From an uncultured Chloroflexia bacterium (GTDB lineage Bacteria; Chloroflexota; Limnocylindria; Limnocylindrales; CSP1-4), in contig CAVYBU010000006.1 of the NCBI GenBank assembly GCA_963766735.1, positions 141,272 through 205,271 of the forward strand: a stretch of 64,000 nucleotides of DNA, in the 5' to 3' direction. The notes beneath the pieces are model-generated. The model made no database searches. It was not told where the DNA came from and was given only the letters and a program-made list of their open reading frames with translations. Of the stretch, positions 1 through 64,000 are shown piece after piece. The position numbers were made by a program, and so were the translations under genes. How positions within the stretch are numbered: the first letter of the stretch is position 1; each line of letters starts with the position of its first letter.

Positions 1-271
1 GACGGCGGTACGCTGCGCTCAGGCGGTCCTGGCTGGCGCCCAGCCCGGCGAGGCCGTTGGCGGGGCCGGTCCGCCTGGATGCGATCAGGCGCTCGAGCGC
101 CCGTCGATCGAAGCGACGATGGCCGCCGGGCGTGGTGAACGCGGGCACGCGACCCTCGTCCGCCCAGCGGCGCAGGGTGTCGGGGTCCACCCCCAGCAGG
201 CGGCTCGCCGCACCCAGTGCGAGGCGATCGGGCAGCGGGCGGTCGTCGGGCAGCGGGCGGTCGTCGGACAC
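1..271 (-). CDS. MerR/excisionase-type helix-turn-helix protein (runs off window edge)
   Basis: Not in ORF track. Manual translation from GTG 271 after GGAG: MSDDRPLPDDRPLPDRLALGAASRLLGVDPDTLRRWADEGRVPAFTTPGGHRRF, a typical TLRRW..G....TPGGHRRF HTH pattern. Confidence 0.8.
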   Translation of the reverse strand, partial: MSDDRPLPDDRPLPDRLALGAASRLLGVDPDTLRRWADEGRVPAFTTPGGHRRFDRRALERLIASRRTGPANGLAGLGASQDRLSAAYRR

Positions 272-457
272 GGGATCTCCGGATGGGGCTCCGGGGCCAT
301 GGTCACGCGAGCACAGAACCTGAGTAAATCTGGGTATGGTTGGCCGACCGGACCGGGCGAGTGTAGGAGCGGTCGGACCGGGCGTCAAACGAGGCCAACT
401 GGAGCCGGGGTCGGGTCGACGACCGGCCGGCGCCCGTCAGGCGGGCACGGGCGAACG

Positions 458-811
458 TCAGGCGGGCACGAACTCGTGATCGTCCCGGTGGAGCCCATCA
501 CACAGCCCCCAGGCGGGCGGTTCGCCCGGCAACGGGACGGGGCGCATGATCTCGCGTACCTCGCCGCGACGGCAGAACAGGTGACCGCGCTCGGCCATCC
601 AGCGGCGAACGCACGCTGGGTCCGAGTGGAACTGGTGCGGGCCTGGGTTGAGCGGCGTGGACTCCGCCCAGCCAACCGCCACCTCGGGAGCGACGATGTC
701 CAGGAGGCTCACGCGCCACGGCGTCCCCGGGATGGTCTCCCGGCAGCCGTCACACCGGATCGCGAGGTTGTCGTTGACGATCGTACGGATCGTCACACCC
801 ATGATCTCCAT
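458..811 (-). CDS. hypothetical protein, possibly Zn-binding
   Basis: GGAGG RBS; CDGC plus further Cys/His (FHSDPAC, CDGLH). Confidence 0.65.
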   Translation of the reverse strand: MEIMGVTIRTIVNDNLAIRCDGCRETIPGTPWRVSLLDIVAPEVAVGWAESTPLNPGPHQFHSDPACVRRWMAERGHLFCRRGEVREIMRPVPLPGEPPAWGLCDGLHRDDHEFVPA

Positions 812-841
812 CGCCTCCGAGAATAGCAGGAGGGACGATGC

Positions 842-1840
842 TCAGGGCATCACGTCGGGCACGGTCCTGGGCGGCAGACGGCGGGCCAGGGAGATCGCGA
901 CGGGTGCCAGGTGGCGGGCCCAGAAGCGGCCGGCCTCGCCGTTCGCGGCCTCGTGGTCAGCCGCGCAGCGCACGTACCCGCCGTCGCGCGCCCACGCGAC
1001 CGCCGCGCCCAGGAGCGCGCTGGCGACGCCCCGGCCACGGGTGGTCGGGATCGTGTAGGCCGCGGTGATGCTGGCCGTTCCCGGGTCACGGACGATGGTC
1101 GCCACGTCGTCGGCGGAGGGGCCGATGCGCAGGTAGGCGATGGGCTGGTCGTCCGCGAACGCGACGAACGTGGCGCTCGCAGGATCCTCCAGCCGGCGAC
1201 GCTGGATCTCCAGGACCGGGGCACTCGGGGTGCGCAGGAACACGGGCGAGGCCCGCAGGTGCCGGACAAGCCCCGCGTGGAGCTCGAGGACAGCGGCCGC
1301 ATCGGCCGGGGATACGCGCCGGATGGTGACGCCCAACGGGACGTCCGCCCCGGCCAGGGGCGACACGTCGCGGACCAGGTCCACGACGTGGGGAGCGAAC
1401 CCCAGCCGGCCGAATGCTGCCAGTGCGGGCGCGTCGTCGGCGAGGACGGTGACCACGTGCTCCACGCACGCCGCGCGGACCCAGCCGTCGGCCAAGGAAG
1501 CGTAGAGACGTTCCACGACGCGCTCGACGTCCAGCGATCCGCCCGCCGCCATGCCGGCCGTCGCGTGCCCGATGTCCGGCGTGTAGGCCCAGCGGCTGCC
1601 GTGCCCATCGAGCAGCGTGGCCGCCTGGAAGCCCACGAGCTCACCCCCGGCGAGCAGTGCGGCGCCGTTGCCACGCTCCGCGAGGGCGCGGGTCAGCCGT
1701 TCCACGACGGCCGTATCGGACCACGCGGCCGGCAGGACGGGGACGGCCAGGCGCATGCGGCGCACGCCGACCGTGACGAGGGCCGCGGCAGCCGCGGCAT
1801 GGGACGCGTCGAGCGGCACGACGGCAAGGGCACGGGTCAT
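842..1840 (-). CDS. GNAT family N-acetyltransferase (probably tandem GNAT folds)
   Basis: C-terminal acetyl-CoA motif TRGRGVASALL and N..A..FW; start taken at MTRAL because the ORF extension overlaps the tRNA. Confidence 0.8.
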   Translation of the reverse strand: MTRALAVVPLDASHAAAAAALVTVGVRRMRLAVPVLPAAWSDTAVVERLTRALAERGNGAALLAGGELVGFQAATLLDGHGSRWAYTPDIGHATAGMAAGGSLDVERVVERLYASLADGWVRAACVEHVVTVLADDAPALAAFGRLGFAPHVVDLVRDVSPLAGADVPLGVTIRRVSPADAAAVLELHAGLVRHLRASPVFLRTPSAPVLEIQRRRLEDPASATFVAFADDQPIAYLRIGPSADDVATIVRDPGTASITAAYTIPTTRGRGVASALLGAAVAWARDGGYVRCAADHEAANGEAGRFWARHLAPVAISLARRLPPRTVPDVMP

Positions 1841-1909
1841 GAGACAAGGATGCCGAGTCGGCGCAACCGGCGTCGAGTCACCGAGTGCGTCCTCAAGCGG
1901 TGCGGGAGG

Positions 1910-1986
1910 TGGTACCCCCAAGGGGATTCGAACCCCTGATCTCCACCTTGAAAGGGTGGCGTCCTAGGCCTCTAGACGATGGGGGC
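1910..1986 (-). tRNA. tRNA-Glu(TTC)
   Basis: GCCCCCA...TGGGGGT-A-CCA acceptor stem, anticodon arm CCACC-CTTTCAA-GGTGG, GGTTCGAATCC T-arm, encoded CCA. Confidence 0.97.
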
Positions 1987-2094
1987 CCGTGCCCGCGTGG
2001 GGCCGGCCGAGTGTACCAGAGGGGGTTCTCGGCCCCGGCCGGCGCGTCACCCTGCCGGGCCGGCGCATCCAGGCATCCGTCCGTCAAGACCGCC

Positions 2095-2496
2095 TCAGGC
2101 GCCGGGCGTGCCTCGCCAGATGAGGCTCGCGATCCACGCGGCGGCCAGGGACATCAGGGCTGCGATGGCAAACAGCCCTCCCAGCAGGGCCGTCAGCACC
2201 GCGGCCCCATCCCTGCCCTCGCGGCCGGCCCGCGCGACCGCCGCGACCGACAGGACCGCAGTTGCGGCGAAGACGAGCCCGCAGGTCGCGAAGCCGGTCG
2301 CCATCAGCGGCACCTGGAGATGGTCTCGGACCAGCACCGACCAGGCGAGGAACCCAAGACCCCCTGCAAGCGCGACGAGCAGCATCACCCGAACGGGTGT
2401 GATCCGGATCGGCCCGACATGGTGCCCTGCACGACGGCGGCCCGACGGATCCCGCGGCACGGCGTGCGAGCGGGCGTCGTACTGGTGGCGGCTCAT
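2095..2496 (-). CDS. small membrane protein (about 3 TM)
   Basis: Three hydrophobic segments; TACGCT -10-like hexamer 7 nt before ATG. Confidence 0.65.
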   Translation of the reverse strand: MSRHQYDARSHAVPRDPSGRRRAGHHVGPIRITPVRVMLLVALAGGLGFLAWSVLVRDHLQVPLMATGFATCGLVFAATAVLSVAAVARAGREGRDGAAVLTALLGGLFAIAALMSLAAAWIASLIWRGTPGA

Positions 2497-2531
2497 CGCG
2501 GCGAGCGTAGCAGGGCGGGGCTGGCCGTGGC

Positions 2532-3167
2532 CTACTCGACCACTCCGGCCGGTGCCTCGCCACCCCGCCAGCGGTGATAGACCGCAACGTTCCAGGCGAG
2601 TCGCGGCCGCTTGAGCGCAGCGCCGGCCGCGACTCCCCGCTCCCCGAAGGCATCCGCCAGAAGGTCCTGCGCCTCCTCGACCGTGGCGAACGTCCAGAAG
2701 CAGTGCAGCACGCGGATCTTGAACCCGCCACCCGCCAGGAACGGGCCGTCACGCCGGCCCCACGAGGCGTACTCGGGCGCGTCGGCGTCGCGCAGGGCGG
2801 AGACGTCGTCGCGCCCGTAGTCGTGGACGACCAGCAGGCGCCCGCCCGGGCGCAGCGCCCGGTCGACCTCGGCCAGCTCCGCCCCGTCAACGCCGCGGAA
2901 CCCGGACCAGAGGCTGACCACCGCGTCCAGGCTGGCATCGGGCACGTCCAGCCGGAAGGGATCCGCAAGGGGGAGGGCGAGCCCGGTGATGCCCGCCGCG
3001 GCAAGCCGATCGAGGAGGGGGCCGGCGGGCACGTCGATCAGGGCCAGGTCGCGTCCCGCGAGCGGGCCGAGCGCCTCGAGGGCCCGGATGATCTTGCCCT
3101 CCACGTCGGCGGCCGCCCTGAGACGTTCGGCCTGCGGAGCCGCAAGCTGGAACGGTAGGTCTGACAC
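2532..3167 (-). CDS. class I SAM-dependent methyltransferase-like protein
   Basis: LDVPDASLDAVVS and RALRPGGRLLVV motifs; Gly-rich motif I is degenerate. Confidence 0.7.
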   Translation of the reverse strand: MSDLPFQLAAPQAERLRAAADVEGKIIRALEALGPLAGRDLALIDVPAGPLLDRLAAAGITGLALPLADPFRLDVPDASLDAVVSLWSGFRGVDGAELAEVDRALRPGGRLLVVHDYGRDDVSALRDADAPEYASWGRRDGPFLAGGGFKIRVLHCFWTFATVEEAQDLLADAFGERGVAAGAALKRPRLAWNVAVYHRWRGGEAPAGVVE

Positions 3168-3228
3168 GTCCCCACGAGCATACGTCGTCGGTTGGCGCCG
3201 GACTCACCCAAGTCGGACGGGAGCCGGG

Positions 3229-4776
<1,548 letters not shown>

Positions 4777-4976
4777 GCGGCGGACCTCTGTGCGAGCGGG
4801 AACGATACAGGCCGCAGTGCAGGAGAGCCGCCCCGCCCTGCACCACGCCAGGAGGCGCGCGGGCATCGGCTGTCGGGACCGAGCCGGGTGATGAGGGCAG
4901 GAACCCTGCCCGGGCCTGGCCGCCAGGCGTCGCAGCCGACCCCACCGGCGGGCCCGCCGGTGGCATCATCAGGCGT

Positions 4977-5348
4977 GTGTTCGCCCAGCTTCGCGCGATG
5001 CCCCCCGGGATCCGCATCTTCCTCGGCTACGCCTTCCTCGTCCTGGGCCTGATCGGCCTGTCGCTGCGCTGGGTCGTGGACCAGGCCATCAGCACTCCCA
5101 TCTCGCTGCCGGGTCTGGTCGTGATGATCCTGCTCGCCTACACGATCTTCACCACGACGCTGGTGCTCCAGCGCAAGGAGGCGGCGCGGGGATTGGCGCT
5201 CGGCCTCTCCACCCTGACGATTCCCGCCGTGCCGCTGGCGCTGCTTGCGGCCCAGCCGCTGTTCGCAGTGATCGTGGGGGCGCTCGCGATCCTGCTCTTC
5301 TCCGGCCTCACCCGCCCCGCAGTCCGCGACTGGCTCAACGAGCCCTGA
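4977..5348 (+). CDS. small membrane protein
   Basis: About 4 hydrophobic helices, normal GC3 pattern. Confidence 0.65.
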   Translation: MFAQLRAMPPGIRIFLGYAFLVLGLIGLSLRWVVDQAISTPISLPGLVVMILLAYTIFTTTLVLQRKEAARGLALGLSTLTIPAVPLALLAAQPLFAVIVGALAILLFSGLTRPAVRDWLNEP

Positions 5349-5527
5349 CCGACCACGCCCGGGGGAAGTGCCCGCCACGGGCCCATCGCCGATGGCACGA
5401 CGACGGCAGCAACACGGGCACGGGCGCATGGCCACGCGGGGCGCTACGCTTCGGGAAGCGGCACGGTCCTCCGTGCCGCCCGCGATCGGACGTCCCGCGG
5501 TCGCGGCCTCGAACAGGGAGCCCCGCT

Positions 5528-6334
5528 TTGACCGATCCCAGCAGCCGGCCAAGCCGTCGCGATCACAGCACCAGCCCAACCGGCACCTCACGCGCCGGTC
5601 GCCGCCAGACGGATCGCCGCAGGCATCACGAGGTGTCCACGCTCGAGCGGCTGCGCACGCCGGTGCTGGCGCTCGTGGTCATTGCCGCCCTCGTGGGCAT
5701 CGGTCTCTTCGTGTTCACCTCCGCGACGTCGCCCGCCTACGCGTGCTCGAGCATCGACACGATCCAGGCGCCCGCCGAGGGCGAGCTGGGCCAGGTCCAG
5801 CCGGACCAGGGCAGCGCCCATGTCCAGGTCGGCGACCGGATCACATACCCCGTCTGTCCGCCCGCCTCGGGCAAGCACGTCAACCGCGAAGGCTTCGGGC
5901 CGCTGGCGCCCAAGATCTTCGGACCGGACGACCGGAGCGCTCCCGACGGCTGGGTCCACAACCTGGAGCATGGCGCGCTCGTGCTGCTCTACTCGTGCGA
6001 GAAGGGTGCCTGCGACGAGGCATCCCTCGAGGCGCTCAAGGGCTTCAGCGCCGGGTTCCCCGACAGCCCGGTCTGCGGCCTCCCTGCCGGAACGGTCGGT
6101 CCGGTCGTCGCGCGGTTCGAGGAGATGCCGGCGAAGTACGCGGCGCTCGTCTGGGACCGCGTCCTGTACCTCGACACGCTGGACGCCGCCGCGGCGTACG
6201 ACTTCTTCCTGCGCTACGCCGAGCGCGTCGCCGATGATGGGACGTGGCTCGCTCCGCCCGAGCAGCAGTGCCCCACGCCGACATCCACGCCGGTCCCCTC
6301 GGCGGATGCCAGTCCCAGCCCGTCCGGCGGCTGA
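5528..6334 (+). CDS. DUF3105-like membrane-anchored protein
   Basis: Single TM, then YPVCPPASGKH and VHNLEHGALVLLY motifs. Confidence 0.85.
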   Translation: MTDPSSRPSRRDHSTSPTGTSRAGRRQTDRRRHHEVSTLERLRTPVLALVVIAALVGIGLFVFTSATSPAYACSSIDTIQAPAEGELGQVQPDQGSAHVQVGDRITYPVCPPASGKHVNREGFGPLAPKIFGPDDRSAPDGWVHNLEHGALVLLYSCEKGACDEASLEALKGFSAGFPDSPVCGLPAGTVGPVVARFEEMPAKYAALVWDRVLYLDTLDAAAAYDFFLRYAERVADDGTWLAPPEQQCPTPTSTPVPSADASPSPSGG

Positions 6335-6344
6335 AAGGAGACCC

Positions 6345-7328
6345 ATGCGGCTGTACGCCTACGAGGACCGGTACGGGGACGAGCGTTTTGGCGTCCTGGT
6401 GCTGGGCCGCCTGCTGACCGGAGCGCAGCTCGAGAAGCGAGGGGGACTCGACCCCGCGGTGGACACCCACCTGGGCATCGGCTTCCAGCTCTCGTTCCAG
6501 GACGGCTGGCTGCAGGAGGTCGCCCGCGCCGCGCGGCGCGCGCTCAAGCGCGGTGCCCCGCTGCTTGACCCCGGGGCGCGACGACCAAGTGCGGCGATCA
6601 GCGCGGCGAGCCTCGGCGAGAAGATCGTGTGCGTCGGCCTCAACTACGCCGACCACGCCGCAGAGGGCGGACGCGCCACGCCGGATCGTCCGATGCTGTT
6701 CGCGAAGTTCGCGAACGCGATCGTTGGGGACGGCGAGGCCATCGTCCGGCCGCCCGGCACCCGCGCCCTGGACCTCGAGGTGGAGCTGGGGGTGGTGATC
6801 GGCCGGTCAGCCCGACGCGTGACCCCGGACGAGGCGCAGGATCGCGTCGCCGGCTACGTGGTCGTCAACGACGTCAGCGCCCGGGACTGGCAGGGCAACC
6901 CGGGGGCGTTGCGCGAGGGAGAGAAGGGCGACGGCCAGTGGCTGCGGGCCAAGGGCAGTGACACCTTCCTTCCGGTCGGGCCGGTGTTCGTCACGGCGGA
7001 CGAGGCGGACCCGGCGGCCGGGATGGCGCTCCGCAGCTGGCGGATCCCGGGGGACGGCCCCAGCGCAGGCATCCCGGTCCCGATGCAGGACGGCAACACG
7101 GCCGACATGCTGTTCACCGTCCCGCAGCTCGTCAGCTTCATCTCGCAACAGGTCACGCTCCGGCCGGGTGACCTCATCGCCACCGGCACGCCCTCGGGCG
7201 TCGGCGTGTTCCGCGACCCGCCCGTGTTCCTGCAGCCCGGCGATCGCGTCCGGTGCGAGATCGAGGGCATCGGCGCCGTGGAGAACCCGGTCGTCGACTG
7301 GACCGACGACACGCGCCAGGACATCTGA
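6345..7328 (+). CDS. fumarylacetoacetate hydrolase family protein
   Basis: AAGGAG RBS; [47 protein letters not shown]. Confidence 0.92.
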
Positions 7329-7368
7329 CCACGCCACGGCCGGCGAGGCCGGGAAGGAGGAAGGGTCC

Positions 7369-8397
7369 ATGCTCGCGCTCGTGAAGACCGCGCCCGGCCC
7401 GGGGCTCAGCCTCCTGACGGTCCCCGACCCCGTGGTGGGCATCAACGACGTCCTCATCCGGGTCCGCCGGACCGGGATCTGCGGGACGGACCTCCACATC
7501 GAGTCCTGGGACCCGTGGGCCGCCAGGACGATCAAGCCCCCGCTGATCGTCGGCCACGAGTTCGTGGGCGAGATCGTCGAGGTCGGCTCCAACGTCGCGG
7601 ACTACTCGCCGGGCGACATCGTGAGCGGCGAGGGGCACGTGACGTGCGGTCGCTGCCGCCACTGCCTGGCCGGCCGCCGGCACCTGTGCGCCAACACCGT
7701 CGGCCTGGGCGTCGGGCGGGACGGTGCCTTCGCCGAGTACGTGGTGCTGCCCATGGCCAACATCTGGCGCCACTGGCCGGGGATCGACGAGGAGGTCGCC
7801 TCGATCTTCGACCCGTTCGGCAACGCCGTGCACACGGCCCTGGCGTTCCCGGTGCTGGGCGAGGACGTCCTGATCACGGGCGCCGGCCCGATCGGGCTCA
7901 TGGCCACGGCGGTCGTCCGCCACGCCGGCGCCCGCTTCGTCGTGGTGTCGGAGCCCAACCCGGTCCGCCGGGAGCTTGCGATGCGCATGGGCGCCACGGT
8001 GGCCGTGGACCCGCTGGAGCAGGACCTCGGCGACGTCCAGCGGGACCTGGGGATGGTCGAGGGCTTCGACGTGGCCCTGGAGATGTCCGGCAACCCCGCG
8101 GCCATCCGGAGCGCGATGGACAACATGGCCCACGGCGGCTCGATCGCCATCCTGGGCATTCCCACCCAGGACATCAGCATCGACGTCAACGAGATCGTGT
8201 TCAAGCTTCTGACCATCCGGGGCATCTACGGCCGGGAGATGTACGAGACCTGGTACAAGATGACGGTGATGCTCCAGTCCGGACTGGACATTCGGCCCGC
8301 GATCACGCACCGCTTCCCGTTCCGGGAGTTCGAGGCGGCCTTCGCGACCGCCCGCTCCGGCGACTCGGGCAAGGTCATCCTGGACTGGACCGCGTGA
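7369..8397 (+). CDS. tdh: L-threonine 3-dehydrogenase
   Basis: [52 protein letters not shown]; adjacent to kbl. Confidence 0.96.
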
Positions 8398-8410
8398 GCG
8401 GCACGGAGGA

Positions 8411-9643
8411 ATGACGATGGGCAGCGCATCCCGCCCCAACCCGCTCGGGTTCCTGGACGAGGACCTGGCCGCCATGCGGGAGCGGCACCTGTACCGGCCA
8501 TTGCGGATCATGTCGTCCGCGCAGGGCCCGATCGTCTCCCTCGACGACCGCCGGGTCATCAGCCTCTCATCCAACGACTACCTGGGCCTCACGCACCACC
8601 CGCGCATGAAGAAGGCGGCCATCGAGGCCGTCGAGCGGTACGGGGCGGGGTCGGGGGCCGTGCGCACGATCGCGGGAACGATGACCCTCCACGAGGCCCT
8701 GGAGGCGGATCTCGCCGTGTTCAAGCACACCGAGGCCGTCCTGACCTTCCAGTCCGGCTTCACGACCAACACGGGCGTCATCCCCACGATCACCGGTGAG
8801 ACGGACCTGATCGTCTCCGACGAGCTCAACCACGCCAGCATCATCGACGGCATGCGCCTGTCGAAGGCGCCGCGCAGGATCTTCCCGCACGCGGACGTGG
8901 ACTCGCTGCGCGAGGTGCTGCGCGAGGCCCGGGCGAAGGGCCGTGACGGCGGCGGCAGCCCCCACCGCCTGATCCTCGTGGTGACCGACGGCGTGTTCAG
9001 CATGGACGGCGACATCGCGCCGCTGCCCGGCATCGTGGAGGCAGCCGAGGCATATGGCGCGGCGGTCATGGTCGATGACGCCCACGCATCCGGCGTCCTG
9101 GGCAGGGACGGGCGCGGTACGGTCAGCCACTTCGGCCTCGAGGGACGGGTGGCAATCCAGGTCGGCACGATGTCCAAGGCGGTGGGCGTCCTGGGCGGGT
9201 ACGTGGCGGGGTCGCAGGCCCTGCGCGACGTCCTCGTCCAGCGCGCGCGGCCGTTCCTGTTCTCCAACAGCCACCCGCCCGCCGTCGCCGCGGCCTGCCG
9301 GGAGGCCATCGCGATCATGCAGGAGGAGCCGGAGCTGATCGAGCGGCTGTGGACCAACACCCGCCGGTTCAAGGCGGAGCTGGCACGCCTGGGCTTCGAC
9401 ATCGGCCGCAGCGAGACCCCGATCACGCCGGTGATGCTGGGCGACAGCGAGACCGCGATCCGGTTCTCGGACCGCCTGTTCGCGGAGGGTGTGTTCGGGA
9501 CGAGCGTGGTGTTCCCAACGGTGGCCCTGGACCGCGCCCGGATCCGGACGATCGTCACGGCCGCGCACACCGACGACATGCTGGACGAGGCCGTTGCGGC
9601 GTTCGATCGGGTCGGCCGCGAACTGGGCGTGATCGCAGGGTGA
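8411..9643 (+). CDS. kbl: glycine C-acetyltransferase (2-amino-3-ketobutyrate CoA ligase)
   Basis: SSNDYLGL, SDELNHASIIDG, DGVFSMDGD, DDAHASG, GTMSKA (PLP Lys); follows tdh. Confidence 0.9.
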   Translation: MTMGSASRPNPLGFLDEDLAAMRERHLYRPLRIMSSAQGPIVSLDDRRVISLSSNDYLGLTHHPRMKKAAIEAVERYGAGSGAVRTIAGTMTLHEALEADLAVFKHTEAVLTFQSGFTTNTGVIPTITGETDLIVSDELNHASIIDGMRLSKAPRRIFPHADVDSLREVLREARAKGRDGGGSPHRLILVVTDGVFSMDGDIAPLPGIVEAAEAYGAAVMVDDAHASGVLGRDGRGTVSHFGLEGRVAIQVGTMSKAVGVLGGYVAGSQALRDVLVQRARPFLFSNSHPPAVAAACREAIAIMQEEPELIERLWTNTRRFKAELARLGFDIGRSETPITPVMLGDSETAIRFSDRLFAEGVFGTSVVFPTVALDRARIRTIVTAAHTDDMLDEAVAAFDRVGRELGVIAG

Positions 9644-10584
9644 CCCACCACCGCCAGGGGTTGCCGGACGCCGCGGACACGCGGCCGCGCGCGGAGGTCG
9701 AGCGCGACGTGTGGAGGGCGGGCGTGGCCGCGGGCCTGGGTGGGTCGCGGGACCTGCCGCTCGACTCGCATCTCCATACCGTCCGGTCCCCGGACGCCAA
9801 CGCGATGCTTGACGCGTACTGTGCGCTGGCCCTGGAGCGCGGCATCCCGGAGCTGGCGATCACGGATCACGTCGACTTCGACCCCACGATGCCGGCGTAC
9901 GGGTTCTCGTCCTTCGCCGACCGCGAACGGGACGTGCGTGAGGCGGCCACGCGCTGGGCTGACAGGGGCCTTGCGATCCGGTTCGGCGTCGAGGTCACGT
10001 ACGAACGCCGTCTGGAGCACGACATCCGGGGCTGGCTCGCCCGCCACCCGCACGACTACGTGATCGGCAGCGTCCACATCAGCGAGGTGTCACCGTACAA
10101 GGCCTCGAACGTGCGCGCGTTCGTCGCCGGTCGCTCGCTGGGAGACATCGTGGCGCCGTACTTCGACGAGGTGATCGGCGCGGCGCGATCGGGCCTGTTC
10201 GACACGATCGGCCACCTGGACTTCGTCAAGCGGTACCTGGTCCCGCACGTCATGCCGGCAGACCTCGCCCTGGCGCCCGAGCTGTACGAGCCCGTCCTGG
10301 CTGCCCTGGTCGAGACCGGCACCGCCCTCGAGGTCAACGCCTCGGGGCTGCGACAGCTGCCGCGGGAGACGTACCCGGCAGCGCCGATCGTGGCTCGCTA
10401 CCGGGAGATGGGCGGGCGGCACGTGACTATCGGCTCGGATGCCCACCGAACGGAGTGGTTCGCCTACGGCCTGGCCCAGGCGTATCGTCAGGCTGCGAGC
10501 GCCGGGTTCGAGGCTCTCGCGTTCAGGCGCGGCGGTGAGCGCGTGGCGGTCGCGAACCCCGCATACGGAACTCCACCTACCTGA
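9640..10584 (+). CDS. PHP-family histidinol-phosphatase (HisJ-like)
   Basis: DSHLHT, ITDH, DYVIGSVH, GHLD, EVNASG, TIGSDAH; GTGA overlap with kbl stop. Confidence 0.85.
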   Translation: MTHHRQGLPDAADTRPRAEVERDVWRAGVAAGLGGSRDLPLDSHLHTVRSPDANAMLDAYCALALERGIPELAITDHVDFDPTMPAYGFSSFADRERDVREAATRWADRGLAIRFGVEVTYERRLEHDIRGWLARHPHDYVIGSVHISEVSPYKASNVRAFVAGRSLGDIVAPYFDEVIGAARSGLFDTIGHLDFVKRYLVPHVMPADLALAPELYEPVLAALVETGTALEVNASGLRQLPRETYPAAPIVARYREMGGRHVTIGSDAHRTEWFAYGLAQAYRQAASAGFEALAFRRGGERVAVANPAYGTPPT

Positions 10585-10615
10585 GCCGCCCTAACACCGG
10601 GGAGCACGGATCGTT

Positions 10616-11203
10616 ATGACGATCGACGACGAGGCGGTCGAACGCCTCGTGGTTGCGGCGAAGGACGGTGATCCCGAGGCATTCGGGTCGCTCTTCGACC
10701 ACTTCCACGGGCCGGTCTACCGTTACGTCGCCGCCCGCGTCGGCCGCCCGAGCGACGCGGAGGACCTGGCGCAGCTTGTCTTCGTCAAGGCCCTGGAGGC
10801 GCTGCCGCGGTACGAATCGCGGGGCGTCCCCTTCGGGGGCTGGCTGTTCCGGCTGGCCAGGAATGTCGTCATCGACCATGTCCGGACGCGTCGCGAGCAC
10901 GCGACGCTCGATCTCATCGTGGAGTGCTCCGGCAACGATGAGGGACCAGACGATCTGGCGGTGCTCCGCCAGGAAATGGACTGCGTCGCGAGGGCACTGC
11001 GAAGGCTGACGCCGGAGCAGCGCGAGGCGATCGAGCTGAGGTTCTTCGCGGGACTCTCCGCGAGGGAGGCGGCCGATGCCATGGGCCGGCAGGAGGGCAC
11101 CGTTCGGGGCCTCCAGTTCCGGGCCATCGCGGCGCTCCGCCGGGAGCTGGGCGTGGAGCCCGACTCGGACGAGCTGGGCCGGGTCGCCGGGACGACCCGG
11201 TGA
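10616..11203 (+). CDS. ECF RNA polymerase sigma factor
   Basis: Region 2 (DAEDLAQLVFVKA, WLFRLARN) and region 4 (LTPEQREAIELRF...EGTVR). Confidence 0.93.
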   Translation: MTIDDEAVERLVVAAKDGDPEAFGSLFDHFHGPVYRYVAARVGRPSDAEDLAQLVFVKALEALPRYESRGVPFGGWLFRLARNVVIDHVRTRREHATLDLIVECSGNDEGPDDLAVLRQEMDCVARALRRLTPEQREAIELRFFAGLSAREAADAMGRQEGTVRGLQFRAIAALRRELGVEPDSDELGRVAGTTR

Positions 11204-12144
11204 ACGAGGACGAGATGCAGGCACTTGAGCCGCAGGCGGGCGAGACGCTCGAGCGGATGCTGGCGCGGTACGCGCGGGTGAGGCTGGACCCCACCCCCGC
11301 CGCGGCTCGGCGCGCCCGCGCGGCCGTGATGGAGGAGGCCTGGCGCCGCCGGTTCGAGCTGCCGTCCGGAGCCGGGGCCGATCCGTCCGGATCTCGGGCT
11401 GCGTCCGCCGTGATCGCCCCGGTCGCCAGAGCCCGCCGTTGGCCGTTCGCCGGCTGGGGCGCGCGCCGAGTCTCGAGCGCCGTCTCCGCCGCCGTCCTCG
11501 CGGGCATGCTCCTGGGAACGACAGCCTTTGCGACGTCGCGGGCCGGCGGCCCCCTCTACGAGACACGGCTGGCCGTCGAGGAGCTCACGCTGCCCTCGGA
11601 CCCCGCCTCGCACGTCGAGGCGGAGATCGCCATGGCGCAGGCGCGCATCGCCGAGATCGTCGAGGCGTCCAGCCGGGACGATGCGGGGGCCCTTGCGGCG
11701 GCGCTGGCGGCCTACGAGCACACCGCCGAGACCCTGGGCGTCACCACCGGCCCTCCGGCCAGGCGAGCCCTGGAGGCGGTTGCCTCGCACCAGGCCGTGC
11801 TCCAGCGCGTCGCCGGCGCAGCGCCCGCGCAGGCTCGTAGCGGCCTCGATCGTGCGCTCGCCGCCAGCGGCAAGGTGATCGACAGGCTCTCGGCCGCGGG
11901 TGGCGGGTCGCCCGGCGCCGGGTCGCCCGGTGGCGCCCCGAACGCGGGCGGCGGCACCGGCGGGAATGGGAACGGAAACGGGAAAGGCCCGGGCAACGGG
12001 AATGGTCCTGGGGTCACCGCGACGTCGGAGCCCGGCCCGACGGACAAGCCCGGTCGCACGCCGCGTCCGCGCCCGGTGAAGGAACCCGTCGACCAGGGCG
12101 GCAAGCGCGGAGCCACCCCCTCGCCTGCGATCGGCAAGCCCTGA
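11200..12144 (+). CDS. putative anti-sigma membrane protein (DUF5667-like) with G/N/P-rich tail
   Basis: Overlaps sigma stop; single TM, then GGPLYETRLAVEELTL helical domain. Confidence 0.65.
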   Translation: MNEDEMQALEPQAGETLERMLARYARVRLDPTPAAARRARAAVMEEAWRRRFELPSGAGADPSGSRAASAVIAPVARARRWPFAGWGARRVSSAVSAAVLAGMLLGTTAFATSRAGGPLYETRLAVEELTLPSDPASHVEAEIAMAQARIAEIVEASSRDDAGALAAALAAYEHTAETLGVTTGPPARRALEAVASHQAVLQRVAGAAPAQARSGLDRALAASGKVIDRLSAAGGGSPGAGSPGGAPNAGGGTGGNGNGNGKGPGNGNGPGVTATSEPGPTDKPGRTPRPRPVKEPVDQGGKRGATPSPAIGKP

Positions 12145-12193
12145 ACAGGATCCCTCCGGCACGCTACCCTGCTCCGACTATGAGGAGCACGCA

Positions 12194-12937
12194 ATGCGAC
12201 TGACGGTGCTGGGCGCCGGCCCCGCCTACACCGACCGGGATGGAGCCACGGGTGCGTGCTACCTGGTCACCGAGGGTGACACCAACCTGCTGCTCGACCT
12301 TGGGCAGGGGTCGTTCACGCGGATCTTCCGCCATCTGGCGCCCGAGAACCTCACGGCAATCGTGGTGAGTCATCTCCACCCGGATCACATGGTGGATCTC
12401 GTCCCGATGCGGCACTACCTGCGCTACGAGTTCGAGCCGCCGCGCAGGATGCGGGTGCTGGGCCCGGGAGCCTTGGCGGAACGCCTGGATGCGCTGCACG
12501 CTGAACCGGGCTTCACGGCCGAAGCGCTGGACGTCGAACGCCTCGGGGAGGGCGCCAGCAGCATCGGGGCGCTCAGCCTGGAGACTCGCCTGGTCACCCA
12601 CACCGACGAGAGCTACGGGATCCGCGTTGCCGGCGACGAGGGGCCGGGGCTCGTCTACAGCGGGGACTGCGGCCGCGCCGAGGACCTGATGCCGCTCGTG
12701 CGGCCGGGGGACACCCTCCTCGCCGAGGTCTCGTTCGGAGCGGGGCCCGTCCCGCCCGGCGTGCTCCACCTGGACGGGCCCGCGGTCGGACGCCTCGCGG
12801 CTGCGACGGGCGCCGGCCGAGTGCTCCTCACGCACCTCCTGATCGGCCGCGATCCATCCGCCACGGTTGCCTCCGTCCGGACCTCCTTCGATGGACCGGT
12901 GGAGATGGTCTGGCCGGGGAGCCGGATCGAGCTCTGA
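12194..12937 (+). CDS. MBL-fold metallo-hydrolase (RNase Z-like)
   Basis: MRLTVLG, LLDLGQG, SHLHPDH, YSGD, LLTH. Confidence 0.9.
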   Translation: MRLTVLGAGPAYTDRDGATGACYLVTEGDTNLLLDLGQGSFTRIFRHLAPENLTAIVVSHLHPDHMVDLVPMRHYLRYEFEPPRRMRVLGPGALAERLDALHAEPGFTAEALDVERLGEGASSIGALSLETRLVTHTDESYGIRVAGDEGPGLVYSGDCGRAEDLMPLVRPGDTLLAEVSFGAGPVPPGVLHLDGPAVGRLAAATGAGRVLLTHLLIGRDPSATVASVRTSFDGPVEMVWPGSRIEL

Positions 12938-12975
12938 GACTCCCGCACGCAGCGGCCGGGGCCAGCACACAAAGA

Positions 12976-13013
12976 GAACCGGCCGGGGGGCAGATGCCCG
13001 ACCCGGCCGGTTC
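12976..13013. terminator. GC-rich hairpin between convergent genes, probable terminator
   Basis: GAACCGGCCGGG...CCCGGCCGGTTC 12-bp inverted repeat. Confidence 0.7.
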
Positions 13014-13055
13014 GATCGTGTGGTCCGGCGCCGCGCGGCGCCGGCTATGCAGGTG

Positions 13056-14063
13056 CTAGCGCTTGCGCGGCGCCTTGGCAGGCGTCGCCGGCGTCAGCAG
13101 GAGGACCGTGGCCAGCAGGCCGGCCATGGCGATCAGGAGCAGCTGCCAGGAGTTGCCTGACGGGCTCGAGCCACCGGAGATCGCGCCGGTGTCGGTCGGG
13201 GGAAGGGTGGGGTCCGGCGTGCCGGTCTCGGCCTCGACCGAGCCGCTGGGCGTCGGAGGCGGCGTCGGGGTCGGCGTGATCACCGGCTCGGGCGTCGGTC
13301 GGCGTCGGCGTCGGCGTCGGCGGGGGGTCGGCGTCGGCGTGGGGGTCGGCGTCGGCGTGGGGGTCGGCGTCGGCGTGGGGGTCGGCGTCGGCGTGGGGGT
13401 CGGCGTCGGCGTGGGGGTCGGCGTCGGCGTGGGGGTCGGCGTCGGCGTGGGGGTCGGCGTCGGCGTGGGGGTCGGCGTCGGCGTGGGGGTCGGCGTCGGC
13501 GTGGGGGTCGGCGTCGGCGTGGGGGTCGGCGTCGGCGTGGGGGTCGGCGTCGGCGTGGGGGTCGGCGTCGGCGTGGGGGTCGGCGTCGGCGTGGGGGTCG
13601 GCGTCGGCGTGGGGGTCGGCGTCGGCTCAACGTCGTAGCAGAACGAGATGTGGCTGATCCCGTTGCCGTTGCCCGCCTGCGGTCCGAGGTTCGTATCGGA
13701 CGTCGCCTCGGGGTCGTACACGTACAGGTTGTGCTTGTCACTGCCGGCCTTCACGAACACGGCGTCCACGCCAATGTTCGATGCCCAGTCGAAGCTGCCG
13801 GGAGTGCCGCTAGATGAGTTCACGTAGTTGGAGATCGTGACGGTCAGCGTCCCGTCGGTCACGGTGCCGTTGCCGAGATCTCCGCCTTCCACCTTGAGCT
13901 GGGTCCAGCCGGCGTTGAAGTCGTCGCAGTCGGGATTGCCCGCGTTGACAGGCGTTGGCGCGACGCTGGCGGCTGCGGCACCCGATGGTGCGATAAGCGC
14001 CGCGCCGAGCATCGCGGCGACCGCCAACCAGCCGGCCTTTCGAGTGATCCCCGTGAGTTTCAT
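13056..14063 (-). CDS. secreted surface protein with long Pro-Thr linker and LPPTD-TM-basic tail
   Basis: Signal peptide MKLTG...AAA; Cys-bounded beta-rich domain; (PT)n; LPPTDTG + hydrophobic helix + APRKR. Confidence 0.8.
13323..13626. repeat. 18-bp tandem repeat (about 16-17 copies) encoding Pro-Thr
   Basis: Unit GGGGTCGGCGTCGGCGTG repeated near-perfectly. Confidence 0.95.
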
Positions 14064-14418
14064 ATGCGGTCCCCTGTGCGGCCTGAGCGGCATTCGCCGC
14101 GAATGAGAGCCGGGCGATGAGTTGGATCATCGGCCGCTGCCTGATCGATGCGCCAATCCTGACGGAAGGTTCGGTGCGAGTCCAGTACTGATTCTCTATC
14201 GATAACCGCCTATAACGGCACCCAACCGCAACGCGGTCTGCGGTTCCGTTGCCCATCAGCAACGCCGGGTCCCGGTACCAATGGCCGAACGCGCTTCCGC
14301 GGGAGGAAGCGAACGGGACGCACCCAGGCTGGTGCGTCCCGTCCTGGTCTCGGGGACCCGAGGTGAGGCGACGGATCAAGCAGGGCCGGCCGGAGACCGA
14401 CCCTGGCTCAGCGGAGCG

Positions 14419-16157
14419 TCAGCTCCGATTGTTCCGCCGGCGAGCCCGCGCCGGGGCCGGGACGAGATACCCGGCGGTCAGCATGAGCCCGGCAAGGGAG
14501 ATCAGGATGAAGAGCAGGCCGTTGCCAGCCGTGCCGGTGGTGCCGCCATCAACGGTGGACGTCGGCGGCAAGGTCAGGTCCTCGACCGTCCCGGAGGGTG
14601 TCGGGGTCGGGGTGACCTCGGGCTCCGGGACACGGATGACGGCGTCATCCGTGTCGCTGACCTTGCCCTCGGGGTCGAGGACCGGCTGGCCGTGACCGTG
14701 GCGATGTTGACCCGGAGGCCGATGCCCACGGGCAGCGTCGCGGAACAGGTCATCGCCTCGCCGGCGGCGAGGGTGGTCTTCGGGCAGATGATGGCGATGT
14801 CATCGGACGTGTCGCCCTGGCCGGCGAGGATCGGGCTGTTGTCGGCGGTCTTGCTGATCGTCACGTCGGGCGTCACGACGTTGACGGTGGAGTCATCGTC
14901 GCGCTCGGCGCCGATGCACGGGCCCTCGGTGATCTCGGCCACGTTCGTGTAGCTGCCGGCGGGGTTCCGTCGGCGATGCCGAGGAGGATGTAGCCGGCGC
15001 GCGGATCCAGGTCGTTCGCGTCGCCGTCGGTGATCGTCAGGGTGGAGTTCGCCGGGGCTCCCAGGAGCGGGTTCGGCGCGATCTCAAAGGTGGCACCGGC
15101 GAGGTGCTTGCCGTCCTTGTCGACCTTCTCGATGCGGATCTGGGCGCAGGTGTTGACCGTCAGCGGGAAGGGCTGGCTGGCGTCCTTGAGCGCCGACGTG
15201 GACGGCGAGCCGCCGGTCCGGCTGCGGATGGAGCCCTGGCCGAAGTTGAGGCAGGTCACGGGCAGGCCGAGGGAGGCGATGTTGACCGAGGCCTCGGCCC
15301 ACGCAAAGGCCGGCACGTGTAGGTCGCCGAGGGGAAGGCGACGTTGGCAGCGTCGGAAGTTGGTCGCCGAACGGACGGCGTTCGCCACATTCGCGTCGCT
15401 GATCTTGCTGAAGGTCACCTTCTGCCCGGTGTTGAACGCCTGCTACCGCGCTAACGCGGTAGAGGGTGACCTCGGGGTTCGAGCCGCCGTTGGCATACTC
15501 GAGGGAGATGAGGATGTCGTTGATGCTCCGGTCGGGCTTCGAGACGCCGGGGGCACCCGGGAAGACCTTGAAGGGCTTCTGGTTCAGCTCGAAGTCGACG
15601 ACCATCGTCCCGGTGGTGTCGATACGCTCGGCACCGAGGAAGACGTACGGATTGCCGCCGGAGACCTTGACGCCCGCCATCACGTGGCGGTAGTCGGTCT
15701 TGTCGTTGGGGCCGGAGTTGTTGAAGTAGCCCCAGTCGGTGGTGTCGAACTCCTTGTTCCCACCCACGTAGGCGCTGGTGTCCGGCGCGACGTCGCCGGG
15801 GACGCTCGCCTTGTCGACCGCGTCGCGGAAGAGAAACGACTCCGGCGGGCTCGCCGGGTCAACGAGGCCATTGATCCCGTTGCCGTCCAGCCAATCCTGG
15901 GCATTGGTCAGGCCGCTGTACAGGCCGGCCGGGATGTTGCCCGGGTTGCTGGCGGCGTTGCCGGACTTCAGGTCGCCGTCGACCTCGAAGCCCGCCACCG
16001 TGCCCGCCAGCAGGCCGCTGGCGGCGATGACGGGCGCTGGTGCGGCCGCGACCACGTACTGCAGCAGCATCGAGCACAGAAGGACCGCCGTCCAGAGGAG
16101 CACAAGGCCTCTCCTGGCACCGGCGCCCAAGGCGTACATGGATCCCCGAGACTTCAT
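14419..16157 (-). pseudogene. large secreted surface protein (Cna-B/SpaA-like and DUF11-like repeats, LPPT-TM-basic tail), split by frameshifts
   Basis: Signal peptide MKSRGS...; IEKVDKDGKHLAGATFEI; VTISKTADNS; C-terminus LTLPPTSTV...LLFILISLAGLMLTAGYLVPAPARARRRNNRS spread over several frames; may be assembly error. Confidence 0.7.
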
Positions 16158-16455
16158 GATCCCCGACCTCCCCGTGTGTTGGGACGCGAAACTGGCGATA
16201 CCGCCAATCTCCTTTGGTTCGACTGCCGGCCATGAGGGCCGGTGATAAGTCCTGGCGGGACCGCTCCCTGGTGACAGAGGGCGGTACCGTCGCCGCACGG
16301 TACTGCTCGAGGGCCGAAATAGGTACTGCTCAGGACTGCACCGGACTGACAGGCGAGCGGCGGCCGCCTCGTGACATGCGGACCGCGACACAGGAAGTGG
16401 TGCGGTCTCGCAACGATCGTCCTGGTACCAAGGGCGCATCCGCGGACCCGCTACG

Positions 16456-18191
16456 ATGACCGTCGCGACCCCCGCAAGCACCCAGGAGATGTCCGTGCCC
16501 AGCCCCGCCGATCCCACCGCACTGCGCGCCTCCATCCGTGCCCGGGTCCGCGCCGCGGTGGATCGGGCGTGGGCCGACTCGGTGGCGGCCGGGCGCCTGC
16601 CCGCGCTCGAGGACGGAGCCGTCGTGCCGGTCGTGGAGATCGAGCGACCGGGGAACCCTGCGTTTGGCGATTTCGCCACGAACCTCGCGATGAAGCTGGC
16701 GCGGCCGCTCCGCCGGTCCCCGCTGGAGATCGCGGAGGCTCTGGCGACCGCGCTGCGGATGGGGACGGCCACTGCGTTGATCGCCTCGGTGGAGGTCGCG
16801 AGGCCGGGCTTCCTCAACATCCGCCTCACGGACGTCGCCCTGGAGGGCGTCGTCAGCGGGATCCTCGCGGCGCCCACGGCCTGGGGCCGGATCCCGGCGG
16901 TCAACCCGCGCCGGGTCAACGTGGAGTTCGTGTCGGCCAATCCGACCGGGCCGCTCACGGTGGGCAACGCGCGCGGGGCGTTCGTCGGCGACCTCCTGTG
17001 CCGGGTGCTGGAGGCGGGCGGCCAGACCGTCACGCGGGAGTACTACTTCAACGACTCGGGCACGCAGATCGAGCACCTGGGCGCCTCCGTGGCGGCCGTC
17101 CGGCGCGGCGAGCCGGTGCCCGAGGACGGGTACAAGGGCGCGTACGTGGAGGACCTGGCCAGGGCGGTTCCGGCGGACGTCTGGGCGGCCGCCTCCGCAC
17201 CCGGCGCCGATGTGGCGGATGTCGTCGGCCGGTGGGCGGCGACCCGCGTCCGGGCAATGATCGAGGCCTCTCTCGCGCGGCTGGGTGTCCGTTTCGACGT
17301 CTGGAGGACGGAGGCCTCGCTTCACGAGGACGGCTGGGTCGCCCGGGCAGTGGACCGGCTGCGCGAGGCCGGCCACGTCTACGAGCTGGATGGCGCCCTG
17401 TGGTTCCGCTCCACGACGTTCGGGGACGACAAGGACCGCGTCGTCTACCGCGCGGACGGGCGGCCGACGTACTTCGCGGCCGACATCGGGTACGTGACCG
17501 AGAAGTTCAGCCGCGGATTCGACCACCTGATCTACATCTGGGGCGTGGACCACCACGGGACGGTCGCCCGCAACCAGAACGCCGCGCAGGCGATGGGCTA
17601 CGACCGCGAGCACTTCCAGGTGCTGCTGATCGGCTGGGTCCGGTTCGTGGTGGAGGGCGTCGAGGTCTCGATGTCCAAGCGGGCCGGGACCTTCGTGACG
17701 CTGGACGACCTGCTGGACGCGGTGGGCACGGACGCGGCGCGCTGGTTCTTCGCCTCGCGTGCCGCGCACGTGGAGATCGACTTCGACATCGAGCTGGCGC
17801 GCAAGCAGTCGGCCGAGAACCCCGTCTACTACGTCCAGTACGCCCATGCCCGGATCGCGTCGATCCTGCGCAAGGCGGAGGAGGCGGGGCTGGCTCCCGC
17901 GGCGGACGTGGCGGGTCTGCTGGCCGGCGAGGCGGAGGGCGCCCTGGCCCGCGCGGTGACCCGGTTCCCGGAGGTGGTGGAGGACGCGGTCCTGGCCGAG
18001 GAGACGCAGGGCATCACGGCGTACGCGACGGAGCTCGCGACGCAGTTCCACGCGTTCTACCGGGATGCGCGGGTCGTGGACGCCACGAGCCGGAGCGATC
18101 CGGGAAGCGGCTGGCGCTGGCGCTGGCCGCCAGGACGACGCTGGCGAACGCGCTCGCGCTGCTGGGGATCTCCGCGCCCGAATCGATGTAG
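16456..18191 (+). CDS. argS: arginine--tRNA ligase (apparent frameshift near 18085)
   Basis: FGDFATN, VEFVSANPTGPL, GDDKDRV, TYFAADI, MSKRAG, YYVQYAHARI; native C-terminus LLGISAPESM lies in another frame ending at 18191. Confidence 0.93.
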
Positions 18192-18215
18192 GCCCAGCGC
18201 CGGCTGGTGGACCGC

Positions 18216-18434
18216 TCAGCGGTCTCCGTCCGGAGGTTGCAGCCGCGCCCCCAGGATCGCCTCGATCGACGGCATCTGTGGACCGGCCGGCTCGCCGCAT
18301 CGCGGGCACGCGAGCACCTGCCCGTCGCCGGCAGGGCCGGGGCCCGTCATCTGTGCTTCGAGACCGTTCCAGCCGCAGGCGTCGCAGGTCCGCGATCGGT
18401 CAGGATCAAGGCCGAGTGCAAGGGGCTCGTCCAT
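18216..18434 (-). CDS. small zinc-ribbon protein
   Basis: CDAC...CPRCG pairs in 72 aa. Confidence 0.6.
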   Translation of the reverse strand: MDEPLALGLDPDRSRTCDACGWNGLEAQMTGPGPAGDGQVLACPRCGEPAGPQMPSIEAILGARLQPPDGDR

Positions 18435-18461
18435 CGGAACGCTCGCGATCTCCGGTGCGAC

Positions 18462-19766
18462 CTACTGGGCCAGCCCGAGGACGTTCGCGAGCCGACCGAG
18501 CACGTCGTCGGAGCTGCCGCTGACCAGGACGACCCGCCCCGGCTCCGGAACCAGCACGGCGGCGCTCCGGCCCGCGGCCTTGAGCTTCGCGACGAGCGGC
18601 TCGAGCGCCGCGGCGTACTCGCCCGCGTCCGCCTCGGTGTCCCAGGCGGTGTCGAGGACCACGCCAACAGCCCCATCCGGGCCTTTCACGAGCGCAACGC
18701 GGTCACCGCCCCAGCCCGCCGCCGCGTCGCTCGAGTTCGCGGCACCGCCCTCGCGCAGGAGGATCTCGAGCTGCATCTCTCCGAACGTGTCCTGGAGCGG
18801 GACCGTCCAGCCGGTGCCCAGCCGCTGCGCGAGGTCCTCGGGGAACGTCACGACCACCGGCTCCTCCCCCGCGGCCAGCTTGTCGGCGTGGAGGACCTGC
18901 TCTGTCGAGGCGGGAGGATTGGCAAAGCGATCATCGATCGCGCCGAAGCCTCCCCGGGAGTAGTCGCTGATCGCCAGCCCGATCCCCGAGGTCGCGGGGA
19001 ACAGCAGGGCCTGTTTGACGATCTCCGGCAGCTTCGCCAGCGCCGCCTCCGAGGCGGGATCGGTCAGGGACGCCACCTGGCCAAGCTCCGCGGCCGACAG
19101 GTTCGCCTGCGCCCACAGACCCATCGTGAGGTAGGCGTCGCCCTCAACGGCCGTCGTGCGAGCCAGGGACCGGTCGGACTGATCGGTCGCGTCACCGATG
19201 AACGCCTCCAGGTCGTGGTTCTGGTCCTGCAGGGCGTGGGTGTACTCGTGGGCATACGTGATCCTCTCGAGCAGGCCGATCTCGCCCGACTTCGACACCA
19301 CGTACAGCTGCTTGGTCTTCGAGTCGTACACGCCTGCGGCAGAGCTCGAGTACAGCTCGATGAAGAGGTCCTCCAGCGACGCGTCCTGCGGCATGAGGAG
19401 CAGCTCCTTGTAGAGCGTCTCGCCGGCCTCGACAAGCGACACCGGGGTGTTCTCCCTGAAGTTCTCCGTGAGGATGGTGCGGAGCTCCGCCTCGTCGACC
19501 ACGTTCCGGGAGACCGGTGTCTTCGGCTGGAGGCCACGCAGCGCGACCACCTGGTCCTCGATCTCCGCGTAGAGCGCGGCGAGATCAGCCGGGGAGGTGA
19601 GGGACGGCGAGGCGGAGGGACTGGCCGGCGCGGCGGACGAGCCCGGGGATGCGGTGGGCTCCGGGCTGGCCGGAACCCCGCTCGGGCTGGCGGTTCCGCA
19701 GGCCGCGACCAGGAGAACGACGGCCGCGAGGGCGGTTGCGAGCCCGCGATTTCGTAGGAGGGTCAT
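18462..19766 (-). CDS. lipoprotein with HEXXH metallopeptidase-like motif
   Basis: Lipobox VAAC, S/P linker, AHEYTHALQDQ, EGDA, STEQVLH, GWGGD. Confidence 0.8.
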   Translation of the reverse strand: MTLLRNRGLATALAAVVLLVAACGTASPSGVPASPEPTASPGSSAAPASPSASPSLTSPADLAALYAEIEDQVVALRGLQPKTPVSRNVVDEAELRTILTENFRENTPVSLVEAGETLYKELLLMPQDASLEDLFIELYSSSAAGVYDSKTKQLYVVSKSGEIGLLERITYAHEYTHALQDQNHDLEAFIGDATDQSDRSLARTTAVEGDAYLTMGLWAQANLSAAELGQVASLTDPASEAALAKLPEIVKQALLFPATSGIGLAISDYSRGGFGAIDDRFANPPASTEQVLHADKLAAGEEPVVVTFPEDLAQRLGTGWTVPLQDTFGEMQLEILLREGGAANSSDAAAGWGGDRVALVKGPDGAVGVVLDTAWDTEADAGEYAAALEPLVAKLKAAGRSAAVLVPEPGRVVLVSGSSDDVLGRLANVLGLAQ

Positions 19767-20034
19767 GGTGGTGGATATTGCCATGTCTGGCCGACGCACC
19801 CCGACTGCGGCACCCTTCCCGGATCGAGATGTCCGTTTCTTAACCGTTAGGCCGCTCACGGCTGAATCCGCCGCCGCGTATGTTGCTCTCGGAACAACCC
19901 TCACGTTCCATCCTCCCTCCCTCGGGACCGGGGGCGCCGATTGGGCAGGCGTCTCCGGTCCTTCTCTTTGCCCCGGTTTCACGGGTTCGCAGGACAGGGA
20001 GGCCCGAGTGAGCGGCCTGTGCAAGAATCGGGCC

Positions 20035-20706
20035 ATGGAGCTCACTTGGTACGGAAGAACCTGCATCCGCCTGCGCGGCAAGGACGCTGTCGTCGTGAAC
20101 GACCCCTACCCATCGATCGTCGGGCCGACCGGCCGCGGGATCACTGGTGACGTCGTCACGTTCAGCCACCCCGACGACAGCCCGATGGGCAAGAAGGCGG
20201 GCAAGGTCTCGCGGGACGGCGGCACCGTCATCCCGACCAGCCTGGAGACGGCGTTCGTGCTGGACGGGCCCGGCGAATACGAGGTTCACGATGCCCTGGT
20301 GACGGGCGTTCGGACGTACCGGGATGCGACTCGGGGCATCGAGCGGGGTCGCCAGACCGCGTTTGCCACGGAGCTGGACGGGATCCACACGATCCACCTC
20401 GGGGACATCGGCCACGAGCTGACCCAGGAGAAGCTGGGCGATATCGGCCACGTGGACGTCGTGTGCGTCCCGATCGGTGGTGCGCTCTCGGCCACCACGG
20501 CGGCCGCCATCGTCGCCCAGCTGGACCCCAAGATCGTGGTCCCGATGCCGGTCTGCGAGGAAGAGGCGGACTGCGAGGAAGCGCTGAGCAGGTTCCTGCA
20601 CGAGATGGGCGCGGAGCGGGTGGTGCAGCAGAAGCTCTCGATCACGGCCTCGAGCCTGCCGGCCGAGACGACGACGGTCCTGCTGGAGTCGCGCGGCAAG
20701 GCCTGA
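20035..20706 (+). CDS. MBL-fold protein with degenerate metal-binding motifs
   Basis: MELTWYG, DGPGEYEV, HLGDIGH, PIGG, LDPKIVVPM match the small Lactamase_B_3-type family. Confidence 0.8.
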   Translation: MELTWYGRTCIRLRGKDAVVVNDPYPSIVGPTGRGITGDVVTFSHPDDSPMGKKAGKVSRDGGTVIPTSLETAFVLDGPGEYEVHDALVTGVRTYRDATRGIERGRQTAFATELDGIHTIHLGDIGHELTQEKLGDIGHVDVVCVPIGGALSATTAAAIVAQLDPKIVVPMPVCEEEADCEEALSRFLHEMGAERVVQQKLSITASSLPAETTTVLLESRGKA

Positions 20707-20710
20707 GCCG

Positions 20711-21376
20711 GTGACGCCGATCATCGGGGGGCTGCTCGCGATCGCCGCCTGCGCGGCCGTCATCGACTGGATCGCCGTCTGGGTGGACGGACCGCACTCG
20801 CGGACGGTCGAGCGAATCGCCAAGCCGCTCGTGCTCCTGGCGCTCCTTGGCGCAACGCTCGCCTGGCCGGTGGATTCGGGTGACACCGCCTCCGTTCGTC
20901 CGTGGCTGGTCGCCGCGCTGACGGCATCACTTGTCGGTGACGTGCTGCTGCTTCCGCCCGGACGGTTCATCCCGGGGCTCATCGCGTTCCTCCTCGCGCA
21001 CCTGGCGTACCTGGTCGCGTTCGTCCAGATGCCCGGTTCGATGCCCTGGGTCATCGTGGGCGTCGTAATGGCGGGCGTCGTCGTCGCCACCGTGGGTCGC
21101 GTGGTGCTGCGGGCGGCGCGGCGGGTCGGGCTCGTGGCGCCGGTTGCCGTCTACCTGGTCGCGATCTGCGGTATGGCGATCGCCGCGACGAGGACGGGCC
21201 TGCCGGCCGCGATCCTGGGCGCGTGGCTGTTCGTCGCCTCCGACGCGATGCTCGCGTGGGGCAGGTTCCGGGTGCCCCTGGCCGGGTCCCCGAGGGGCGC
21301 GGCCCGCCTGCGCGGGGCGGTGATGGTCACCTATCACCTCGGCCAGGTGCTGCTGGTGGCGGCGCTCCTTCGGTAG
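20711..21376 (+). CDS. lysoplasmalogenase (YhhN family)
   Basis: KP, SLVGDVLL, FLLAHLAY, GAWLFVASD, TYHLGQ. Confidence 0.88.
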   Translation: MTPIIGGLLAIAACAAVIDWIAVWVDGPHSRTVERIAKPLVLLALLGATLAWPVDSGDTASVRPWLVAALTASLVGDVLLLPPGRFIPGLIAFLLAHLAYLVAFVQMPGSMPWVIVGVVMAGVVVATVGRVVLRAARRVGLVAPVAVYLVAICGMAIAATRTGLPAAILGAWLFVASDAMLAWGRFRVPLAGSPRGAARLRGAVMVTYHLGQVLLVAALLR

Positions 21377-21465
21377 GGCGAGCGCGGACCGGGTCGCTCT
21401 GACCACTTGGGCGGGCGCAGATCGGTGGCTCGTCCGGCGGCCGGAGTTGACCGGACCCGGAGGTG

Positions 21466-22833
21466 TCAGGTTCCGCGGCGATGGACGACGCGGCCGCGCT
21501 TCACCACGACGTCGACCAGGTCGGCGCCCACCCAGTACGGCAGCTGCTCGACCGACGGAACCCGCCAGATCACGAGGTCGGCCACCTTGTCGGGCTCGAT
21601 CGCGCCCGCCTGGTCGCCAATCCCGACGGCGTGCGCCGCGTTGACCGTGACCGCCGCCAGCGCCTCCGCCGGCGAGAGCTTCATCTCCAGGCACGCAATG
21701 GTCATCACCAGCGGCAGGTTGGATGTGGGCGAGGTCCCCGGGTTGAAGTCCGTCCCCAGCGCCACCGGCACACCCGCGTCGATGAACCGGCGGGCCGGCG
21801 CGGCGTCGCCGGTCATGAGGAACCAGGTCGTCGCGGGGAGCAGGGTCGCCACCACCGGCTGCGGACCCTCCGCGGCGGCCGCAAGGGCCGCCAGCCCCTC
21901 ATCACTCGGGACGTGCAGGTGGTCCGCCGACAGCGCCCCAAGCTCCGCGGCGAGCTCAGCGCCGCCCGAGGGCGCCAGCTCGTCCGCATGGAGCCGGACG
22001 GCCATCCCGTACCCGATCGCCGCCTGCAGGATCCGCCGGCTCTGGTCCGCCGTGAACACGCCCTGTTCGCAGAACACGTCGCACGAGCGTGCCCGGCCCT
22101 GGGCCGCCACGCCCGGCAGCTGGTCTTCGATCACGCTCCGGACGTAGGCCTCCGTACCGTCCGGGCGCGCCCGGAACTCGGGCGGAACAGCGTGGGCGCC
22201 CAGGAACGTGGGCACGACGTCCACCGGACCCTCGCTCCCCAGCTCGTGGGCAACCGCCAGCAGCCGCAGCTCCGTGGGGAGGTCCAGGCCGTAGCCCGAC
22301 TTGGCCTCGATCGAGGTGACGCCGTGGCGAAGCATCTCGTCCAGCCACTGGCGGCCGTGCGCCGCCAGATCCTCGGCCGAGGCTTCGCGGGTGGCGGCCA
22401 CGGTGGCCAGGATCCCGCCACCCGCCTGGAGGATCTCCATGTAGCCAGCACCCCGCTGGCGCAGGACCAGCTCCTGCTCGCGGGTCCCGGCGAACAGCAG
22501 GTGCGTGTGCGGGTCCACGAGCCCGGGCGTGACGACGCCACCATCGGCATCCACCCGGACGAACCGGGCCAGGGGATAGCCGCTCAGCTCAAGGCCCTGC
22601 TCCACGCGGTCCCGCGGCCCGACCCCGACGATCCGGCCCTCCCAGCACGCCACGACGGGCGCGCCCGCCGCGCCGGGACCGCCGACGGGTGCCGCGTCCA
22701 GCAGCGCAAGGTCCGCCTGTCCGGGGCCGCGCCGGATCCCGCCCGCCAGCGTGGCGATCTGCGACGCACCGTGGATCAGGAGCCCGGGGACGTCCGCGTG
22801 GCCCAGGCCCCCTTCGATGAGCCGGAGGGTCAT
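21466..22833 (-). CDS. hutI: imidazolonepropionase
   Basis: PGLVDPHTH, GGGILATV, EAKSGYGL, DVFCE, LHADEL, SADHL, GTDFNPG. Confidence 0.95.
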   Translation of the reverse strand: MTLRLIEGGLGHADVPGLLIHGASQIATLAGGIRRGPGQADLALLDAAPVGGPGAAGAPVVACWEGRIVGVGPRDRVEQGLELSGYPLARFVRVDADGGVVTPGLVDPHTHLLFAGTREQELVLRQRGAGYMEILQAGGGILATVAATREASAEDLAAHGRQWLDEMLRHGVTSIEAKSGYGLDLPTELRLLAVAHELGSEGPVDVVPTFLGAHAVPPEFRARPDGTEAYVRSVIEDQLPGVAAQGRARSCDVFCEQGVFTADQSRRILQAAIGYGMAVRLHADELAPSGGAELAAELGALSADHLHVPSDEGLAALAAAAEGPQPVVATLLPATTWFLMTGDAAPARRFIDAGVPVALGTDFNPGTSPTSNLPLVMTIACLEMKLSPAEALAAVTVNAAHAVGIGDQAGAIEPDKVADLVIWRVPSVEQLPYWVGADLVDVVVKRGRVVHRRGT

Positions 22834-23804
22834 GCGGGCTCGCGGGCGGCGGCGAGCCGGAGCTCGAGCGCCATCTGGGGCGAGAAGTCGCGGAGGTGGA
22901 TCGCGGCGGCCGCGGCGGCCAGGCGCACTCCGGTGGGGGCATCGGCAGGAACGCCCGCGTGGTCCGCGACGCCCATGAAGGCCGCCAGCGGCGCGAGGCC
23001 GATCAGCTCCGACTCGGCCAGCTCCACGCCGTCCTCCGCGGCCAGCTCCCCCACCGCCTCCCAGGCCTGCCAGAGCGGTGTGACGCGGAAGTCGAGCAGG
23101 TTCATGGAAACCTGGGCAAGGACGGGGTGGCCGCGCTCGGGCTCCTCGACGCGGAACCCGTTGCCCTGGACGCGCGGCAGACCGCCCCCGGACTCCCGGA
23201 CCCGCCGCGCGATGCGCTTCGCCAGATCCACGTCGTCCGAGTCGAGGTTGATGTTCCAGGCGATGAGGAAGGGGCGGGCTCCGACGGCCACCGCACCGGC
23301 CCGCGGATGCATGCGGGACGGGCCGAAGTCCGGCTCCCGGCCGTTGTGCGCGATCTCCGCCTTGAGGCCCTCGTACTGGCCCCGACGCACGTTTGCGAGC
23401 GTGACCCTGTCGGAGCGCGTCGCGGCCTGCGCGTACAGGTAGACCGGCAGGTCATGGCGCGTGGCGATCCTGGCCCCGAACTCGCGGGCCATCTCCACGC
23501 AGGCGTCCATCGAGGTGTCGCCGAGCGGCACGAACGGGACCACGTCGACGGCCCCGATGCGGGGGTGCTCGCCGGCGTGGGCCTCCATGTCGATGTCGTC
23601 GATCGCCTGGGCGATGAGCCGCTCCAGGCCGGCACTGACGGCCACGTGCTCGCCCGCGACCGTGAACACGGACCGGTTGTGGCTGGCATCCGAGGTGCGG
23701 TCCAGGAGATGGACACCCGGTACCGAGGTCAGGGCATCCGCCAATCGCTCGACCACGTCGAGGCGCCGACCCTCGGAGACGTTGGGAACGGATTCGACGA
23801 GCAC
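22830..23804 (-). CDS. glutamate formimidoyltransferase
   Basis: ESVPNVSEGR, HNRSVFT, GEHPRIGAVDVVPFVP, QVSMNL, SELIGL. Confidence 0.93.
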   Translation of the reverse strand: MLVESVPNVSEGRRLDVVERLADALTSVPGVHLLDRTSDASHNRSVFTVAGEHVAVSAGLERLIAQAIDDIDMEAHAGEHPRIGAVDVVPFVPLGDTSMDACVEMAREFGARIATRHDLPVYLYAQAATRSDRVTLANVRRGQYEGLKAEIAHNGREPDFGPSRMHPRAGAVAVGARPFLIAWNINLDSDDVDLAKRIARRVRESGGGLPRVQGNGFRVEEPERGHPVLAQVSMNLLDFRVTPLWQAWEAVGELAAEDGVELAESELIGLAPLAAFMGVADHAGVPADAPTGVRLAAAAAAIHLRDFSPQMALELRLAAAREPA

Positions 23805-23880
23805 GGATCGATGCTACCTGTCCCCGGCGTCCCGATTGTGACGTGTGCGCGAACCCGCGGGGCACCGATGCCCGGTGCGT

Positions 23881-25566
23881 CTACCCGTCGAGCATCGGGA
23901 TATGCACCCCGCGCTCCCGGGCAACCTCGATGGCGTGCTCGTAGCCCGCGTCCACGTGTCGCGCGACGCCCATTCCCGGGTCGGACGTGAGTACCCGCTC
24001 CAGCTTGCGCGCCGCCAGCTCGGTCCCGTCGGCCACCACGACCATCCCGGCGTGCTGTGAGTACCCGATGCCCGTCCCGCCGCCGTGGTGGATCGAGACC
24101 CAGGTGGCTCCCGCGGCGGTGTTCACGAGCGCGTTGAGCAGCGGCCAGTCGGCCACGGCATCGGACCCGTCCAGCATCGCCTCCGTCTCCCGGTTGGGCG
24201 ACGCAACGGATCCCGCATCGAGGTGGTCCCGCCCGATGACGATGGGCGCCTTGACCTCGCCGGCCGCAACCAGGCGGTTGAACTCCAGCCCCGCCTTCGC
24301 CCGCTCGCCGTAGCCCAGCCAGCAGATCCGCGCGGGCAGCCCCTGGAACGGCACCTTGGCCTCGGCCAGCTCCAGCCATCGCCGGAGGCCCCGATCGTGC
24401 GGGAACAGCTCCAGCATCGCCTGGTCGGTGCGGCGGATGTCGTCCGGGTCGCCGGAGAGCGCCACCCAGCGGAACGGGCCCTTGCCTTCACAGAACAGCG
24501 GGCGGATGTAGGCGGGCACGAAGCCCGGGTAGTCGAAGGCGTTTGCGACGCCTCCCTCCTGGGCCTGCGCCCTGAGGTTGTTGCCGTAGTCGAATGCGAC
24601 GGCGCCGGCCTCCTTGAACGCCAGGATCGCGCGGACGTGGTCCGCCATCGACCGCACCGACCGCTGCATGTACACGTCCGGCTGCGTGATCCGGAGGACG
24701 TGCGCATCACGGAGGGTCAGCTCCGCGGGCACGTAGCCACCCAGCGAATCGTGCGCAGAGGTCTGGTCCGTGACCACGTCGAAGTATTCGCCGGCCTTCG
24801 CCCACGCTGGCTCGATCTCCGCCGCGTTGCCGATGAGCGCGATCGACAGCGGGTCGTTCGCCTCGGCCGCCTGCCGCGCCATCGCGAGCGCCTCCTGCGG
24901 GGAGTGCGTGAACCGGTCCACGTAGCCGATCTCGTGACGCCGCCGGGCCCGGGTCTCGTCCACCTCGATCGCGATGCAGACACCCTCGTTCATCGTCACG
25001 GCCAGCGGTTGGGCGCCGCCCATCCCGCCCAGGCCGGCGGTGAGGACCACCTTCCCGCGCAGGGTCCCACCGAAGTGCTGGTGCGCCAGCTCCGCGAACG
25101 TCTCGTACGTGCCCTGGAGGATCCCCTGGGTGCCTATGTAGATCCAGGACCCCGCTGTCATCTGGCCGTACATCATCAGGCCCTGCCGTTCGAGGTCCCG
25201 GAAGACGTCCCAGTTCGCCCACTTGCCCACGAGGTTCGAATTGGCGATGAGCACCCGGGGCGCCCACTCGTTTGTGCGGAACACGGCCACCGGCTTGCCG
25301 GACTGGACGAGGAGGGTCTCGTCGTCGGCCAGGTTGCGCAGCTCGCGCACGATGGCGTCGAACGCGGGCCAGCTGCGGGCCGCGCGCCCGGTGCCGCCGT
25401 AGACGACCAGCTCGTCCGGGTTCTCGGCGACTTCCGGGTCCAGGTTGTTCATCAGCATCCGCAGCGCGGCTTCCTGCTGCCAGCCGCGGGTGGACAGGGT
25501 GGTGCCGTGCGGGGCTCGGACGGGGCGCGGACCGGAGGGCGCGACGCCGGGGGCTTCGGTGCTCAC
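23881..25566 (-). CDS. hutU: urocanate hydratase
   Basis: [56 protein letters not shown]. Confidence 0.98.
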
Positions 25567-25627
25567 GAAGCGAGTCTACGACGGGCACGACGGCGGAGAA
25601 CGTCCGTAGCGTGCCAGTGGCGAACCG

Positions 25628-26260
25628 TCAGGGGCGCAGGCCCCGAACCAGCTGCTCCCCGAACCTCTGTTCCCCCAGGGAGAACACGGATACCACGGCC
25701 TCGCGCTCCGGCACGTATGCGTGGTAGACGCGCAGGCCGCCGGAGCAGGTCGTGACGTACATCGTCCGGTCATCGTCAAGGCCCACCTGGGCATGCGCGG
25801 CAACGCCGCCGGCCTGTGCGCAGGCGCCCTCGTCGTAGGAATCGCGCCAGTCACGGAAGAACGCGTCGGAGAACACGTCCGGCCGCAGGTGGGCGACCAC
25901 GCCCGAGGCCAGGTCATCCCCCTCCGTCACGATCGCGAAGGCGGCGGCATCCACGTTGGCCACGAAGGACGGATCCGCGACCGCCTCGCCGAACGACTCC
26001 GGCTCGATCTCCACCCTGGCCGCCCCGACGGCTGCCGGCAGGATCTCGATGAGGGCCGGGTCCATCACGACGTCCACGCCGGGGATGTCGCGAGGGCGGG
26101 CCGGGCGAGATCGCGGGCACGCCGATGCCGATGCCGACGGGGTGGGGGTCGATATGGCCGGTGAGGTCGATGTGGCCGGTGGGATGGACCCTTCCGTGGA
26201 GCCGCAGCCCGCAATCGCGAGCGCGACCGCGACCACCGCGAGCCCGCCCCGCACCCTCAC
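25628..26260 (-). CDS. hypothetical lipoprotein
   Basis: Lipobox IAGC, S/T/P linker; GTGA overlap with upstream gene. Confidence 0.65.
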   Translation of the reverse strand: MRVRGGLAVVAVALAIAGCGSTEGSIPPATSTSPAISTPTPSASASACPRSRPARPRDIPGVDVVMDPALIEILPAAVGAARVEIEPESFGEAVADPSFVANVDAAAFAIVTEGDDLASGVVAHLRPDVFSDAFFRDWRDSYDEGACAQAGGVAAHAQVGLDDDRTMYVTTCSGGLRVYHAYVPEREAVVSVFSLGEQRFGEQLVRGLRP

Positions 26261-27021
26261 CCCAGCTCCCGGCGCAGCACCGGGAAGCGCTCGTCCGACG
26301 CCGCGACCACGAAGCCGAGTCGTTCCCAGAACCCCGGGCCGGCGGCGCTGGTCGCCTCGAGCCGCGCCCCCACCTCCGGGTAGACCTCCACGGCCGCAAA
26401 ACCCCGGGTGGCGAGGTCGTCGCAGACGGCGGCGACCAGCGCGGCAGCGTGGCCGCGCCCCCGTCCCTCGGCGGTGGTCGAGATGCAGGTGATCACCGCG
26501 GGTAGCGGAGAGACCGGCAATTGCGGGTAGAGCTCGCGGGTCCGCATTGCCCGAGGGTACGCGGACAACGGGCCGAACTGGGCGTACGCCGCTGGAACGC
26601 CGTCCTCCTCCAGCACCTTGGCGTACGAACCGAACACCTTGAGGCCGCGGGCGAGGAGCCGGAGCTTGGGCGGCGCGTCGGCAGCCACGCTGGGCCCGGC
26701 GGCGGGGCGTGGGGCGAACGGGTTCTCCACCGGTTCGTCGTCGCGCTCCAGGAACGGGTTTGCCGCAGGCTGGCGGGCGGCGGGGAGGAACGGGTTCACG
26801 GCGGCCCCGTCGTCATCGTCGAGCGCGAACGGGTTCCGCGGACGTGCGCGAGCGGGAGCAGGCGCGGACGACGGAGCGAGCCAGGACGCGCGGGCCGCCT
26901 TCGAGCCGTGGTCGGCGTCCTCCCAGTAGTTGCAGGACCGGTGATCGAAGCCGGCGTCCGCGCACGGCGGCACCAGCGCGAACCCGGCCCCATCGATCAC
27001 GTCGAGGATGCGGATGACCAT
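26257..27021 (-). CDS. GNAT-like protein with NPF-repeat insertion
   Basis: C.YWE N-terminus; VITCI...RGRGHAAALV; VEVYP; FWERLGF. Confidence 0.75.
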   Translation of the reverse strand: MVIRILDVIDGAGFALVPPCADAGFDHRSCNYWEDADHGSKAARASWLAPSSAPAPARARPRNPFALDDDDGAAVNPFLPAARQPAANPFLERDDEPVENPFAPRPAAGPSVAADAPPKLRLLARGLKVFGSYAKVLEEDGVPAAYAQFGPLSAYPRAMRTRELYPQLPVSPLPAVITCISTTAEGRGRGHAAALVAAVCDDLATRGFAAVEVYPEVGARLEATSAAGPGFWERLGFVVAASDERFPVLRRELG

Positions 27022-27055
27022 AGGCGGAGTCTATCGGGCCGCCCGCGAGCCGGGC

Positions 27056-28741
27056 TCAGCCGGGCGTGACGAGGTCCGCCAGGACACCCTCGCGAACGAT
27101 CGCCAGGCTCGCGGCGAGGTCCGGACCCGGCTCCCGGTCACCGCCCAGCGGCGTCACGCGCTCGCGGATGCGATCCAGCGCCTCTGCCACGCCCGCGCCC
27201 GGAACCGGGGCGCCGGCATTCGCGCCAACCGGGGTGCCGGCATCCGCGCCAGAGCCTGACGCCTCACCCGCCTGCGCCGCCAGCGCCGCCAACCGCAGGT
27301 CCAGCCCCTGGGCAGCACACATCAGCTCGATCGCCACTATCTGCTGCACGTGTCCCAGCACCGTGCGGGCGTGCCGCGCCGCAGCCGCGCCCATCGACAC
27401 GTGGTCCTCCTGGTTGGCGGACGTGGGGATCGAGTCCGCCGAGGACGGGTGCGCCAGGACCTTGTTCTCTGACGCGAGTGCGGCCGCCGTGTACTGGGTG
27501 ATCATCAGCCCGCTGTTGAGGCCGGGGTCGGGTGCCAGGAATGCCGGCAACCCGCCGTTGAGACGCGGGTCCATCAGCAGTGCCGTCCGCCGCTCCGAGA
27601 TCGCGCCGAGCTCGGACAGGGCGAGCTTGGCAAAGTCCAGCGCCAGCGCGATCGGCTCGCCGTGGAAGTTGCCGCCGCTGATCACCAGGCCACCGCCGGT
27701 GGCAAGCGCATCCACGGGCACCTCGCCGCCGGCCGGGAACACCAGCGGGTTGTCCGTGGCCGAGTTCAGCTCCACGTCCAGCACGCGCCGGAGATGATCC
27801 ATGGCATCGCGCACGGCCCCGTGGACCTGCGGCACACAGCGCAGGGAGTACGGGTCCTGCACCTTGTGCGCGCTCCCGTGGTGGGCAGCCTGGAGCCCTG
27901 AGTCCCGCAGCAGGTGCCGAAGCTCCGCGGCCACCATGACCTGCCCGGGGTGCGGGCGCGCCAGCTGGTACGGCGCCGCGTAGGCGACCTCCGTCCCCAG
28001 CAGCGCCTCCAGGGACATCGCCGCCGCGACGGACGCCGTCCGCAGCAGCCGATCCGCATCGACCAGAAGCAGCGCCCCCAGCGCGCTCATCAGCTGCGTC
28101 CCGTTGAGGAGCGCCAGCCCCTCCTTCGCCTGCAGCACCAGGGGCTCGAGGCCGCACTCGCGGAGCGCAATCATCGCGGGCATCACCTGCCCGCCAAGCT
28201 CCACCTGCCCCCGCCCGATGAGCGGCAGCGCGAGGTGCGCGAGCGGAGCCAGGTCCCCGGACGCCCCGACGCTCCCCTGCTCCGGCACGACCGGATGGAT
28301 GCCCTTCTCCAGGAACTCGCAGATCCGGTCCACCAGCAGCGGCCGGCACCCCGAGTGGCCGAGAGCCAGCGTGTTCGCGCGCAGCAGGAGCATCGCCCGC
28401 ACGACCTCGCGCGGGAACGGGCGGCCGACCCCCGCCGCGTGCGAGGCCAGGAGGTTCTCCTGGAGCCGCTCCGCATCCTCGGAGGGGATGAAGGTGGTGG
28501 CCAGGTCGCCGAACCCGGTCGTGACCCCGTAGACCACCTCGCCGCGGGCGACGAGCGTCTCGATGACGTCGCGCGCCTCCTGCATCCGCCCGCGGGCGGC
28601 CTCGTCGAGCGATACGCGGGCGCCCGACCGGGCCACCGCCTCCACGTCGGCCACGGACAGGTCCGCGCCGGTCAGCACGATCAGGTCGCGCGGACCGCGG
28701 GCGGGGGATCGCTCGGGGAGCGGATGGGTCTCGGTCACCAC
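27056..28741 (-). CDS. hutH: histidine ammonia-lyase
   Basis: [21 protein letters not shown] (MIO), [34 protein letters not shown]. Confidence 0.97.
27203..27250. repeat. 24-bp tandem duplication inside hutH
   Basis: AACCGGGGYGCCGGCATYCGCGCC x2, part of a Gly/Ala-rich insertion. Confidence 0.7.
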
Positions 28742-28769
28742 GCCGAGGATAGTCCGCTACCCTCAGTCC

Positions 28770-29471
28770 GTGTTCGACTTCCTGAACGGCCCCGTCCGTG
28801 ATCTCGTGACACAGATCTACGAGGCGGTCGGCTACCTCGGCGTCGCCCTGTGGGTGGCGATCGAGAGCGTGATCATCCCCATCCCGTCCGAGGTGGTGCT
28901 GCCGTTCGCCGGCTTCCTGGCGGCTGACCCGTCGTCCCTCGAGTCGATCACCGGCGCGCGCTGGAGCATCCCCCTGCTGGTGGTCTTTGCGACGATCGGC
29001 TCGCTCGTCGGGGCTCTGATCGCCTATGCCATCGGGTACTGGGGTGGACGACCGTTGCTCATCCGCTGGGGCCGCTTTCTGCGGTTCACGGAGGACGACC
29101 TCGTGCGCACCGAGGGGTTCTTCGAGCGATGGGGCACGGCTGCGGCCCTGCTCGGACGGCTGGTACCGGTCGTCCGGTCGCTGGTCTCGTTCGGGGCAGG
29201 GGTGGGCAGGATGCGCCTCGGCCCCTTCGTGCTGTACACGGTCCTGGGCTCCGCGCTCTGGAACTTCGCCCTGATCCTCACCGGCTACCTGCTGGGCGAG
29301 AACTGGAACGTGGTCGGCGCACTGCTCAAGCAGTACGAGTACCTTGTCCTGGCGGTCCTGGCGGTCGCGTGCCTGGTCTGGGTCTGGTTCCGCTTCATCC
29401 GGCCGCGGCGGGGTGCGCCCGGACTCGAGGAGCCACCCGCGCCCGAGGCCTCCGCCGGACCTGACGCGTAG
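28770..29471 (+). CDS. DedA family membrane protein
   Basis: ESVIIPIPSEVVLPFAGF, YAIGYWGGRP, GRLVPVVRSLVSFGAG. Confidence 0.93.
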   Translation: MFDFLNGPVRDLVTQIYEAVGYLGVALWVAIESVIIPIPSEVVLPFAGFLAADPSSLESITGARWSIPLLVVFATIGSLVGALIAYAIGYWGGRPLLIRWGRFLRFTEDDLVRTEGFFERWGTAAALLGRLVPVVRSLVSFGAGVGRMRLGPFVLYTVLGSALWNFALILTGYLLGENWNVVGALLKQYEYLVLAVLAVACLVWVWFRFIRPRRGAPGLEEPPAPEASAGPDA

Positions 29472-29527
29472 CCCGCCACCCGAACGCTGGGCGGCCACGC
29501 GCTACGCCCAGCTGCGGCGGCCTCGCG

Positions 29528-29920
29528 CTACTCCAGCCGCGGGGGGATCGGGTCCCCGTTCACGGCGTCCTCGTTGAGCGGCAGCAGCGGATCCGTGCCC
29601 GGCGTGCCCGTGAGCGTCGTAGTCAGCCACTCCGCGGAGAGCTGTGCCATACGGGCGAAGTTGACCCCGTCGCCGAGAACACGGGCCGCCTCCTGCGGGC
29701 TGTGGAACCCGGTGCTGTCCTCTGAGGAGATGAAGTCCCAGCGCAGACTGGCCTTGCGGTGGAAGTCGCGCGCCTCCTCCAGCTGCCCGTCCGTCGCGCC
29801 CGCCGCCCGGGCCGCGTTGATCGCATCGATGGCGGCGATGATCGCCGTCTCCGTCTCGCGGAGCTGCCCGGAGGTGCGCTCCTGGATGGTGAGGATCCGA
29901 TCGACCAGCGGGCGCCTCAC
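29528..29920 (-). pseudogene. orphan C-terminal fragment of NrfA-type cytochrome c552 nitrite reductase
   Basis: IQERT...ARDFHRKASLRWDFISSEDSTGFHSPQEAARVLG resembles the NrfA helical C-terminus; no CXXCH present. Confidence 0.7.
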
Positions 29921-29931
29921 TCCCGGGAGGA

Positions 29932-30642
29932 TCAGCAACCCCAGGGTGCCTCGCTGGCGCCCCGCAGGTGCTGCGTGTCGTTCGCGACCAGGAGCTTCGC
30001 GTCCTCCGGCCCATCCCCCACCTCCCAGCGCAGCACCGTGAGGTTCGCCTGCGCCTGGACGAAGCGCTTGCGGTAGTCCCGCAGGTCCGTGCCCAGCGCC
30101 ACGCACATGAGCACCCGGTTCGTGGAGCTGTGGCCGACGGCCAGGATCGGGCGCTCACCGGGACCGCCGCCGGGACCGCCGACCGCGGTGGCCGCCCGGA
30201 ATGAGGCGCGCGCGTGCCACGCCGCGTGTTCCGCGATGAGGTCCGCCAGGAACGAGCGGACGCGGGTCGCCACGTCATGGCCGGACTCGCCACCCGGGCA
30301 GGCGAGGCGATCGGGCGCCAGCTCCCATTCGCGTCGGAAGGCTCCGTCGCGCTGGTCGATCTCGCCGTAGGTCATCCCCTCCCAGGCGCCGTAGTCCATC
30401 TCCCTCAGGCGCGGGTCGGGCTCGATTCGGGCGCCGGCGTCAAGGATCCCGGCGGTCTCCTGGGCCCGGAACAGCGGGCTGCTGATGACCCGGTCGAAGC
30501 GCACCGGCGCCAGGCGGCGCGCCAGGGCCTGCGCCTGCCGACGGCCGGCGTCGCTGATGGAGATGTCGATGTGCTGGCCCAGGTGCTGCTCGGGCTCCGA
30601 GCGGTCCGTGAGGCCATGACGGGTGAGGACAAGGGTGAGCAT
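29932..30642 (-). CDS. histidine phosphatase family protein
   Basis: LTRHG, SSPLFRAQETA, EMDYGAWEG, GGES, VGH. Confidence 0.92.
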   Translation of the reverse strand: MLTLVLTRHGLTDRSEPEQHLGQHIDISISDAGRRQAQALARRLAPVRFDRVISSPLFRAQETAGILDAGARIEPDPRLREMDYGAWEGMTYGEIDQRDGAFRREWELAPDRLACPGGESGHDVATRVRSFLADLIAEHAAWHARASFRAATAVGGPGGGPGERPILAVGHSSTNRVLMCVALGTDLRDYRKRFVQAQANLTVLRWEVGDGPEDAKLLVANDTQHLRGASEAPWGC

Positions 30643-30704
30643 CAGGCCCAGTCTAGGACGGGCGCTCATGGGAGAATGGGGGCGGAGGTAGCAATCAGAC
30701 AACC

Positions 30705-30941
30705 ATGAGCGATATGCACGGCACCAACGGCCCTGAGCAGCATGGCTCGGCCCACGCGGCGGCGGACGATCACGGCTCCGCGGACGACCACGCGGACGCT
30801 CACGGCCACGACGACCACGGGGGCGAGGCGCTCGGCCCGATCGACTGGCGGATGTGGGGCGCGGGTGTGGTCGGCGTGGTCTCGGCGCTGATCGTCGTCG
30901 CCGGGTTCGTGGCCGCGACGGACTTCTCCTTCATCGCCTGA
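30705..30941 (+). CDS. small His/Asp-rich single-TM protein
   Basis: GGAGG upstream; His/Asp-rich N-terminus, LGPIDW, then TM helix. Confidence 0.65.
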   Translation: MSDMHGTNGPEQHGSAHAAADDHGSADDHADAHGHDDHGGEALGPIDWRMWGAGVVGVVSALIVVAGFVAATDFSFIA

Positions 30942-31036
30942 GCGCACCGTCTCCGCGCTCCGCGCTTGCCCAAGCGGCGCCCCTGCGCGACTCGCGCGAT
31001 CGGGCTCGGCGCTTTGGGGCGCGGCGCGATAGTGCG

Positions 31037-31991
31037 TCAGCCCGAGAACACGACCGCCACGATCGGGAACGCCACCAGCGTGGCCAGGGTGGCCAGGGAC
31101 AGCGTGTCGGCAACGTAGTCGCGCTCGTCCTCGTCCTCCGGGCGCGACCCCATGTACAGCGGGATCACGAAGGGCGGCGGCAGAATCGCCATCGTCATCA
31201 CGGCCGCCCCGAACAGCGCATCCAGCCCCAGCATGCCCTCCACGACCACCTTGTCGAAGACGATCGCGAGCAGCACCCACGCAGTCAGCCGCACCGCAAC
31301 CGTCCGCGACGGCCAGCTCAGCGCCCCGCGGCTCAGCCGCGTGCTGTACCCGATCACGATGGCGATGAGCGGCGTCGTGCAGACAGCCAGCAGCCCCAGC
31401 GTCCGCAGCAGGGATTCGGTGAGCGGTGTCGAGTCCATCGCCGGGCCCAGTCCCACGAAGTTGCCGGCCACACCGGCCAGGATGGCGAGGATCACCGGCG
31501 TTCGCAGGAAGCCGCCAACCGTGTCCCGCAACCCCGGGGTCACGCCGGTCGCCCGCCGCGTGAGCATCGTCGCCAGGACGAAGAACACGAACAGGACCTG
31601 GCCGAGATCGACGATCCCGAAACGGTACAGCGCCTCCTGGCCGAACACGCCGCCGTAGATCGCATAGCCCAGCATCCCGACCTCGAAGCCGGTCATGAGG
31701 GGCCCGGTCAACGGCGAGCGCACCCCCGCCACCCGGCACAGATAGGGCCCGACGAGCAGCATCCCCACGCACGCGGCGAACACGAGCAGCACGATCGGCA
31801 GGTAGCGCAGCTCCAAGCGAGACGCGCAGGAAGGTCAGGAACAGCGCCGAGGGGAGCGTGATGGCGAGCACGAACCGCCGGAGGTCGACGATCGTCGACT
31901 CCGACAGGAACCCACGCCGGCGCATGACGGCGCCCAGCGCGAACAGCAGCAGGACCGGAAGCACCCGCCCGAGGGCGTCGATGATCGCCAC
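31037..31991 (-). CDS. AEC (auxin efflux carrier)-family transporter, frameshift near 31820
   Basis: AGGAGG + GTG; VLPVLLLFALG...ITLPSALF continues in another frame with TGFEVGMLGY, PVILAILAG, LPPPF. Confidence 0.75.
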
Positions 31992-32046
31992 GAGCCTCCT
32001 CGCGGACCGGGAAGCGTGCCCGGGAAGTGGCCCGGGCGCCCTCCGC

Positions 32047-33753
32047 CTAGAAGAGGCCGACGATCTCCCCGTCGTCGTCGATGTCGATGCGCTCGCCGCC
32101 GGGGCGGCTGTTGAGGCCCGGCATCGTCCGCATGTCGCCGCAGAGCGGGGTGATGAACCCGGCGCCGGCGCTGAGGCGGACCTCCCGGATCGGCAGCCTG
32201 TAGCCGCTGGGGCGGCCCAGGAGCTTTGCGTCGTGAGAGAGGCTGTACTGGGTCTTGGCCATGCACACGGGCAGGTGGCCGTAGCCCATGTCCTCGTACA
32301 GCTTGAGGCTCTTCGTCGCGGCCGGCGTGTAATCCACGCCGTCCGCGCCGTAGACGCGGGTTGCGATCGTCTCGATCTTGTCCTTGAGGGACATCTCGTC
32401 CGGGTAGAGCAACTGGAAGTCCGGGGAGCCCTCCTCCGCCGCCGCCCAGACTGCCCGGGCCAGGTCCTCGGCACCGGCGCCACCGTCGGTGAAGTGGCGG
32501 GCGACAACCGCGTCGCGCGCCCCGGCCGCGAGAGAGACGTCCTTGATCGCCTGGATCTCGGCCTCGGTGTCGGTCGGGAAGACGTTGATCGCCACGACGA
32601 CCGGCACGCCATACGCGCGGACGTTCTCGATGTGCTTGGCGAGGTTGACGCCGCCGCGCCGGACCGCGTCCGGGTTGTCCTCCAGGAGCGCCGGGTCGAG
32701 CGGCTTGCCAGCGACGATCCGGCCGACGCCACCGTTCATCTTGAGCGCGCGGATCGTGGCGACGATGACGGCGGCGTCGCAGGTCAGGCCCGATGCGCGG
32801 CACTTGATGTCGAAGAACTTCTCGGCGCCCATGTCGGCACCGAAGCCGGCCTCGGTCACGACGATGTCGGAGCCCGGCAGCGCGGCACGATCGGCGAGCA
32901 CCGAGTTGTTGCCGTGGGCGATGTTGGCGAACGGGCCGCAATGGACGAAGGCGGGACCGCCTTCGAGCGTCTGCATCAGGTTCGGCTTCAGCGCGTCCTT
33001 GAGCAGCACCGTCATCGAGCCTGCGACCTTGAGGTCCTCGGCCGTGATCGGGGTGCCGTCCTTCTTCGTGGCCAGGACGATGCGGCCGAGCCGGGCCCGG
33101 AGATCCTTGAGGTCCGAGGCGAGGGCCAGGATCGCCATGACCTCGGACGCGACCGTGATCACGAACTGGCCCTGGCGGGGATACCCGTTGTCCTTGCCGC
33201 CGAGGCCGATGACGATCTCGCGCAGGGCGCGGTCGCTGATGTCGAGGACTCGCGGCCAGAGCACGTTGTTGGCGTCGATCCCGAGCGCGTTGCCGTGGTG
33301 GATGTGGTTGTCGATGAACGCCGCGGCGAGGTTGTGCGCTGCGCCGATGGCGTGGATGTCACCGGTGAGGTGGAGGTTGAAGTCCTCCATCGGGATGACC
33401 TGGCTGTAGCCACCGCCGGCGGCGCCGCCCTTGATCCCGAAGACCGGACCGAGGCTGGGCTGGCGAAGGGCGACGGTCGCCTTCTTGCCGATTCGCTGGA
33501 GGCCCTGGGCGAGGCCGACGGTGGTCGTGCTCTTGCCCTCGCCGAGCGGTGTCGGGCTGATGGCGGTGACGAGCACGTACTTGCCTCGCGGGCGCTCCCG
33601 CTCCTGGCGCTCGATCCCCTCGATCGTGACCTTGGCCTTGCTGTTGCCGTAGAGCTCGATCTCGTCGTCGCGGTAGCCCAGCTCGTGGGCGACGTCGACG
33701 ATGGGACGGGGCGTGACCGAGCGGGCGATCTCGAGATCGGACGGGAAGGACAT
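32047..33753 (-). CDS. fhs: formate--tetrahydrofolate ligase
   Basis: PTPLGEGKST, GIKGGAAGGGYSQV, GPFANIAHGN, TEAGFGADMGAEKF, CMAKTQYS. Confidence 0.98.
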   Translation of the reverse strand: MSFPSDLEIARSVTPRPIVDVAHELGYRDDEIELYGNSKAKVTIEGIERQERERPRGKYVLVTAISPTPLGEGKSTTTVGLAQGLQRIGKKATVALRQPSLGPVFGIKGGAAGGGYSQVIPMEDFNLHLTGDIHAIGAAHNLAAAFIDNHIHHGNALGIDANNVLWPRVLDISDRALREIVIGLGGKDNGYPRQGQFVITVASEVMAILALASDLKDLRARLGRIVLATKKDGTPITAEDLKVAGSMTVLLKDALKPNLMQTLEGGPAFVHCGPFANIAHGNNSVLADRAALPGSDIVVTEAGFGADMGAEKFFDIKCRASGLTCDAAVIVATIRALKMNGGVGRIVAGKPLDPALLEDNPDAVRRGGVNLAKHIENVRAYGVPVVVAINVFPTDTEAEIQAIKDVSLAAGARDAVVARHFTDGGAGAEDLARAVWAAAEEGSPDFQLLYPDEMSLKDKIETIATRVYGADGVDYTPAATKSLKLYEDMGYGHLPVCMAKTQYSLSHDAKLLGRPSGYRLPIREVRLSAGAGFITPLCGDMRTMPGLNSRPGGERIDIDDDGEIVGLF

Positions 33754-34668
33754 CTAGCGGGCCTCCGGCATGGGAACGGCGAGGGATCGGGCGCCGAGCG
33801 GGATGCGGCCAGTCGCCTGGTCACGCGCGGCGCGCACGAGGTGGGTGAGGAGGATGGCGTTGGTCAGCGGGCCGACACCGCCCGGGACGGGGGTGATCGC
33901 GGAGGCGACGAGGCTGGCGGATGCAAACTCGACGTCGCCTACGAGCTTGCCGTCGACGACGTTGATGCCGACGTCCACGACCACGGCGCCGGGCTTGAGC
34001 ATGTCGCCGGTCACGAAGTTGGCCTTGCCGATCGCCACGACGACGATGTCGGCGGTCCGGATCACCGAAGGCAGGTCCTGGGTCTTGCTGTGGCAGACCG
34101 TCACCGTGGCGTTCTCGCGAAGGAGGAGGAGCGCCGCGGGCTTGCCGATCACGTTCGACCGGCCGACAACGACCGCATGCTTGCCGGCGATCTCGATCCC
34201 GGACTGCTTGAGGATCTCGATGCTCGCATGCGCCGTGGCGGGGAGGAAGCCGTCGTAGCCCAGCGACAGCAGGCCCGCGTTGAGCGGGTGGATGCCGTCG
34301 ATGTCGCGCATCGGGTCAAGGACGTCGATGACGGCCCGCAGCCCGATCCCCTTCGGCAGCGGCATCTGGGTGATGATCCCGGCGACCCGCGGGTCCGCCT
34401 GCAGCGTGCGGAGCGCCGCGGCGATGTCCGGTTCGCCGGCGTCGCCCGGCAGCTCGACGAGGCGGTCCTCGATGCCGACGAGGCGGCAGCCGTCCAGGAT
34501 CTTGTGGAGGTAGACCGCCGACGGGGCGTCCTTGCCCACGACCACGACGGCCAGGGCGGGCGCGTAGCCGTGTTCCCCGCGGAAGGAGGCGACGTCGGTG
34601 GCCACCTGCTCCCGGATTGCGGCCGCGATCGGGCCGCCCCGCAGGAGGCGGGGTTCAGACTCGGTCAT
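33754..34668 (-). CDS. folD: methylene-THF dehydrogenase/cyclohydrolase
   Basis: QMPLP, DIDG, GRSNVIGKP, ATVTVCHS, DVGIN, TPVPGGVGP. Confidence 0.93.
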   Translation of the reverse strand: MTESEPRLLRGGPIAAAIREQVATDVASFRGEHGYAPALAVVVVGKDAPSAVYLHKILDGCRLVGIEDRLVELPGDAGEPDIAAALRTLQADPRVAGIITQMPLPKGIGLRAVIDVLDPMRDIDGIHPLNAGLLSLGYDGFLPATAHASIEILKQSGIEIAGKHAVVVGRSNVIGKPAALLLLRENATVTVCHSKTQDLPSVIRTADIVVVAIGKANFVTGDMLKPGAVVVDVGINVVDGKLVGDVEFASASLVASAITPVPGGVGPLTNAILLTHLVRAARDQATGRIPLGARSLAVPMPEAR

Positions 34669-34675
34669 CGGGGGC

Positions 34676-35344
34676 TCACTCGGTGCCGCGCTCGAGCGGC
34701 TCGCGGGGGTCTCCGCCGCGCACGACGCCGCGGGTCTGGCCCGCCAGGCGGTCGATTGCGTCCGCGAGCTCCTCGGTGCGGCGGAAGAGGTCACGCTCCA
34801 TCAACGGGTCCCCGATGGATGGCAGGTTGATGTACACGTTCGCCGCGGCGGAACGGGCGGCCGCGACGGCCATCAGGCTGGCGACCTCGAGGTCCGAGGA
34901 GGCGTTCCTGTTGCTGCGCCCGGCGAGCGCCTCGGCGAGGACGGCAACCTCGTAGCAGGCCTCGACGGTCCGGAACGGCGCAGCGGACGCGCCCTTGGCG
35001 GCCTCGCGCAGGGCCGCGGCGCGCGCTTCGCGCTCCTCGTCCGTCTCGCGGGGCATCTTCATCACCCTGGCGTAGACGGCGAACGCCGCGGCGTCCTCGT
35101 CCGCGAGGGCCAGGAAGCGGTCCGCCAGGGCCCGGGCAGCGGCGCCGGCCTCGGCAATGAGGGCTGCGTGCTCCGCGTACTTCGGGCGGCCCTCGGACAG
35201 GGTCGCGACCATCGCGACCAGTGCTGCCCCAAGGCTCCCGGCGATCGCGGCGGCACTGCCGCCCCCGGGGACAGGCTCGCCGGATGCGAGCCTCTCAACA
35301 AACGTCGCGACGGTCAGGTCGCGGAAGCGGGCATTTGGTTCCAC
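34676..35344 (-). CDS. formimino-THF cyclodeaminase/cyclohydrolase family protein
   Basis: PVPGGGSAAA, DEDAAAF, NRNASSD, NVYINL. Confidence 0.9.
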   Translation of the reverse strand: MEPNARFRDLTVATFVERLASGEPVPGGGSAAAIAGSLGAALVAMVATLSEGRPKYAEHAALIAEAGAAARALADRFLALADEDAAAFAVYARVMKMPRETDEEREARAAALREAAKGASAAPFRTVEACYEVAVLAEALAGRSNRNASSDLEVASLMAVAAARSAAANVYINLPSIGDPLMERDLFRRTEELADAIDRLAGQTRGVVRGGDPREPLERGTE

Positions 35345-35519
35345 CCGGCGATTGTAGGGATACGGAATGGTTGCGAGGGGGCCCGACCGGCCGGATTGTG
35401 ACGGGCCGTCCAGCCCACCGCCCGTCATGGCCCGCGGGGCGAGCGCGCCGCGCCCGCCCCGCAGACGACCCGAGGAAGCCGACGGGGAGGAGCCGCGACT
35501 CCCGTCTGTGGTGGCGGGC

Positions 35520-35789
35520 TCAGGCGGCGGGCGCCAGCTCGTCCAGCCCGTCGATCGTCCAGCGCCGCGAACGGTGCTGGAAGGTGAGAGCCACCCGGAG
35601 TCCGGGCGTGTCCACCTCGAACAGCGTGCGGGGCCCGGTGATGGCCGGGTAGGCGGACTGCTCGTCCCGGACCGCCACGAGGCGGGTCACGGTGAGGTGT
35701 TCCTCACCCCAGGTGATCTCCCGGGGCGTGCCGCTGAACCAGTCGGTGCGGACCTGGACCTTCACGGGTGCGACGCGAACCATCGCCAT
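35520..35789 (-). CDS. small beta-rich protein (DUF6504-like), LexA-box controlled
   Basis: GGAG RBS; P..ITW....L.VTR...FEV...W.IDGLD pattern; own promoter with two SOS boxes. Confidence 0.7.
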   Translation of the reverse strand: MAMVRVAPVKVQVRTDWFSGTPREITWGEEHLTVTRLVAVRDEQSAYPAITGPRTLFEVDTPGLRVALTFQHRSRRWTIDGLDELAPAA

Positions 35790-35843
35790 GGCGGTGTCTC
35801 CTTGGACTTGGCGGGTCATCGTCACCCGGGGGCACTCCGGATG

Positions 35844-35896
35844 CGAACGTTTGTTCGTTTCGAGAGACACTAGATCGAACATGTGTTCGATGTCAA
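35844..35896 (-). promoter_or_regulatory. sigma70 promoter with two LexA (SOS) boxes
   Basis: Minus strand TTGACA(35896-35891)-N18-TAGTGT; boxes ATCGAACATGTGTTCGAT 35874-35891 and CGAACGTTTGTTCG 35844-35857. Confidence 0.88.
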
Positions 35897-37188
35897 GCGT
35901 CCGTGTCGAAATCTTCCGCCGTGTCCGTGACATCTTGGATGTCACGATCCTCGGGCTCCGGGATGGATCTTCGGAGGCCCTGGCGATGCTCGACAGGGGT
36001 CATCGGGTCGCGTTCGAAGGGCGCCGGCAACGCGGCCCTGACGAGGCGCGCCCGGGTCACGGCACGGTCGCCGTACTTGCGGCGGATGCGGTCGAGCGCC
36101 TCGGCCGCCTGGTGGCGTCTCGGATCGTCGCCGCCGAAGAGCGCCAGCTGGTCCCGGTCCCGGAAGTTCGACGCCGTCACGCCCACCAGCCGGATCCGCT
36201 GGCCGTGAAGCTCCTTGCGGAGCAGGGCCAGGGCGGCCTCGTAGATCGGTTCGGTGAGATCCGCCGCCACCTCGAGGCTCACCTGCCGCGTGAAGGTCGT
36301 GAAGTTCGAGTCGCGGAGCTTGAGCGTGATCGTCACCGCCTTGATCCCCGAGGCCCGCAGGCGCCAGGCCACCCCATCGGCCATGCCCAGCAGGGTGCGT
36401 TCGATGACCTCGCGATCGGACGTGTCCACGTCGAAGGTGTGCTCGTGCCCGATCGACTTCGCCGGTTCGCCGGTCGCCACCGGGTCCGGGTCCACCCCGC
36501 GCGCCCGCCCCACGAGCGCGGCCCCGTGCTTGCCGAAGCGACGCTCCAGCACCGCCGGATCGAGCGCGGCCAGGTCCCCGATCGTCCGCACCCCGAAGTC
36601 CAGCAGTGCGGCCGCGGTCTTCTCGCCCACCCCCCACAGGCGCGAGATCGGCAGCGGGGCGAGGAACGAGGCCTCCTCGCCGGGCGACACCACGACCAGC
36701 CCGTCCGGCTTGCGCAGGTCGGACGCCACCTTTGCGACCAGCTTGGTCGTCGCCACGCCGACCGAGGCCGTCAGGCCAACCTCGTCCCGGACCGCCTCCC
36801 TGATCCGGTGCGCGATCGCCTCCCCGTCGCCGAACAGGGCGCGCGACGCGGTGACGTCCAGGAATGCCTCATCGATCGAGATGGGCTGCACCTGCGGCGT
36901 GAACCGGCGGAGGATCGCCATGACCTCGCGGCTGGCCTGCTGGTACCTGCGGCCGTCCACGGGGAGGAACACGCCGTGGGGGCAGAGGCGGCCGGCCGTG
37001 CGGAGGGGCATCGCCGAATGGACGCCGAACGTCCGGGCCTCGTAGCTGGCGGCGCTGACCACCCCGCGCTGGTTGGGCCCACCGCCGCCGACGATGACGG
37101 GCCTGCCCCGGAGCTCCGGCCGGTCGCGCTGCTCGACCGCGGCGAAGAAGGCGTCGAGGTCGACGTGCAGGATGGTCCGGGTGCTCAC
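35893..37188 (-). CDS. dinB: DNA polymerase IV
   Basis: HVDLDAFFAAVE, SAASYEAR, SIDEAFLD, AKVASDLRKPDG, KSIGHEHTF. Confidence 0.96.
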   Translation of the reverse strand: MSTRTILHVDLDAFFAAVEQRDRPELRGRPVIVGGGGPNQRGVVSAASYEARTFGVHSAMPLRTAGRLCPHGVFLPVDGRRYQQASREVMAILRRFTPQVQPISIDEAFLDVTASRALFGDGEAIAHRIREAVRDEVGLTASVGVATTKLVAKVASDLRKPDGLVVVSPGEEASFLAPLPISRLWGVGEKTAAALLDFGVRTIGDLAALDPAVLERRFGKHGAALVGRARGVDPDPVATGEPAKSIGHEHTFDVDTSDREVIERTLLGMADGVAWRLRASGIKAVTITLKLRDSNFTTFTRQVSLEVAADLTEPIYEAALALLRKELHGQRIRLVGVTASNFRDRDQLALFGGDDPRRHQAAEALDRIRRKYGDRAVTRARLVRAALPAPFERDPMTPVEHRQGLRRSIPEPEDRDIQDVTDTAEDFDTDA

Positions 37189-37301
37189 GTGCGTGATTCT
37201 CCCCCCCGTGAGGTGACAACGTCATGGCATGGTGACGGGGGCTATCGCAGGGGACGCATGTTGCTACTCTCAGCGCCACGGGAACCGAAGGGATAACGAG
37301 C

Positions 37302-38600
37302 GTGGGAGAGGGCAGGGCCATCGAGGCGGCGCGACCGGGCACGACCGCGCGAGTTCGCGTCTACTTGGGTGAGACCGACGGCGCGCGGGCCGTGGAATAT
37401 GCCCGACGCCACCCCGACCTGTCAGGCTTCGTCATCGTTGCTGTCCTCGCGGCAGGCGTGTTCCTGTTCACCGCGGACCGCACGCCCCAGTCCCTCGACT
37501 ACTTCAACCGGCTGGCCGAGGCACTTCTCCACGGCCGCTGGTGGCTCGACGACGGGCCGTCATGGCTCAACGAGCTCATCCCCGGCGGCGACGGTCGCTG
37601 GTACGTGCCCTATCCGCCCGTGCCGGCCGTCCTGGCACTGCCGTTCGTCGCGGTGTTCGGCCGAGAAGTACCGGCACAGGTCTACAGCTCGCTGTACGCG
37701 GGCCTCGCCGTGGGACTGATGTACCTCGTCTTCGGGCGACTCGGCCTGGTCCTGCGAACCCGGGATCGCCTCGCTCTCGCGGCCGTGTTCGCGTTCGGGA
37801 CAGTCTTCTGGTTCACGGCGATAGGCGGTTCGGCCTGGTACTTCGCCCATGTCGCGGCCGTGCTGCTGTTCGCCGCCTCCCTGCTGTGCGCGTTGACGAA
37901 GAGGCCGGCGTGGATGGCGGGGCTGCTGCTGGGGCTCGCCGCCCTGTCGCGACTCCCCGTCGGTCTCGCGCTGCCGTTCGTCCTGGCCGCGCAACTCGGC
38001 TTCCCGGGCCTCGCGGCCCTCCGGTCGATCGACCGCCGCCTCGTGCGGACGGTCGTCGTGTTCGGCCTCGGGCTGGCGGTCCCGGCTGGTGTCTATGTCG
38101 CATTCAACCTGGTCCGGTGGGGCACCGTCCTGGACCAGAGCTACGTGCTCATCCCCGGAGTCCTCGAGGACCCCATCTACGCGAAACACGGGATCCTGTC
38201 GCCCTGGTACATCCCGCGGAACCTTCACGCGATCCTGTTCCGCAGCTGGAACTACGTCGACGACGCGCCGTGGCTCCAGCCGAGCTGGTGGGGCCTCGGC
38301 ATCTTCCTCACGACGCCCCTGTACCTCTGGCTCCTCAAGGCGCGCCTGCGGACGCCGACGGTCGCGTGGGCCGTACTGGCCACCGCGATCGTCTCGATCC
38401 CGATCATCACCCACGGCAACGTCGGCATCAGCCAGTTCGGGTACCGGTTCAGCCTCGACTTCCAGCCGCTGTTGTTCGTGATCCTGGCGACGGTCATCGT
38501 CCGCGGGTGGTCGAGGCTCGCGACCGTGGCCGCGGTCGCCTCGATCGTGATCTGCGGCTACGCGGTCTGGGCGATCTCCATCGGCTTCGTCGCCTTCTGA
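37302..38600 (+). CDS. polytopic membrane protein, GT-C-like
   Basis: About 10 TM; YVPYPPVPA, SAWYFAH, QFGYRFSLD; start uncertain. Confidence 0.7.
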   Translation: MGEGRAIEAARPGTTARVRVYLGETDGARAVEYARRHPDLSGFVIVAVLAAGVFLFTADRTPQSLDYFNRLAEALLHGRWWLDDGPSWLNELIPGGDGRWYVPYPPVPAVLALPFVAVFGREVPAQVYSSLYAGLAVGLMYLVFGRLGLVLRTRDRLALAAVFAFGTVFWFTAIGGSAWYFAHVAAVLLFAASLLCALTKRPAWMAGLLLGLAALSRLPVGLALPFVLAAQLGFPGLAALRSIDRRLVRTVVVFGLGLAVPAGVYVAFNLVRWGTVLDQSYVLIPGVLEDPIYAKHGILSPWYIPRNLHAILFRSWNYVDDAPWLQPSWWGLGIFLTTPLYLWLLKARLRTPTVAWAVLATAIVSIPIITHGNVGISQFGYRFSLDFQPLLFVILATVIVRGWSRLATVAAVASIVICGYAVWAISIGFVAF

Positions 38601-38640
38601 GCCCGGCCCAAGGCCACCGGGCCAGACGACGACCAGCGGG

Positions 38641-39858
38641 TCAGGCCACCCAGTCGCCGATGATGAACAGCCAGGTGAGCGCCCCCAGGGCAAGCGTGGA
38701 CATGACCGTCCAGGTCACGGCCCGCCGCCGCCCGCTGGTCGCAAGGGCGACGACGACGAATGCTGGAAACACCACCTCCAGCAGCCGGGCCGTGGACGTC
38801 AGCGGCGTGGGCTGGATACGGACGGCGATCAGGGCGACTTGCGGGATCGCGAGCAGCGAATAGGAGACAGGCAACCGGCGCGCTCCGACGACCACGAGCA
38901 CCATGAACAGCAGCAGCATGCCGAGGTTGAGCGCCTGGAGCGAGTCGTGCCGGTCGATGATCCACTGCAGACTGGCGCCGACGACCTCCCACGGAGGATG
39001 GAAGTTCTTGCCGCCCCACACGTCCTGCGTGTCGAGCGGCGACCTGCCCATGACGAGACCGGTTGCCAGCACGAATGAGCCGAAGCCAATCACCGGGGCA
39101 GCGATGGCGGCGATCGACGAGAGTGCCGGCATCGATCGCCCGGTCTCCTCCGGGCGCTCACGCCACGCGGACCAGGCTTCCCATGCGACGGGGAGGACGA
39201 GGAACAGGCCCTGGATGCGCGTGAGACCAGCAAGCAGGCCGACGATGGCCGCAACACCCCAGGAACGCTCCCGTGCGGCGAGGATCGTCCATACGGTGAA
39301 CGCGAGGAAGGGCGCTTCGGTGAACGGCGCGAACAGGAAGAGCGCCGCGGGGGCGACCGTGATGAACAGCACCGTTCGCTGGGCGACCTCCCGGCTGAAA
39401 TCCCGGGCCACCAGCCGGAACAGCCCGGTGATCGCCGCAACGTAGGCCAGTCCGGCGACGACGAGCCCGCTCAGCGCGATGTTCCCGCCAAGCGGCCAGG
39501 CCACGAGGCGCATCAGTGCGGGCAGGACCGGCCAGAAGTTGGTCGAGTCGCCCCCGGGCTCGTACCAGAAGGCCGCCACCTTCGAGTACCAGCACGCGTC
39601 CCACCGCTGCCACACCCCGACCAGCGGGAACTCGAGTCCGGAGTCCGCGAGGGGCGGGATCGTCGTCCAGCCATCCCGCGCCAGCTCGAAGTGGCATGGC
39701 CCAGGGATTGCCATGTGGGCCCAGATGAAGAGGGCGAGCAGCCCGAGGCCCAGGCGCATGACCACGAAGAGCCACAGAGCCTCTCCGAGCCCTTCCGGCA
39801 GGGCTGGGAGGCGAACGGGCCCAAACCGCGACGGTGGCCGGGTGACGCCGGTCGTCAT
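38641..39858 (-). CDS. PIG-V-like (GT76) mannosyltransferase family
   Basis: WQRWDACWY, NFWPVLP, APFTEAPF, TRIQG, STAR. Confidence 0.82.
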   Translation of the reverse strand: MTTGVTRPPSRFGPVRLPALPEGLGEALWLFVVMRLGLGLLALFIWAHMAIPGPCHFELARDGWTTIPPLADSGLEFPLVGVWQRWDACWYSKVAAFWYEPGGDSTNFWPVLPALMRLVAWPLGGNIALSGLVVAGLAYVAAITGLFRLVARDFSREVAQRTVLFITVAPAALFLFAPFTEAPFLAFTVWTILAARERSWGVAAIVGLLAGLTRIQGLFLVLPVAWEAWSAWRERPEETGRSMPALSSIAAIAAPVIGFGSFVLATGLVMGRSPLDTQDVWGGKNFHPPWEVVGASLQWIIDRHDSLQALNLGMLLLFMVLVVVGARRLPVSYSLLAIPQVALIAVRIQPTPLTSTARLLEVVFPAFVVVALATSGRRRAVTWTVMSTLALGALTWLFIIGDWVA

Positions 39859-39954
39859 GAGGCAAGAGTCTAGCGCCCGCTCCGGCACGCACGGGCCTCT
39901 GCCGGCACCCTGGGCCCTCGCGATGCCCCTGGCCATTGGCCCGGGGCACAGAAA

Positions 39955-39981
39955 CGCCCGGCTCCGCATCCGGGCCGGGCG
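39955..39981 (-). terminator. probable terminator hairpin downstream of rplI
   Basis: CGCCCGGC...GCCGGGCG stem followed by TTT on the minus strand. Confidence 0.55.
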
Positions 39982-40024
39982 AGTCTTCGTGCTTCGAGCG
40001 GGCGGGCGGCGGGCCCGCGAGCCG

Positions 40025-40471
40025 TCAGCCCTTCGGCTCGACGACGATCGTGACCTCGGGCGTCATGCCCGCGTGCACCCTGATCGCCACCTTGTAGGTG
40101 CCGAGGGACTTGATCGGCGATTCGAGCTCGATCTTGTGCTTGTCAACCACGATCCCACGCCGGCCGAGAGCCTCCGCGATGTCCTGGTTGTTGATGGAGC
40201 CGTACAGCTTGCCGCCCTCGCCAACCTTGACGCCCATCGTCAGGGTGGTGCTGGCGATCCGGGTCGCGGCGATCTCGGCGTCCGCGCGCTCGCGCTGGCG
40301 CTTGTCCTCGCGGCTCGCGATGTCGTGCTGGTACGCGCGATAGGCGCCACCCGAAGCGGACACGGCGAGCTTCTGCGGGATGAGGAAGTTCTGGGCGTAC
40401 CCGTCAGCAACCGTCTTCATCTCGCCCGTCTTGCCGAGCTTCGCGACGTCCTTCGTCAGGATGACCTTCAC
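40025..40471 (-). CDS. rplI: 50S ribosomal protein L9
   Basis: KVILTKDVAKLGKTGE..V.DGYAQNFLIP, GKLYGSI, PIKSLG. Confidence 0.97.
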   Translation of the reverse strand: MKVILTKDVAKLGKTGEMKTVADGYAQNFLIPQKLAVSASGGAYRAYQHDIASREDKRQRERADAEIAATRIASTTLTMGVKVGEGGKLYGSINNQDIAEALGRRGIVVDKHKIELESPIKSLGTYKVAIRVHAGMTPEVTIVVEPKG

Positions 40472-41010
40472 GCGATCGAACCCTCCTTGTTGATCCAGGT
40501 CCGGAGCCAGGGCCCGAGCCTGCTGTTGTTGAGCGTATCGCCTGCGAACGAGATGAGCTCGGGCGCCTGCCGCATGATGCGCCGGAGTGGTGCCGGCGTG
40601 AAGCGCCGGATCCTGGCCACATCCGCGTGGAACACCCGGCGATCGATCCCCAGGTCGTCCAGCTTCTCGTCGAGCACGAGGTCCGGCACGCCGTCCAGGA
40701 ACAGGTCCACGGCCAGCACCACGATGACCAGGTCCTCGATGCCTCCCACCAGCGGCAGGTCGTCCGGGACGAGGTCCCGTCCGATGATCAGGTACCCGAG
40801 GGCCGCCGCGAGCAGCGCCTTGCGGCCAACGGGGGTCCGATCATCGCGGATCAGCTCCCAGAACAGGCGTCCGTAGATCGGCGCCCGGCTCGCAAGCGGC
40901 AGGACGAGGACCAAGCCCAACAGCCGCCTGAGGCCGATCCGCCGGTCGCGGCGTCCCCGTGGCGTGTGCTGACGGTCTTCCTCGCGGTCAACCCGCGATC
41001 CTCGAGCCAC
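40468..41010 (-). CDS. DUF1232 (YkvA)-like protein
   Basis: DDRTP..RK....LGYL...DLVPDDLPLVGGIED; start uncertain. Confidence 0.78.
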   Translation of the reverse strand: MARGSRVDREEDRQHTPRGRRDRRIGLRRLLGLVLVLPLASRAPIYGRLFWELIRDDRTPVGRKALLAAALGYLIIGRDLVPDDLPLVGGIEDLVIVVLAVDLFLDGVPDLVLDEKLDDLGIDRRVFHADVARIRRFTPAPLRRIMRQAPELISFAGDTLNNSRLGPWLRTWINKEGSIA

Positions 41011-41110
41011 CCTGCTCCTCGTGTCGAACCCGGCGACCCGCTGCGGCTGCCGGGGAGGGGGAGTCTATCAGGGGCGCCGGACCGTTCCCCAGGGCCGCAT
41101 CGGACCATGG

Positions 41111-41138
41111 TTGACATCGAACGTCCGTTCGGTATGAT
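41111..41138 (+). promoter_or_regulatory. lexA promoter with SOS box filling the spacer
   Basis: TTGACA-TCGAACGTCCGTTCGG-TATGAT. Confidence 0.92.
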
Positions 41139-41161
41139 GCTAGGTGGAAAGGAGGCGCCCG

Positions 41162-41827
41162 ATGACTCGTCACGACGCCGAACGCAAGCGCAAGATCCTG
41201 GACGTGATCGCCGCGACCATCCGCGCGCGCGGCTTCCCGCCGTCTGTCCGCGAGATCGCGAAGGCCGTCGGGCTCGCCTCCACGTCTGCCGTGCACCACC
41301 ACCTCCAGATCCTCGAGAAGGAGGGCTACCTGGAGCGCGGCGTGTCGGACGACGGCACGTCCCAGTCACGCGCCATCCGCTTCACCCCCCATGCCGCCCT
41401 GATGCTGGGTCTCGCGTCCGAGCTGACGCCCCAGACCATCCCGGGGGACTCGCACACCCTGCCGATCATCGGGGAGATCGCGGCCGGCGGCCCCATCGAG
41501 GCCTACCAGGACGCGTCCGAGACGCTTGCCGTGCCGGACATCCTCGCCCCCGCCGGGGACGCCTACGTCCTCCGCGTGCGCGGGGACTCCATGATCGAGG
41601 CCCACATCGCGGACGGGGACTTCGTCGTGATCCGCCCGCAGGAAACAGCCAGGGACGGGGACATCGTGGTGGCCCAGGTGGAGGAGAACGCCGTCACGCT
41701 CAAGCGGTTCTTCCGGGAGAAGGACCAGGTCCGCCTCCAGCCCGCCAACACGGCCTACGCGCCGCAGTTCTACCCCTCCGTCCGGATCCAGGGCAAGCTC
41801 ATCGGCGTGATCCGGCGCCTGGACTGA
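41162..41827 (+). CDS. lexA: SOS repressor LexA
   Basis: AGGAGG RBS; PPSVREI...STSAVHHHL, IAAG cleavage site, VRGDSM, TLKRF. Confidence 0.96.
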   Translation: MTRHDAERKRKILDVIAATIRARGFPPSVREIAKAVGLASTSAVHHHLQILEKEGYLERGVSDDGTSQSRAIRFTPHAALMLGLASELTPQTIPGDSHTLPIIGEIAAGGPIEAYQDASETLAVPDILAPAGDAYVLRVRGDSMIEAHIADGDFVVIRPQETARDGDIVVAQVEENAVTLKRFFREKDQVRLQPANTAYAPQFYPSVRIQGKLIGVIRRLD

Positions 41828-41875
41828 TCGCCGGCGGACCGGCGGTGCGCGGACACGAGTGGACCGCACCGGGAT

Positions 41876-41923
41876 CCGTCCACATCTCGTCCACAGTCGC
41901 GGCAACTCCGTGGATGAACCACA
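41876..41923. promoter_or_regulatory. cluster of degenerate DnaA-box-like 9-mers upstream of dnaB
   Basis: CCGTCCACA, TCGTCCACA, TCATCCACG (minus strand), TGAACCACA versus consensus TTATCCACA. Confidence 0.5.
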
Positions 41924-42011
41924 GCGCGGAGGCCGCATTCGTTGACCCGTACGCCGGGCAGCCCGGCGACCATCTGAGCCTGACCCAAGCCCGTCGGAGT
42001 CTCCGCGCCCC

Positions 42012-43361
42012 GTGATCGATCGCCTGCCGCCGCAATCCCTCGAAGCCGAGCAATCGGTTCTGGGCGCCGTGCTCATCGACCGCGACGCCATGATCGAGAT
42101 CGCAGAGTTCCTCAAGCCCGAGGACTTCTACCGGCAGGCCCACGGTCGCATCTACGCCGTGATGCTGGACCTGTCCGAGCGCCGCGAGCCGATCGACGTC
42201 GTGACGGTCTCGGAGGCCCTGGAGCGTTCCGGTGACCTCGAGACCATCGGCGGCCGCGCCTATCTGAGCACGCTGACCAACCAGACCCCGACGGCCGTGC
42301 ATGCCGCGCAGTACGCGCGGATCGTGGAGCGGAAGTCGCTGCTGCGGAACCTCATCGGGGCGGCAGGCAAGATCGCAGGGATCGGCTACGAGGACCCGGC
42401 GGAGGTCCAGGAGGCGATCGACCGGGCGGAGTCAGAGCTGTTCGCCGTCAGCCAGCGGCGCGTCGGGGCCAGCTTCTCGCCCCTGAAGACGCTGCTGCAC
42501 GACGCGTACGACCGCCTCGACTACCTCCACGCGCATCGCGGGGAGATCAGCGGCATCAGAACGGGCTTCGGGGACCTGGACACGCTGACGACCGGGCTCC
42601 AGAAGAGCGACCTCGTGATCGTCGCGGCACGGCCGTCCGTGGGCAAGACCAGCCTCGCGCTCAACATCGCGGAGCACGCGGCGGTCACGGACCGCAAGAG
42701 CGTCGGCATCTTCAGCCTCGAGATGAGCAAGGAGCAGCTCGTGCTGCGCCTTCTCTCATCCGTCGCGAACATCGACTCGCAGCGGCTGCGGACCGGCTTC
42801 CTGGAGGAGCTGGACTTCGCCCGGATCGCCCCGGCGATGAATGCCCTCTCGGAGGCGCCGATCTACATCGACGACACGCCCAACATCACCACGATGGAGC
42901 TCCGGACCAAGGCGCGCCGGCTCCAGGCAGAGGCGGGCGTCGACCTGATCATCGTGGACTACCTGCAGCTGATGCAGTCCTCCACCACCAGCCGGGATGC
43001 GAACCGCGTGCAGGAGGTCTCGGAGATCTCGCGCGGCCTCAAGGCGCTCGCCCGCGAGCTCAAGATCCCCGTGATCGCCCTCAGCCAGCTATCGCGCCAG
43101 CCGGAGATGCGCGAATCGAAGGAGCCCCGGCTCTCTGACCTCCGGGAGTCCGGCAGCATCGAGCAGGACGCGGATCTCGTGATGTTCCTGTGGCGGGAGA
43201 AGGAGCGCGGTTCGGACGACCAGGTCACCGACGGAGAGGTCGTGAAGCTCAAGCTCTCCAAGCACCGCAACGGCCCCACCGGCGAGATCGATCTGTGGTT
43301 CAAGAAGGCCCAGACGCGTTTCGTGTCCTACGCCGGGGAGCGGTTCGCGGACGTCAACTAG
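42012..43361 (+). CDS. dnaB: replicative DNA helicase
   Basis: PPQSLEAEQSVLG, ARPSVGKT, FSLEMS, IVDYLQLM, LSQLSR, SDLRESGSIEQDAD, KHRNGPTG. Confidence 0.98.
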   Translation: MIDRLPPQSLEAEQSVLGAVLIDRDAMIEIAEFLKPEDFYRQAHGRIYAVMLDLSERREPIDVVTVSEALERSGDLETIGGRAYLSTLTNQTPTAVHAAQYARIVERKSLLRNLIGAAGKIAGIGYEDPAEVQEAIDRAESELFAVSQRRVGASFSPLKTLLHDAYDRLDYLHAHRGEISGIRTGFGDLDTLTTGLQKSDLVIVAARPSVGKTSLALNIAEHAAVTDRKSVGIFSLEMSKEQLVLRLLSSVANIDSQRLRTGFLEELDFARIAPAMNALSEAPIYIDDTPNITTMELRTKARRLQAEAGVDLIIVDYLQLMQSSTTSRDANRVQEVSEISRGLKALARELKIPVIALSQLSRQPEMRESKEPRLSDLRESGSIEQDADLVMFLWREKERGSDDQVTDGEVVKLKLSKHRNGPTGEIDLWFKKAQTRFVSYAGERFADVN

Positions 43362-43371
43362 ACGCCCGCCG

Positions 43372-44268
43372 CTACTGGTCCTCGTCCGGCAGCAGCGGCC
43401 GCAGGGCCAGCGAGTACAGCGTCCCGTCGGGGGCGTTGAGGTACACACCGGCCACGATCCCTCCCTCGTACCCGTCCACGCCGACGGCCGATGCCTCGGC
43501 GGGCGTCAGCACCCTCGTTCGCAACTGGAGCGTGTTCGGGTCGGCCGGGAGCGCGAAGTCGGCCGGCGTGAGGTCCGGCCACGGCCACTCGCGAACCCTG
43601 ACGCCCTGGGCGCCAGCCGCATCGATCAGGACGCCGCGGAAGGCCGCGGGCTCGTACGGCGCGCTGCCCAGCGAACCGCCCCGATCGAAGTCCCGCAGTG
43701 AGTCGGCGAGCTTCATGAATGCGCCCTTGATGGCGGTGTCGGCGTCCGGCTCCCCCATCAACCCGAGGGCGGAGATGGTGACAACCTTCGAATCGCCATC
43801 CGCGTGGATCTCGAAGACGGTGCTCGGCGCGTCGGCGACGAGCGGGTTCTGGTACTCCTTCCTGGCCGCAGCGAGGCCGCCCTCTGCCAGCGCGAACACG
43901 AGCAGGTCCTGGATCTGGGCCTCCGAGAGAGTGGCGGTGCGGACCGGGCTGCCCGTGATCACGTCATCGGCCGAGGGCGTGATCGTCGTTGAGTTGCTGA
44001 CGAACACGACGCGTCCGTCGCCGTAGAGCGTGAAGTACGGGACGTGGGCGGCAATCCACTCGACGGGCACGAAGCCGCCGGCCTCGTCGGCCCGCAGGAT
44101 GATCTCGTTGGCCCCGGTCGGGTGGGCCAGCCCTTCCGGAGTGGCCGTGGGCGGTGACGTCGGGTCGGTGTCGGCGGGGCGCGCGGTGCCGGAGCCCGTC
44201 GCGGTGCAGGCAGAGAGGGCGATCGCCAGGGTGAGGAGCGCGGCTGGGCGCCGCAGGCGGGTGGACAT
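43372..44268 (-). CDS. hypothetical lipoprotein
   Basis: Lipobox LSAC; GGFVP...P.FTLYGDGRV...VADAPST. Confidence 0.75.
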   Translation of the reverse strand: MSTRLRRPAALLTLAIALSACTATGSGTARPADTDPTSPPTATPEGLAHPTGANEIILRADEAGGFVPVEWIAAHVPYFTLYGDGRVVFVSNSTTITPSADDVITGSPVRTATLSEAQIQDLLVFALAEGGLAAARKEYQNPLVADAPSTVFEIHADGDSKVVTISALGLMGEPDADTAIKGAFMKLADSLRDFDRGGSLGSAPYEPAAFRGVLIDAAGAQGVRVREWPWPDLTPADFALPADPNTLQLRTRVLTPAEASAVGVDGYEGGIVAGVYLNAPDGTLYSLALRPLLPDEDQ

Positions 44269-44296
44269 GTCGTCCGGGACGCGGGTCCGCGCCGTG

Positions 44297-44354
44297 CGGT
44301 TCCATCGCCGTTCGGTTCCATCGCCAGTCGGCCCATCGCCGTTCGGCCCATCGC
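44297..44354. repeat. four imperfect 15-16-bp tandem repeats
   Basis: CGG(TT/C)CCATCGCC-NNT units. Confidence 0.7.
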
Positions 44355-44454
44355 GGGAGGCAGTCCAGTGGGGCGCTCCGTCGGTCAGGGCCCGCGGACG
44401 CCCTGCCGCCGCGAAGCCTATGCTGGCCACGACCCAACCACCAGGAGGAGCCCG

Positions 44455-44658
44455 ATGGGCGTGATCATCATCCGGGAAATGGTCGGGACGAGCCCCCGAT
44501 CGTGGAGCGACGCCGCTCGCCAGGCCGTGGCGACCGCCTCGAAGACCGTGCGCAACATCCGCACGATCGAGGTGGTGAAATCGACCGCCCAGATCGACGA
44601 CGGTGAGATCGTCGAGTACGAGGTCCAGCTCAAGATCGGCTTCGAGTACGAGGGCTGA
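44455..44658 (+). CDS. dodecin family protein
   Basis: AGGAGG RBS; EMVGTS..SWSDA...ASKTVRNI...IVEYEV.LKIGF. Confidence 0.92.
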   Translation: MGVIIIREMVGTSPRSWSDAARQAVATASKTVRNIRTIEVVKSTAQIDDGEIVEYEVQLKIGFEYEG

Positions 44659-44976
44659 TCCCAGATAAGTCGCGGGTGAGCGGCGCGCGGCACCATGCCG
44701 CGCATGCCTGCGACGACCCATGGCTCCGACCGCCACGGAGCCAGATCCAACCACCCAGGGCCAACCGCCCGGGTTCCCGGGCACCCGCCGCTGGGCGGCC
44801 GGGTTGACGCTGCCGATCCCGCATCCCTATCGTTCGCGCCATCAGACGGCGCCGCTACCGGCAGCAGTTCCCGGCCGAACCCGTCGACGTCAGGGCACGA
44901 GGGACATGCGCTGGTCGCGGTCGGGCCTGGGATCGCAGGTTCAATGCTGTTCGCGGGACCGATCGGGCGGCTGGGG

Positions 44977-47900
44977 ATGAACCCGCTGCCGATCCAGCCG
45001 GCGAAGATCCACCCGCCGCTGCTCCGCCACGATGTCCTCTCCCGAGAGCGCCTCAACGGCTGGCTGGACAACGCGGCGAACGGGCGCGTCGCGCTGGTCA
45101 TCGCCGAGGCCGGGTTCGGCAAGACCACGTTCCTTGCGGACTGGGCGCGCCACACCCGACGCGCAACGGCGTGGTACCGCCTGGAACCGGATGACCGGGA
45201 CTGGCTCGCCTTCATCAGGCATCTGGTCGCAAGCGGCCGGGAGATCGACCCCGGGTTCGCTCCGGATACCTACGACCTGCTGGCCGCACTGGGGCCAGGT
45301 GGTCCGTCCAGGGATGACCTGATCGTCAGCGTCGCCCAGGAGATGGCCGAACTCGCATCGTCGCTGCCCAACGGCCTGAGCCTCCTGTTCGACGACTACC
45401 ACTCCGTCGACGGCAGCCCCGAGACCGAGCCCGTCATGAAGGCCCTGGTCGATCGAACGGGACCCGAATTCTCCCTGGTCATCGCGTCCCGGGCGGCGCC
45501 ATCGCTCGCCCTGGGCAGGCTGCGCGCCCGCGGCGCCCTCTCGCGGATCGACGGCGACGGCCTCTGTTTCGACGTCCCCGAGACGGAGCGCCTCTTCCGG
45601 GATGCCTACCACCAGCCCCTGGACGCGGACGTGGTGGTGGACCTGATCGCCCGGACGGAAGGCTGGGCCGCGCTCCTGTCGCTGGTCCACACGAGCCTTG
45701 AGGGCCGAGCGGCCGTCGAGGCTCGCGGGCTCGTCCGGCACCTGTCGGGCGCTCGCGGCGACATTCGTGACTATCTCGCCGAGGAGGTTCTCGACCACCT
45801 TGCTGATCATCTTGCTGACTTCTTGGTGCGCGCTTCGATCCTCGATGTTGTCGGGCCCGAGTCTGCGGCGCTACTTGGGATCGGCTCCAGAGATGAGTGC
45901 GTGGCAATGATCCGAGACGCCGCTGGCCTTGGTCTTTTGGTCGAGATCACGACGGGTGATGGCCACAGGTTCGTTCCGCTCGTTCGCGAGTACTTGTCCG
46001 CCCGTCTGAGCCGAGAAGAGGGGTGGGCCGCGATCCGCGATGCCCACATGATGCTGGGTGCGCACTACGTCGACTCTGACTGGAGGCTCGCCGCTCATCA
46101 CTATCGCGCTGCGGGGCAGCCGAGTTTGGCAGTCCAAGTCATCCAGAACTCCCTGAGCACCATCCTCGGCAGCGGACAGTACCGAGCTGCAGCTGACCTA
46201 CTCGCCGGTTCCGACGAACTCGTCGTAGGCGAGGTCCTTCGCTCACGACTCTTGCTACAAGTCGGCGCGGTCGCCGAAGCCCGATCCGCGTCGAGTTCCG
46301 CAGTCGCTGCCGCAGCATCGCACCGCCCAGCCGACCAATCGCTCGCTCTGCAGAACGCCGCAACGATCTCTCTGGTGTCTCGTCAGTACGAGGAAGGTCT
46401 CAAATACGCCGAAGAGGCGGAGGCGGCAGCCACCGACAGGTGGGAAGGGGAGCTCGCCCGGGCTCATGTCGCTCTGCTTGGCGCATCGGGAACTGGGAGC
46501 CTTCCGGCCCTGGTGCACCAACTTGAGCGCCTTCTGGGCGTCCAGCGCAAGCGGGCCTACTGGCATCACGCCGCCATCACAAGCCTCAACCTTGCTCAGG
46601 TCCTGGTTTGGCTGGACCGAGACACGGAAGCGCTGCGACATGCAGCCGACGCTGAAGAATTCCTGACCCGGTCATCCCAAGGCTATGAGTTGGTTTCCGT
46701 CAAGCTGGCGCAGGCTCACGCCGAGGCGCACCTCGGTCACTGGTGCGCAGCGCAGGCACTACTCGAGACCTCAGTTCAGACAGGCCACCCCGAGGGACAG
46801 GCTGAAGCGGTTCTAGACGCGGCAGGACTTGCTGCGTGGTTCGGGCCGAACGATCTCCCAGCGCGAATCCTGGCTCAGGTTCGGCGCGAGTCCCTCCCGT
46901 CCAGCTGGAAGGCACATTGGCGTATCGTCGATTTGTGGCTTGAGGAAGAGTCGCAGCGGCGGTCAGAGATCCTCGATGAGTTGCGGGCCGATCCGCCCCC
47001 CTCACTGGAGGTGGGGGCGGCATTTCGATGGCACTACACGAAGGCCAGGGCCTACCACGCTCAAGGGGATGCCAAAGGGTTCGACGACGAGATCGCGCGG
47101 GTTGACCAAGTCTGCCAACTCCAACGCTCACCGGTCGAGGAGCGGCTTCAGGCGTTGCTCCGTGGGGTCGCATCAGGACCACAGCATCTGTCGAGGGTGA
47201 TTGAGTCTTGGAGTCCGGCCTCCGCCCCTCTGATTGGGGTACTCGCGTACGAGGTCGCGGGCCTCCTAGGCTCCCTATCCGATGACGCCGCCGCTGCGGT
47301 TGGTCGTGCCGTGGCAGGTGCCCCATACAGATGGCGACGACCTCTGAGGGTCATGCTCGAGAAGGCCGGCCCGGCGCGACACCTGGACCGTATTGCACAA
47401 CTGCTTGAGGAGATCGGCGAATCGGCCGATGTTCAACTGCTTCGCGAGTACGGTCGTAGGTCGAAACGCGCGCGCGGAAACTGGGGCGAGGACTTGGGGC
47501 GACGACTCGCCCCGAGGGCGTTCATCGAGGATCTAGGCCCGATCTCGATCATCATTGGTGATCGCGTGATCGACGGGCGAGGAATCCGCCGCAGAGTCCT
47601 CGGCCTTCTTGCCTTTCTGATTAGCCAGCCCAACGGATCAGCAACGCCCGACCGCGTCATGGATGCACTGTGGCCTGAGTTGGACCCCGGGCAAGGGAGC
47701 AACTCGATCCACCAGACCATCTACTTCCTTCGGCGCGTGATCGACCCAGACTACCGGGCAGGCGTCTCTCCCGAGTACGTGCACTTCGATAGTGAGGTGA
47801 TCTGGCTCGATCGGGATCTCGTGCAGTGCAGGAGTTGGCGCTGTCAGGCTCTCCTAGGCAAGCGCGCCCTCTCGCCATCAGAGGTCGACGAACTCGTCCG

Positions 47901-48222
47901 GGACTACTGCGGGCGGTTCGCGGCCGAGTTCCCGTACGAGGACTGGGCGTCGGACTATCGGGACCATCTACATGCGCGCTACCTGGGCGAGATCGAGAAG
48001 GTCCTCTCAGAGCCTCGTCATAGTCCAGACCTGCGATGGAGATTATGGGTCGGCCAGCGGGCGCTTTCGGTCGATCCTGAAGCCGATGCGGTCGAGGCTC
48101 ACGTGATCCGGTTGTATCGCCGACTTGGGGCGTCTGCCGCCGCGGCAGAGCAGTACGGGCACTACTCGACCGTCATGAGAGACCAGCTCGGCGTCGAGCC
48201 CCCTGGGATCGAGGACCTCTGA
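44977..48222 (+). CDS. large transcriptional regulator: MalT-like ATPase, helical/TPR-like region, C-terminal winged-HTH + BTAD
   Basis: KIHPP, AEAGFGKTT (Walker A), FDDYH, TEGWAA, DYLAEEV; C-terminal LGP...LLAFL...DALWPE...IYFLRR...Y.G.F....PYEDW; start uncertain. Confidence 0.85.
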   Translation: MNPLPIQPAKIHPPLLRHDVLSRERLNGWLDNAANGRVALVIAEAGFGKTTFLADWARHTRRATAWYRLEPDDRDWLAFIRHLVASGREIDPGFAPDTYDLLAALGPGGPSRDDLIVSVAQEMAELASSLPNGLSLLFDDYHSVDGSPETEPVMKALVDRTGPEFSLVIASRAAPSLALGRLRARGALSRIDGDGLCFDVPETERLFRDAYHQPLDADVVVDLIARTEGWAALLSLVHTSLEGRAAVEARGLVRHLSGARGDIRDYLAEEVLDHLADHLADFLVRASILDVVGPESAALLGIGSRDECVAMIRDAAGLGLLVEITTGDGHRFVPLVREYLSARLSREEGWAAIRDAHMMLGAHYVDSDWRLAAHHYRAAGQPSLAVQVIQNSLSTILGSGQYRAAADLLAGSDELVVGEVLRSRLLLQVGAVAEARSASSSAVAAAASHRPADQSLALQNAATISLVSRQYEEGLKYAEEAEAAATDRWEGELARAHVALLGASGTGSLPALVHQLERLLGVQRKRAYWHHAAITSLNLAQVLVWLDRDTEALRHAADAEEFLTRSSQGYELVSVKLAQAHAEAHLGHWCAAQALLETSVQTGHPEGQAEAVLDAAGLAAWFGPNDLPARILAQVRRESLPSSWKAHWRIVDLWLEEESQRRSEILDELRADPPPSLEVGAAFRWHYTKARAYHAQGDAKGFDDEIARVDQVCQLQRSPVEERLQALLRGVASGPQHLSRVIESWSPASAPLIGVLAYEVAGLLGSLSDDAAAAVGRAVAGAPYRWRRPLRVMLEKAGPARHLDRIAQLLEEIGESADVQLLREYGRRSKRARGNWGEDLGRRLAPRAFIEDLGPISIIIGDRVIDGRGIRRRVLGLLAFLISQPNGSATPDRVMDALWPELDPGQGSNSIHQTIYFLRRVIDPDYRAGVSPEYVHFDSEVIWLDRDLVQCRSWRCQALLGKRALSPSEVDELVRDYCGRFAAEFPYEDWASDYRDHLHARYLGEIEKVLSEPRHSPDLRWRLWVGQRALSVDPEADAVEAHVIRLYRRLGASAAAAEQYGHYSTVMRDQLGVEPPGIEDL

Positions 48223-48316
48223 TCCAGCTGGTCGCGCCCGGCGACGAATGGGCGAGCGAGCGTGTCGGTATTGGCTTCCGAGTGGGCGGCCCGGTGGGCA
48301 TAGGTAGGGTTGCGTA

Positions 48317-48346
48317 TTGACCGGTGTAGTCCGCCGTGCATATAGT
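48317..48346 (+). promoter_or_regulatory. sigma70-type promoter of the riboswitch/peptide operon
   Basis: TTGACC-N18-TATAGT. Confidence 0.75.
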
Positions 48347-48388
48347 CCGGCCCTGCACCAGTACTTTCGTACGGTGCACCAAGGAAAC

Positions 48389-48464
48389 GCTTGGACGCGC
48401 TGATGCCACCACCTGAAATGGGCACTTAGGGTGGAGGCGGAGCGAGTAGTGCAACCGACCGGCT
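48389..48464 (+). ncRNA. c-di-GMP-II riboswitch aptamer
   Basis: GGA-CGC-GC-TGATG-[CCAC..CCT]-GAAAT-GGGCACTT-[AGG GTGG]..GGA-GCG-AGTAGTGCAACCGACC: conserved class II blocks, CGC/GCG stem, GCACT/AGTGC pseudoknot. Confidence 0.88.
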
Positions 48465-48489
48465 TTCGAGTCAGGTCGGTTTTCGTGTT
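48453..48489 (+). terminator. intrinsic terminator overlapping the aptamer 3' end (expression platform)
   Basis: AACCGACC-GGCT-TTCG-AGTC-A-GGTCGGTT followed by TTCGTGTT. Confidence 0.8.
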
Positions 48490-48524
48490 CCCGGCGGACA
48501 CGGAGGCCGCAAGGAGGTACGAGC

Positions 48525-48557
48525 GTGGCACCGAGCAAGGGCCTCAAGGGCTGGTAG
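48525..48557 (+). CDS. 10-aa micropeptide MAPSKGLKGW
   Basis: AAGGAGG at 48511-48517, 7 nt before GTG; ends LKGW like the LKGF end of the next ORF. Confidence 0.55.
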   Translation: MAPSKGLKGW

Positions 48558-48583
48558 GACCAGGATCGCGGGAGGATCGACCG

Positions 48584-48673
48584 ATGAAGGATCGCCTCAT
48601 GCGACTCCTGGCCACTCTCGGCGCAGTCGCCGCATTGGCGCTCGCCGGAGGCGCGTCGCTAAAGGGCTTCTAG
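48584..48673 (+). CDS. 29-aa signal-peptide-like precursor MKDRLMRLLATLGAVAALALAGGASLKGF
   Basis: GGAGG RBS 8 nt before ATG; basic n-region, hydrophobic h-region, short polar tail. Confidence 0.8.
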   Translation: MKDRLMRLLATLGAVAALALAGGASLKGF

Positions 48674-48758
48674 AAGCAGGCAAGGGCCTCAGTACACAAG
48701 TCCTCTTCACTTGTGGGTCGAAGGGGCTAGAGTCCCACCGTTCGGGAACTGAGGACGA

Positions 48759-50123
48759 ATGCCGACAAAGCTGAAGCTCTACATTATTGGAGTCGTAGCG
48801 ACGAGCGCTATCGCGCTCGCTGCTACGACTCGTTTGATTCCAGTCGAGGACGGGGTTGCCCTGACTGTGGGGCCGTTCGGATCTCTCTCGACTCAGGCAG
48901 GCCTCGCATTCTGGTGTGCGGTGACCCTGATCGCGTCCGCGCTTCCCGTCCGAATGCCTCGCGGAACCATGGTGGGCGTTTCGATCGCGCCGCTGATTGC
49001 GGCCACGGTCCTGGGCGGTCCGACTGCCGGAGCCTGGGTCGCGCTCATCGGGACGACGGAGGTGCGTGAGCTGCGCGGCCGTGTTCCGTGGTACGGCTCG
49101 CTGGCCAACCACGCCGGGCTGATGATCCCCGCGATGGTGGCCGGCATGGTCATGCGAGTACTCGGCGTCCCGGGGAGCGAGGAGTACGCGATCACCTTCA
49201 TCGCGGCTCTGATCGGTGCGGCCGCCTTCTTCCTGGTCAACGCGACGCTCACCGCTGCCGCGGTGGCCCTCCAAACTGAGCAGCCATTTCGCAGCGTGTT
49301 GCTGGGCGACGCCAAGGTCTTCGCCACGAACCTAATTGGGCTTGCCCCGCTCGCTTGGCTCATGGCCCAGATGTACGAGGTAGCTTGGTGGGCGAGCTTG
49401 CTGTTCGCCGTTCCGCTCTACACGACGCGGCTCGCGTACCACAACATCATCGAGATGCGCGAGATGTTCACTCAGACCATCACCGCGCTGGCTGGGGCCG
49501 TGGACAAGCGCGATCCGTACACCAGCAAGCACTCGTGGCGGGTCAAGGAGATCGCAGGCGATATCGGACGGGTCATGCGCCTGGGCGAGAGTGACCTCGA
49601 GGCCCTCGAATGGGGCGGCCTGCTGCACGACGTGGGCAAGATCGGCGTGCGGGACGCGGTGCTGCTCAAGCAGGAGAAGCTCAACAAGGAGGAACGGGCG
49701 CAGATGAACGCGCACCCGGTCCTCGGTGCGGAGATCATCGCGCCGGTGACGCGGCTGTCCCGGGAGCTGCCGATCATCCGCCACCACCACGAGTGGTACA
49801 ACGGCTCGGGGTACCCGGACCGGCTGATCGGGGACGAGATCCCGCTGCTGGCACGCATCCTTCACGTCGCGGACGCCTTCGAGGCGATGACCGCCGCCCG
49901 GCCATACCGGATGACGCCGCTGACCTCGGAGCAGGCACTGGGCGAGCTGCGCAAGTTCGCCGGCGTCCAGTTCGATCCCAAGGTGGTGGACGCCTTCGTG
50001 AAGACAGACTGGGCCCAGGATGTGGCCGACCCGGGCCGGACGGCGCAGGCGCGACCGATCCCGCTGATCTCGCAGCACGCGAACCGGACGGCCAACGCCG
50101 TTGCCACTCCCGACGCAACCTGA
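48759..50123 (+). CDS. HD-GYP phosphodiesterase with N-terminal multi-TM sensor domain
   Basis: About 6-7 TM, then DPYTSKHSWRV, LLHDVGKIG, HHEWYNGSGYP, VADAFEAMT..RPYR, QFDP. Confidence 0.93.
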   Translation: MPTKLKLYIIGVVATSAIALAATTRLIPVEDGVALTVGPFGSLSTQAGLAFWCAVTLIASALPVRMPRGTMVGVSIAPLIAATVLGGPTAGAWVALIGTTEVRELRGRVPWYGSLANHAGLMIPAMVAGMVMRVLGVPGSEEYAITFIAALIGAAAFFLVNATLTAAAVALQTEQPFRSVLLGDAKVFATNLIGLAPLAWLMAQMYEVAWWASLLFAVPLYTTRLAYHNIIEMREMFTQTITALAGAVDKRDPYTSKHSWRVKEIAGDIGRVMRLGESDLEALEWGGLLHDVGKIGVRDAVLLKQEKLNKEERAQMNAHPVLGAEIIAPVTRLSRELPIIRHHHEWYNGSGYPDRLIGDEIPLLARILHVADAFEAMTAARPYRMTPLTSEQALGELRKFAGVQFDPKVVDAFVKTDWAQDVADPGRTAQARPIPLISQHANRTANAVATPDAT

Positions 50124-50232
50124 GCACTTCCGCCTCGCCGGACAGCCTCGGCGGAGGTCGCACGGGTCGTAGCGGCAAACCGCTGCGGCACTGGCCGCAC
50201 ATGGATCGGGTGCCCGGCCCCACAATCTCGGG

Positions 50233-52392
50233 ATGCTGATCGGCGGTATCGCGCTCGGGCTGGTGCTCGGTCTGCTCCTGGGCGGGCGCCTGGAGAACCT
50301 GGCCGGCATCCGGCTGCGCTTCCTGCCGCTGCTGTTCGCGGCGGTGATCCTGCGGTTTGCGACGGAGGCGCTGCTCGGGATGGGCGTCGAGGTCGTGGAC
50401 CTGCTGCGCGTGCCGCTGCTCGGAGGCGCGTACGGGCTCCTGCTCTTCACCCTCTGGCACAACCGCTCGTACCCGGGCCTGGCGCTGGCCTTCATCGGGA
50501 TCGCGTCCAACACCCTGGTGATCGTGTGGAACGGGGGCTGGATGCCGGTGTGGCAGCCCGCCTACGACGCGTCCGGGCTGGCGGGACCGCTCTACTCGCA
50601 GCTCCACTTCCCGATCAGTGGCACCGGCGCCGAGTTCCTGGTCCACCTGGGCCCGCTGGCGGACGTCGTCCCGTTCCCCATCCCACCGCTGCAGAACGTC
50701 GCCTCGGTCGGTGACCTGTTCCTGACGGCCGGCCTGGCCATCTTCCTGTTCGCCACCCTGATGAGAACGCCGGCCGACACGCAGACGGCGATCGACGAGG
50801 CAAAGACGGGTCGCTACCTGGGCCTGTCGGGCACGGCCCGCCTGCCGAGGCGTGGCGAGGCGGCGGGGGACGCGACGAGCCTGGGCGTCCGCCCGGGAAC
50901 AGGCCTGACGCCCGGCCTGCAGGAGGCCGCGGCCCTCGAACGCCCGCTGATCATGGGCGCCAGCGGCATGGGCATGTCATCGCCGTCCCAGACGTCGCTC
51001 GCGTCGGAGGGAGCCACCGCCGGAACCGGAGTCGCGGCCGCCACCGCCACCGCCTTCCCCGGCGGCATTGCGATCCCCCGCCCGCGTCCTCGCCGGCGCG
51101 CGCTCGCCCCGCGCGTCCGCCGCCACCCGTACGTGCGCCTGGCGCTCAACGGCTCGTTCTCGGCGCTATGGGTGGGCCAGGTGATCAGCCTGTTCGGGGA
51201 TCGCGTCAACCAGATCGCCCTGGGCGCCTTCGTCTACGAGCTGACCGACTCCCCGTTCGCCGTGGCGCTGACCTTCTTCATGGGGACGATCCCCAACCTG
51301 GTCTTCTCGCCGATCGCCGGGGCCTACGTGGACCGCTGGGACAAGAAGCAGGTGCTGGTGGTCTCGGACATCCTCCGGGCGGCGCTGACCCTGCTCGTGC
51401 CGGTGGCCGTCCTGATCAACGTCTGGCTGGCGTACCCGCTGGTCTTCCTGATCACGACGGTCTCGATCTTCTTCCGACCGGCGCGGGTTGCGATCCTGCC
51501 GCGCCTGGTCCCCAAGCGGGACCTGCTCTCCGCCAACTCCGCGATGTGGGTGGGAGAGACGCTGGCCGACGTCATCAACTACCCGATCGCCGGCCTGTTC
51601 GTGGTCTTCCTGGCTGGATCGCTGCCGATCGCGTTCTGGTTCGATGCCGCCACCTACCTGGTCTCGGCCGCCCTGCTGGCCTCGATCGCGATGCCGCCGC
51701 TGGCCCGGCGAATCCGCGGCACGGACGCCGCCGATGGTCCGGAGGGAGCGAACGAGGGCGAGGGCGGGACAGACTCCCAGACCTCGATCCTCACCGACAT
51801 GAAGGTGGGATGGGCATTCCTCCGCCACGAGACCGTCCTGCTGGCGAACACGATCCAGGGGACGGCCGGCCAGTTCGCGGTCGGCATCGTCACGGTGTCC
51901 GCCATCATCCTGGCGAGGCAGATCACGGGTTCGGATGGCAACGAGTACCGCGCGACCTACGCGTTCATGGAGACGGCCATCGGCCTCGGCAACCTGATGG
52001 GCGGCTTCGCCCTGGGCATGGTGGCCACGCGCGTCCGCAAGGGGCGGCTGGTGATCGCCGCCTACACGGTCTTCGGCGTCCTGATCTTCCTGGTCGGCCT
52101 GACCGATTCGATCCCGCTGATCCTGGGGCTGCTGTTCGGGGTCGGCGTGGCGAACATGGCGTTCGTCATCCCCAGCCAGACGATGTTCCAGGAGCGCACG
52201 CCGCCGGAGCTGATGGGGCGCGTGGTCAGCCTCCGGTTTGCCCTCGTGTTCGGCGGTATGTCCGTGGCCATGGCCGTGGGCGGCCTCCTGGTGGGGATCT
52301 TCGGGCCGAGCCCGGTGATCGCGGCGGCCGGACTGCTGTCGATCGTCGCCGGTCTCGCGGGGCTCGGCGTCAAGGCGCTGCGGGAGGCGTGA
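50233..52392 (+). CDS. DUF5317-like membrane domain fused to an MFS transporter
   Basis: N-terminal GGRLENL, SN..VI..NGGWMPV, LAD, SVGD; C-terminal LWVGQVISLFGD, GAYVDRWDKK, QERTPPELMGRV. Confidence 0.85.
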   Translation: MLIGGIALGLVLGLLLGGRLENLAGIRLRFLPLLFAAVILRFATEALLGMGVEVVDLLRVPLLGGAYGLLLFTLWHNRSYPGLALAFIGIASNTLVIVWNGGWMPVWQPAYDASGLAGPLYSQLHFPISGTGAEFLVHLGPLADVVPFPIPPLQNVASVGDLFLTAGLAIFLFATLMRTPADTQTAIDEAKTGRYLGLSGTARLPRRGEAAGDATSLGVRPGTGLTPGLQEAAALERPLIMGASGMGMSSPSQTSLASEGATAGTGVAAATATAFPGGIAIPRPRPRRRALAPRVRRHPYVRLALNGSFSALWVGQVISLFGDRVNQIALGAFVYELTDSPFAVALTFFMGTIPNLVFSPIAGAYVDRWDKKQVLVVSDILRAALTLLVPVAVLINVWLAYPLVFLITTVSIFFRPARVAILPRLVPKRDLLSANSAMWVGETLADVINYPIAGLFVVFLAGSLPIAFWFDAATYLVSAALLASIAMPPLARRIRGTDAADGPEGANEGEGGTDSQTSILTDMKVGWAFLRHETVLLANTIQGTAGQFAVGIVTVSAIILARQITGSDGNEYRATYAFMETAIGLGNLMGGFALGMVATRVRKGRLVIAAYTVFGVLIFLVGLTDSIPLILGLLFGVGVANMAFVIPSQTMFQERTPPELMGRVVSLRFALVFGGMSVAMAVGGLLVGIFGPSPVIAAAGLLSIVAGLAGLGVKALREA

Positions 52393-52491
52393 CACGACGA
52401 ACCGGCCCGAAGCGGGCGGGGCTAGGTACACTGGCGGCCGCGTGAGGCGACGCCCGGAGGCGATGCCCGCGGAGAGGAGATCGATCACCGG

Positions 52492-53131
52492 ATGACCGAC
52501 AACGAGCGCGACCCGGAGGCAGTTGGCCCCGAGGGCGTGGCGGACGAGACCGAGGCCGCGGACGACGCCGCCTCAGATACCGACGAGACGACTGCCGAGG
52601 AGGCGGCGGCGGAGGAGGCGACGCGAGAGGACGCGGACGCGAGCACGGGCGAGGGTGTCGACGAGGGCAAGGACGTCGACGAGTGGGCCGCTGCCGTATC
52701 CACCGGCCCTGCCGCGCCCGCCGCAGTTGCCGCCGGCACGACGGGGAAGCCTGCCCGCGGCCGGAAGGCCAAGGCGGCTGCACCGGCCGCTGCGCCGACC
52801 ATCTCGGAGCAGGCCGTCCACATCGGCGACCGCGCGTCCGCCTGGTTCGTGATCGTGACGATCGGCGTGTTCGTGGCGATCTTTGCCAGCGCGCTGCTGT
52901 TCGGCAAGGGCGGCTTCGTGACTGACCTGCTGGCGACCCCGACGCCGGTCGTCACACCGGCCCCCGTTGTCACGCCGACGGCGCCCGACGGCGGCGCCAT
53001 CGGTCGCGCCGAGCGCGGAACCCACCGCAGCTCCGACGCCGGCGCCGAGCCCCAGCGATTCGGCTGCCCCGTCTGCCAGCCCCGAACCGTCCCCCAGCGA
53101 CGCCGCCTCGCCGAGTCCTTCGGCGAGCTAG
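52492..53131 (+). CDS. acidic single-TM protein with P/S/T-rich tail (frameshift near 52985)
   Basis: AGGAG RBS; D/E-rich N-terminus, TM, then a PT/PS tail continuing in a shifted frame to TAG 53131. Confidence 0.6.
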
Positions 53132-53141
53132 CCCTCCGGCG

Positions 53142-53801
53142 ATGGACGAGCCCCGGGCACGCACGAGCGAGGCCCGGGCGCGGATGGTCGCGGACCAGCT
53201 CCTCGGCCGCGACATCCGGGACGAGCGAGTCCTCAAGGCCATGGACACGGTCCCGCGGGAGGCGTTCGTGCCGGCGAAGGAACGCGACCACGCCTACCTC
53301 GATGGCCCGCTGGCGATCGGCGCCGGCCAGACGATCAGCCAGCCGTACATGGTGGCCCGCATGGCGGAGCTGCTCCACGCGGCGCGCGGCGACCGTGTCC
53401 TCGAGGTCGGCACCGGCTCCGGGTACGCCGCGGCGGTGCTGGCGGAGATGGGCTGCCAAGTGACGACGATCGAACGGGAGCGGGGGCTGGCGGCGGAGGC
53501 GCGCGCCCGCCTGGCGGACCTGGGCTACGCGGACCGCGTGGACGTGCGCACGGGCGACGGGAGCCTGGGCCTGCCCGAGGAGGCGCCGTGGGACGGCATC
53601 GTGGTGGCGGCGGCCGCGCCGGAGATCCCGGACGCCCTGCGCGAGCAGCTGGGTGACGGTCGGCGGCTGGTGATCCCGGTCGGATCGCGCCGGCAGCAGC
53701 AGCTCATGGTGGTGGAGCGGCACGGCGCCGAGTGGCAGGAGCAGTCGGACGGGGCCTGCGTCTTCGTGCCGCTGATCGGCGGCGGGGGGTGGTCCGGCTG
53801 A
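53142..53801 (+). CDS. pcm: protein-L-isoaspartate O-methyltransferase
   Basis: VPREAFV, GQTISQPYMV, LEVGTGSGY, GDGSLG, LVIPVG, FVPLIG. Confidence 0.95.
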   Translation: MDEPRARTSEARARMVADQLLGRDIRDERVLKAMDTVPREAFVPAKERDHAYLDGPLAIGAGQTISQPYMVARMAELLHAARGDRVLEVGTGSGYAAAVLAEMGCQVTTIERERGLAAEARARLADLGYADRVDVRTGDGSLGLPEEAPWDGIVVAAAAPEIPDALREQLGDGRRLVIPVGSRRQQQLMVVERHGAEWQEQSDGACVFVPLIGGGGWSG

Positions 53802-53859
53802 TCGACGGGGCCGGCTTGGCCGGTGACGGCGGGCCCGTGCGGCCGGCGAAGGACCGCCT

Positions 53860-55131
53860 TCAGGCGCCCAGCAGCGCGGCAGGGACCACGGCGATCCCGT
53901 CCCGCCGACGATAGGCCTCGCGCCCGGTCGTCACGATGACGGCCTCGACGCGATCGTGACCGAGCCGGTCCTGCAGCCAGACCAGGTGGCGGACATCCGC
54001 ATCATCGATGACGGCTGCCAACTTGATCTCGATCGCCAGGACGCGCCGGTCGGCGCCCTCGACGATCAGGTCGATCTCGTGTTCGCCGCCATGTTCGCGG
54101 TAGTGGAAGACGTCTGCCTCGGCGGCCTGGGCGTAGACGCGGACATCCAGGGTCACGAGGCTCTCGAACAGGGCTCCCAGCAGGGTTCCGTGGCGGCCGT
54201 TGAGCGAACCGGGCGCGTCTCCCCGCAACAGCGCATCGATCGTGACGCGCCGGAGACGCGCGGCAAGCGCAGGATCGGCCAGCTGGTGCTTGGGCGCCAG
54301 ACCAAGACGGGCGAGGTCCGTGCCCGTCGGCCGCCACCCCGGAACCGGTTCGACGAGCCACAGGCTCTCGAGGATGTCGGCGTACCGCGCGGCGGTCGGC
54401 CGTGTCGGCCCGTCAGGCCTGCCACCACCCGCCGCCTCCCGGATCTTCGCCAGCGAGGTTGTCGTGGAGATCGCGGCCGCGTAGGCCTCCATCCAGCGCC
54501 GCAGCGCGGGAGCGTTCCTCACCGGCAGCTCGGCATCGGCAAGATCGCGGTCGATCACGCGCGACAGGTATCCGTCGAGCTCAGCGCGTGCGGACCTGTC
54601 AGGCAGGCCGAGAAGGCCGGGCAGGCCGGAGGCAAGCATCTGGCGGGCGTACTCATCCAGGCCGACACCGGTGGCGCCGGCAACGCGCTCCGCATTCCCC
54701 CGCAGCAGCGCAGCCAGGCTGACCGATGGCGATGCGATGCCACGCTCCATGAGCGTCATCGGGCGCATGCGGAGCGAGACGATTCGACCTGCTCCGGTGT
54801 GCGTGGGTGGGTTCGCGGGGGAGGCGGATCCGGTGAGCAGGAACTGGCCCGGAGATCGGTCTGCGTCGACGGCGCGCCGGACCAGGTCCCAGGACGACGG
54901 CATGCGCTGCCACTCGTCGATGAGGACGGGGCGCGGGGATTGCACGAGGCGCTCCGGATCCCCCTCGATGATCGCCCTGGTCCCGGGGTCGTCCAGCCGG
55001 AACACAGTCCGAGCCCTGGCGCTCGCCGTCTCGGTCTTGCCAACGGCGCGAGGACCCACGATCTCCAGGGCGGCGACACCCGTCATGAGCTCGTCGAGCT
55101 GATCGTCCAGGACCCGGCGCCGATACTGCAT
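53860..55131 (-). CDS. AAA ATPase with C-terminal DUF4143/PD-(D/E)XK-like domain
   Basis: GPRAVGKT, IDEWQ, LLTGS, D.AL, LFES, EIDLIVE...AIEIK. Confidence 0.9.
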   Translation of the reverse strand: MQYRRRVLDDQLDELMTGVAALEIVGPRAVGKTETASARARTVFRLDDPGTRAIIEGDPERLVQSPRPVLIDEWQRMPSSWDLVRRAVDADRSPGQFLLTGSASPANPPTHTGAGRIVSLRMRPMTLMERGIASPSVSLAALLRGNAERVAGATGVGLDEYARQMLASGLPGLLGLPDRSARAELDGYLSRVIDRDLADAELPVRNAPALRRWMEAYAAAISTTTSLAKIREAAGGGRPDGPTRPTAARYADILESLWLVEPVPGWRPTGTDLARLGLAPKHQLADPALAARLRRVTIDALLRGDAPGSLNGRHGTLLGALFESLVTLDVRVYAQAAEADVFHYREHGGEHEIDLIVEGADRRVLAIEIKLAAVIDDADVRHLVWLQDRLGHDRVEAVIVTTGREAYRRRDGIAVVPAALLGA

Positions 55132-55139
55132 CAGGCGTC

Positions 55140-55197
55140 TACATTACCATTCATCACTCATGTACATTACCATTCATCACAGTCCTACTTTACATTC
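55140..55197. repeat. AT-rich direct repeats with 23-bp period
   Basis: TACATTACCATTCATCAC at 55140-55157 and 55163-55180; degenerate third copy from 55186. Confidence 0.85.
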
Positions 55198-55269
55198 TCG
55201 CGGAAGTGACGCGGAGCCGGTGAACGGACCTTTCGGGAGCCGATCGCGCCCGGATATACTCGGCCGGCC

Positions 55270-56346
55270 ATGACCCATGTGTTCGTTGCCCCCCACCCGG
55301 ACGACGTTGCGCTCTCGTGCGGCGGCCTCATCGCCAGCCTGCGCGAGCTCGGCCAGAACGTCACGATCCTGACGCTCTACTCCGGCTCCGGAAGCGCTGA
55401 CCGGCTCACGCCGTACCAGCGCGAGGCACTGGGCTTCGGGTCCAAGGCAGCCTGGCCGGTCAGCGAGGCGTTCAACCGCGCCCACCTGCAGGCCGACTTC
55501 CCCGAGGACGCCGCAGCGGCCCCCTGGCAGGCGACGAAGGAGGGCCTGGACGCCACGCAGGCCGAGGCGGACGCCGCCGCCAAGCGGTTCTGGCAGCGGT
55601 CCTCCTGGTACCGCCGGGCGAGGATCCACAACGAGTCCCTGGCGGGCCAGCCGGTCATCGACGACCTGGCCACGCAGGGCGCCGTCATGACCTCCGAGCG
55701 GACCGATGCGGCTGCCGCGGGCGACACCATGGCCGAGCGGCGCCTGGAGGACGAGCAGTACGCCGCCTTCGCGGAGGTCTCCGTCGTCTGGCTGGACCTC
55801 CCCGACGCGGTCTTCCGCGGCTACGAGGGCGACGACCAGCTCCTGGGCACGCCGCGCGCGGACGATCCGGCGCCCGTGGACCTGCTCCGCCGCGAGATCG
55901 CGCGCCTGGAGCCGTCCCGCATCTACCTGCCGCTGGGCATCGGCGGCCACGTTGACCACCAGCTGGCCCGCGACGCCGGGATCGCGCTCATGCACGACGC
56001 CCAGGCCTGGGTGATGCCCGGCCCGGACAACGCGGACATGACCGTCTTCTACGAGGACTTCCCCTACGCGTGGTGGGAGGACTTCGGCCGCCTGGAAGAC
56101 CTGCCTCCGGACGCGCTGGCCGGGCTGCCGGAGGGCGTTTCGCTGACCGCGGACTTCGGGGACGTGGGCGACGTGCTGGAGCGCAAGATCCAGGGGATCC
56201 TGCTCTACGCGAGCCAGATCGAGCGGCTGTTCGACGACACGGCCGCGGCGGCGGCCGCCGTGCGTGCGTACGCGGCGCGGGTGGCGGACATCGGCTCCGT
56301 CGCGAGCGGCGCCGCCGAGCGGTACTGGGTCACGACGCCGGCCTGA
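55270..56346 (+). CDS. PIG-L/LmbE family deacetylase
   Basis: APHPDDVALSCGG, R.LED, PLGIGGHVDH, YEDFPY, YASQ. Confidence 0.9.
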   Translation: MTHVFVAPHPDDVALSCGGLIASLRELGQNVTILTLYSGSGSADRLTPYQREALGFGSKAAWPVSEAFNRAHLQADFPEDAAAAPWQATKEGLDATQAEADAAAKRFWQRSSWYRRARIHNESLAGQPVIDDLATQGAVMTSERTDAAAAGDTMAERRLEDEQYAAFAEVSVVWLDLPDAVFRGYEGDDQLLGTPRADDPAPVDLLRREIARLEPSRIYLPLGIGGHVDHQLARDAGIALMHDAQAWVMPGPDNADMTVFYEDFPYAWWEDFGRLEDLPPDALAGLPEGVSLTADFGDVGDVLERKIQGILLYASQIERLFDDTAAAAAAVRAYAARVADIGSVASGAAERYWVTTPA

Positions 56347-56351
56347 CGGTC

Positions 56352-57641
56352 TTGATCGACCGAGCCCCGATCCCCGCCGGCCCGATGGTGGTCGGCAGCC
56401 GGCGCTCCTGGACCATCGGCCTCGCGGTGGGGCTGGCGGTGCTGTTCGCAGCCGGCATCGCCATCCGGCTCTGGATGTGGCCCGAGCCCGGCCTGGTGGG
56501 CGACCTGGACCAGTTCGTGCTCTGGGTGCACGGCATCGCCGTGGACGGCTGGACCCGGGCCTACGACCAGGACCTCTCGTTCCCCGCGGTCATGGCCTGG
56601 GTCTGGGGCGTGCTGGCGGCGGTGGAGCCGGCCTTCCGGACCGTGATGGACTCGTCCGATCCCGCCATCCGGGCGCTGATGAAGGTCCCGGCGAGCGTGG
56701 CGGACCTGGCGATCGCGGGCGCGGTCTGGTGGTGGTACCGGGATCAACCGCGACTGGCCCTGCTGGCGGTGGGGGCCGTGCTGCTGTGGCCGGTGACCTG
56801 GTACGTGTCCGCGTGGTGGGGCCAGTACGAGTCGATCTACGTGCTGCCGGCACTGCTGGCCGTCCTGGCCGCACGCGCGGGACGACCGGGCCTCGTGGCG
56901 GCGCTGCTCGCCGTCAGCCTGATGACCAAGCCCCAGGCGCTGCCGTTCATCGTGCCGTTCGCGGCCTGGTTCCTGGCGACGCAGGGGTGGCGCGGGACGA
57001 TCCGGGCGGCGGTCATCGGGGGCGTCGTGGCGCTCGTCGCCTGGCTGCCGTTCATCGCGGCCGGCGGGCCACTGAACTACCTGGGCAACCTGGACGCGTA
57101 CCAGAACCAGATCTTCAGCGTCCTGTCGCTGCGGGCCTGGAACCCGTGGTGGCTGCTGCAGGAGTTCGGGGCGGGCGGTTCGTTCGTGTCCGACCAGACG
57201 GCGGTGCTGGGTCCGATCACCTTCCGCCACCTCGGCTTCGTGCTCGCCGGGCTGCTGGCCGTCGCCGTGTTCATGGGGGTCTACCGGCGGCCGACCGCGG
57301 AGCACCTCGCCCTCGGCCTGGCGGCGATCACGCTGGCCGCCTTCATTGCGCTCACGACGATGCACGAGCGGTACGCCTACCCGGCGTTCGTGTTCCTGCT
57401 GCTCGCGCTGCCGCGCCCGGCGATCGCGGTGACCTTCGTGGCGTTCGCGGTCGTGTTCGCGCTCAACCTGGTGATCGCGGTACCGCCGGAAGGCTGGGTG
57501 ATCCCGCAGGCGAGGCTGATCGGGATCCTGGGGGCGGTGGCGATGACGGTGATCGCGTTCGTGACGATCGCCGCGGTGGCGCTGGCGAGGCCGGATCCGG
57601 AGGAGCGGACCGGGTCCTCGGGGCTTCCGTACCTTGTCTGA
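56352..57641 (+). CDS. GT-C family membrane glycosyltransferase
   Basis: D...F..W, MKVP...AD, SAWWGQYES, KPQ, MHERYAYP; start uncertain. Confidence 0.8.
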   Translation: MIDRAPIPAGPMVVGSRRSWTIGLAVGLAVLFAAGIAIRLWMWPEPGLVGDLDQFVLWVHGIAVDGWTRAYDQDLSFPAVMAWVWGVLAAVEPAFRTVMDSSDPAIRALMKVPASVADLAIAGAVWWWYRDQPRLALLAVGAVLLWPVTWYVSAWWGQYESIYVLPALLAVLAARAGRPGLVAALLAVSLMTKPQALPFIVPFAAWFLATQGWRGTIRAAVIGGVVALVAWLPFIAAGGPLNYLGNLDAYQNQIFSVLSLRAWNPWWLLQEFGAGGSFVSDQTAVLGPITFRHLGFVLAGLLAVAVFMGVYRRPTAEHLALGLAAITLAAFIALTTMHERYAYPAFVFLLLALPRPAIAVTFVAFAVVFALNLVIAVPPEGWVIPQARLIGILGAVAMTVIAFVTIAAVALARPDPEERTGSSGLPYLV

Positions 57642-59037
57642 CGGCGTGGACGCCGACGCGACGCCCGATCACGTGGCATGGGCGGGCGCTCCCGCTGGGG
57701 CCGCGTGCGTTCGTCGTGGTGGCAATCGTGGGGTGGTTCGTCCTGCTGGCGCTTGGGGCCGGGATGACCTTCTTCAGCGACGAGTGGGCGTTCATCGCGT
57801 CGCGTTCGCTCGCCGACCCGATCGACTGGCTCCGGCCGCACAACGAGCACTGGTCCACGCTCCCGATCATCCTCTACCGGCTCATGGTGGAGACGATCGG
57901 GATCGGGTCCTACCTGCCCTACCTCGCCGTGGTGGCCACGCTCCATGCAGGCGTGGCGTGTCTCGTCTACCGCCTGCTCGAGCGCCGTTCCGGCCGCGGG
58001 CCGGCCTTCCTCGGCGGGCTGCTGGTCCTGTTCTTCGGGGCCGGGTTCGAGAACATCTTCTGGGGCTTCCAGACCGGGTTCACGGCCTCGATGCTCGACG
58101 GGCCTGGCGGCGATGGACCTGACGGACGGAGCGCCGACGAGGCGGCGCGCGGCGGCGGTCGCGGCGCTGCTGCTCGTATCGCTGGCGTCGTCGGGGACCG
58201 GGCTCATCGTCAGCGTGGCCGTCGGGGTCGAGTGGCTGGCCGACGGCCGCTGGCGCCGGTACGTGCCGTGGCTGGCGATCCCCGCGGGCGCCTACGTGGC
58301 CTGGTACGTCACCTTCGGCCGGTCCGGGATCACGACGATGCGGAACCCGTTCACCCTGGATGCGCTGAGCGATGTGCCGTCGTTCGTGATCGGCGGGCTG
58401 GGCAACGCCGGTGCGGCCATCACCGGGGTCGGGACGACGGCCGGCGTGGTCGTGGCGGCGCTCGTGATCGCCTGGGCGGTCCAGCGGGCGGCGCGGCGGA
58501 CGCTGCCGCCACGGACGCTCGGGGCGCTGGTCGCGATCGTCACCCAGTACGCGCTGATCGGCCTGGTCCGCGGCAACGTGTTCGACGGGCAGGTCAACTA
58601 CACGCGGTACGCCTACGTCTCCGGGATCCTGCTGCTGCTCGCCGTGGGGGCGCTCGCCGGGCGTCCGTCGCTGCCGGCATCCCGCCGCCTGCGCCCGTTC
58701 GCCGTCGCCGGGGTGGTCTCGGTTGTCGGGCTCGCCTTCGCGTACAACGCTGCGCTGCTGATCGGCGGTCGCGAGCTGTTCCTGGGGCGGGCGGACATGA
58801 CGCGCGCGCTGGTCACGGCCGGGATGCGGCGGCCGCTGCCGGAGACCACGGACCCCGCGCGGACGCTGGTCCTGGTGCCGTCACCGGTCGAGCTGGAGCG
58901 CATCACGAATGCCTATGGCGACGCGCGAACCGACGCGCTGGTCCCGTTTGCCGTGCGGCCGATCCCGCCGGACGATCATGGCGGAGGCGGAGCGGCGCGT
59001 CAGGGAGGGGGTGGAGCTGCCTCGGCCCCGCGACTGA
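57634..59037 (+). CDS. GT-C-like polytopic membrane protein (frameshifts near 58100 and 58975)
   Basis: FFSDEW, PHNEHWS, ENIFWGFQ, then TRYAY in the next frame; ends approximate. Confidence 0.65.
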
Positions 59038-59875
59038 TGGACGCGGGCAGGATCCCCGAGGCAAGGACGGCCAGGACAATCACCACGATCGGCGCCATCA
59101 GGACCGCGGGCACCGCGAGCGCAGCGGCCACCAGCCGCCGCTGCCGGATGGCCGGGAGCGCCATCGCCACGTAGTAGAACTGGGTGGCCGGGAACAGCGC
59201 GGGGACCGCCCACCACGCGGCGCCATCGCGGCGCAGGACCCACAGCGCCAACACCACCACCGGGATCAGCACGGGGAACCGCCAGGCACTTCCGTTCCAC
59301 GCCGTCTGGAGGTGGGACCCGACGCCCAGCCCCTGGTCCAGGTACAGCTGCCACGGCAGCACCAGCAGCGTCACGGCGAGCACGACGCCGGCGACCGCGG
59401 CGTCGCGCCAGCGCCCGATGAGCGGGATCCCCGCGTACAACTTGATGAGCACCGCAATGGACGCCGCAACCGGGCCGCCCGCGACCAGCAGCGCCAGCGC
59501 GATGGTCTGCGGGTTCCCGTTCCACATCGAGTGGAAGAGCGGCGGAAACAGCAGCCACCACAGGGGCAGCCCGAGGCGCCGCACCAGCCAGACGGAGGCG
59601 CCGACCCCCGCCGCGATCCACAACCAGGTGGAGACCGTCAGGGGCAACAGGCTCGTGGGCGCGTAGAAGAGGAGCGTGTGCGGACCGGCCGCGTACGGGA
59701 TCCCAGCCTCGGTCACCGCCCACGGGTCGCCGCCGTCGAGCCACGCCGTCGCCGCGCGCTGGTAGTGCCGTGCATCGATCCCCAGCACCTCGGGCTTCGC
59801 GATCCAGAGCAGGTCGATGACGATGAACCAGGCCGGCAGCCCGACCTTCTCGAGCGCGGCGCGGAGACCAGTCGG
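59000..59875 (-). CDS. GT87-like membrane glycosyltransferase
   Basis: D..HY..A...WLDGGDPW, FPP, NGN, IKLY; reading frame open upstream of the ORF-track start, true start unclear. Confidence 0.65.
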   Translation of the reverse strand, partial: PTGLRAALEKVGLPAWFIVIDLLWIAKPEVLGIDARHYQRAATAWLDGGDPWAVTEAGIPYAAGPHTLLFYAPTSLLPLTVSTWLWIAAGVGASVWLVRRLGLPLWWLLFPPLFHSMWNGNPQTIALALLVAGGPVAASIAVLIKLYAGIPLIGRWRDAAVAGVVLAVTLLVLPWQLYLDQGLGVGSHLQTAWNGSAWRFPVLIPVVVLALWVLRRDGAAWWAVPALFPATQFYYVAMALPAIRQRRLVAAALAVPAVLMAPIVVIVLAVLASGILPASISRGAEAAPPPP

Positions 59876-60645
59876 TCAGGCGGGTGGCGGCGATCCGCGG
59901 GGCCGGGGCCTTCGCGCCGGAACCGCCCGCGCATCGCCACGCCGTACCAGCGCAGGTAGTGCGGGAGCCACTTGCGGAGCTTGAAGTTGCTCTGGCCCTC
60001 GGTCCGGTCCCGCCAGGTCGTGGGCACCTCGGCCACGCGGCGGCCGGCGAGGGTCGCCTTCACCGTGAGCTCCAGGGCCAGCTCGAAGCCGGCCTCGCTC
60101 TCGATGGTCGTGGCGTCCAGCAGGCGGCGCGAGTAGAGCTTGAAGTTGTTGGTGGGGTCGTGGGTGGCGATGCCGCCGAACCAGTGGAGCGTGAGGCCGG
60201 CGGTCCGGCTCATGAGCCGCTTGAGGGGCGGGCCGCCCAGCTGGCGGCCGCCACGCATGTAGCGGGAGGCGGACACCACGTCGGCGCCGTCCCGGGCGAG
60301 GGCGACCATCGGGTCCACGACGTGCGGCTCGTCGGAGCCGTCCGCCATCGAGATCAGCACGTATGTTCCGCGGGAGGCGGCGATCCCCGCCTTCATCGCG
60401 TTGAGCACGCCGCGCCCGAGGTCGTTGCGGAGGCCGCGGATGGCGGGCAGGTCCGCATGGAGGCGCTCGATGACCGGGACGGTGGGATCCTCGTCGAAGT
60501 CGTAGACGACCAGGATCTCGTGGGGCGTGGTGATCGCCGCCGTCAGCGCCCGCAGGACGGGGTCGACGGCCTCGCCCTCCTTGAAGACCGGGACGACGAT
60601 GGAGAGCTCGGGGCCGCGTCGACCGACCGCCGCCGCCTCGCTCAC
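59876..60645 (-). CDS. GT2 polyprenol-phosphate glycosyltransferase (DPM synthase-like)
   Basis: SIVVPVFKE, MADGSD, VSASRYMRGG, EVP.TWRDRTEGQS.F; 3' end uncertain (ORF track runs to 59713). Confidence 0.85.
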
Positions 60646-61666
60646 AGCCGGCCGGCCTCCAGCTCCTCGCGGATCCAGGGGATCACCTCGTCCAGCATCT
60701 GCGAGAGCGAGGTGGTCGCCTCGTAGCCCAGGACGTCGCGGGCCTTGCGGACGTCGGGCACCCGCAGCTGGACGTCGTGCTCGAACGGCGGGTCCGTGAC
60801 GTAGCGGAACGGCTTCGATCGCCGCCGTGGACCTTGTTCCAGATCATCTCGGCCAGCTCCAGCACGGTGGTGGAGGCGGCCGTGGAGAGGTTGAAGTCCT
60901 CGTTGACGGCGGCCTCGGACTCCATCGCGATCCGGATCCCGTGCGCCAGGTCCCCGCCGTAGGTGTAGTGGCGGACCTGGTGGCCCTCGCCCAGGATGTG
61001 GAGCGGGTCCTGGCCCTTGAGCGTCTTGAGCACGAGGTCCGGCACCACGTGCGAGAGGGCCAGCTTCACGTTGCCGCTCATGATGTCCGTGTCCCGGACG
61101 GCGCGTCGCTCACCGATCCCCACGCAGTTGAACGGGCGCAGGATCGTGTACGGGAGCTGGTACTGCTCCCAGGCGCCGTGGGCGAAGTACTCCGAGGCGA
61201 GCTTCTGGAACCCGTAGGTGGAGACCGGCGGCGGGGACGTCCGCTCCGCGCCCTCGGGCGTCGGGAACTGGTCCGTGCTCTCGAACACCATCGAGCTCGA
61301 CAGGACGATGATCCGCTCCAGGCGCCCGGCCCTGTGGGCGGCGATGGCCGCCTCGAACGTGGACGCGAGGATCCGCTCGTTCTCGGCCAGCAGGTCGAAG
61401 GCGAACTCGTGGAAGTAGCTGATGCCGCCGATCATCGCGGCCGCCGCCACCACCTGGTCCACGTCCGCGGCCAGCTCCGTGAGCAGCGCGACGTCCTTCG
61501 CGTCGCCCTCGACGAAGCGGTAGCGGGGGTTGTCGTCGTAGCTCTTGGCCACGCGGCCGTACTTGCTGAAGTTGTCGAGGCCCACGACCTCGTGGCCCGC
61601 CGCGAGGAGCTCCTCGACGAGGTAGCCGCAGATGAACCCGGCGGCGCCGGTGACGAGGACCTTCAT
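60642..61666 (-). CDS. NAD-dependent nucleotide-sugar epimerase/dehydratase (frameshift near 60815)
   Basis: KVLVTGAAGFI, SSSMVF, YGFQK, RPFNCVG. Confidence 0.88.
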
Positions 61667-61668
61667 GG

Positions 61669-62882
61669 CTAGAGCCGGATCCCTTCGCCGGTGGCGTTCC
61701 AGATGTCCACGACCTCGCGACCGGAGAGGTCCAGCGACCGGTAGGCGCGGTGCGGCGCCCCGATGACCAGGATCTCGCTCTGCTCCAGGACCTCGTCCAC
61801 GGGCGACGAGGCGGTCGTCCGCGACGTACGGGTCGGTGCACAGGACGCGGGCGCCGGCCCACTCCAGGAGCTTGCGCAGCTTGAAGCTCAGCGAGGCGCG
61901 GATGTCATCCGACTCCGCCTTGAACGCCATGCCCAGGATGCCGACGGTCCGCCCGCGCAGGCTGCCGTGCCGGCGCTCCAGCGCGGTGACGATGTAGGCG
62001 GGCATGCCCTCGTTGATCTGCATCGCGGCCTGGCCCATCGGGAAGTGGTCCGACGTGAACGCCGCCAGCTGCATCGTGTCCTTGAACAGGCAGGGGCCCG
62101 CGGCGAAGCCCGGGCCGGGCAGGTCCGCGGCACGCGGGTAGTCGTCCCGGATTGCATCCAGGATGTTCGTGTAGTCCACGCCCGCCTGGTCCGCGATGGC
62201 GAAGAACTGGTTCGCCACGGCGAACTTCATGTACCGCCACGTGTTGGTGAACAGCTTGGAGAGCTCGGCCTCCTTGGTGGAGGTCCGGATGGTCTTCGCC
62301 GTCAGGCGGCCGAAGAGAGCCGCCGCGCGGTCGCCGGCGGCCGGCGTATCCGCGCCGATGATCTGGGGCAGTGAGTGGAGCTCCTCCAGCGCGTGCCCCT
62401 CCGCGATCCGCTCCGGGCAGAAGGCCACGTCCACGTGGCAGCCGCGCTCCTGCGAGGGCGGTGGCGACGTAGGCAGTGGTGCCCGGGTAGACCGTGCTCC
62501 GCAGGACCACGAGCGCACCTTCGCGGACGTGCGGGGCGATCTGGTCCACGGCCCGCTCGAACACGCGCATGGACGGGCCGAGGAACTCGTCCACTGGCGT
62601 GCCGATGACCAGGATCACGGCCTCCGCTCGCCCGATCATCGCGGCGGAGGAGCCGAGCTCCAGGCGGCCAGTCTCCAGCACCTTCGGCAGCAGCTGGTCC
62701 GCGCCGTTCTCGAGGAACGGCATCTCGCCGCGCCCGATCTGCTCCAGCGTGGCCTCGTTGATGTCGAAGATACCCACGCGCAGGCCGGCGTCCGCCAGCG
62801 CGAGGCTGAGCGGAAGGCCGACGTGGCCGCCCCCGCCGAGCACGACGACGTCCAGCACCCCGGTGGTGTCCGTATGCACCAT
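61669..62882 (-). CDS. UDP-glucose/GDP-mannose dehydrogenase family (frameshifts near 62455 and 61800)
   Basis: GGGGHVGLP, LRSTVYPGTT, CPER, AELSK..TN, GPCLFKD, GMAFKAESDDIR.S. Confidence 0.88.
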
Positions 62883-62889
62883 GCCGGCG

Positions 62890-63800
62890 ACTCTAGCAGA
62901 GCGCCGGGGCCGTCAACCGGGACCCGAAGGTACCGGTGCAGCCCGCCGTCGGGGTTCGAGTCCTGCCGATGGTGCGTCTGGATCTCCTTGCAGGCAACGC
63001 CCCTCTCTATGGCGACGGTTCGGCGTCTGTCACCGGCGCAGGGTCCTGTCGTTAGCGTCTGCCGCTTGGCCCGTCGTCGCGTTGCCCACGCGACGAGCGG
63101 CACTGCCATGAGAGGCAGGGACCCGAGGCTATACAGGAGCGGGATGCTCGCATTGCGCAGGGCCGTGACGTAGTCGATCCAGAGAGGCAGGGCGACGATG
63201 AGGATCGCTGACATCACAGCGGCGATCCCGCCATGTTCGGTGCCGGATCCCCAACAGTGCGAGCAGGGCAAGGTGGGCTTGATCGTGACGAGGATCGCGG
63301 GCCACCCGAACCGGAGCCCGGCGGCGATCGCGGCGACGATCCAGATGTCCGATTCCCGAAGAGCCGGGCGCCGACCGCTGCGCGGCCACAGCAACAGGGC
63401 GACGCAGACAGCGAGCGTCACGGGAGCGGGCCTCCACGATGCGACGCACCATCCAACAGCCGTCGGATGATCCACCAGAGGACCGCAGGCAGGACAGTGA
63501 AGCGGTTCGAACAGAAGCAGGGCCGACGGCGGATCGATGTCCACCGGCGTGCCTGTCCCAAGAAGCGTCGCGACATATGGCCCTGCGAGTTGCCTCGGGA
63601 GGTAGTAGGAACCGTCGGCGAGCCACTGGGCGCCGACCGATGGATGAACCCGAAGTCCATCGCCAGCCACATCCCTCCGCCCTGGGATGGGATCACTGTG
63701 AGCGCCAAGTCAGCCCCCTCAACGGCGACCACGACCGCCAGCGCGATCGGCAGCAGAGCCCCGAACCATCCCCTTCCACGCCTGACCCGGTCCGATGGGT
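62890..63800 (-). pseudogene. GT87-like membrane protein, multiply frameshifted
   Basis: Fragments QWLADGSYYLPRQLAGPY, PPSALLLF, IWIVAAIAAG...TIKP in different frames; boundaries approximate. Confidence 0.5.
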
Positions 63801-64000
63801 AGCTTCATCCGCAGCCCGGTCGCATCCAGGGGAAGCGCTTGGCAATAGCCGATCCACGTATGAAATCTCAGTCCCGCGATAGGATGAGGTTCAGGCATTT
63901 CGCCACATTCGTGGAAGTGGGTTCACTAGACAATCCTTGTGTACGCGACAGGGCCATTCAGACCCAGTTGCCTCGGACAAGGATTGACCCGTCCCCATCC

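What the first reader, a model, noticed from the sequence alone, without database searches (positions are those of the whole stretch)
44977..52392. Candidate peptide-signalling system wired to c-di-GMP: regulator, riboswitch, two LKG[W/F] peptides, sensor HD-GYP, DUF5317-MFS fusion
Seen: co-oriented MalT/BTAD regulator, promoter, c-di-GMP-II aptamer with terminator, a 10-aa ORF, a 29-aa signal-like ORF, a multi-TM HD-GYP protein and a DUF5317-like domain fused to an MFS. Established: HD-GYP domains hydrolyse c-di-GMP, and agr/RRNPP quorum sensing combines a precursor peptide, a membrane processing enzyme, transport and a receptor. Inference: the precursor is cleaved by the DUF5317 domain, moved by the MFS and sensed by the HD-GYP membrane domain, with output as c-di-GMP turnover rather than phosphorelay. 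I know of no described system with this architecture.
Basis: partly seen in the sequence, partly recalled or inferred. Interest (0 to 1): 0.93.

Follow-up and report, generated by a model that had tools for sequence, protein, structure and literature searches.

The report
Riboswitch-gated micropeptide operon feeding c-di-GMP turnover
A cyclic-di-GMP riboswitch in an uncultured Chloroflexota bacterium switches on two tiny conserved peptide genes, a membrane-bound c-di-GMP-degrading enzyme and an unknown membrane protein fused to a transporter, a combination that looks like an undescribed peptide-signalling module.

Summary
The c-di-GMP-II aptamer passes Rfam's threshold and overlaps an intrinsic terminator. 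Both micro-ORFs (10 and 29 codons) are real conserved genes. The 29-aa ORF has dN/dS 0.16, and its tail is found in 70 of 70 related Limnocylindria loci. The two peptides share a C-terminal hydrophobic-K/R-G-aromatic motif. In 8 loci their last five residues are identical in seven variants. In seven of those eight, the Ser codon is AGC in ORF1 and TCN in ORF2. In 3 loci the 10-aa ORF is expanded into 3-4 tandem copies of the motif.

Across Chloroflexota, a small signal-anchor-like ORF sits beside DUF5317 in 16-18 of 20 loci. It precedes MASE9 sensor genes in 9 of 9 loci with DUF5317 and 3 of 28 without. The MASE9 output domain varies between HD-GYP and histidine kinase. Leaderless mini-ORFs occur in 6 of 6 MFS-linked MASE9 loci.

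My best reading (about 0.5): c-di-GMP-gated production of peptide ligands, handled by DUF5317-MFS and sensed by the MASE9 domain of the phosphodiesterase. No processing, export or binding has been shown. The structure and complex predictors were unavailable. I found no description in print.

The parts
44977..48222 (+). STAND-type regulator: MalT-like NTPase N-terminus, helical middle, C-terminal winged-helix plus BTAD (SARP-like activator end). An alternative upstream start lies at 44695.
   Evidence: The C-terminal 240 aa is found upstream in 12/12 genus loci and in 64/64 related loci with at least 1.5 kb of upstream sequence. Regulators of the same architecture sit directly upstream of peptide+DUF5317 in L080, L088 and L091; in L090 the BTAD end was not detected.
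48300..48346 (+). Promoter: a conserved block with two (G/C)GTA repeats 11 nt apart abutting the -35 TTGACC (48317-48322), and the -10 TATAGT (48341-48346). The block is the likely activator site.
   Evidence: 1 site found, 0.1 expected. The block could be anchored on its -35 in 69 of 70 related loci, and its consensus columns are conserved at 80% or more. That it is the regulator's binding site is inference.
48384..48467 (+). c-di-GMP-II riboswitch aptamer
   Evidence: RF01786, 59.5 bits against a gathering score of 53.5, E 1e-10, full length. Helix covariation is visible across 32 loci in alignment A6. The core is present in 70/70 loci.
48452..48490 (+). Intrinsic terminator. Its 5' arm is made of conserved aptamer-core nucleotides, so the switch is inferred to be ON: ligand binding prevents termination.
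   Evidence: the hairpin forms in the ligand-free MFE, followed by a U tract. Both arms are invariant in A6.
48525..48557 (+). ORF1, a leaderless 10-aa micropeptide of the form M-A-P-x4-K-G-W (GTG start, strong SD at 48511-48517)
   Evidence: Present in 12/12 genus loci and in 69/70 related loci (56 by strict pattern, 13 more by eye, 3 of them as tandem-repeat forms). Present in 14/14 loci of family f4.
48584..48673 (+). ORF2, a 29-aa signal-anchor-like micropeptide: basic N-terminus, about 14-17 hydrophobic residues, an invariant A-x-A-G-G-A-S, and a tail of the form hydrophobic-K/R-G-F (SD at 48570-48576)
   Evidence: dN/dS is 0.16; variable columns by codon position are 18/10/25 of 29. The tail is present in 70/70 loci. 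A six-frame profile finds it in 52/91 f1 genomes and 39/103 f4 genomes.
48687..48754 (+). Conserved spacer whose 5' end (48687-48693) can pair with the SD region of the HD-GYP gene (48748-48754). This may couple HD-GYP translation to ORF2 translation.
   Evidence: Only 1 of 22 predicted pairs covaries, and the fold z-score is -1.08. The element is absent in L017 and L038. Support is weak.
48759..50123 (+). MASE9-like membrane domain (about residues 1-235) fused to an HD-GYP c-di-GMP phosphodiesterase domain (residues 247-409)
   Evidence: Orthologues at 56-81% identity are found throughout the class.
50233..52392 (+). DUF5317 domain (residues 26-172) fused through a low-complexity linker to a DHA3/MFS_3-type major facilitator (residues about 307-709)
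   Evidence: The fusion is seen only in families f1 and f4 (open frames of about 580-770 aa); elsewhere in the phylum DUF5317 mostly stands alone, in frames of about 150-320 aa. DUF5317 and MFS are present in 74/74 loci with enough downstream sequence.

Best explanation
The locus is one regulatory and signalling unit.

A STAND/SARP-like activator drives a sigma-70-type promoter. Transcription continues past the terminator only when c-di-GMP occupies the class II aptamer, so this is an ON switch.

The read-through RNA encodes, in order:
1. a leaderless 10-aa peptide;
2. a 29-aa N-in/C-out signal-anchor peptide;
3. a MASE9-HD-GYP phosphodiesterase;
4. a DUF5317-MFS fusion.

The two peptides carry the same C-terminal motif (hydrophobic, K/R, G, aromatic, free carboxylate). 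That motif is the functional unit, a ribosomally made oligopeptide ligand.

Inferred steps:
- DUF5317 has its invariant polar residues on the outer face of the membrane. It matures or presents the tail of the anchored peptide.
- The MFS moves the leaderless peptide across the membrane.
- The MASE9 membrane domain senses the peptide and sets HD-GYP activity.

High c-di-GMP therefore induces its own degradation machinery, and the peptide layer, autocrine or population-wide, decides how active that machinery is.

Shown here: the anatomy, conservation, peptide-level selection and gene-neighbourhood couplings. Inferred: the direction of the riboswitch, and processing, export, binding and any effect on phosphodiesterase activity.
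For: **Anatomy**.

**Riboswitch and terminator**: they overlap.

**ORF2 is a real gene**: dN/dS is 0.16 over 66 pairs, against 2.8 in the only other frame that could be scored, frame +2. It is present in 70/70 loci.

**ORF1**
- It is present in 69/70 loci.
- Its stop often lies 2-15 nt from the ORF2 start.
- W/F/Y substitutions at its last residue point to selection at the amino-acid level.

**Shared motif**
- The last five residues of ORF1 and ORF2 are identical in 8 of 59 loci, in seven different variants.
- In 7 of those 8 the Ser codon is AGC in ORF1 and TCN in ORF2, which argues against gene conversion.
- ORF1 is expanded into 3, 3 and 4 tandem motif copies in L163, L180 and L187. In L180 only the five motif residues are kept, with one synonymous change.
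- Tandemly duplicated pheromones are a known feature of RRNPPA propeptides (PMC11343458, abstract read).

**Peptide-DUF5317 coupling**
- 18 small hydrophobic ORFs lie in 16 of 20 cross-phylum DUF5317 loci, within 1.7 kb on the same strand. 2.5 were expected (Poisson P 2e-10).
- L074 and L076 carry theirs about 2 kb away.

**Peptide-MASE9 coupling**
- The ORF is upstream of the MASE9 gene in 9 of 9 loci that also hold DUF5317, against 3 of 28 without it.
- MASE9 outputs vary: HD-GYP, histidine kinase, and HD-GYP with GGDEF.
- L082 reads peptide, DUF5317, MASE9-GAF-histidine kinase.

**MFS coupling**: mini-ORFs of 8-11 aa with an SD occur in 6 of 6 MASE9-HD-GYP-MFS loci.

**Topology**: DUF5317 has five hydrophobic cores with loop charges of +2.3, -0.9, +1.3 and -3.1. 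This puts N100, D144, S158 and D161 outside.

**Cyclic-dinucleotide aptamers before peptide genes in two other lineages**: L074 (RF03169) and L089 (RF03167).
Against: - There is no evidence of cleavage, secretion or binding.
- DUF5317 resembles no known peptidase. The LspA profile gives hhalign probability 22% over 23 residues, the A24 peptidase 0.25%, and no PDB chain matches at a meaningful level; the three hits under E 10 are unrelated proteins at E 0.18 or worse.
- The peptide is almost invariant across a whole family, unlike diversifying pheromones.
- Tight translational coupling to the enzyme gene is also what one expects of a stoichiometric membrane subunit.
- In many distant homologues a Pro follows the small-residue cluster, which is unfavourable for signal peptidase I (the rule itself is recalled).
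- DUF5317 also sits beside cytosolic PAS-GAF HD-GYP proteins, so it is not a dedicated MASE9 accessory.
- The two regulator alleles in this assembly differ strongly while the peptides are identical.
- The genomes are related and I chose the sample, so the counts overstate independence.
Confidence: 0.5

Rival explanations
1. ORF2 is not processed. It is a stable single-pass micro-membrane protein that binds inside the membrane to the MASE9 domain and/or DUF5317-MFS. It would act as a regulatory or structural subunit, in the manner of MgrB with PhoQ. ORF1 mainly loads ribosomes for coupled translation.
For: - The ORFs are tightly coupled. The ORF1 stop lies 2-28 nt before the ORF2 start. In family f4 the ORF2 stop lies 13-23 nt before the HD-GYP start as that call placed it.
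- ORF2 length is constant at 29 aa across family f1.
- The helix is rich in small residues (A/G/S), which suits helix packing.
- The paper that defined MASE9 proposes ligand binding within the membrane (10.1101/2021.11.05.467447, passages read).
- Pro follows the G-A cluster in many homologues.
Against: - It does not explain why a leaderless hydrophilic ORF1 keeps the same C-terminal motif.
- It does not explain why the two tails match in seven variants with different Ser codons.
- It does not explain why ORF1 is multiplied into tandem motif copies.
- The strongest conservation is in the extramembrane tail and the cluster before it, not along one helical face.
Confidence: 0.3
2. The two small ORFs are regulatory leader peptides only. 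Their translation, or ribosome pausing at K-G-aromatic-stop, remodels the mRNA and sets translation of the HD-GYP gene. The peptides have no function of their own.
For: - A possible anti-SD/SD pairing lies between the ORF2 stop and the HD-GYP start.
- Both ORFs have a strong SD and are compactly coupled.
- For ORF1, only the ends and the length are conserved; overall dN/dS is 1.29.
Against: - ORF2 is under purifying selection along its whole length.
- Similar hydrophobic ORFs lie beside DUF5317 in many different gene orders, including downstream of it.
- An aromatic residue read by different tRNAs (W, F, Y) is interchangeable.
- Tandem motif copies would place pause sites inside the ORF.
- The spacer structure has 1 covarying pair of 22, is not better than shuffles, and is absent in L017 and L038.
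Confidence: 0.08
3. The unit is a c-di-GMP-controlled membrane-active peptide (bacteriocin-like or toxin-like), with DUF5317 as immunity or maturation protein and the MFS as exporter. The sensor proteins only regulate its production.
For: - The peptide is small, cationic and hydrophobic, and sits next to a polytopic membrane protein and an efflux-type MFS.
- A sub-threshold match links one distant homologue to a class IIb bacteriocin model (E 0.2).
Against: - That match is not significant.
- The hydrophobic stretch is too short, and the conserved part too small, for known pore formers.
- The peptide gene keeps company with sensor domains of changing output (HD-GYP, histidine kinase) and with STAND regulators, rather than with typical bacteriocin genes.
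- It is extremely conserved across a class.
Confidence: 0.05

Closest known systems
agr quorum sensing of Bacillota (AgrD precursor, AgrB membrane endopeptidase, AgrC polytopic sensor kinase, AgrA); recalled from general knowledge
   Same: A small precursor peptide gene is co-transcribed with a polytopic membrane protein of about 190 aa and with a multi-pass membrane sensor. In L082 the order is peptide, DUF5317, MASE9-GAF-histidine kinase.
   Different: There is no Cys in either peptide, so no thiolactone is possible. I did not test DUF5317 for a relation to AgrB; it carries no invariant Cys or His. The output here is an HD-GYP domain, not phosphorelay. Expression is gated by a riboswitch.
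RRNPP(A) peptide signalling (Rap-Phr, NprR-NprX, PlcR-PapR, Rgg-SHP, AimR-AimP)
   Same: - A receptor-type regulator gene lies next to a short propeptide gene with a signal-like N-terminus.
- The active part would be the C-terminal few residues.
- Tandem duplication of the pheromone within the propeptide is known (PMC11343458, abstract).
- STAND-TPR-BTAD regulators sit directly upstream of peptide+DUF5317 in L080, L088 and L091. L090 has the same arrangement, but its BTAD end was not detected.
   Different: - RRNPP systems are described as two-gene systems of Firmicutes and their mobile elements (PMC10075063, abstract in the search listing).
- The regulator here is a roughly 1080-aa STAND NTPase with a SARP-type DNA-binding end.
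- Pfam detects no TPR in the window's own copy.
- No Opp importer is linked.
- A membrane sensor and DUF5317 are part of the unit.
DSF signalling through RpfC/RpfG in Xanthomonas (recalled)
   Same: A cell-cell signal ends in activation of an HD-GYP phosphodiesterase and a fall in c-di-GMP.
   Different: That signal is a fatty acid sensed by a separate hybrid kinase that phosphorylates a REC-HD-GYP protein. Here the sensor domain is fused to HD-GYP and the candidate signal is a ribosomal peptide.
Small membrane protein modulators of sensors (MgrB-PhoQ, SafA-PhoQ; recalled)
   Same: A single-pass protein of about 30 aa is encoded with, and may act on, a membrane sensor.
   Different: Those proteins are not paired with a leaderless peptide sharing their tail, nor with a DUF5317-type partner. 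They are also not conserved beyond narrow lineages.
c-di-GMP riboswitch control of c-di-GMP turnover genes
   Same: An aptamer for the messenger lies ahead of an enzyme that degrades it, giving negative feedback.
   Different: The first products of the controlled RNA are two micropeptides. In L089 a related aptamer precedes peptide genes alone.

Membership tests
c-di-GMP-II riboswitch (Rfam RF01786) | Covariance-model score at or above the curated gathering score over the full model | tested here: met
   59.5 bits against 53.5, model positions 1-84 of 84. Helix covariation is visible in A6.
c-di-GMP-II riboswitch (Rfam RF01786) | Binds c-di-GMP and changes expression | not testable with these tools
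   The ON direction is inferred from the overlap of the terminator's 5' arm with the aptamer core.
HD-GYP c-di-GMP phosphodiesterase | HD_5/HD domain with HD and GYP motifs | tested here: met
   HD_5 scores 129.9 bits (cut-off 27.2) and HD 79.5 bits. The H-D and G-Y-P motifs can be read in the translation. Activity was not tested.
MASE9 membrane sensor domain (PF20972) | Pfam score at or above 24.3 bits | tested here: inconclusive
   23.4 bits in hmmscan of the protein, but 25.6 bits in the six-frame genome search. Orthologues reach 41 bits. hhalign of its alignment to the L074 and L076 N-termini gives 97% probability.
DUF5317 (PF17248) | Pfam score at or above 25 bits | tested here: met
   76.5 bits, profile positions 2-150 of 151. 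79.8 bits.
Major facilitator superfamily, DHA3/MFS_3 type | MFS_1 and MFS_3 above cut-off | tested here: met
   MFS_1 scores 70.4 bits (cut-off 33.4) and MFS_3 61.2 bits (cut-off 27). TIGR00900 scores 200.4 bits, below its 319.6-bit subfamily cut-off. The substrate is unknown.
MalT (NCBIfam NF003420) regulator | Equivalog score of 537 bits over the full length | tested here: not met
   165.9 bits, covering only residues 8-393. The protein is MalT-like at its NTPase end only.
SARP/AfsR-type activator | OmpR-type winged helix followed by BTAD | tested here: inconclusive
   BTAD scores 23.6 bits (cut-off 22.1), which is met. Trans_reg_C scores 19.5 bits (cut-off 26.2), which is not met. Both lie at the C-terminus instead of the usual N-terminus.
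agr system | AgrD-type precursor with the Cys that forms the thiolactone; AgrB-family peptidase | tested here: not met
   There is no Cys in ORF1 or ORF2. Pfam reports only DUF5317 and MFS for the fusion protein.
RRNPP(A) system | Cytoplasmic TPR receptor without an NTPase, adjacent secreted propeptide, imported mature peptide | tested here: not met
   The receptor candidate is a STAND NTPase, and Pfam detects no TPR in the window copy. Peptide import cannot be tested here.
Aspartyl membrane peptidases (LspA A8, prepilin peptidase A24) | Detectable homology including the two catalytic Asp | tested here: not met
   hhalign of DUF5317 against an LspA profile gives 21.7% probability over 23 residues, with the LspA Asp facing a gap. 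The A24 peptidase gives 0.25%. The PDB profile search returned only three unrelated chains (cytochrome c' and a sperm antigen) at E 0.18 or worse.

The most novel reading that the evidence does not exclude
MASE9 is a receptor family for short ribosomal peptides that end in, or contain, Trp or Phe. These peptides are encoded immediately upstream of the sensor gene in three forms: leaderless mini-ORFs, signal-anchored micropeptides, or tandem arrays. DUF5317 is the dedicated membrane maturation or presentation factor for the anchored form, and the MFS is the carrier of the leaderless form. In Limnocylindria a c-di-GMP riboswitch gates peptide production. The second messenger is thereby coupled to a peptide-based cell-cell signal, in a phylum where no peptide quorum sensing has been described.
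Probability: 0.35. Interest if true: 0.9.

Novelty: new variant of a known kind. Interest (0 to 1): 0.8.

Why it matters
If the reading holds, it gives a first function and ligand class to two widespread unknowns. DUF5317 is present in 116 of 401 sampled Chloroflexota genomes and also rings in Thermus and Thermotoga controls. MASE9 is present in 55 of 401.

It would show ribosomal peptide signalling outside Bacillota, using unrelated machinery. It would also show a direct wiring of a peptide signal to c-di-GMP hydrolysis under riboswitch control.

The micropeptides fall at or below common gene-calling length limits (recalled) and match no Pfam or NCBIfam model. The module is therefore invisible to routine annotation.

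The hypothesis is directly testable with synthetic penta- to octapeptides and a membrane phosphodiesterase assay.

Tried and rejected
**Homology of DUF5317 to known peptidases: not supported**
- LspA from the own genome, and an LspA profile built from 26 of the 45 matches, gave only a 21-23 residue local match (probability 31% and 22%).
- The A24 prepilin peptidase gave 0.25%.
- The MASE9 domain gave 0.04%.
- PDB profile search: the only three hits under E 10 are unrelated proteins at E 0.18 or worse.

**Other dead ends**
- The N-terminus of the L084 HD-GYP protein is not detectably MASE9.
- The spacer RNA between ORF2 and HD-GYP is plausible but unsupported: 1 covarying pair of 22 and z -1.08.
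- No Rfam hit upstream of the L076 gene.
- No cyclic-dinucleotide aptamer at gathering score in 15 further peptide loci.
- The tandem Trp arrays gave only sub-threshold Pentapeptide_4 matches (22.9 and 15.6 bits against a cut-off of 38). They may be beta-helix repeat proteins rather than precursors. I leave this open.

**RNA runs**
- Only small shares were found (0.06-0.16).
- Contigs from four sediment metatranscriptome runs hold the riboswitch-ORF1-ORF2 stretch nearly unchanged. Contigs from two studies end at 48680/48681.
- No DNA run was laid, and strain variation starts there. I use this neither as proof of transcription nor of a 3' end. The lack of cover over the HD-GYP gene is not evidence.

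- The protein-atlas search does not hold the sequences.
- Structure prediction accepted no job. No fold or complex evidence exists in this report.
- Supplements of the MASE9 preprint were not seen. They may show MASE9 neighbourhoods.

**Unpublished genomes.** The tallies each include one unpublished genome (G131, G527, G527 and G358). No sequence from them was used, and L247 was left out of A7.

Full report
**1. What is in the window**

On the + strand lie, in order:
- a 1081-aa regulator (44977-48222);
- a promoter-like site (48317-48346);
- a c-di-GMP-II aptamer (48384-48467; 59.5 bits against a gathering score of 53.5);
- a terminator-like hairpin with a U tract (to about 48490);
- a 10-codon ORF (48525-48557);
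- a 29-codon ORF (48584-48673), each of the two ORFs with a strong Shine-Dalgarno sequence 7 nt upstream;
- a 454-aa protein with a multi-pass N-terminus and an HD-GYP domain (48759-50123);
- a 719-aa fusion of DUF5317 with an MFS transporter (50233-52392).

The regulator is MalT-like only at its NTPase end. It ends in a weak winged helix plus BTAD. The 5' arm of the terminator consists of conserved aptamer-core nucleotides, and the hairpin forms in the ligand-free fold. I therefore read the switch as ON with c-di-GMP. This is inference.

**2. Where it comes from**

Record titles of the closest relatives name uncultured Chloroflexota of the candidate class Limnocylindria. The assembly holds a second copy of the locus on contig C10. 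That copy is 95% identical in DNA from the promoter onwards and 98% identical across the promoter-to-HD-GYP-start alignment, with identical small ORFs. Its regulator is identical for the first 240 residues and then only about 35-40% identical. The genome has 16 GGDEF, 2 EAL and 4 HD_5 matches. The four HD_5 matches appear to be two pairs of near-duplicate contigs.

**3. The small ORFs are genes**

In 12 of 12 same-genus loci (HD-GYP 66-77% identical in the tblastn), both ORFs, the DUF5317 gene and the regulator end are in place.
- ORF2 has dN/dS 0.16 over 66 pairs. Third codon positions vary in 25 of 29 codons and second positions in 10. The only shifted frame that could be scored gives 2.8.
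- ORF1 keeps its length, its start and its last three codons, but its middle is free (dN/dS 1.29).
- A six-frame profile of ORF2 finds it in 52 of 91 sampled genomes of family f1 and 39 of 103 of f4. It is found in none of 12 small-genome f2 genomes.
- In 30 further f1 loci the peptide is present in 30, with the HD-GYP gene downstream in 29. ORF1 is found in 27 of 28.
- In 14 f4 loci the order is the same. ORF1 has 8-9 codons in 14 of 14. ORF2 has 32 codons in at least 10 of 14. All four protein domains are present in 14 of 14.

Of the 80 best loci among 544 confirmed relatives, the counts are as follows:

| Element | Loci with enough flank | Loci with the element |
|---|---|---|
| Aptamer core | 70 (at least 450 nt upstream) | 70 |
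| ORF2 tail | 70 (at least 450 nt upstream) | 70 |
| ORF1 | 70 (at least 450 nt upstream) | 69 (56 by strict pattern, 13 by eye) |
| DUF5317 and MFS | 74 | 74 |
| Regulator end | 64 | 64 |

The promoter block, with two short direct repeats 11 nt apart against the -35, could be anchored in 69 of 70 loci and is strongly conserved there.

**4. The shared tail is the functional unit**

Both peptides end in hydrophobic, K/R, small residue, aromatic.
- In 8 of 59 loci the last five residues of ORF1 and ORF2 are identical, in seven different variants. In 7 of these 8 the Ser is AGC in ORF1 and TCN in ORF2. The match is therefore kept at the amino-acid level and not by gene conversion.
- In three assemblies ORF1 is a tandem array of 3, 3 and 4 motif copies. 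In L180 the copies have diverged except for the five motif residues, with one synonymous change.
- Tandem pheromone copies in one propeptide are known from RRNPPA systems (PMC11343458, abstract).

**5. Partners across the phylum**

DUF5317 occurs in 116 of 401 sampled Chloroflexota genomes. It is fused to an MFS only in f1 and f4. I chose 20 stand-alone loci by hand for diversity. In these the neighbouring gene is:
- an HD-GYP, GGDEF-HD-GYP or GGDEF-EAL protein in 13;
- a histidine kinase in 3;
- a STAND-TPR regulator like the window's in 4, with a BTAD end in three of them (L080, L088, L091) and none detected in L090.

A small ORF with a basic N-terminus, a hydrophobic stretch, a small-residue cluster and a short tail, often containing Trp, lies within 1.7 kb on the same strand in 16 of 20 loci. 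That is 18 ORFs against 2.5 expected (P 2e-10). Two more loci have it about 2 kb away. None of these ORFs matches Pfam or NCBIfam.

MASE9 occurs in 55 of 401 genomes. I examined 40 MASE9 loci outside the class.
- The hydrophobic ORF precedes the sensor gene in 9 of 9 loci that also hold DUF5317 and have upstream sequence. It does so in 3 of 28 without DUF5317, plus one doubtful case.
- MASE9 carries HD-GYP, histidine kinase, or HD-GYP with GGDEF as output.
- Six loci where an MFS follows, or is fused to, MASE9-HD-GYP all have an 8-11-codon leaderless ORF with an SD. In L193 and L198 a 24-codon hydrophobic ORF follows and ends in the same or a similar tail. This is the window's two-ORF logic in another family.
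- Nine other DUF5317-less loci have period-5 Trp arrays directly upstream on the same strand. None was found elsewhere in 635 kb of both strands. Their nature is open.

Cyclic-dinucleotide aptamers precede peptide genes in two further lineages, L074 and L089. None was found in 15 other loci.

**6. Reading**

The peptide, DUF5317 and a MASE9 sensor travel together while the output domain changes. This places the peptide and DUF5317 on the input side. Hydropathy and loop charges put the invariant polar residues of DUF5317 (two Asn, two Asp, one Ser) at the outer face. The tail of an N-in peptide would sit there too. The MFS goes with leaderless mini-ORFs.

My model is the following. c-di-GMP turns on the peptides together with the phosphodiesterase. 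DUF5317 handles the anchored peptide, the MFS handles the leaderless one, and MASE9 reads the shared motif. I give this about 0.5.

The main rival (0.3) is an uncleaved membrane subunit. It fits the tight coupling and the in-membrane ligand idea of the MASE9 paper, but not the behaviour of ORF1. A pure leader-peptide role (0.08) and a bacteriocin-like role (0.05) fit poorly.

**7. Limits**

- No fold, complex or binding evidence could be obtained.
- DUF5317 shows no detectable relation to LspA, A24 peptidases or any solved chain.
- The genomes are related, and I picked the cross-phylum loci myself from ranked lists. The counts are descriptive.
- The RNA data are only compatible with expression.
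- Searches for DUF5317 (0 papers), MASE9 (1 relevant paper), c-di-GMP-II with HD-GYP (7 papers hold all three terms, 6 listed; none of the listed titles or abstract starts addresses such an operon), Limnocylindria with c-di-GMP (0), and a five-term search on tandem Trp precursors (0) found no description of this module.

Noticed in passing
L003 (own genome contig C10) 1-11300; window 43703-56350: A second copy of the whole locus sits in the same assembly, 95-99% identical in DNA. The exception is the regulator: its first 240 residues are identical, and the sensor and DNA-binding parts are then only about 35-40% identical. This is either a mosaic allele of a second strain or a paralogue.
   Followed up: partly
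Own genome: C2:353897, C8:11144, C7:2913, C7:5530, C7:8174, C3:312819 (L006-L011): Eight further c-di-GMP-II-like elements score below the gathering score (28-45 bits). The six read (L006-L011) share a distinct consensus, and each lies directly upstream of a gene for a secreted or lipoprotein-like protein. Three are in tandem on contig C7 at about 2.6 kb spacing. They may be a variant aptamer class.
   Followed up: partly
L195:5040-5276 (-), L197:4949-5317 (-), L191, L204, L207, L210, L222, L227: Period-5 tryptophan arrays (up to about 15 near-identical pentapeptide units in one ORF, with an SD in L195) lie directly upstream of MASE9 sensor genes that lack DUF5317. They are either multi-copy peptide precursors or unusual pentapeptide-repeat proteins.
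   Followed up: partly
L193, L194, L198, L200, L206: Single open frames of 846-851 aa join MASE9, HD-GYP and an MFS transporter. Each is preceded by an 8-9-codon ORF containing Trp.
   Followed up: partly
L072, L073, L075, L077, L079: In loci with cytosolic PAS-GAF-HD-GYP proteins, a conserved 47-aa hydrophobic ORF lies directly upstream of DUF5317. A second, hydrophilic small ORF of 23-36 aa lies between DUF5317 and the HD-GYP gene.
   Followed up: no
L089:5717-5793 (-) and L074:8558-8641 (-): Variant cyclic-dinucleotide aptamers lie just ahead of small hydrophobic peptide genes in other Chloroflexota lineages: c-di-GMP-I-GGC at 61.6 bits and c-di-GMP-II-GAG at 40.9 bits. In L074 the peptide gene is duplicated exactly.
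   Followed up: partly
window 48680-48681: Metatranscriptome contigs from two studies end here, 8 nt after the ORF2 stop. This could be a short abundant leader-peptide RNA, or an assembly break at a strain-variable spacer.
   Followed up: no
window 48359-48376: A conserved hairpin lies at the start of the leader (GTAC-N-GTAC core with flanking complementary bases that change together between genera), between the -10 and the aptamer.
   Followed up: no
L088:9546-9682 (-): A c-di-AMP riboswitch (97.7 bits) lies 3 kb from a STAND-peptide-DUF5317 cassette.
   Followed up: no

Follow-up and report, generated by a model that had tools for sequence, protein, structure and literature searches.

The class-II c-di-GMP riboswitches of C. 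difficile work by competition between an aptamer and a terminator. All four of them (Cdi-2-1 to Cdi-2-4, with Cdi-2-4 located before pilA1) were reported to be ON switches, with an increase of 4- to 42-fold in the downstream transcripts with c-di-GMP, and the controlled genes are those of adhesins and pili (PMC6200980). Another group in the same species consists of class-I OFF switches placed before single 58-aa membrane proteins promoting sporulation, the CD1980.2 family (PMC13724677). In the crystal complex of the C. acetobutylicum class-II aptamer with c-di-GMP (3Q3Z), A69 reads one guanine of the ligand and G73, together with the A70 ribose, reads the other; A70 is also intercalated between the ligand bases, and the adenine eight bases upstream (A61) forms the ceiling of the pocket (PMC13715770). 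The first pair of helix P2 lines the pocket, stacks on the ligand backbone and influences selectivity (PMC13715770). Riboswitches for cyclic dinucleotides are involved in the synthesis, degradation and signalling of these molecules (PMC13715770), so their association with genes of this kind is known in general. In a full-text literature search covering journals outside subscription, no operon was found that combines two tail-matched micropeptides, a sensor HD-GYP protein and a DUF5317-MFS protein.

The window analysed here is a stretch of 64,000 nucleotides, the terminal 64 kb of contig C6 in a 3.6-Mb bin of an uncultured Chloroflexota bacterium that belongs to Candidatus Limnocylindria. When the whole window was scanned with Rfam, two matches over the curated cut-offs were obtained, a tRNA at 1913-1986 and a c-di-GMP-II aptamer at 48384-48467 on the forward strand. 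We propose, with a probability of about three in four, that this element is a class-II aptamer-terminator switch which permits read-through to two peptide genes, and most likely also to the HD-GYP and DUF5317-MFS genes behind them, and so raises c-di-GMP degradation. The features of the locus, all on the plus strand, are as follows.

44695..48222, plus strand: large regulator-like protein of 1175 aa, the upstream neighbour (weak Pfam matches: BTAD 8.6e-5; AAA_16 and Trans_reg_C under their cut-offs)
48317..48346, plus strand: predicted sigma-70-type promoter, TTGACC-18 nt-TATAGT (pattern scan, 1 found against 0.3 expected)
48354..48378, plus strand: 5'-terminal leader hairpin H0 with a GUAC-N4-GUAC core (core in 55/55 loci)
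48384..48467, plus strand: c-di-GMP-II aptamer (RF01786 covariance model)
48453..48489, plus strand: predicted terminator hairpin with U-rich tract UUUUCGUGUU (pattern scan, folding, conservation)
48478..48508, plus strand: second conserved hairpin, H2x (folding, two-sided pair changes)
48525..48557, plus strand: peptide gene P1, 10 codons plus stop, GTG start (ORF, conservation)
48584..48673, plus strand: peptide gene P2, 29 codons plus stop (ORF, conservation)
48674..48758, plus strand: spacer of 85 nt from peptide gene P2 to the HD-GYP gene, with the hexamer TAGAGT at 48728-48733
48759..50123, plus strand: predicted HD-GYP phosphodiesterase gene, 454 aa (Pfam HD_5, 1e-37)
50233..52392, plus strand: gene of a DUF5317-MFS fusion membrane protein, 719 aa (Pfam DUF5317 2.8e-21, MFS_1 1.7e-19)

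Compared with the C. difficile class-II switches, the window's aptamer belongs to the same Rfam family and is predicted to follow the same ON logic. The output is different: instead of the adhesins and pili of C. difficile, two micropeptides come first here, followed by a phosphodiesterase and a transporter. The host also belongs to a different phylum (Chloroflexota, high G+C), and its leader carries two extra conserved hairpins, at 48354-48378 and 48478-48508. With the CD1980.2 family, the one precedent for a c-di-GMP riboswitch before small membrane proteins, the locus shares a c-di-GMP riboswitch with premature termination (here predicted) in front of very small membrane-associated proteins, whereas the switch predicted here is of class II and ON, and an HD-GYP gene is linked to its peptides of 10 and 29 aa. 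The riboswitch is best described as ordinary, a canonical RF01786 member of the usual ON design by prediction, and the peptide layer is the unusual part. The first products of the switch would be two micropeptides missed by gene callers, and the locus places riboswitch-based control of c-di-GMP in an abundant, uncultured lineage of soil and freshwater.

The identity of the aptamer was established with covariance models. RF01786 matched 48384-48467 over model positions 1-84 of 84, and its score of 59.5 bits (E 1e-10) exceeds the gathering score of 53.5. The c-di-GMP-II-GAG model RF03169 scored only 41.1 bits on the same site, and the aptamer is thus of the canonical type. The first-pass annotation of this DNA had proposed a class-II element from conserved blocks and had named the covariance model as the check; the significant score above the variant model bears it out, and the blocks were found where it had placed them (TGATG at 48401-48405, GGGCACTT at 48420-48427 and AGTAGTGCAACCGACC at 48445-48460). 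It had delimited the element as 48389-48489; the end agrees with the end of the U tract, whereas the start falls 5 nt inside the aptamer. RF03169 belongs to the same clan as RF01786 and is modelled with the same general fold; its cut-off was exceeded at 16 other sites of this genome. In place of the canonical CAACCG, which the window's aptamer retains, the variants carry GAGACCG. In the six variants examined, the ribosome-binding site of a secreted-protein gene follows directly, and there is no terminator. By identity, the element at 48384-48467 is a class-II c-di-GMP riboswitch aptamer, with c-di-GMP as the presumed ligand.

The fold comprises helix P1 (48384-48394 with 48459-48467), helix P2 (48396-48398 with 48442-48444), helix P3 (48405-48412 with 48431-48438) and a pseudoknot between GCAC in the P3 loop (48422-48425) and GUGC in the 3' strand (48449-48452), which is followed by the pocket bases AACCG at 48453-48457. 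A CGC/GCG stem and a pseudoknot had both been noticed earlier from the letters; the former is helix P2, and the latter is complementary in 111/111 leaders. These leaders were obtained from 140 screened loci, of which 13 exact duplicates, 2 loci at contig ends and 14 without the motif were left out, leaving 111 distinct leaders in the alignment. Across the 111 leaders the inner four pairs of helix P1 were 95.7% paired, with one pair changed on both sides; helix P2 was 99.1% paired and helix P3 91.7%, and two-sided changes were seen at 5 of the 8 P3 pairs. All four pseudoknot pairs are invariant, so the pseudoknot gives no covariation support. When the aptamer helices, the pseudoknot and the downstream hairpin were taken together, 96.0% of the cells were paired and 12 of the 28 pairs showed two-sided changes, values reached by 0 of 500 shuffles, and slid controls were paired at 30-47%. 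Helix P1 is short, having four conserved pairs, and its outer part is poorly conserved in the lineage.

The three-helix junction and pseudoknot are shared with the C. acetobutylicum aptamer, and so are the AACCG bases and the ceiling adenine at matching spacing (PMC13715770). From motif and spacing, not from a structural alignment, we infer that A61, A69, A70 and G73 of 3Q3Z correspond to A48445, A48453, A48454 and G48457. In the leader alignment, the columns of A48453, G48457 and the pseudoknot are invariant, and those of A48445 and A48454 nearly so. The first pair of helix P2 differs: it is A14-U60 in the crystal (PMC13715770) and C48396-G48444 in the window, and it was C-G in 104/111 relatives. 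This pair is not invariant in RF01786 either, since the Rfam consensus prints g-c there.

The first-pass annotation had placed a phosphodiesterase operon with peptides downstream of the switch, and two peptide ORFs followed by an HD-GYP gene are indeed present. The 454-aa product is predicted to be an HD-GYP cyclic-dinucleotide phosphodiesterase: PF13487 (HD_5) matched with 1e-37 over profile positions 6-170 of 170, and HDVGK and GSGYP are present in the translation. Its N-terminus is a multi-pass membrane region, for which MASE9 scored 23.4 bits, just under the cut-off of 24.3. Among proteins of solved structure, the closest relative of the HD-GYP domain was 5z7c (V-cGAP3, 6.6e-33), followed by 4mcw and 4r8z. 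V-cGAP3 is a phosphodiesterase specific for 3'3'-cGAMP, small changes in the class-II scaffold permit cGAMP binding, with the first P2 pair affecting selectivity (PMC13715770), and this pair is C-G in the window; all three points would fit a switch whose natural ligand is another cyclic dinucleotide, such as 3'3'-cGAMP, with an enzyme degrading the same molecule. We consider this very improbable. Against it, the canonical RF01786 scored above its own cut-off and above the variant model, all pocket bases agree with the c-di-GMP complex, and the HD-GYP domain matches the c-di-GMP phosphodiesterases 4mcw and 4r8z as well. The genome also contains 16 GGDEF matches and 4 HD-GYP matches, which indicates that c-di-GMP signalling exists in this organism. 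With c-di-GMP as the presumed ligand, the aptamer can be read together with the elements around it.

Upstream of the aptamer, the predicted promoter would start transcription near 48353. A TTGAC-type/TAnnnT pair was present 32-44 nt before the aptamer in 55/55 related loci with at least 100 nt of upstream sequence. Hairpin H0 would lie at the very 5' end of this mRNA. In the 55 loci its core is invariant and its stem has a median of 9 pairs, and the flanks differ among genera yet stay complementary; H0 could serve in mRNA stabilisation or protein binding.

Downstream, the aptamer runs directly into the predicted terminator. The hairpin can form in two registers, AACCGACC (48453-48460) with GGUCGGUU (48474-48481) in register 1 and a 9-pair hairpin at 48457-48481 in register 2, the latter obtained from the pattern scan, and ACCGACCGGC (48454-48463) lies within the 5' arm in both. 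The final 15 bases of the aptamer (48453-48467) are shared with the terminator in either register; an earlier observation that the aptamer's 3' strand doubles as the terminator's 5' arm was thus confirmed. The isolated hairpin folds at -16.1 kcal/mol, and in the minimum-energy fold of 48384-48492 without ligand the terminator, P2 and P3 were formed and P1 was open. Both arms were found in 111/111 distinct leaders (median -15.6 kcal/mol), with 99.5% of the cells paired in register 1 and 99.4% in register 2. The terminator stem showed essentially no covariation because both arms are nearly invariant, one leader having a compensating C-G to G-C change in register 2; the support for the stem therefore consists of conservation and analogy. 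As a pattern, the terminator was not beyond chance, 1 being found against 1.4 expected in shuffles of 47500-52000. The U-rich tract occupies 48480-48489 and contains no more than four U in a row; four in a row were present in 89/111 leaders, and the median over the leaders was 7 U in the 10 nt from the last arm base.

The analogy comes from other families of the phylum. Ten class-II aptamers from six other Chloroflexota families were inspected, and in 10/10 the AACCGRC bases open a hairpin, as in the window. In 8/10 this hairpin is followed by four or more consecutive U, as U5-U7 directly behind it in seven and as U4 three bases further on in L148, and the two aptamers without such a run belong to the sister family of the same class. 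The window thus has the layout common to class-II aptamers of the phylum, its U tract being weaker. Together with the arms in 111/111 leaders, it makes a transcriptional ON switch the likeliest mechanism. The logic of such a switch is suggested by the bases themselves: A48453, A48454 and G48457 are bases 1, 2 and 5 of the terminator 5' arm, and since the putative ligand-contact bases are the bases of this arm, ligand binding and terminator should compete, which gives ON logic. The ON-switch reading offered in the first-pass annotation is accordingly supported computationally by the model score, the conserved helices, the terminator overlap, the ligand-free fold and the layout in other families.

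In the mechanism that we propose, a functional class-II aptamer (48384-48467) would stand at the 5' end of an mRNA starting near 48353. In the absence of ligand, the two arms of register 1 would pair, and the hairpin with its U-rich tract would end transcription near 48489. With c-di-GMP bound, the bases of 48453-48460 would be locked in the pocket and helix P1, so that the terminator would not form and the polymerase would read on. The 10-aa peptide and the membrane-type peptide of 29 aa would be encoded on the read-through RNA, to which the genes of the HD-GYP phosphodiesterase and the DUF5317-MFS protein most likely also belong; a high level of c-di-GMP would in this way raise its own degradation.

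The second conserved hairpin leads to another possible effector. The 5' arm of H2x consists of the last 4 nt of the terminator 3' arm and the U tract; H2x has a folding energy of -18.5 kcal/mol (z -3.18), and in its extended form 97.1% of the cells were paired and 6 of the 12 pairs showed two-sided changes, against 41-58% paired in slid controls. It is conceivable that the aptamer acts without intrinsic termination, through stability or processing of the mRNA, and that H2x (48478-48508) is the real effector structure. The conservation of H2x with 6 compensatory pairs and its overlap with the terminator base, an overlap that gives a chain of three mutually exclusive structures, agree with this idea, as do the shortness of the U tract for a terminator and the RNA-library contigs that cross the terminator site (described below). 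The polymerase, however, has already left the U tract behind when it transcribes the 3' arm of H2x; H2x can therefore form in read-through RNA only and cannot decide termination. The same aptamer-hairpin layout carries canonical U5-U7 tracts in the other families, and by eye no sequence complementary to either Shine-Dalgarno site was seen in the leader, nor any conserved anti-Shine-Dalgarno sequence for translational control of peptide gene P1. A hairpin at the start codon in the predicted fold (48506-48510 with 48525-48529) was rejected, as 78.3% of its cells were paired against 84.4% in the slid control. We regard an effector of this kind as improbable and retain the aptamer-terminator switch. 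Its leader, with five ordered and unusually well-conserved RNA elements, would be a good substrate for the class-II termination decision in a high-G+C organism.

The aptamer is tied to this locus across the lineage. Among 61 genomes drawn as relatives, RF01786 scored over its cut-off in 26, all of them in the window's genus, and in 0/24 genomes of a sister family with 1-Mb genomes contained in the same sample. In the family it was over the cut-off in 88/151 genomes (a tally that takes in the window's own genome and the unpublished G141), and a match at E 1e-9 or better was found in 35/49 genera; in the phylum sample the count was 26/151, here including the window's own genome and the unpublished G349. 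The HD-GYP orthologues were taken as the 80 best, from Chloroflexota MAGs, many of them of Candidatus Limnocylindrales or Limnocylindria. The motif of the aptamer core was present 300-500 nt upstream in 70/80 of these best loci. Four of the 10 misses were matched by the covariance model, with 67.4, 57.5, 55.7 and 46.5 bits (the last under the cut-off), and the other 6 have at most 305 nt of upstream DNA. Counting these four covariance-model matches with the 70 motif matches, the aptamer precedes 74/74 orthologue loci that have 517 nt or more of upstream DNA. A DUF5317 gene lay 3' of the HD-GYP gene in 79/80 loci, the one miss having about 39 nt of downstream DNA. In one family the aptamer is nearly universal, single-copy and always at the same locus. 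A second copy in the bin, on contig C10 and with an equal RF01786 score, was rejected as a paralogue: C10 is collinear with C6 in three blocks of 95-99% identity (96.3% identity over 1682 nt) and is a strain-variant contig.

Negative feedback through a riboswitch-induced phosphodiesterase is plausible from the conserved gene order and from the pattern scan of 47500-52000, which reported neither a second promoter-like nor a second terminator-like site. This is complicated by the spacer in front of the HD-GYP gene. A TA[GCA]A[GT]T hexamer was present in 55/62 spacers between peptide gene P2 and the HD-GYP gene, and it resembles the TATAGT of the main promoter. It precedes the HD-GYP start codon by 24-35 nt in most cases and by 15-21 or 58 nt in outliers. 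The window's TAGAGT at 48728-48733 may serve as an internal -10 box or belong to an RNA element. When RNAalifold was run on 51 of the 62 spacers, after 11 unlike spacers (L014, L047, L090 and L118 among them) had been dropped by hand, 0 pairs and no consensus structure were obtained. A pairing of the bases after the P2 stop with the TAGAGT block did not rise above shuffles (mean -9.58 against -8.32 kcal/mol in shuffles; 14/55 better by 3 kcal/mol). The conserved -10-like hexamer means that the phosphodiesterase may not depend on the riboswitch alone, and with the failed pairing model and the lack of a consensus structure we give the feedback loop lower confidence than the switch.

RNA libraries were also consulted, namely assembled contigs from sediment metatranscriptomes of four studies, which are 4 of the 20 runs that share 6-17% of the sampled words; such contigs may contain DNA and are unable to show transcript ends, amounts or ligand dependence. 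The contigs cover 48336-48735. The terminator is spanned by three of them, each extending more than 31 nt to either side of it: X3 record 6 (48393-48681, 1 mismatch), X2 record 1 (48383-48557) and X7 record 16 (48336-48735). If these are RNA, there are natural read-through molecules on which both peptide genes are present. X6 records 8 and 9 and X7 record 18 end at 48490-48492, where a variable loop begins, and because of this coincidence the ends were rejected as termination sites. A weak hint of a 3' end after peptide gene P2 comes from near-identical contigs in two studies, which end at 48680 and 48681 and show no loose end there. In four runs no contig was found at 88% likeness or more over 48757-49061, and the rest of the HD-GYP gene was met by short, mismatch-rich pieces only; this gap is uninformative on expression because the runs were found through the conserved leader and because the material consists of contigs.

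A locus in which the riboswitch mainly gates a short two-peptide mRNA, with the HD-GYP and DUF5317-MFS genes expressed from their own start in the 85-nt spacer or uncoupled by processing, would have no simple feedback. Such an arrangement is unlikely in our estimate, though it deserves more weight than the other alternatives discussed above. It would account for the spacer hexamer in 55/62 loci and its likeness to the main TATAGT, for a TTCACY hexamer that the window's genus has 16-18 nt in front of the spacer hexamer, and possibly for the stops at 48680/48681. On the other side, the order of riboswitch, peptides, HD-GYP gene and DUF5317 gene is kept (74/74 and 79/80 loci), the -35 element in the spacer is not conserved outside the genus, the scan of 47500-52000 gave no second promoter-like or terminator-like site, and one RNA-library contig does reach 48735. 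Co-transcription of the phosphodiesterase with the peptides, as in the proposed switch, is preferred.

Both peptide genes show the marks of coding evolution. Peptide gene P1 has the strong Shine-Dalgarno sequence AAGGAGG at 48511-48517 and encodes MAPSKGLKGW; a P1-type ORF was called in 98/111 leaders. Over 85 distinct versions of 10 codons, K8 does not vary, W, F, Y or C stands at position 10 and proline at position 3 is present in 72, and the codons of this proline (P3) and of glutamate (E4) vary mainly at the third base. Peptide gene P2 is preceded by GGGAGGA at 48570-48576, and its product begins with a charged N-terminus, contains a single hydrophobic helix and ends in the tail AGGASLKGF. 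Some ORF was present at the P2 position in 97/111 leaders, several of them frame-broken or aberrant. Codon positions 1/2/3 had mean entropies of 0.87/0.57/1.56 in 74 distinct versions of 29 codons, which is a clear coding signature, and the tail AGGAS-L-K/R-G-F is almost fixed. A Pfam search returned no family for the P2 product, and within the genome the 29-mer was found only at the window locus and on C10. The same peptide pair follows the aptamer in the sister family of the class.

It may be that these co-conserved micropeptides, a soluble 10-mer and a 29-mer with a membrane helix or signal-like segment, are the real output of the switch and act on or through the HD-GYP and DUF5317-MFS proteins, for example as ligand, cargo or regulator; we put this forward as a tentative reading with the odds against it. 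If true, it would be an undescribed peptide layer in c-di-GMP homeostasis across the class Limnocylindria, and peptides working with an HD-GYP sensor and a transporter would be a new wiring of second-messenger feedback. Both peptides end in K/R-G-aromatic (K/R-G-W/F for the P1 and P2 tails in the window), and the last three codons of P1 and P2 have unusually low third-base variation; the shared tail could also be read at the RNA or ribosome level.

The leader of the HD-GYP phosphodiesterase operon was compared among related loci, and the elements outlined below were recognized around the c-di-GMP-II aptamer (window 48384-48467, + strand) and before the HD-GYP gene (window 48759-50123).

Window 48354-48378: 5′-terminal hairpin with a GUAC-N4-GUAC core, invariant in 55/55 related leaders
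Window 48478-48508: second hairpin of 12-13 pairs, conserved, with 6 compensatory pairs
Window 48728-48733: hexamer TAGAGT, resembling a -10 box, with a similar hexamer in 55/62 spacers

In the same 55 leaders, complementarity was kept in the flanks of the 5′-terminal hairpin although their sequence varied from genus to genus. The second hairpin shares sequence with the base and the U tract of the terminator, and it can form only in read-through RNA. GTAC was also seen again directly 3′ of the stop codon of the 29-codon peptide gene (P2) in many relatives.

The two peptide genes, the 10-codon P1 and P2, share a K/R-G-aromatic tail. Third-base entropy was 0.2-0.8 over the three final sense codons and the stop codon of each gene (48546-48557 and 48662-48673), far below the 1.4-1.9 of their other conserved codons, and this low variation in the final codons of both genes hints at a constraint on RNA or translation at the shared tail. 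In a sister family of the same class, three loci (L151, L154 and L155) carried the order aptamer, short peptide ending in KGW and membrane-type peptide; the latter also ended in KGW wherever it was readable and was 32 aa long in L151 and L154. Thus, the twin peptides belong to the class and not only to the family of this genome. In most of the spacers carrying it, the hexamer lay 24-35 nt upstream of the HD-GYP start codon, and TAGAGT may be an internal promoter.

The genome bin also contained a collinear copy of the locus on contig C10 (16377 bases; 95-99% identity to C6:184974-197621), with a divergent stretch within the upstream regulator gene and with the HD-GYP frame broken by the 8 gaps relative to C6. 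The bin is probably a mix of two close strains. GGDEF matches of equal score were obtained on C3 and C33, and GGDEF and HD-GYP matches of near-equal score on C3 and C24, which may be a further sign of strain mixture. In this genome, a GGDEF and an HD-GYP domain also occur together in each of two open frames, 527 and 547 aa long.

C24:26840-27931 and C3:5702-6793: GGDEF plus HD-GYP open frames

Besides the main aptamer and its C10 twin, covariance-model searching of the genome yielded 16 sites above the cut-off of RF03169 (c-di-GMP-II-GAG), a variant whose name occurred in only two papers of the full-text library searched, once in each.

C7:1823-8259, C2:353897-353982, C8:9987-11228, C3:312819-312903 and others: RF03169 sites outside the window (loci L003-L008)

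Part of these sites formed a tandem series on C7, spaced by about 1-2.6 kb. At each of the six sites examined, a gene for a small protein bearing a signal peptide or lipoprotein signal began 14-43 nt past the aptamer, a ribosome-binding site lay directly 3′ of it and a terminator was absent downstream; the adjoining ribosome-binding site together with the missing terminator suggests translational control by the GAG variants. One tRNA gene was also recorded in the window.

Window 1913-1986, - strand: tRNA gene, 63.5 bits

Follow-up and report, generated by a model that had tools for sequence, protein, structure and literature searches.

Codon-level comparison of orthologous leaders shows that a ten-codon open reading frame (ORF1), encoded behind a c-di-GMP-II riboswitch, is a conserved coding unit under peptide-level selection. 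ORF1 was tentatively read (probability about 0.45) as a translated, riboswitch-controlled micropeptide whose tail mimics that of the following peptide (ORF2) and which would act in trans on the adjoining unit of a MASE9-HD-GYP c-di-GMP phosphodiesterase and an MFS transporter. The window, i.e. the whole stretch of DNA analysed, comprised 64 000 nucleotides. The relatives surveyed were metagenome-assembled genomes of Chloroflexota, class Limnocylindria. The features of the locus are presented in Table 1.

Layout and expression of the locus

Table 1. Features of the locus in window coordinates, with the basis of each assignment.
Feature	Position	Strand	Basis and remarks
Regulator gene, 1175 aa from first ATG	44695-48222	+	MalT-like STAND NTPase module, long helical region, C-terminal SARP-type winged helix and BTAD
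Promoter-like TTGACC-18-TATAGT	48317-48346	+	Consensus scan, 10 of 12 matches; putative
c-di-GMP-II riboswitch aptamer	48384-48467	+	RF01786, 59.5 bits versus gathering score 53.5, full model (1-84 of 84)
Terminator-like hairpin and T-run	48457-48490	+	Terminator scan; minimum-free-energy fold
Conserved hairpin between terminator and ORF1 SD	48478-48508	+	RNAalifold, 90 leaders, pairing-preserving changes
ORF1 SD, AAGGAGG	48511-48517	+	GGAGG nearly invariant among leaders
ORF1, GTG start, MAPSKGLKGW, TAG stop	48525-48557	+	Direct reading and orthologous leaders
ORF2 SD-like GGGAGGA	48570-48576	+	GGAGGA conserved in congeneric alignment
ORF2, 29 aa, MKDRLMRLLATLGAVAALALAGGASLKGF, ATG 48584 to TAG 48673	48584-48673	+	Three-base periodicity
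Conserved intergenic block, CCTCAGTAC.CAAGTCC ... TTCAC-16 nt-TAGAGT	48687-48735	+	Conserved; precedes the HD-GYP gene
MASE9-HD-GYP c-di-GMP phosphodiesterase gene, 454 aa	48759-50123	+	Pfam HD_5 1e-37, HD 3e-22
DUF5317-MFS_3 membrane transporter gene, 719 aa	50233-52392	+	Pfam DUF5317, MFS_1, MFS_3

ORF1 was read directly as GTG (48525-48527) GCA CCG AGC AAG GGC CTC AAG GGC TGG TAG, giving ten codons, a stop codon at 48555-48557 and a spacer of 7 nt between the SD sequence and the GTG. The closest in-frame stop on the 5' side is a TAG at 48447, and the interval from there to the GTG contains no start codon. Among SD-preceded reading frames, ORF1 is the first one 3' of the riboswitch and the terminator-like hairpin. 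A preliminary description of this DNA had given it an AAGGAGG ribosome-binding site, a GTG start and first place after the riboswitch, all of which were confirmed by the direct reading of 48511-48557.

In the regulator, Pfam AAA_16 was matched at residues 118-256 and BTAD at residues 1068-1169. Residues 102-486 matched MalT (PDB entry 8bob) with an E value of 2.9e-27, and the comparison with the NCBIfam MalT family gave 1.5e-48, below the family cut-off. In 72 of 80 orthologous loci the leader is immediately preceded by the C-terminus of the regulator, and contig ends cut seven of the remaining eight; among the loci with upstream sequence the regulator is adjacent in 72 of 73.

The block ATAGGTAGGGTT.CGTATTGACC at the promoter-like site is nearly invariant in the leader alignments. 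The 5' arm of the terminator-like hairpin overlaps the 3' strand of the P1 (closing) helix of the aptamer, so that ligand binding should block termination, and the riboswitch is probably an ON switch acting on transcription termination. In the conserved hairpin in front of the ORF1 SD, the pair 48483-48503 is UG in 38, UA in 36 and CG in 14 of the 90 leaders.

The basic N-terminus of ORF2 is followed by a hydrophobic stretch and, at the end, by AGGASLKGF. Its three-base periodicity of conservation is strict in the alignment, its length is 29 aa in 37 of 44 loci and the residues Ala21, Gly22, Gly23 and Ser25 are invariant among 35 sequences. No family was matched when ORF2 was compared with Pfam and NCBIfam. 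The intergenic block beyond it was not called by the promoter scan and may be promoter-like, judging by eye. In the HD-GYP protein the motif HHHEWYNGSGYP was read, and the MASE9 Pfam match (6.4e-5) falls just short of the cut-off. In 79 of 80 loci the DUF5317-MFS gene is the next one after HD-GYP.

DNA carry-over aside, the riboswitch, ORF1 and ORF2 share a transcript. Contigs from RNA libraries (four runs of four studies, in which DNA carry-over is possible) cover 48365-48681 with the riboswitch and both ORFs, and one contig of 289 nt (48393-48681, one mismatch) spans the terminator, ORF1 and ORF2. The contigs of two studies stop at 48680 and 48681, just past the ORF2 stop codon, which is at most a weak hint of a stand-alone short peptide mRNA ending after ORF2. 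The HD-GYP gene is uncovered in three of the four runs, with contigs ending at about 48654-48681, although gaps in contigs are not evidence. Nor do such contigs bear on whether ORF1 is translated.

Coding evidence for ORF1

The 501 nt leader was present in 43 of 60 congeneric genomes and in 78 of 80 loci of HD-GYP orthologues, the remaining two being cut by contig ends. Among 92 distinct leaders, ORF1 had 8-11 codons in 82, was expanded in frame in three and was frame-broken in seven. The addition of 25 further distinct leaders (relatives of another member) gave a set of 117, with ORF1 intact in 103 and not intact in 14. ORF1 was taken as intact if it comprised no more than 45 aa and ended K-x-aromatic; the lysine at position -3 is consequently built into the set of 103.

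The intact reading frames start with GTG (85) or ATG (18), stop with TAG (91), TAA (11) or TGA (one) and end in Trp (91), Phe (11) or Tyr (one). They are 6-11 codons long, apart from expansions of 24, 28 and 37 codons, and differ in length by whole codons only. Between the SD sequence and the start codon lie 7 nt in 73 of 92 leaders and 5-9 nt over the whole set. Conservation of the ribosome-binding site, the frame and the LKGW ending had been proposed as a check on ORF1; the SD sequence, the frame and the K-x-aromatic end were found to be conserved in orthologous loci (103 of 117 leaders).

Unbiased codon figures were obtained from 72 ten-codon ORF1s. The proline codon is CC-N with G (38), C (24), A (seven) or T (three) as the third base. 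Codon 8 is AAG in 69 and AAA in three, i.e. lysine in all 72, glycine is encoded by GGC or GGT, and the last codon is TGG in 64, TTC or TTT in seven and TAC in one. No conserved helix over ORF1 was found by RNAalifold in 90 leaders. Taken together, the interchange of start codons, the synonymous wobble, the swaps between aromatic residues that need two base changes (Trp to Phe or Tyr) and the whole-codon lengths indicate that ORF1 is a translated reading frame. In these alignments selection is strongest at the C-terminal hydrophobic-K-G-W/F end. ORF1 is a genuine conserved coding unit and, in line with the preliminary description, one that standard annotation would miss.

The same features bear on the explanation that ORF1 is a chance or decaying reading frame in a conserved RNA leader and owes its conservation to RNA or DNA constraints. 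In favour of this, AAGGGCTGGTAG is highly conserved and is mostly retained out of frame in the 14 non-intact leaders, and the TAG stop is nearly fixed. All of the features listed above as signs of translation stand against it, as do the variation of the stop among TAG, TAA and TGA, expansions in units of 21 and 27 nt and the absence of a conserved helix, so that this explanation is strongly disfavoured and was given next to no probability. The frame-broken leaders probably reflect assembly indels, since in several of them ORF2 is broken too.

A search with an ORF2 profile was positive in 14 of 23 for family f1 and in 11 of 16 for another family of the class, f3; among 401 Chloroflexota genomes it gave only five weak matches elsewhere. 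The layout in f3 is the same as in f1, with an ORF1 of nine codons (M-x-R-x-x-hydrophobic-K-G/S-W) and an ORF2 ending GGAS[LF][KR]GW. Both ORFs were recognized in eight of ten f3 loci, the ORF2-tail pattern being unmatched in the other two. Genomes missed by the ORF2 profile contain ORF1 forms of six codons, MVIKAW and MTLKPW. When natural loss of ORF1 was sought in these genomes, diverged ORF1 and ORF2 or contig breaks were found, with no informative knock-out among them.

The tails of ORF1 and ORF2

The likeness between GLKGW at the end of ORF1 and SLKGF at the end of the next ORF, pointed out in the preliminary description, was verified and extends to the DNA, where a repeat search matched 48543-48564 (ORF1 end) to 48659-48680 (ORF2 end) at 17 of 22 nt. 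Class-wide, the two tails form one motif class, [hydrophobic/polar]-K/R-G-aromatic-stop. Throughout the genome (3.6 Mb), SD-preceded ORFs of 6-45 aa ending K-[GPSA]-[WFY] are confined to the two copies of this locus, so the echo is more than chance. The five matches are ORF1 and ORF2 of each copy and a longer in-frame ORF1 read on contig C10 that starts within the riboswitch.

In one clade (L084, L086, L116 and L113) and in L111/L121 the ORF1/ORF2 tails are SIKGW/SIKGW, SIKGW/SVKGW, SLKGW/SLKGW, SAKGF/SAKGF and TLKGF/TLKGF, respectively, the last five residues being identical in L084, L116, L113, L111 and L121. The codons of the matching tails differ (Ser AGC versus TCC, Gly GGC versus GGT or GGG, Leu CTT versus CTC), as determined from the DNA of L084, L086, L116, L113 and L111, with L121 represented as peptide only. 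Because the identical tails are written in different codons, recent gene conversion does not explain their identity.

A shuffle test of the tails with 68 unique pairs, in which relatedness was ignored, gave P = 0.024 at position -4 and P = 0.005 for positions -5 and -4 jointly. Phylogenetically independent-pairs tests of co-variation had 1-5 usable pairs, too few to reach significance, and in many loci the two tails agree at just 0-2 of five positions. On this evidence from sequence comparison the echo is real as a motif class and striking in one clade, and co-evolution of the tails is suggested. Fusion of ORF1 and ORF2 by read-through or frameshifting was rejected, as their relative frame differs among loci (0, 1 or 2).

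At three related loci (L073, L082 and L081) ORF1 is expanded in frame to 3-4 repeats, each ending TKGF or TKGW, with repeat units of 21 and 27 nt. One expansion reads MEISSVTKGF-SSVTKGF-SSVTKGF; in another, MESTSVTKGW is followed by three TVLAVTKGW copies (27 nt period, 98% matches). In the expansion of L082, MEILAITKGW-SLLSITKGW-GIRSITKGW, the units have diverged except for ITKGW and carry synonymous differences.

The stop codons of the two ORFs differ in usage: TGA closes ORF1 in one of 103 leaders and ORF2 in 27 of 108, and the long ORFs of the genome use TGA in 72%, TAG in 26% and TAA in 2%. The avoidance of TGA in ORF1 fits either a tight stop leaving a free aromatic C-terminus or an RF1-dependent cis effect like that of PepNL (PMC11890864, available in part). 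For an ORF1 acting in trans, it was noted that the TAG/TAA bias and a motif right before the stop would also fit a cis effect on termination.

As the stop bias fits a cis effect too, a role as a cis-acting leader or arrest peptide was kept as the main rival. KGW in front of an RF1-type stop would slow termination or position the ribosome on the SD of ORF2; translation of ORF1 would then control that of ORF2 or protect the transcript, and the peptide itself, once released, would be without a function. We consider this possible but on balance unlikely. It would agree with the first place of ORF1 in the leader, with a stop codon 2-43 nt ahead of the ORF2 start, with conserved residues that are the last three preceding the stop and with stop usage so far from that of the long ORFs. 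Short ORFs that arrest at the stop codon do exist, PepNL being an example (PMC11890864, available in part), and a terminator-like hairpin lies 3' of one micro-ORF of another family (L218, described below). However, the expansions keep internal TKGW units that would be useless for arrest at a stop codon, and six-codon ORF1s would hardly reach into the exit tunnel. Tails identical to that of ORF2 in different codons point to a shared partner rather than to the lineage-invariant ribosome, the spacing and relative frame of ORF1 and ORF2 are unconserved, and no conserved terminator or antiterminator was found 3' of ORF1 by RNAalifold in the 90 leaders.

Like PepNL, TnaC and SpeFL, ORF1 is an upstream micro-ORF (about 10-25 codons in those cases) in which the conserved part is formed by the last residues before the stop. 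Stop-codon identity matters to the function of these three, and PepNL, of 14 codons, has a UGA stop that is read through by Trp-tRNA (PMC11890864, available in part). ORF1 differs from them in showing no sequence likeness, in having six-codon and repeat forms and in sharing its tail with ORF2. A trpL-type attenuator was rejected: ORF1 has a lone Trp codon, for which 12 of 103 leaders have one for Phe or Tyr, no conserved helix was found over ORF1 or 3' of it, and the downstream genes are ORF2, HD-GYP and MFS.

Candidate partners and known systems

The preliminary description had proposed three roles for ORF1, namely an antagonist, a leader peptide or a ligand for the helical region of the upstream regulator; either of the first two may apply. 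As a cytoplasmic ligand of the sensor of this MalT-like STAND/SARP protein, ORF1 would couple c-di-GMP to transcription from the block in front of the HD-GYP gene. MalT-type STAND regulators are switched by small ligands that bind the sensor domain, which favours the idea, as do the near-constant adjacency of the regulator, the separate conserved promoter-like block ahead of the HD-GYP gene and, as a weak hint, the RNA contigs of two studies that end just past ORF2.

A second, colinear variant of the locus on contig C10 of the same metagenome-assembled genome argues against it. Its flanks are 95-99% and its leader 98% identical to those of the window, and ORF1 and ORF2 are identical. The two regulators share 100% identity over residues 92-291 but 40 of 100 residues in the segment 392-491, and 18-50% in each segment after that, to residue 1175; the sensor and DNA-binding part has thus diverged while the peptides are unchanged. 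Partial Mantel tests against the C-terminus of the regulator (last 280 residues, 34 loci), given HD-GYP similarity, found no link for ORF1 (r = 0.03, P = 0.39) or ORF2 (r = 0.08, P = 0.25). In other families, too, MASE9-HD-GYP homologues come with micro-ORFs or peptide genes. The regulator-ligand suggestion did not hold up against these results and is very doubtful.

The similarity of ORF1 was related to that of the HD-GYP N-terminus (partial r = 0.45, P = 0.0005), a result that linkage or common descent would also give. A MASE9 profile search found homologues in 16 genomes of other Chloroflexota families. Directly upstream of the homologue, an SD-preceded hydrophobic ORF of 24-35 aa was found in ten of 15 loci outside f1 and f3 (f4 included), with tails that include GGANWSL, GAGQKWF and AAANTKWL; none of five paralogous loci within the class has a small hydrophobic ORF at this position. 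A riboswitch was matched in one of 11 scanned loci outside f1 and f3.

In family f27 the one gene checked encodes a single polypeptide of 850 aa, a MASE9-HD_5-MFS_3 (MASE9-HD-GYP-MFS_3) fusion, and the open frames at the other six loci measure 849-875 aa. For the f27 and f18 homologues together, open frames of about 850-890 aa were found in 21 of 23 matches. All seven f27 loci have an SD-preceded micro-ORF of 8-9 codons ending in Trp, Phe or Leu before the homologous gene: MLTLNWQF, MLSLNWSL, MTFSLSFSW, MLTWNWTW, MLSWNYSW, MLSWSFQW and MILNLTVNW (stops TAG in five and TAA in two). A terminator-like hairpin lies 3' of the micro-ORF of L218. The micro-ORF of L213/L237 ends in NWSL, as does the 24-aa peptide after it; since the two tails also agree as DNA, gene conversion may have taken place at these loci. 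In f18, an ORF of 29 aa with an internal Met, giving a 24-aa MKKL...GGAN peptide, was found in seven of 13 loci and in an eighth locus besides these; at one locus a 45-aa frame was read.

With peptide genes beside MASE9-HD-GYP homologues across families, the constant neighbour of the micropeptide genes in these genomes is the MASE9-HD-GYP enzyme with the MFS protein; the riboswitch and the STAND regulator are not constant. In the study that introduced the MASE9 domain, its ligand is argued to be probably bound within the membrane (bioRxiv 10.1101/2021.11.05.467447, available in part). Prediction of a complex between MASE9 (residues 1-240, 35-row alignment) and ORF2 (29 aa) scored 0.06 against a mark of 0.32, which carries no weight either way.

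In the favoured reading, the c-di-GMP-II riboswitch would control a short mRNA with ORF1 as the first cistron and with ORF2, a 29-aa peptide of membrane or signal-like type, encoded after it. Free in solution, the ORF1 peptide would copy the tail that ORF2 exposes, and the two tails would share a single partner, most likely the adjoining membrane unit formed by the MASE9 sensor of the HD-GYP phosphodiesterase and the MFS_3 transporter. We infer that ORF1 acts in trans on this unit through its C-terminal end. High c-di-GMP would thereby yield, first of all, two small peptides that may tune the c-di-GMP-degrading enzyme, or be transported and sensed by it. An extension of this scheme, which we regard as quite improbable, makes the cassette an autocrine or cell-to-cell peptide layer: MFS_3 would export ORF1, which would compete with or add to the ORF2 tail at MASE9 and so set HD-GYP activity. 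The lineage-specific tails (KGW, KGF, NWSL and others) would then be specificity variants comparable to pherotypes.

In SHP/Rgg, PapR/PlcR, Phr/Rap and AimP/AimR, very short genes stand beside that of a large helical-repeat regulator, and the active part of the product is its C-terminal 5-8 residues. The present locus is similar in its tiny gene beside a large helical regulator and in a tail that, in one clade, varies with lineage. It is unlike the Gram-positive pheromones in its riboswitch control, in a cassette without an Opp-type importer and in an ORF1 without an export signal, and unlike the RRNPP systems in that the regulator beside it combines a MalT-like STAND module and a SARP-type DNA-binding domain and is not an HTH-TPR protein. 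That ORF1 has no export signal had been claimed from the start and was borne out, the 6-11 residues containing no hydrophobic segment. In this respect, and in the absence of an HTH-TPR receptor next to it, ORF1 does not match the RRNPP-type secreted peptides; the basic N-terminus and hydrophobic stretch are found in ORF2. For an ORF1 acting in trans, it is also not obvious how a peptide of ten residues, two of them lysines, would reach the outer side of the membrane.

MgrB-PhoQ and SafA-PhoQ are cases of small membrane proteins that modulate a membrane sensor. A tiny membrane peptide encoded with a polytopic sensor, its presumed target, is a likeness that fits ORF2 more than ORF1; it does not extend to homology, and the present cassette has MASE9-HD-GYP as its sensor. 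Streptide-type RiPPs contain a Lys-Trp cross-link, and their motif resembles the Lys-Trp of ORF1. A precursor of this type was rejected, as a Pfam search of the cassette and 12 neighbours (37.3-57.6 kb) found no gene for a radical-SAM or other maturase.

No published description of this module was found in the literature searched, subscription-only papers and supplements being outside its scope. The nearest published case found is the CD1980.2 family of Clostridioides difficile, 58-aa membrane proteins encoded behind class I c-di-GMP riboswitches, with repression at high c-di-GMP, several unlinked paralogues and a role in sporulation; the part of the paper available reports no homologues beyond C. 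difficile (PMC13724677). Shared with that family are unannotated small ORFs with their own ribosome-binding sites, directly behind a premature-termination c-di-GMP riboswitch, and small products (of membrane type for ORF2) as a main riboswitch output. The locus differs in its class II aptamer, predicted ON logic and pair of 10- and 29-aa ORFs whose tails match, and in being constantly linked to genes for an HD-GYP phosphodiesterase and an MFS transporter. By aptamer class and ORF lengths it falls outside the CD1980.2 family as described (PMC13724677).

New in the present analysis are the codon-level coding evidence for ORF1, its repeat-expanded forms and the residue-identical tails in different codons, together with the swap of the regulator allele that leaves the peptides unchanged and the f27/f18 fusion-gene loci with aromatic-tailed micro-ORFs of their own. 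Genes of ten codons escape annotation; ORF1 is a gene of 6-11 codons whose peptide is conserved throughout a bacterial class that is uncultured and abundant in soil and sediment. It is controlled by a c-di-GMP riboswitch and paired with a membrane peptide of the same tail, and kindred micro-ORFs lie ahead of phosphodiesterase-transporter fusion genes in a further family.

To our knowledge, no ligand has been identified for membrane-embedded c-di-GMP enzymes of the MASE9-HD-GYP kind. The tail echo suggests that second-messenger signalling carries a layer of peptides not described before. Should the peptides serve the enzyme as inputs or partners, they would provide a testable candidate ligand for a sensor domain without a known signal and would show that riboswitches can have micropeptides as their primary output.

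Possible allelic replacement in the regulator gene

The stretch 45700–48286 of the window was aligned with 2000–4559 of contig C10 from the same metagenome-assembled genome, which carries a colinear second version of the locus. In the C10 version the C-terminal two thirds of the regulator are replaced, with a sharp boundary: identity is 100% over residues 92–291, 40% over residues 392–491 and 18–50% in each later segment up to residue 1175. The flanks and the leader are still 95–99% identical. Such a pattern suggests an allele cassette that can be exchanged, or else heterogeneity among strains. The regulator ORF failed the coding filter applied (GC3 > 0.80), which all neighbouring genes passed; its composition is therefore unlike that of its surroundings, which would fit an allele exchange of the kind suggested by the C10 version.

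Elements around the two small ORFs and variant aptamers

The elements are listed in the table. The conserved hairpin, which precedes the Shine–Dalgarno sequence (SD1) of the 10-codon ORF1, overlaps the terminator's 3' arm. The conserved block that follows ORF2, the 29-residue hydrophobic peptide frame, is a candidate for a second promoter and may include a regulator site; it was not called in a scan for consensus promoters. An exact 12-nt direct repeat, GCAAGGGCCTCA, was found in both copies of the locus in this genome, and the nucleotides at these positions vary in the alignment of relatives.

In this genome, the c-di-GMP-II-GAG variant aptamer (RF03169) gave at least ten matches with scores of 55–77 bits (gathering score, 40); on contig C7 three are arranged in series. 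In all five loci read on the sense strand (L003–L007) the aptamer precedes a gene whose product has a signal-peptide-like start; for the sixth, L008, only the opposite strand was read, and it lies outside this count. To our knowledge, no ligand has been assigned to this variant class.

Positions of the elements (window coordinates unless a contig is named)
Feature	Position	Location	Remark
Regulator ORF	44695–48222		
Conserved hairpin	48478–48508	Between terminator T-run and SD1	Compensatory pair changes
12-nt repeat, first copy	48535–48546	Within ORF1	
12-nt repeat, second copy	48680–48691	Just past ORF2 stop	
Conserved block	48687–48735	Between ORF2 and HD-GYP gene	CCTCAGTAC.CAAGTCC, then TTCAC-16 nt-TAGAGT
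RF03169 aptamers	C2:353897; C8:11144; C7:2913, 5530, 8174; C3:312819	Loci L003–L008	Additional copies within same loci

MASE9-HD-GYP homologues in other Chloroflexota

Upstream of the MASE9 homologue in locus L223 (reverse complement, about 375–660) lies an ORF whose end consists of the pentapeptide N-[IV]-T-W-D repeated in tandem about 13 times.

Homologues were compared in two other Chloroflexota families, f27 and f18. The domain make-up was checked in one f27 gene (L232:299–2848, minus strand), which encodes a single MASE9-HD-GYP-MFS_3 polypeptide of 850 residues; for the homologues of both families (loci including L236–L257) the open-frame length was read, and 21 of the 23 matches have frames of about 850–890 residues. 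Such a fusion speaks for joint action of HD-GYP and MFS, whose genes are separate in the window.

Follow-up and report, generated by a model that had tools for sequence, protein, structure and literature searches.

The question raised by this locus is what a 29-codon open reading frame, located between a regulator gene and the gene of a c-di-GMP phosphodiesterase in an uncultured Chloroflexia bacterium, does for the cell. The frame was found in a stretch of 64,000 nucleotides of contig CAVYBU010000006.1 (assembly GCA_963766735.1), in the following called the window, and all positions without a contig name refer to it (Table 1). In a sequence-only reading the frame had been described as the precursor of a peptide with a basic head, a hydrophobic core and a short tail, carrying a lipobox-like site without cysteine (LAG/G, the slash marking the cut), and cleavage at this site or at GGA/S was proposed to release the tail as a pheromone. 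Proteins of this size are mostly absent from genome annotation and from family libraries. The frame was followed by comparison of genomes.

Table 1. Features of the window around the 29-codon ORF (sORF) and the first micro-ORF (uORF).
Feature	Position	Strand	Details
tRNA gene	1913-1986	minus	63.5 bits
MalT-like ATPase regulator, C-terminal winged helix and BTAD (SARP-type) tail	44695..48222	+	1175 residues
Promoter-like site	48317..48346	+	TTGACC-18-TATAGT; 10/12 matches; 1 site versus 0.1 expected
c-di-GMP-II riboswitch aptamer	48384..48467	+	RF01786; 59.5 bits, gathering score 53.5, full length 1-84
Terminator-like hairpin and T-rich run	48451..48490	+	stem 48457-48481, tail TTCGTGTTCC
uORF with AAGGAGG ribosome binding site (RBS)	48511..48557	+	GTG 48525 to TAG 48557; VAPSKGLKGW, 10 codons
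RBS of sORF	48570..48576	+	GGGAGGA, 7 nt ahead of ATG 48584
sORF	48584..48673	+	ATG 48584, stop TAG 48671-48673; translation MKDRLMRLLATLGAVAALALAGGASLKGF
Structured spacer	48674..48758	+	85 nt; helix CCUCAGU (48687-48693) : ACUGAGG (48748-48754)
HD-GYP c-di-GMP phosphodiesterase, N-terminal multi-span membrane domain	48759..50123	+	Pfam HD_5 1e-37
DUF5317 membrane domain fused to MFS transporter	50233..52392	+	DUF5317 2.8e-21, MFS_1 1.7e-19, MFS_3 8.4e-17

Coding status of the 29-codon ORF

The frame of 29 codons (sORF) lies where it had been located before, and its conservation identifies it as a real gene and not as a product of chance. Among the 23 loci of the same genus that contain the start of the HD-GYP gene, an intact sORF of 29 codons is present at the equivalent position in 21; in the remaining two (L017 and L019) the sORF is frameshifted and the HD-GYP gene is broken, too. 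The pooled Nei-Gojobori estimate for the 21 intact loci resulted in a dN/dS of 0.144 for the sORF versus 1.31 and 3.35 for the same DNA read in the two alternative frames. Of its 29 codons, 17, 13 and 26 show variable columns at codon positions 1, 2 and 3, respectively, the tail codons for Gly, Ala, Ser, Leu and Arg/Lys vary synonymously, and the RBS is kept as GGAGGA. The sORF is a translated coding gene under constraint. That there is no functional gene, the frame being open by chance or by constraint on the leader RNA, might be argued from the strong conservation of the entire leader at the nucleotide level inside the genus and from a peptide belonging to no Pfam or NCBIfam family, but this is very unlikely in view of the variation at third positions, the difference in dN/dS between the frames, the synonymous changes in the tail codons and a length of 29 codons that is held across 23 genera.

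A generic filter for ORFs of this build (24-42 amino acids, basic head, 15-24 uncharged hydrophobic residues, short basic tail) returned only seven ORFs from the 3.62-Mb genome of the organism itself, two of which are both copies of the sORF. The exact product is already contained in a large protein collection as an unnamed singleton. Neither Pfam nor NCBIfam holds a family matching the peptide, and an 80-residue mechanically called ORF containing the sORF had no match among proteins of 30-43 residues, a range outside of which entries of 29 residues lie.

Build of the peptide and possible cleavage

The division into three parts proposed from the single sequence is correct: the head is basic, the core is a run of 19 uncharged residues and the tail reads AGGASL[KR]GF. 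In 81 distinct peptides of the majority type, the net charge within the first eight residues is +2 or +3 in 80, the longest uncharged stretch comprises 19 residues in 73 and 22 residues in seven, and the tail carries a charge of +1 in 79. The sequence of the hydrophobic core drifts freely while its hydrophobicity is kept (dN/dS 0.22). The tail had been expected to be conserved if it were the cargo, and it is indeed the most conserved part, with a dN/dS of 0.049 for codons 20-29: inside the majority type, to which this invariance is confined, A21, G22, G23, A24, G28 and F29 are invariant, S25 is found in 80, K/R27 in 79, L26 in 78 and A19 in 74 of the 81 distinct peptides. The 51 loci obtained by a pattern scan were selected with the tail as part of the pattern and are unusable as proof of its invariance.

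As to the proposed cleavage, LspA acts only on a lipid-modified cysteine at position +1. The resemblance of LAG/G to a lipobox stands, but cleavage by LspA does not, the residue following L-A-G being glycine in 81 of 81 peptides and the consensus being devoid of cysteine, and a lipoprotein signal peptide processed by Lgt and LspA is rejected on these grounds. Genuine LAGC lipoboxes are present elsewhere in the same genome. A signal peptidase I site, A19-x-A21/G22, fits the peptide better than the LspA site, judged from the residues around the putative cut. A positively charged n-region, an h-region and small residues at positions -3 and -1 are all present as in a Sec-type signal peptide, as far as a sequence pattern goes, and genuine signal peptides of the same genome resemble the sORF peptide. 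The uncharged stretch, in which Ala and Gly abound, has little length for a segment crossing the membrane and resembles the core of a signal peptide just as well.

The riboswitch-controlled leader and the first micro-ORF

Three elements around the sORF had been absent from the earlier description: the riboswitch, the first micro-ORF and a hairpin that leads from the stop codon to the next gene. Both hexamers of the promoter-like site are conserved in the alignment of the genus. The aptamer of a class-II c-di-GMP riboswitch follows. Of 20 loci from other genera, 19 likewise have this riboswitch ahead of the sORF, with a score above the gathering score in 16. Because the 5′ arm of the terminator-like hairpin overlaps the 3′ end of the aptamer, we infer that the element works as an ON switch.

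Class-II c-di-GMP riboswitches of Clostridioides difficile and its relatives control adhesin and pilus genes. The element described here belongs to the same aptamer family, RF01786, and its terminator overlaps the end of the aptamer as it does in ON switches; unlike the elements of C. difficile, it precedes two micro-ORFs and a c-di-GMP-degrading enzyme, an arrangement that would constitute a feedback loop. Among the papers listed for c-di-GMP-II riboswitches together with HD-GYP proteins, none deals with this arrangement in the portions of text available from them. Literature searches, with supplements outside their scope, returned no paper describing both micro-ORFs and none linking Limnocylindria with c-di-GMP.

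The first micro-ORF (uORF) is present in 82 of 87 unique loci, comprises 9-10 codons in 80 of these 82 and ends with K-[GPAS]-[WFY]-stop in the 82. Its middle codons are approximately neutral, with a pN/pS of about 1.1. The last three hardly vary, synonymous positions included, although W, F and Y are interchangeable. It is read as a regulatory upstream ORF. In three loci (L071, L050 and L106) the last unit of the uORF is expanded in frame as tandem repeats. The stop codon of the uORF is located 2-32 nt ahead of the start of the sORF. Both ORFs avoid TGA compared to a genome background of 71% TGA: the uORF stops at TAG in 67, at TAA in 12 and at TGA in three of 82 loci, and the sORF at TAG in 70, at TGA in 14 and at TAA in three of 87 loci. 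Stop codons read by RF1 (TAG and TAA) thereby account for 79/82 uORFs and 73/87 sORFs, versus 29% in the genome background.

Spacer hairpin and presence in RNA libraries

The helix CCUCAGU:ACUGAGG in the spacer behind the sORF covers the RBS of the HD-GYP gene and is found in the MFE as well as in the centroid fold. Folded alone, the spacer of the window is unremarkable (z -1.41). Alignments are unreliable in the variable helices of the spacers, which is the reason why an alignment-free test was used that compares the duplex formed by a locus' own two flanks with duplexes of swapped flanks: in 79 loci the flank following the sORF stop pairs with the flank preceding the HD-GYP RBS with -16.5 kcal/mol, versus -12.45 +/- 0.35 kcal/mol for permuted pairs, and none of 500 permutations was as low as the own pairs. 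In 55 of the 79 loci the best duplex begins at most 5 nt from the first base of the stop codon. RNAalifold resulted in only three pairs for a MAFFT alignment of 40 spacers and in one small hairpin for 14 spacers. The HD-GYP gene starts 64-91 nt past the sORF in 29 of 30 loci, the contig of the thirtieth ending too soon. Translation of the sORF is probably coupled to the HD-GYP gene via the hairpin starting at the sORF stop.

Contigs from four sediment RNA libraries of four studies cover positions 48383-48681, the best pieces showing 0-1 differences, and one piece of 289 nt (48393-48681) crosses the terminator and the entire sORF; such contigs do not resolve transcript ends and may include DNA carried over into the libraries. 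They show that the leader is present in RNA libraries and weakly suggest that its RNA is abundant. Parts of the window that were not covered, i.e., the HD-GYP coding region in three of the four runs, were not counted as evidence. Contig pieces of two of the studies end at 48680 and 48681, 7-8 nt past the sORF stop and with no loose ends; these ends may mark the place where an abundant leader RNA is processed or terminated, or may be an accident of the assembly.

Gene order and distribution in the family

The genes surrounding the sORF are kept in their order. In 46 loci, which come from the pattern scan whose pattern includes the sORF tail, the regulator was found in 41, the HD-GYP gene in 46, the DUF5317 domain in 40 and the MFS transporter in 39; most misses are contig ends, and in the six loci without DUF5317 the stored locus stops short. 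Identities across these 46 loci amount to about 60% for HD-GYP, 55% for MFS, 50% for DUF5317 and 40% for the regulator. The regulator matches Pfam BTAD (8.6e-5) and, weakly, AAA_16 and Trans_reg_C, and it matches the NCBIfam MalT model with 1.5e-48, which is under its cut-off. The N-terminal part of the HD-GYP protein reaches 23.4 bits for MASE9, slightly below the cut-off of 24.3. The surrounding 22 kb contain neither a gene for an Opp-type peptide importer nor one for a processing protease. At about 45600-49600, a segment that begins midway in the regulator gene and extends into the first half of HD-GYP, the GC content is 0.61-0.65 compared to 0.69-0.75 in the flanking DNA.

A second copy of the module was observed in the same genome outside of the window (C10:4657-7033). 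It comprises a riboswitch of 59.5 bits and encodes an identical 29-residue peptide, and its HD-GYP sequence is 87% identical and split over two frames. This copy may have arisen as a paralogue, or it may stem from a variant strain binned into the same assembly, which is rated as 4.2% contaminated. Eight further c-di-GMP-II-like matches of the genome score 28-45 bits, under the gathering score (e.g., C7:2913-2999, C7:5530-5616, C7:8174-8259, C2:353897-353982 and C8:11144-11226); most of them lie 12-43 nt before genes with signal-peptide or lipoprotein-like starts, and the three on C7 stand in a row about 2.6 kb apart.

A profile built from the 21 sORF peptides of the genus has matches in 114 of the 208 genomes sampled from the family, which belongs to Candidatus Limnocylindria, and in 23 of its 36 genera, usually one per genome, in a tally that takes in genome G257, which is flagged as unpublished. 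The sensor domain of the HD-GYP protein is found in 173 of the 208 genomes (the flagged G257 and G235 being taken in). Four matches in a small-genome sister family were set aside, having E-values of 0.006-0.007 and lying inside ORFs of 340-370 residues. In profile-negative genera an ORF of the same build with 28-30 codons was recognized by eye before the HD-GYP gene in 19 of 20 loci; the generic filter returns it in 14 of them. All 20 loci also show a first micro-ORF with the end [K/R]-x-W. The tails in these genera consist of a Gly/Ala cluster, a hydrophobic residue, Arg, Pro or another residue, and a hydrophobic end.

DUF5317 and related micro-ORFs in Chloroflexota

Peptides of the same build also occur beyond the family and beside DUF5317. 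The domain is present in 89 of 301 sampled Chloroflexota genomes (taking in the flagged G491), and its neighbours in 30 of those loci include an HD-GYP match in 15, a SARP/BTAD regulator in seven and an MFS transporter in five. In five of five such HD-GYP loci, taken from four other families of Chloroflexota, an ORF of 30-32 codons precedes the HD-GYP gene. Its product again starts with a basic head, continues with a hydrophobic span and has a basic and an aromatic residue in its short tail. As an example, locus L171 (G351:C28:42050-43100, minus strand) shows a c-di-GMP-II riboswitch, which with 52.7 bits is slightly under the gathering score of 53.5 bits, followed by two identical tandem micro-ORFs of 31 codons and then by HD-GYP. 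In another distant locus a terminator-like hairpin of ten pairs separates the micro-ORF from the enzyme gene.

Furthermore, of 121 genomes from the family, 91 encode a stand-alone paralogue of DUF5317 (taking in the flagged G257). In 20 of 30 paralogue loci (among L175 and L176-L205) micro-ORFs of this build, singly or in pairs, are located on the same strand directly downstream of it. These ORFs comprise 28-34 codons and fall into two types, A and B, with pN/pS values of 0.49 and 0.53. Both have a small-residue cluster followed by an x-R-W end, leaving only 2-6 residues beyond the cluster. Their stop codons (type A: TGA 8, TAG 6, TAA 2; type B: TAG 7, TGA 2) are too mixed for deciding between roles. 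The neighbourhood of the paralogue, including the adjoining GGDEF-EAL gene, was read in one locus, L175 (G075:C7:298500-308500), where a stand-alone DUF5317 gene, a membrane GGDEF-EAL gene, a second DUF5317 gene and micro-ORFs form a row. The next gene on this strand looked like an unrelated biosynthetic enzyme, judged from its translation. The micro-ORFs linked to DUF5317 cannot be leaders of a c-di-GMP gene because they stand downstream at the end of the row and, in L175, are followed by this unrelated-looking gene.

A connection of the Rosetta-stone kind between DUF5317 and c-di-GMP enzymes is given by L206 3016-4299 (G249:C204), in another genus. Here an in-frame fusion joins DUF5317 to the membrane sensor domain of a GGDEF-EAL-type protein, and an MFS gene immediately precedes it; the open frame, of 1054 residues, is reported from two genomes of this genus. 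Comparison of 35 sequences of the DUF5317 domain (50233-50790 in the window) revealed N100, G102, M104 and P105 (NGGxMP motif) as invariant, as well as D144, P147, P149 and the residues S158, G160 and D161 (SxGD motif). The predicted model consists of five helices and a small four-stranded sheet (pLDDT 89.5); a fold search with it returned no match in the PDB at E <= 0.001. An aspartyl intramembrane protease, considered on account of two invariant Asp, one of them in a GD motif, is unsupported since no PDB match was obtained. A full-text literature search found no paper naming DUF5317.

Function of the sORF peptide

Our preferred explanation, to which we assign a probability of about one half, is that the sORF product works in trans, as a micro-protein with a single membrane span belonging to a module of DUF5317 and c-di-GMP enzymes. 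The peptide would insert into the membrane with a single span, the basic N-terminus facing the inside and the tail GGASL[K/R]GF the outside, and would join DUF5317 and the enzyme's sensor domain as a subunit or tethered ligand acting in trans. Its production would be confined to high c-di-GMP concentrations, at which the ligand-bound class-II riboswitch would block formation of the terminator. Translation of the sORF would then help to open the hairpin running from its stop codon to the RBS of the HD-GYP gene, and by this coupled translation peptide and phosphodiesterase would be produced together.

The membrane micro-protein is ranked first because DUF5317 and a membrane-sensor c-di-GMP enzyme are common to all these micro-peptides. 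Moreover, the conserved hydrophobic core favors a role in trans since a peptide acting purely in cis would not need hydrophobicity. One hydrophobic span, a length below 50 residues and a conserved neighbourhood of membrane proteins, the features by which small single-span membrane proteins are recognized, were all found. Prediction of a complex of the peptide, the membrane domain of HD-GYP and DUF5317 gave a median score of 0.54, and 0.57 was obtained with an unrelated protein replacing HD-GYP, values that speak neither for nor against binding.

Small membrane regulators of sensors and transporters are known from MgrB with PhoQ, AcrZ with AcrB and KdpF with KdpABC. Like these, the sORF peptide has fewer than 50 residues and one hydrophobic span, is encoded beside or co-regulated with its presumed membrane partner and was overlooked by family libraries. 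In contrast to them it shows no sequence relation, is encoded in a riboswitch-controlled leader, has a fixed tail predicted to be external, and would have DUF5317 and a c-di-GMP enzyme as partners. Some observations are left unexplained by a role in trans: the uORF, which is devoid of a hydrophobic part, has a similar [K]-[small]-[aromatic]-stop end, TGA is avoided in both ORFs and the hairpin starts at the sORF stop. The similar ends, the avoidance of TGA and the stop-anchored hairpin point to roles in cis.

In its pure form, such a role would make the sORF a leader acting only in cis, which we regard as rather unlikely. Ribosomes finishing or pausing at [K/R]-[G/P]-[F/W]-UAG would remodel the downstream RNA, and a translational relay of two ORFs would set translation of the respective next ORF and finally of HD-GYP, while the released peptide would have no task of its own. 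This would account for the similar end motif and the shared preference for RF1-read stop codons in uORF and sORF, for the distance of only 2-32 nt between them, for a locus-specific duplex beginning within 5 nt of the sORF stop in most loci, and for the strongest constraint being found in the last ten codons of an ORF that keeps to 29 codons. Moreover, PMC10987492 describes arrest peptides in which an N-terminal signal is combined with conservation of the C-terminus and the RBS of the following gene is masked. However, the hydrophobic, basic-headed build is kept throughout the phylum and would be unneeded for such a role, micro-ORFs of the same build end DUF5317 operons with nothing downstream to regulate, one distant locus carries two identical tandem copies, and release by force as in SecM is impossible as the hydrophobic part of the 29-mer is still within the ribosome when the stop codon is reached.

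The sORF was compared with Sec/YidC monitoring substrates and RAPP-type arrest peptides such as SecM, MifM, VemP and ApdA/ApdP (PMC10987492, PMC7897499, PMC10951233). Shared with these are the N-terminal signal or membrane segment, the conserved C-terminal motif with a basic residue two positions ahead of the last residue, and a stem-loop at the next RBS. In PMC10987492, arrest peptides monitoring Sec or YidC lie upstream of secA, secDF or yidC, the search asks for a spacer of >30 residues from the signal to the conserved C-terminal end, and some arrest peptides act at the stop codon. The sORF, in contrast, is followed by an HD-GYP phosphodiesterase and not by sec or yidC, has about eight residues between the hydrophobic part and the end compared to the >30 asked for, contains no Pro-Pro, and its putative pause would be at the stop codon. 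Two of the four features used in this search, the sec/yidC position and the spacer of >30 residues, are thus absent from the sORF.

Even less probable, in our view, is an exported peptide that would be cut by signal peptidase I (A-x-A/GG or GGA/S) to release a C-terminal piece of 5-8 residues, serving as an extracellular signal for the sensor domain of HD-GYP, for DUF5317 or for the upstream regulator. For this explanation speak the n-region, the h-region and the small-residue c-region, with A19 (74/81) and A21 (81/81) fitting the -3/-1 rule ahead of the most conserved segment, as do the similar look of genuine signal peptides from the same genome and the presence of an MFS transporter and two sensor proteins inside the same block. 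Precedents exist in the Phr pentapeptides of Bacillus and the SHP peptides of streptococci, pheromone precursors of Firmicutes that are short and have a basic N-terminus, a hydrophobic middle and 5-8 active residues at the C-terminus. The sORF peptide, from the phylum Chloroflexota, would share all of these features, its C-terminal 5-8 residues being the active ones. However, neither an RRNPP-type receptor nor Opp importer or PptAB/Eep-type genes for export or processing were seen near the sORF, and no Opp-type importer or protease gene lies within 22 kb. Without a cysteine the LspA route does not apply, the type A and B micro-ORFs would leave almost no cargo behind their small-residue cluster, and Sec export of a precursor of 29 residues would need a post-translational route. 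The tail, moreover, is invariant across many genera, unlike strain-specific pheromones.

Returning to the membrane micro-protein, a wider and at present doubtful proposal takes membrane micro-peptides that combine a cluster of small residues with a [K/R]-aromatic tail as the missing ligands or co-receptors of DUF5317. They would belong to a phylum-wide and so far unrecognized c-di-GMP module with HD-GYP or GGDEF-EAL sensors, and in Limnocylindria a riboswitch and a termination-sensitive micro-ORF relay ([K/R]-[G/P]-[F/W]-UAG) would act in series on one phosphodiesterase.

Implications

Cyclic di-GMP is the main bacterial switch between attached and free-living states, and the lineage carrying the sORF is abundant yet uncultured. 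The sORF peptide stands at the centre of what would be a c-di-GMP feedback loop, and it is better conserved than its large neighbours, with a tail that is invariant in the majority type compared to identities of about 40-60% for the neighbouring proteins. The repeated occurrence of DUF5317 with a membrane-sensor c-di-GMP enzyme and with one or two micro-peptides offers a first functional handle on this domain. Moreover, the succession of riboswitch, uORF, sORF and hairpin provides a compact system for asking whether controls by RNA and by nascent peptides stack on one enzyme.
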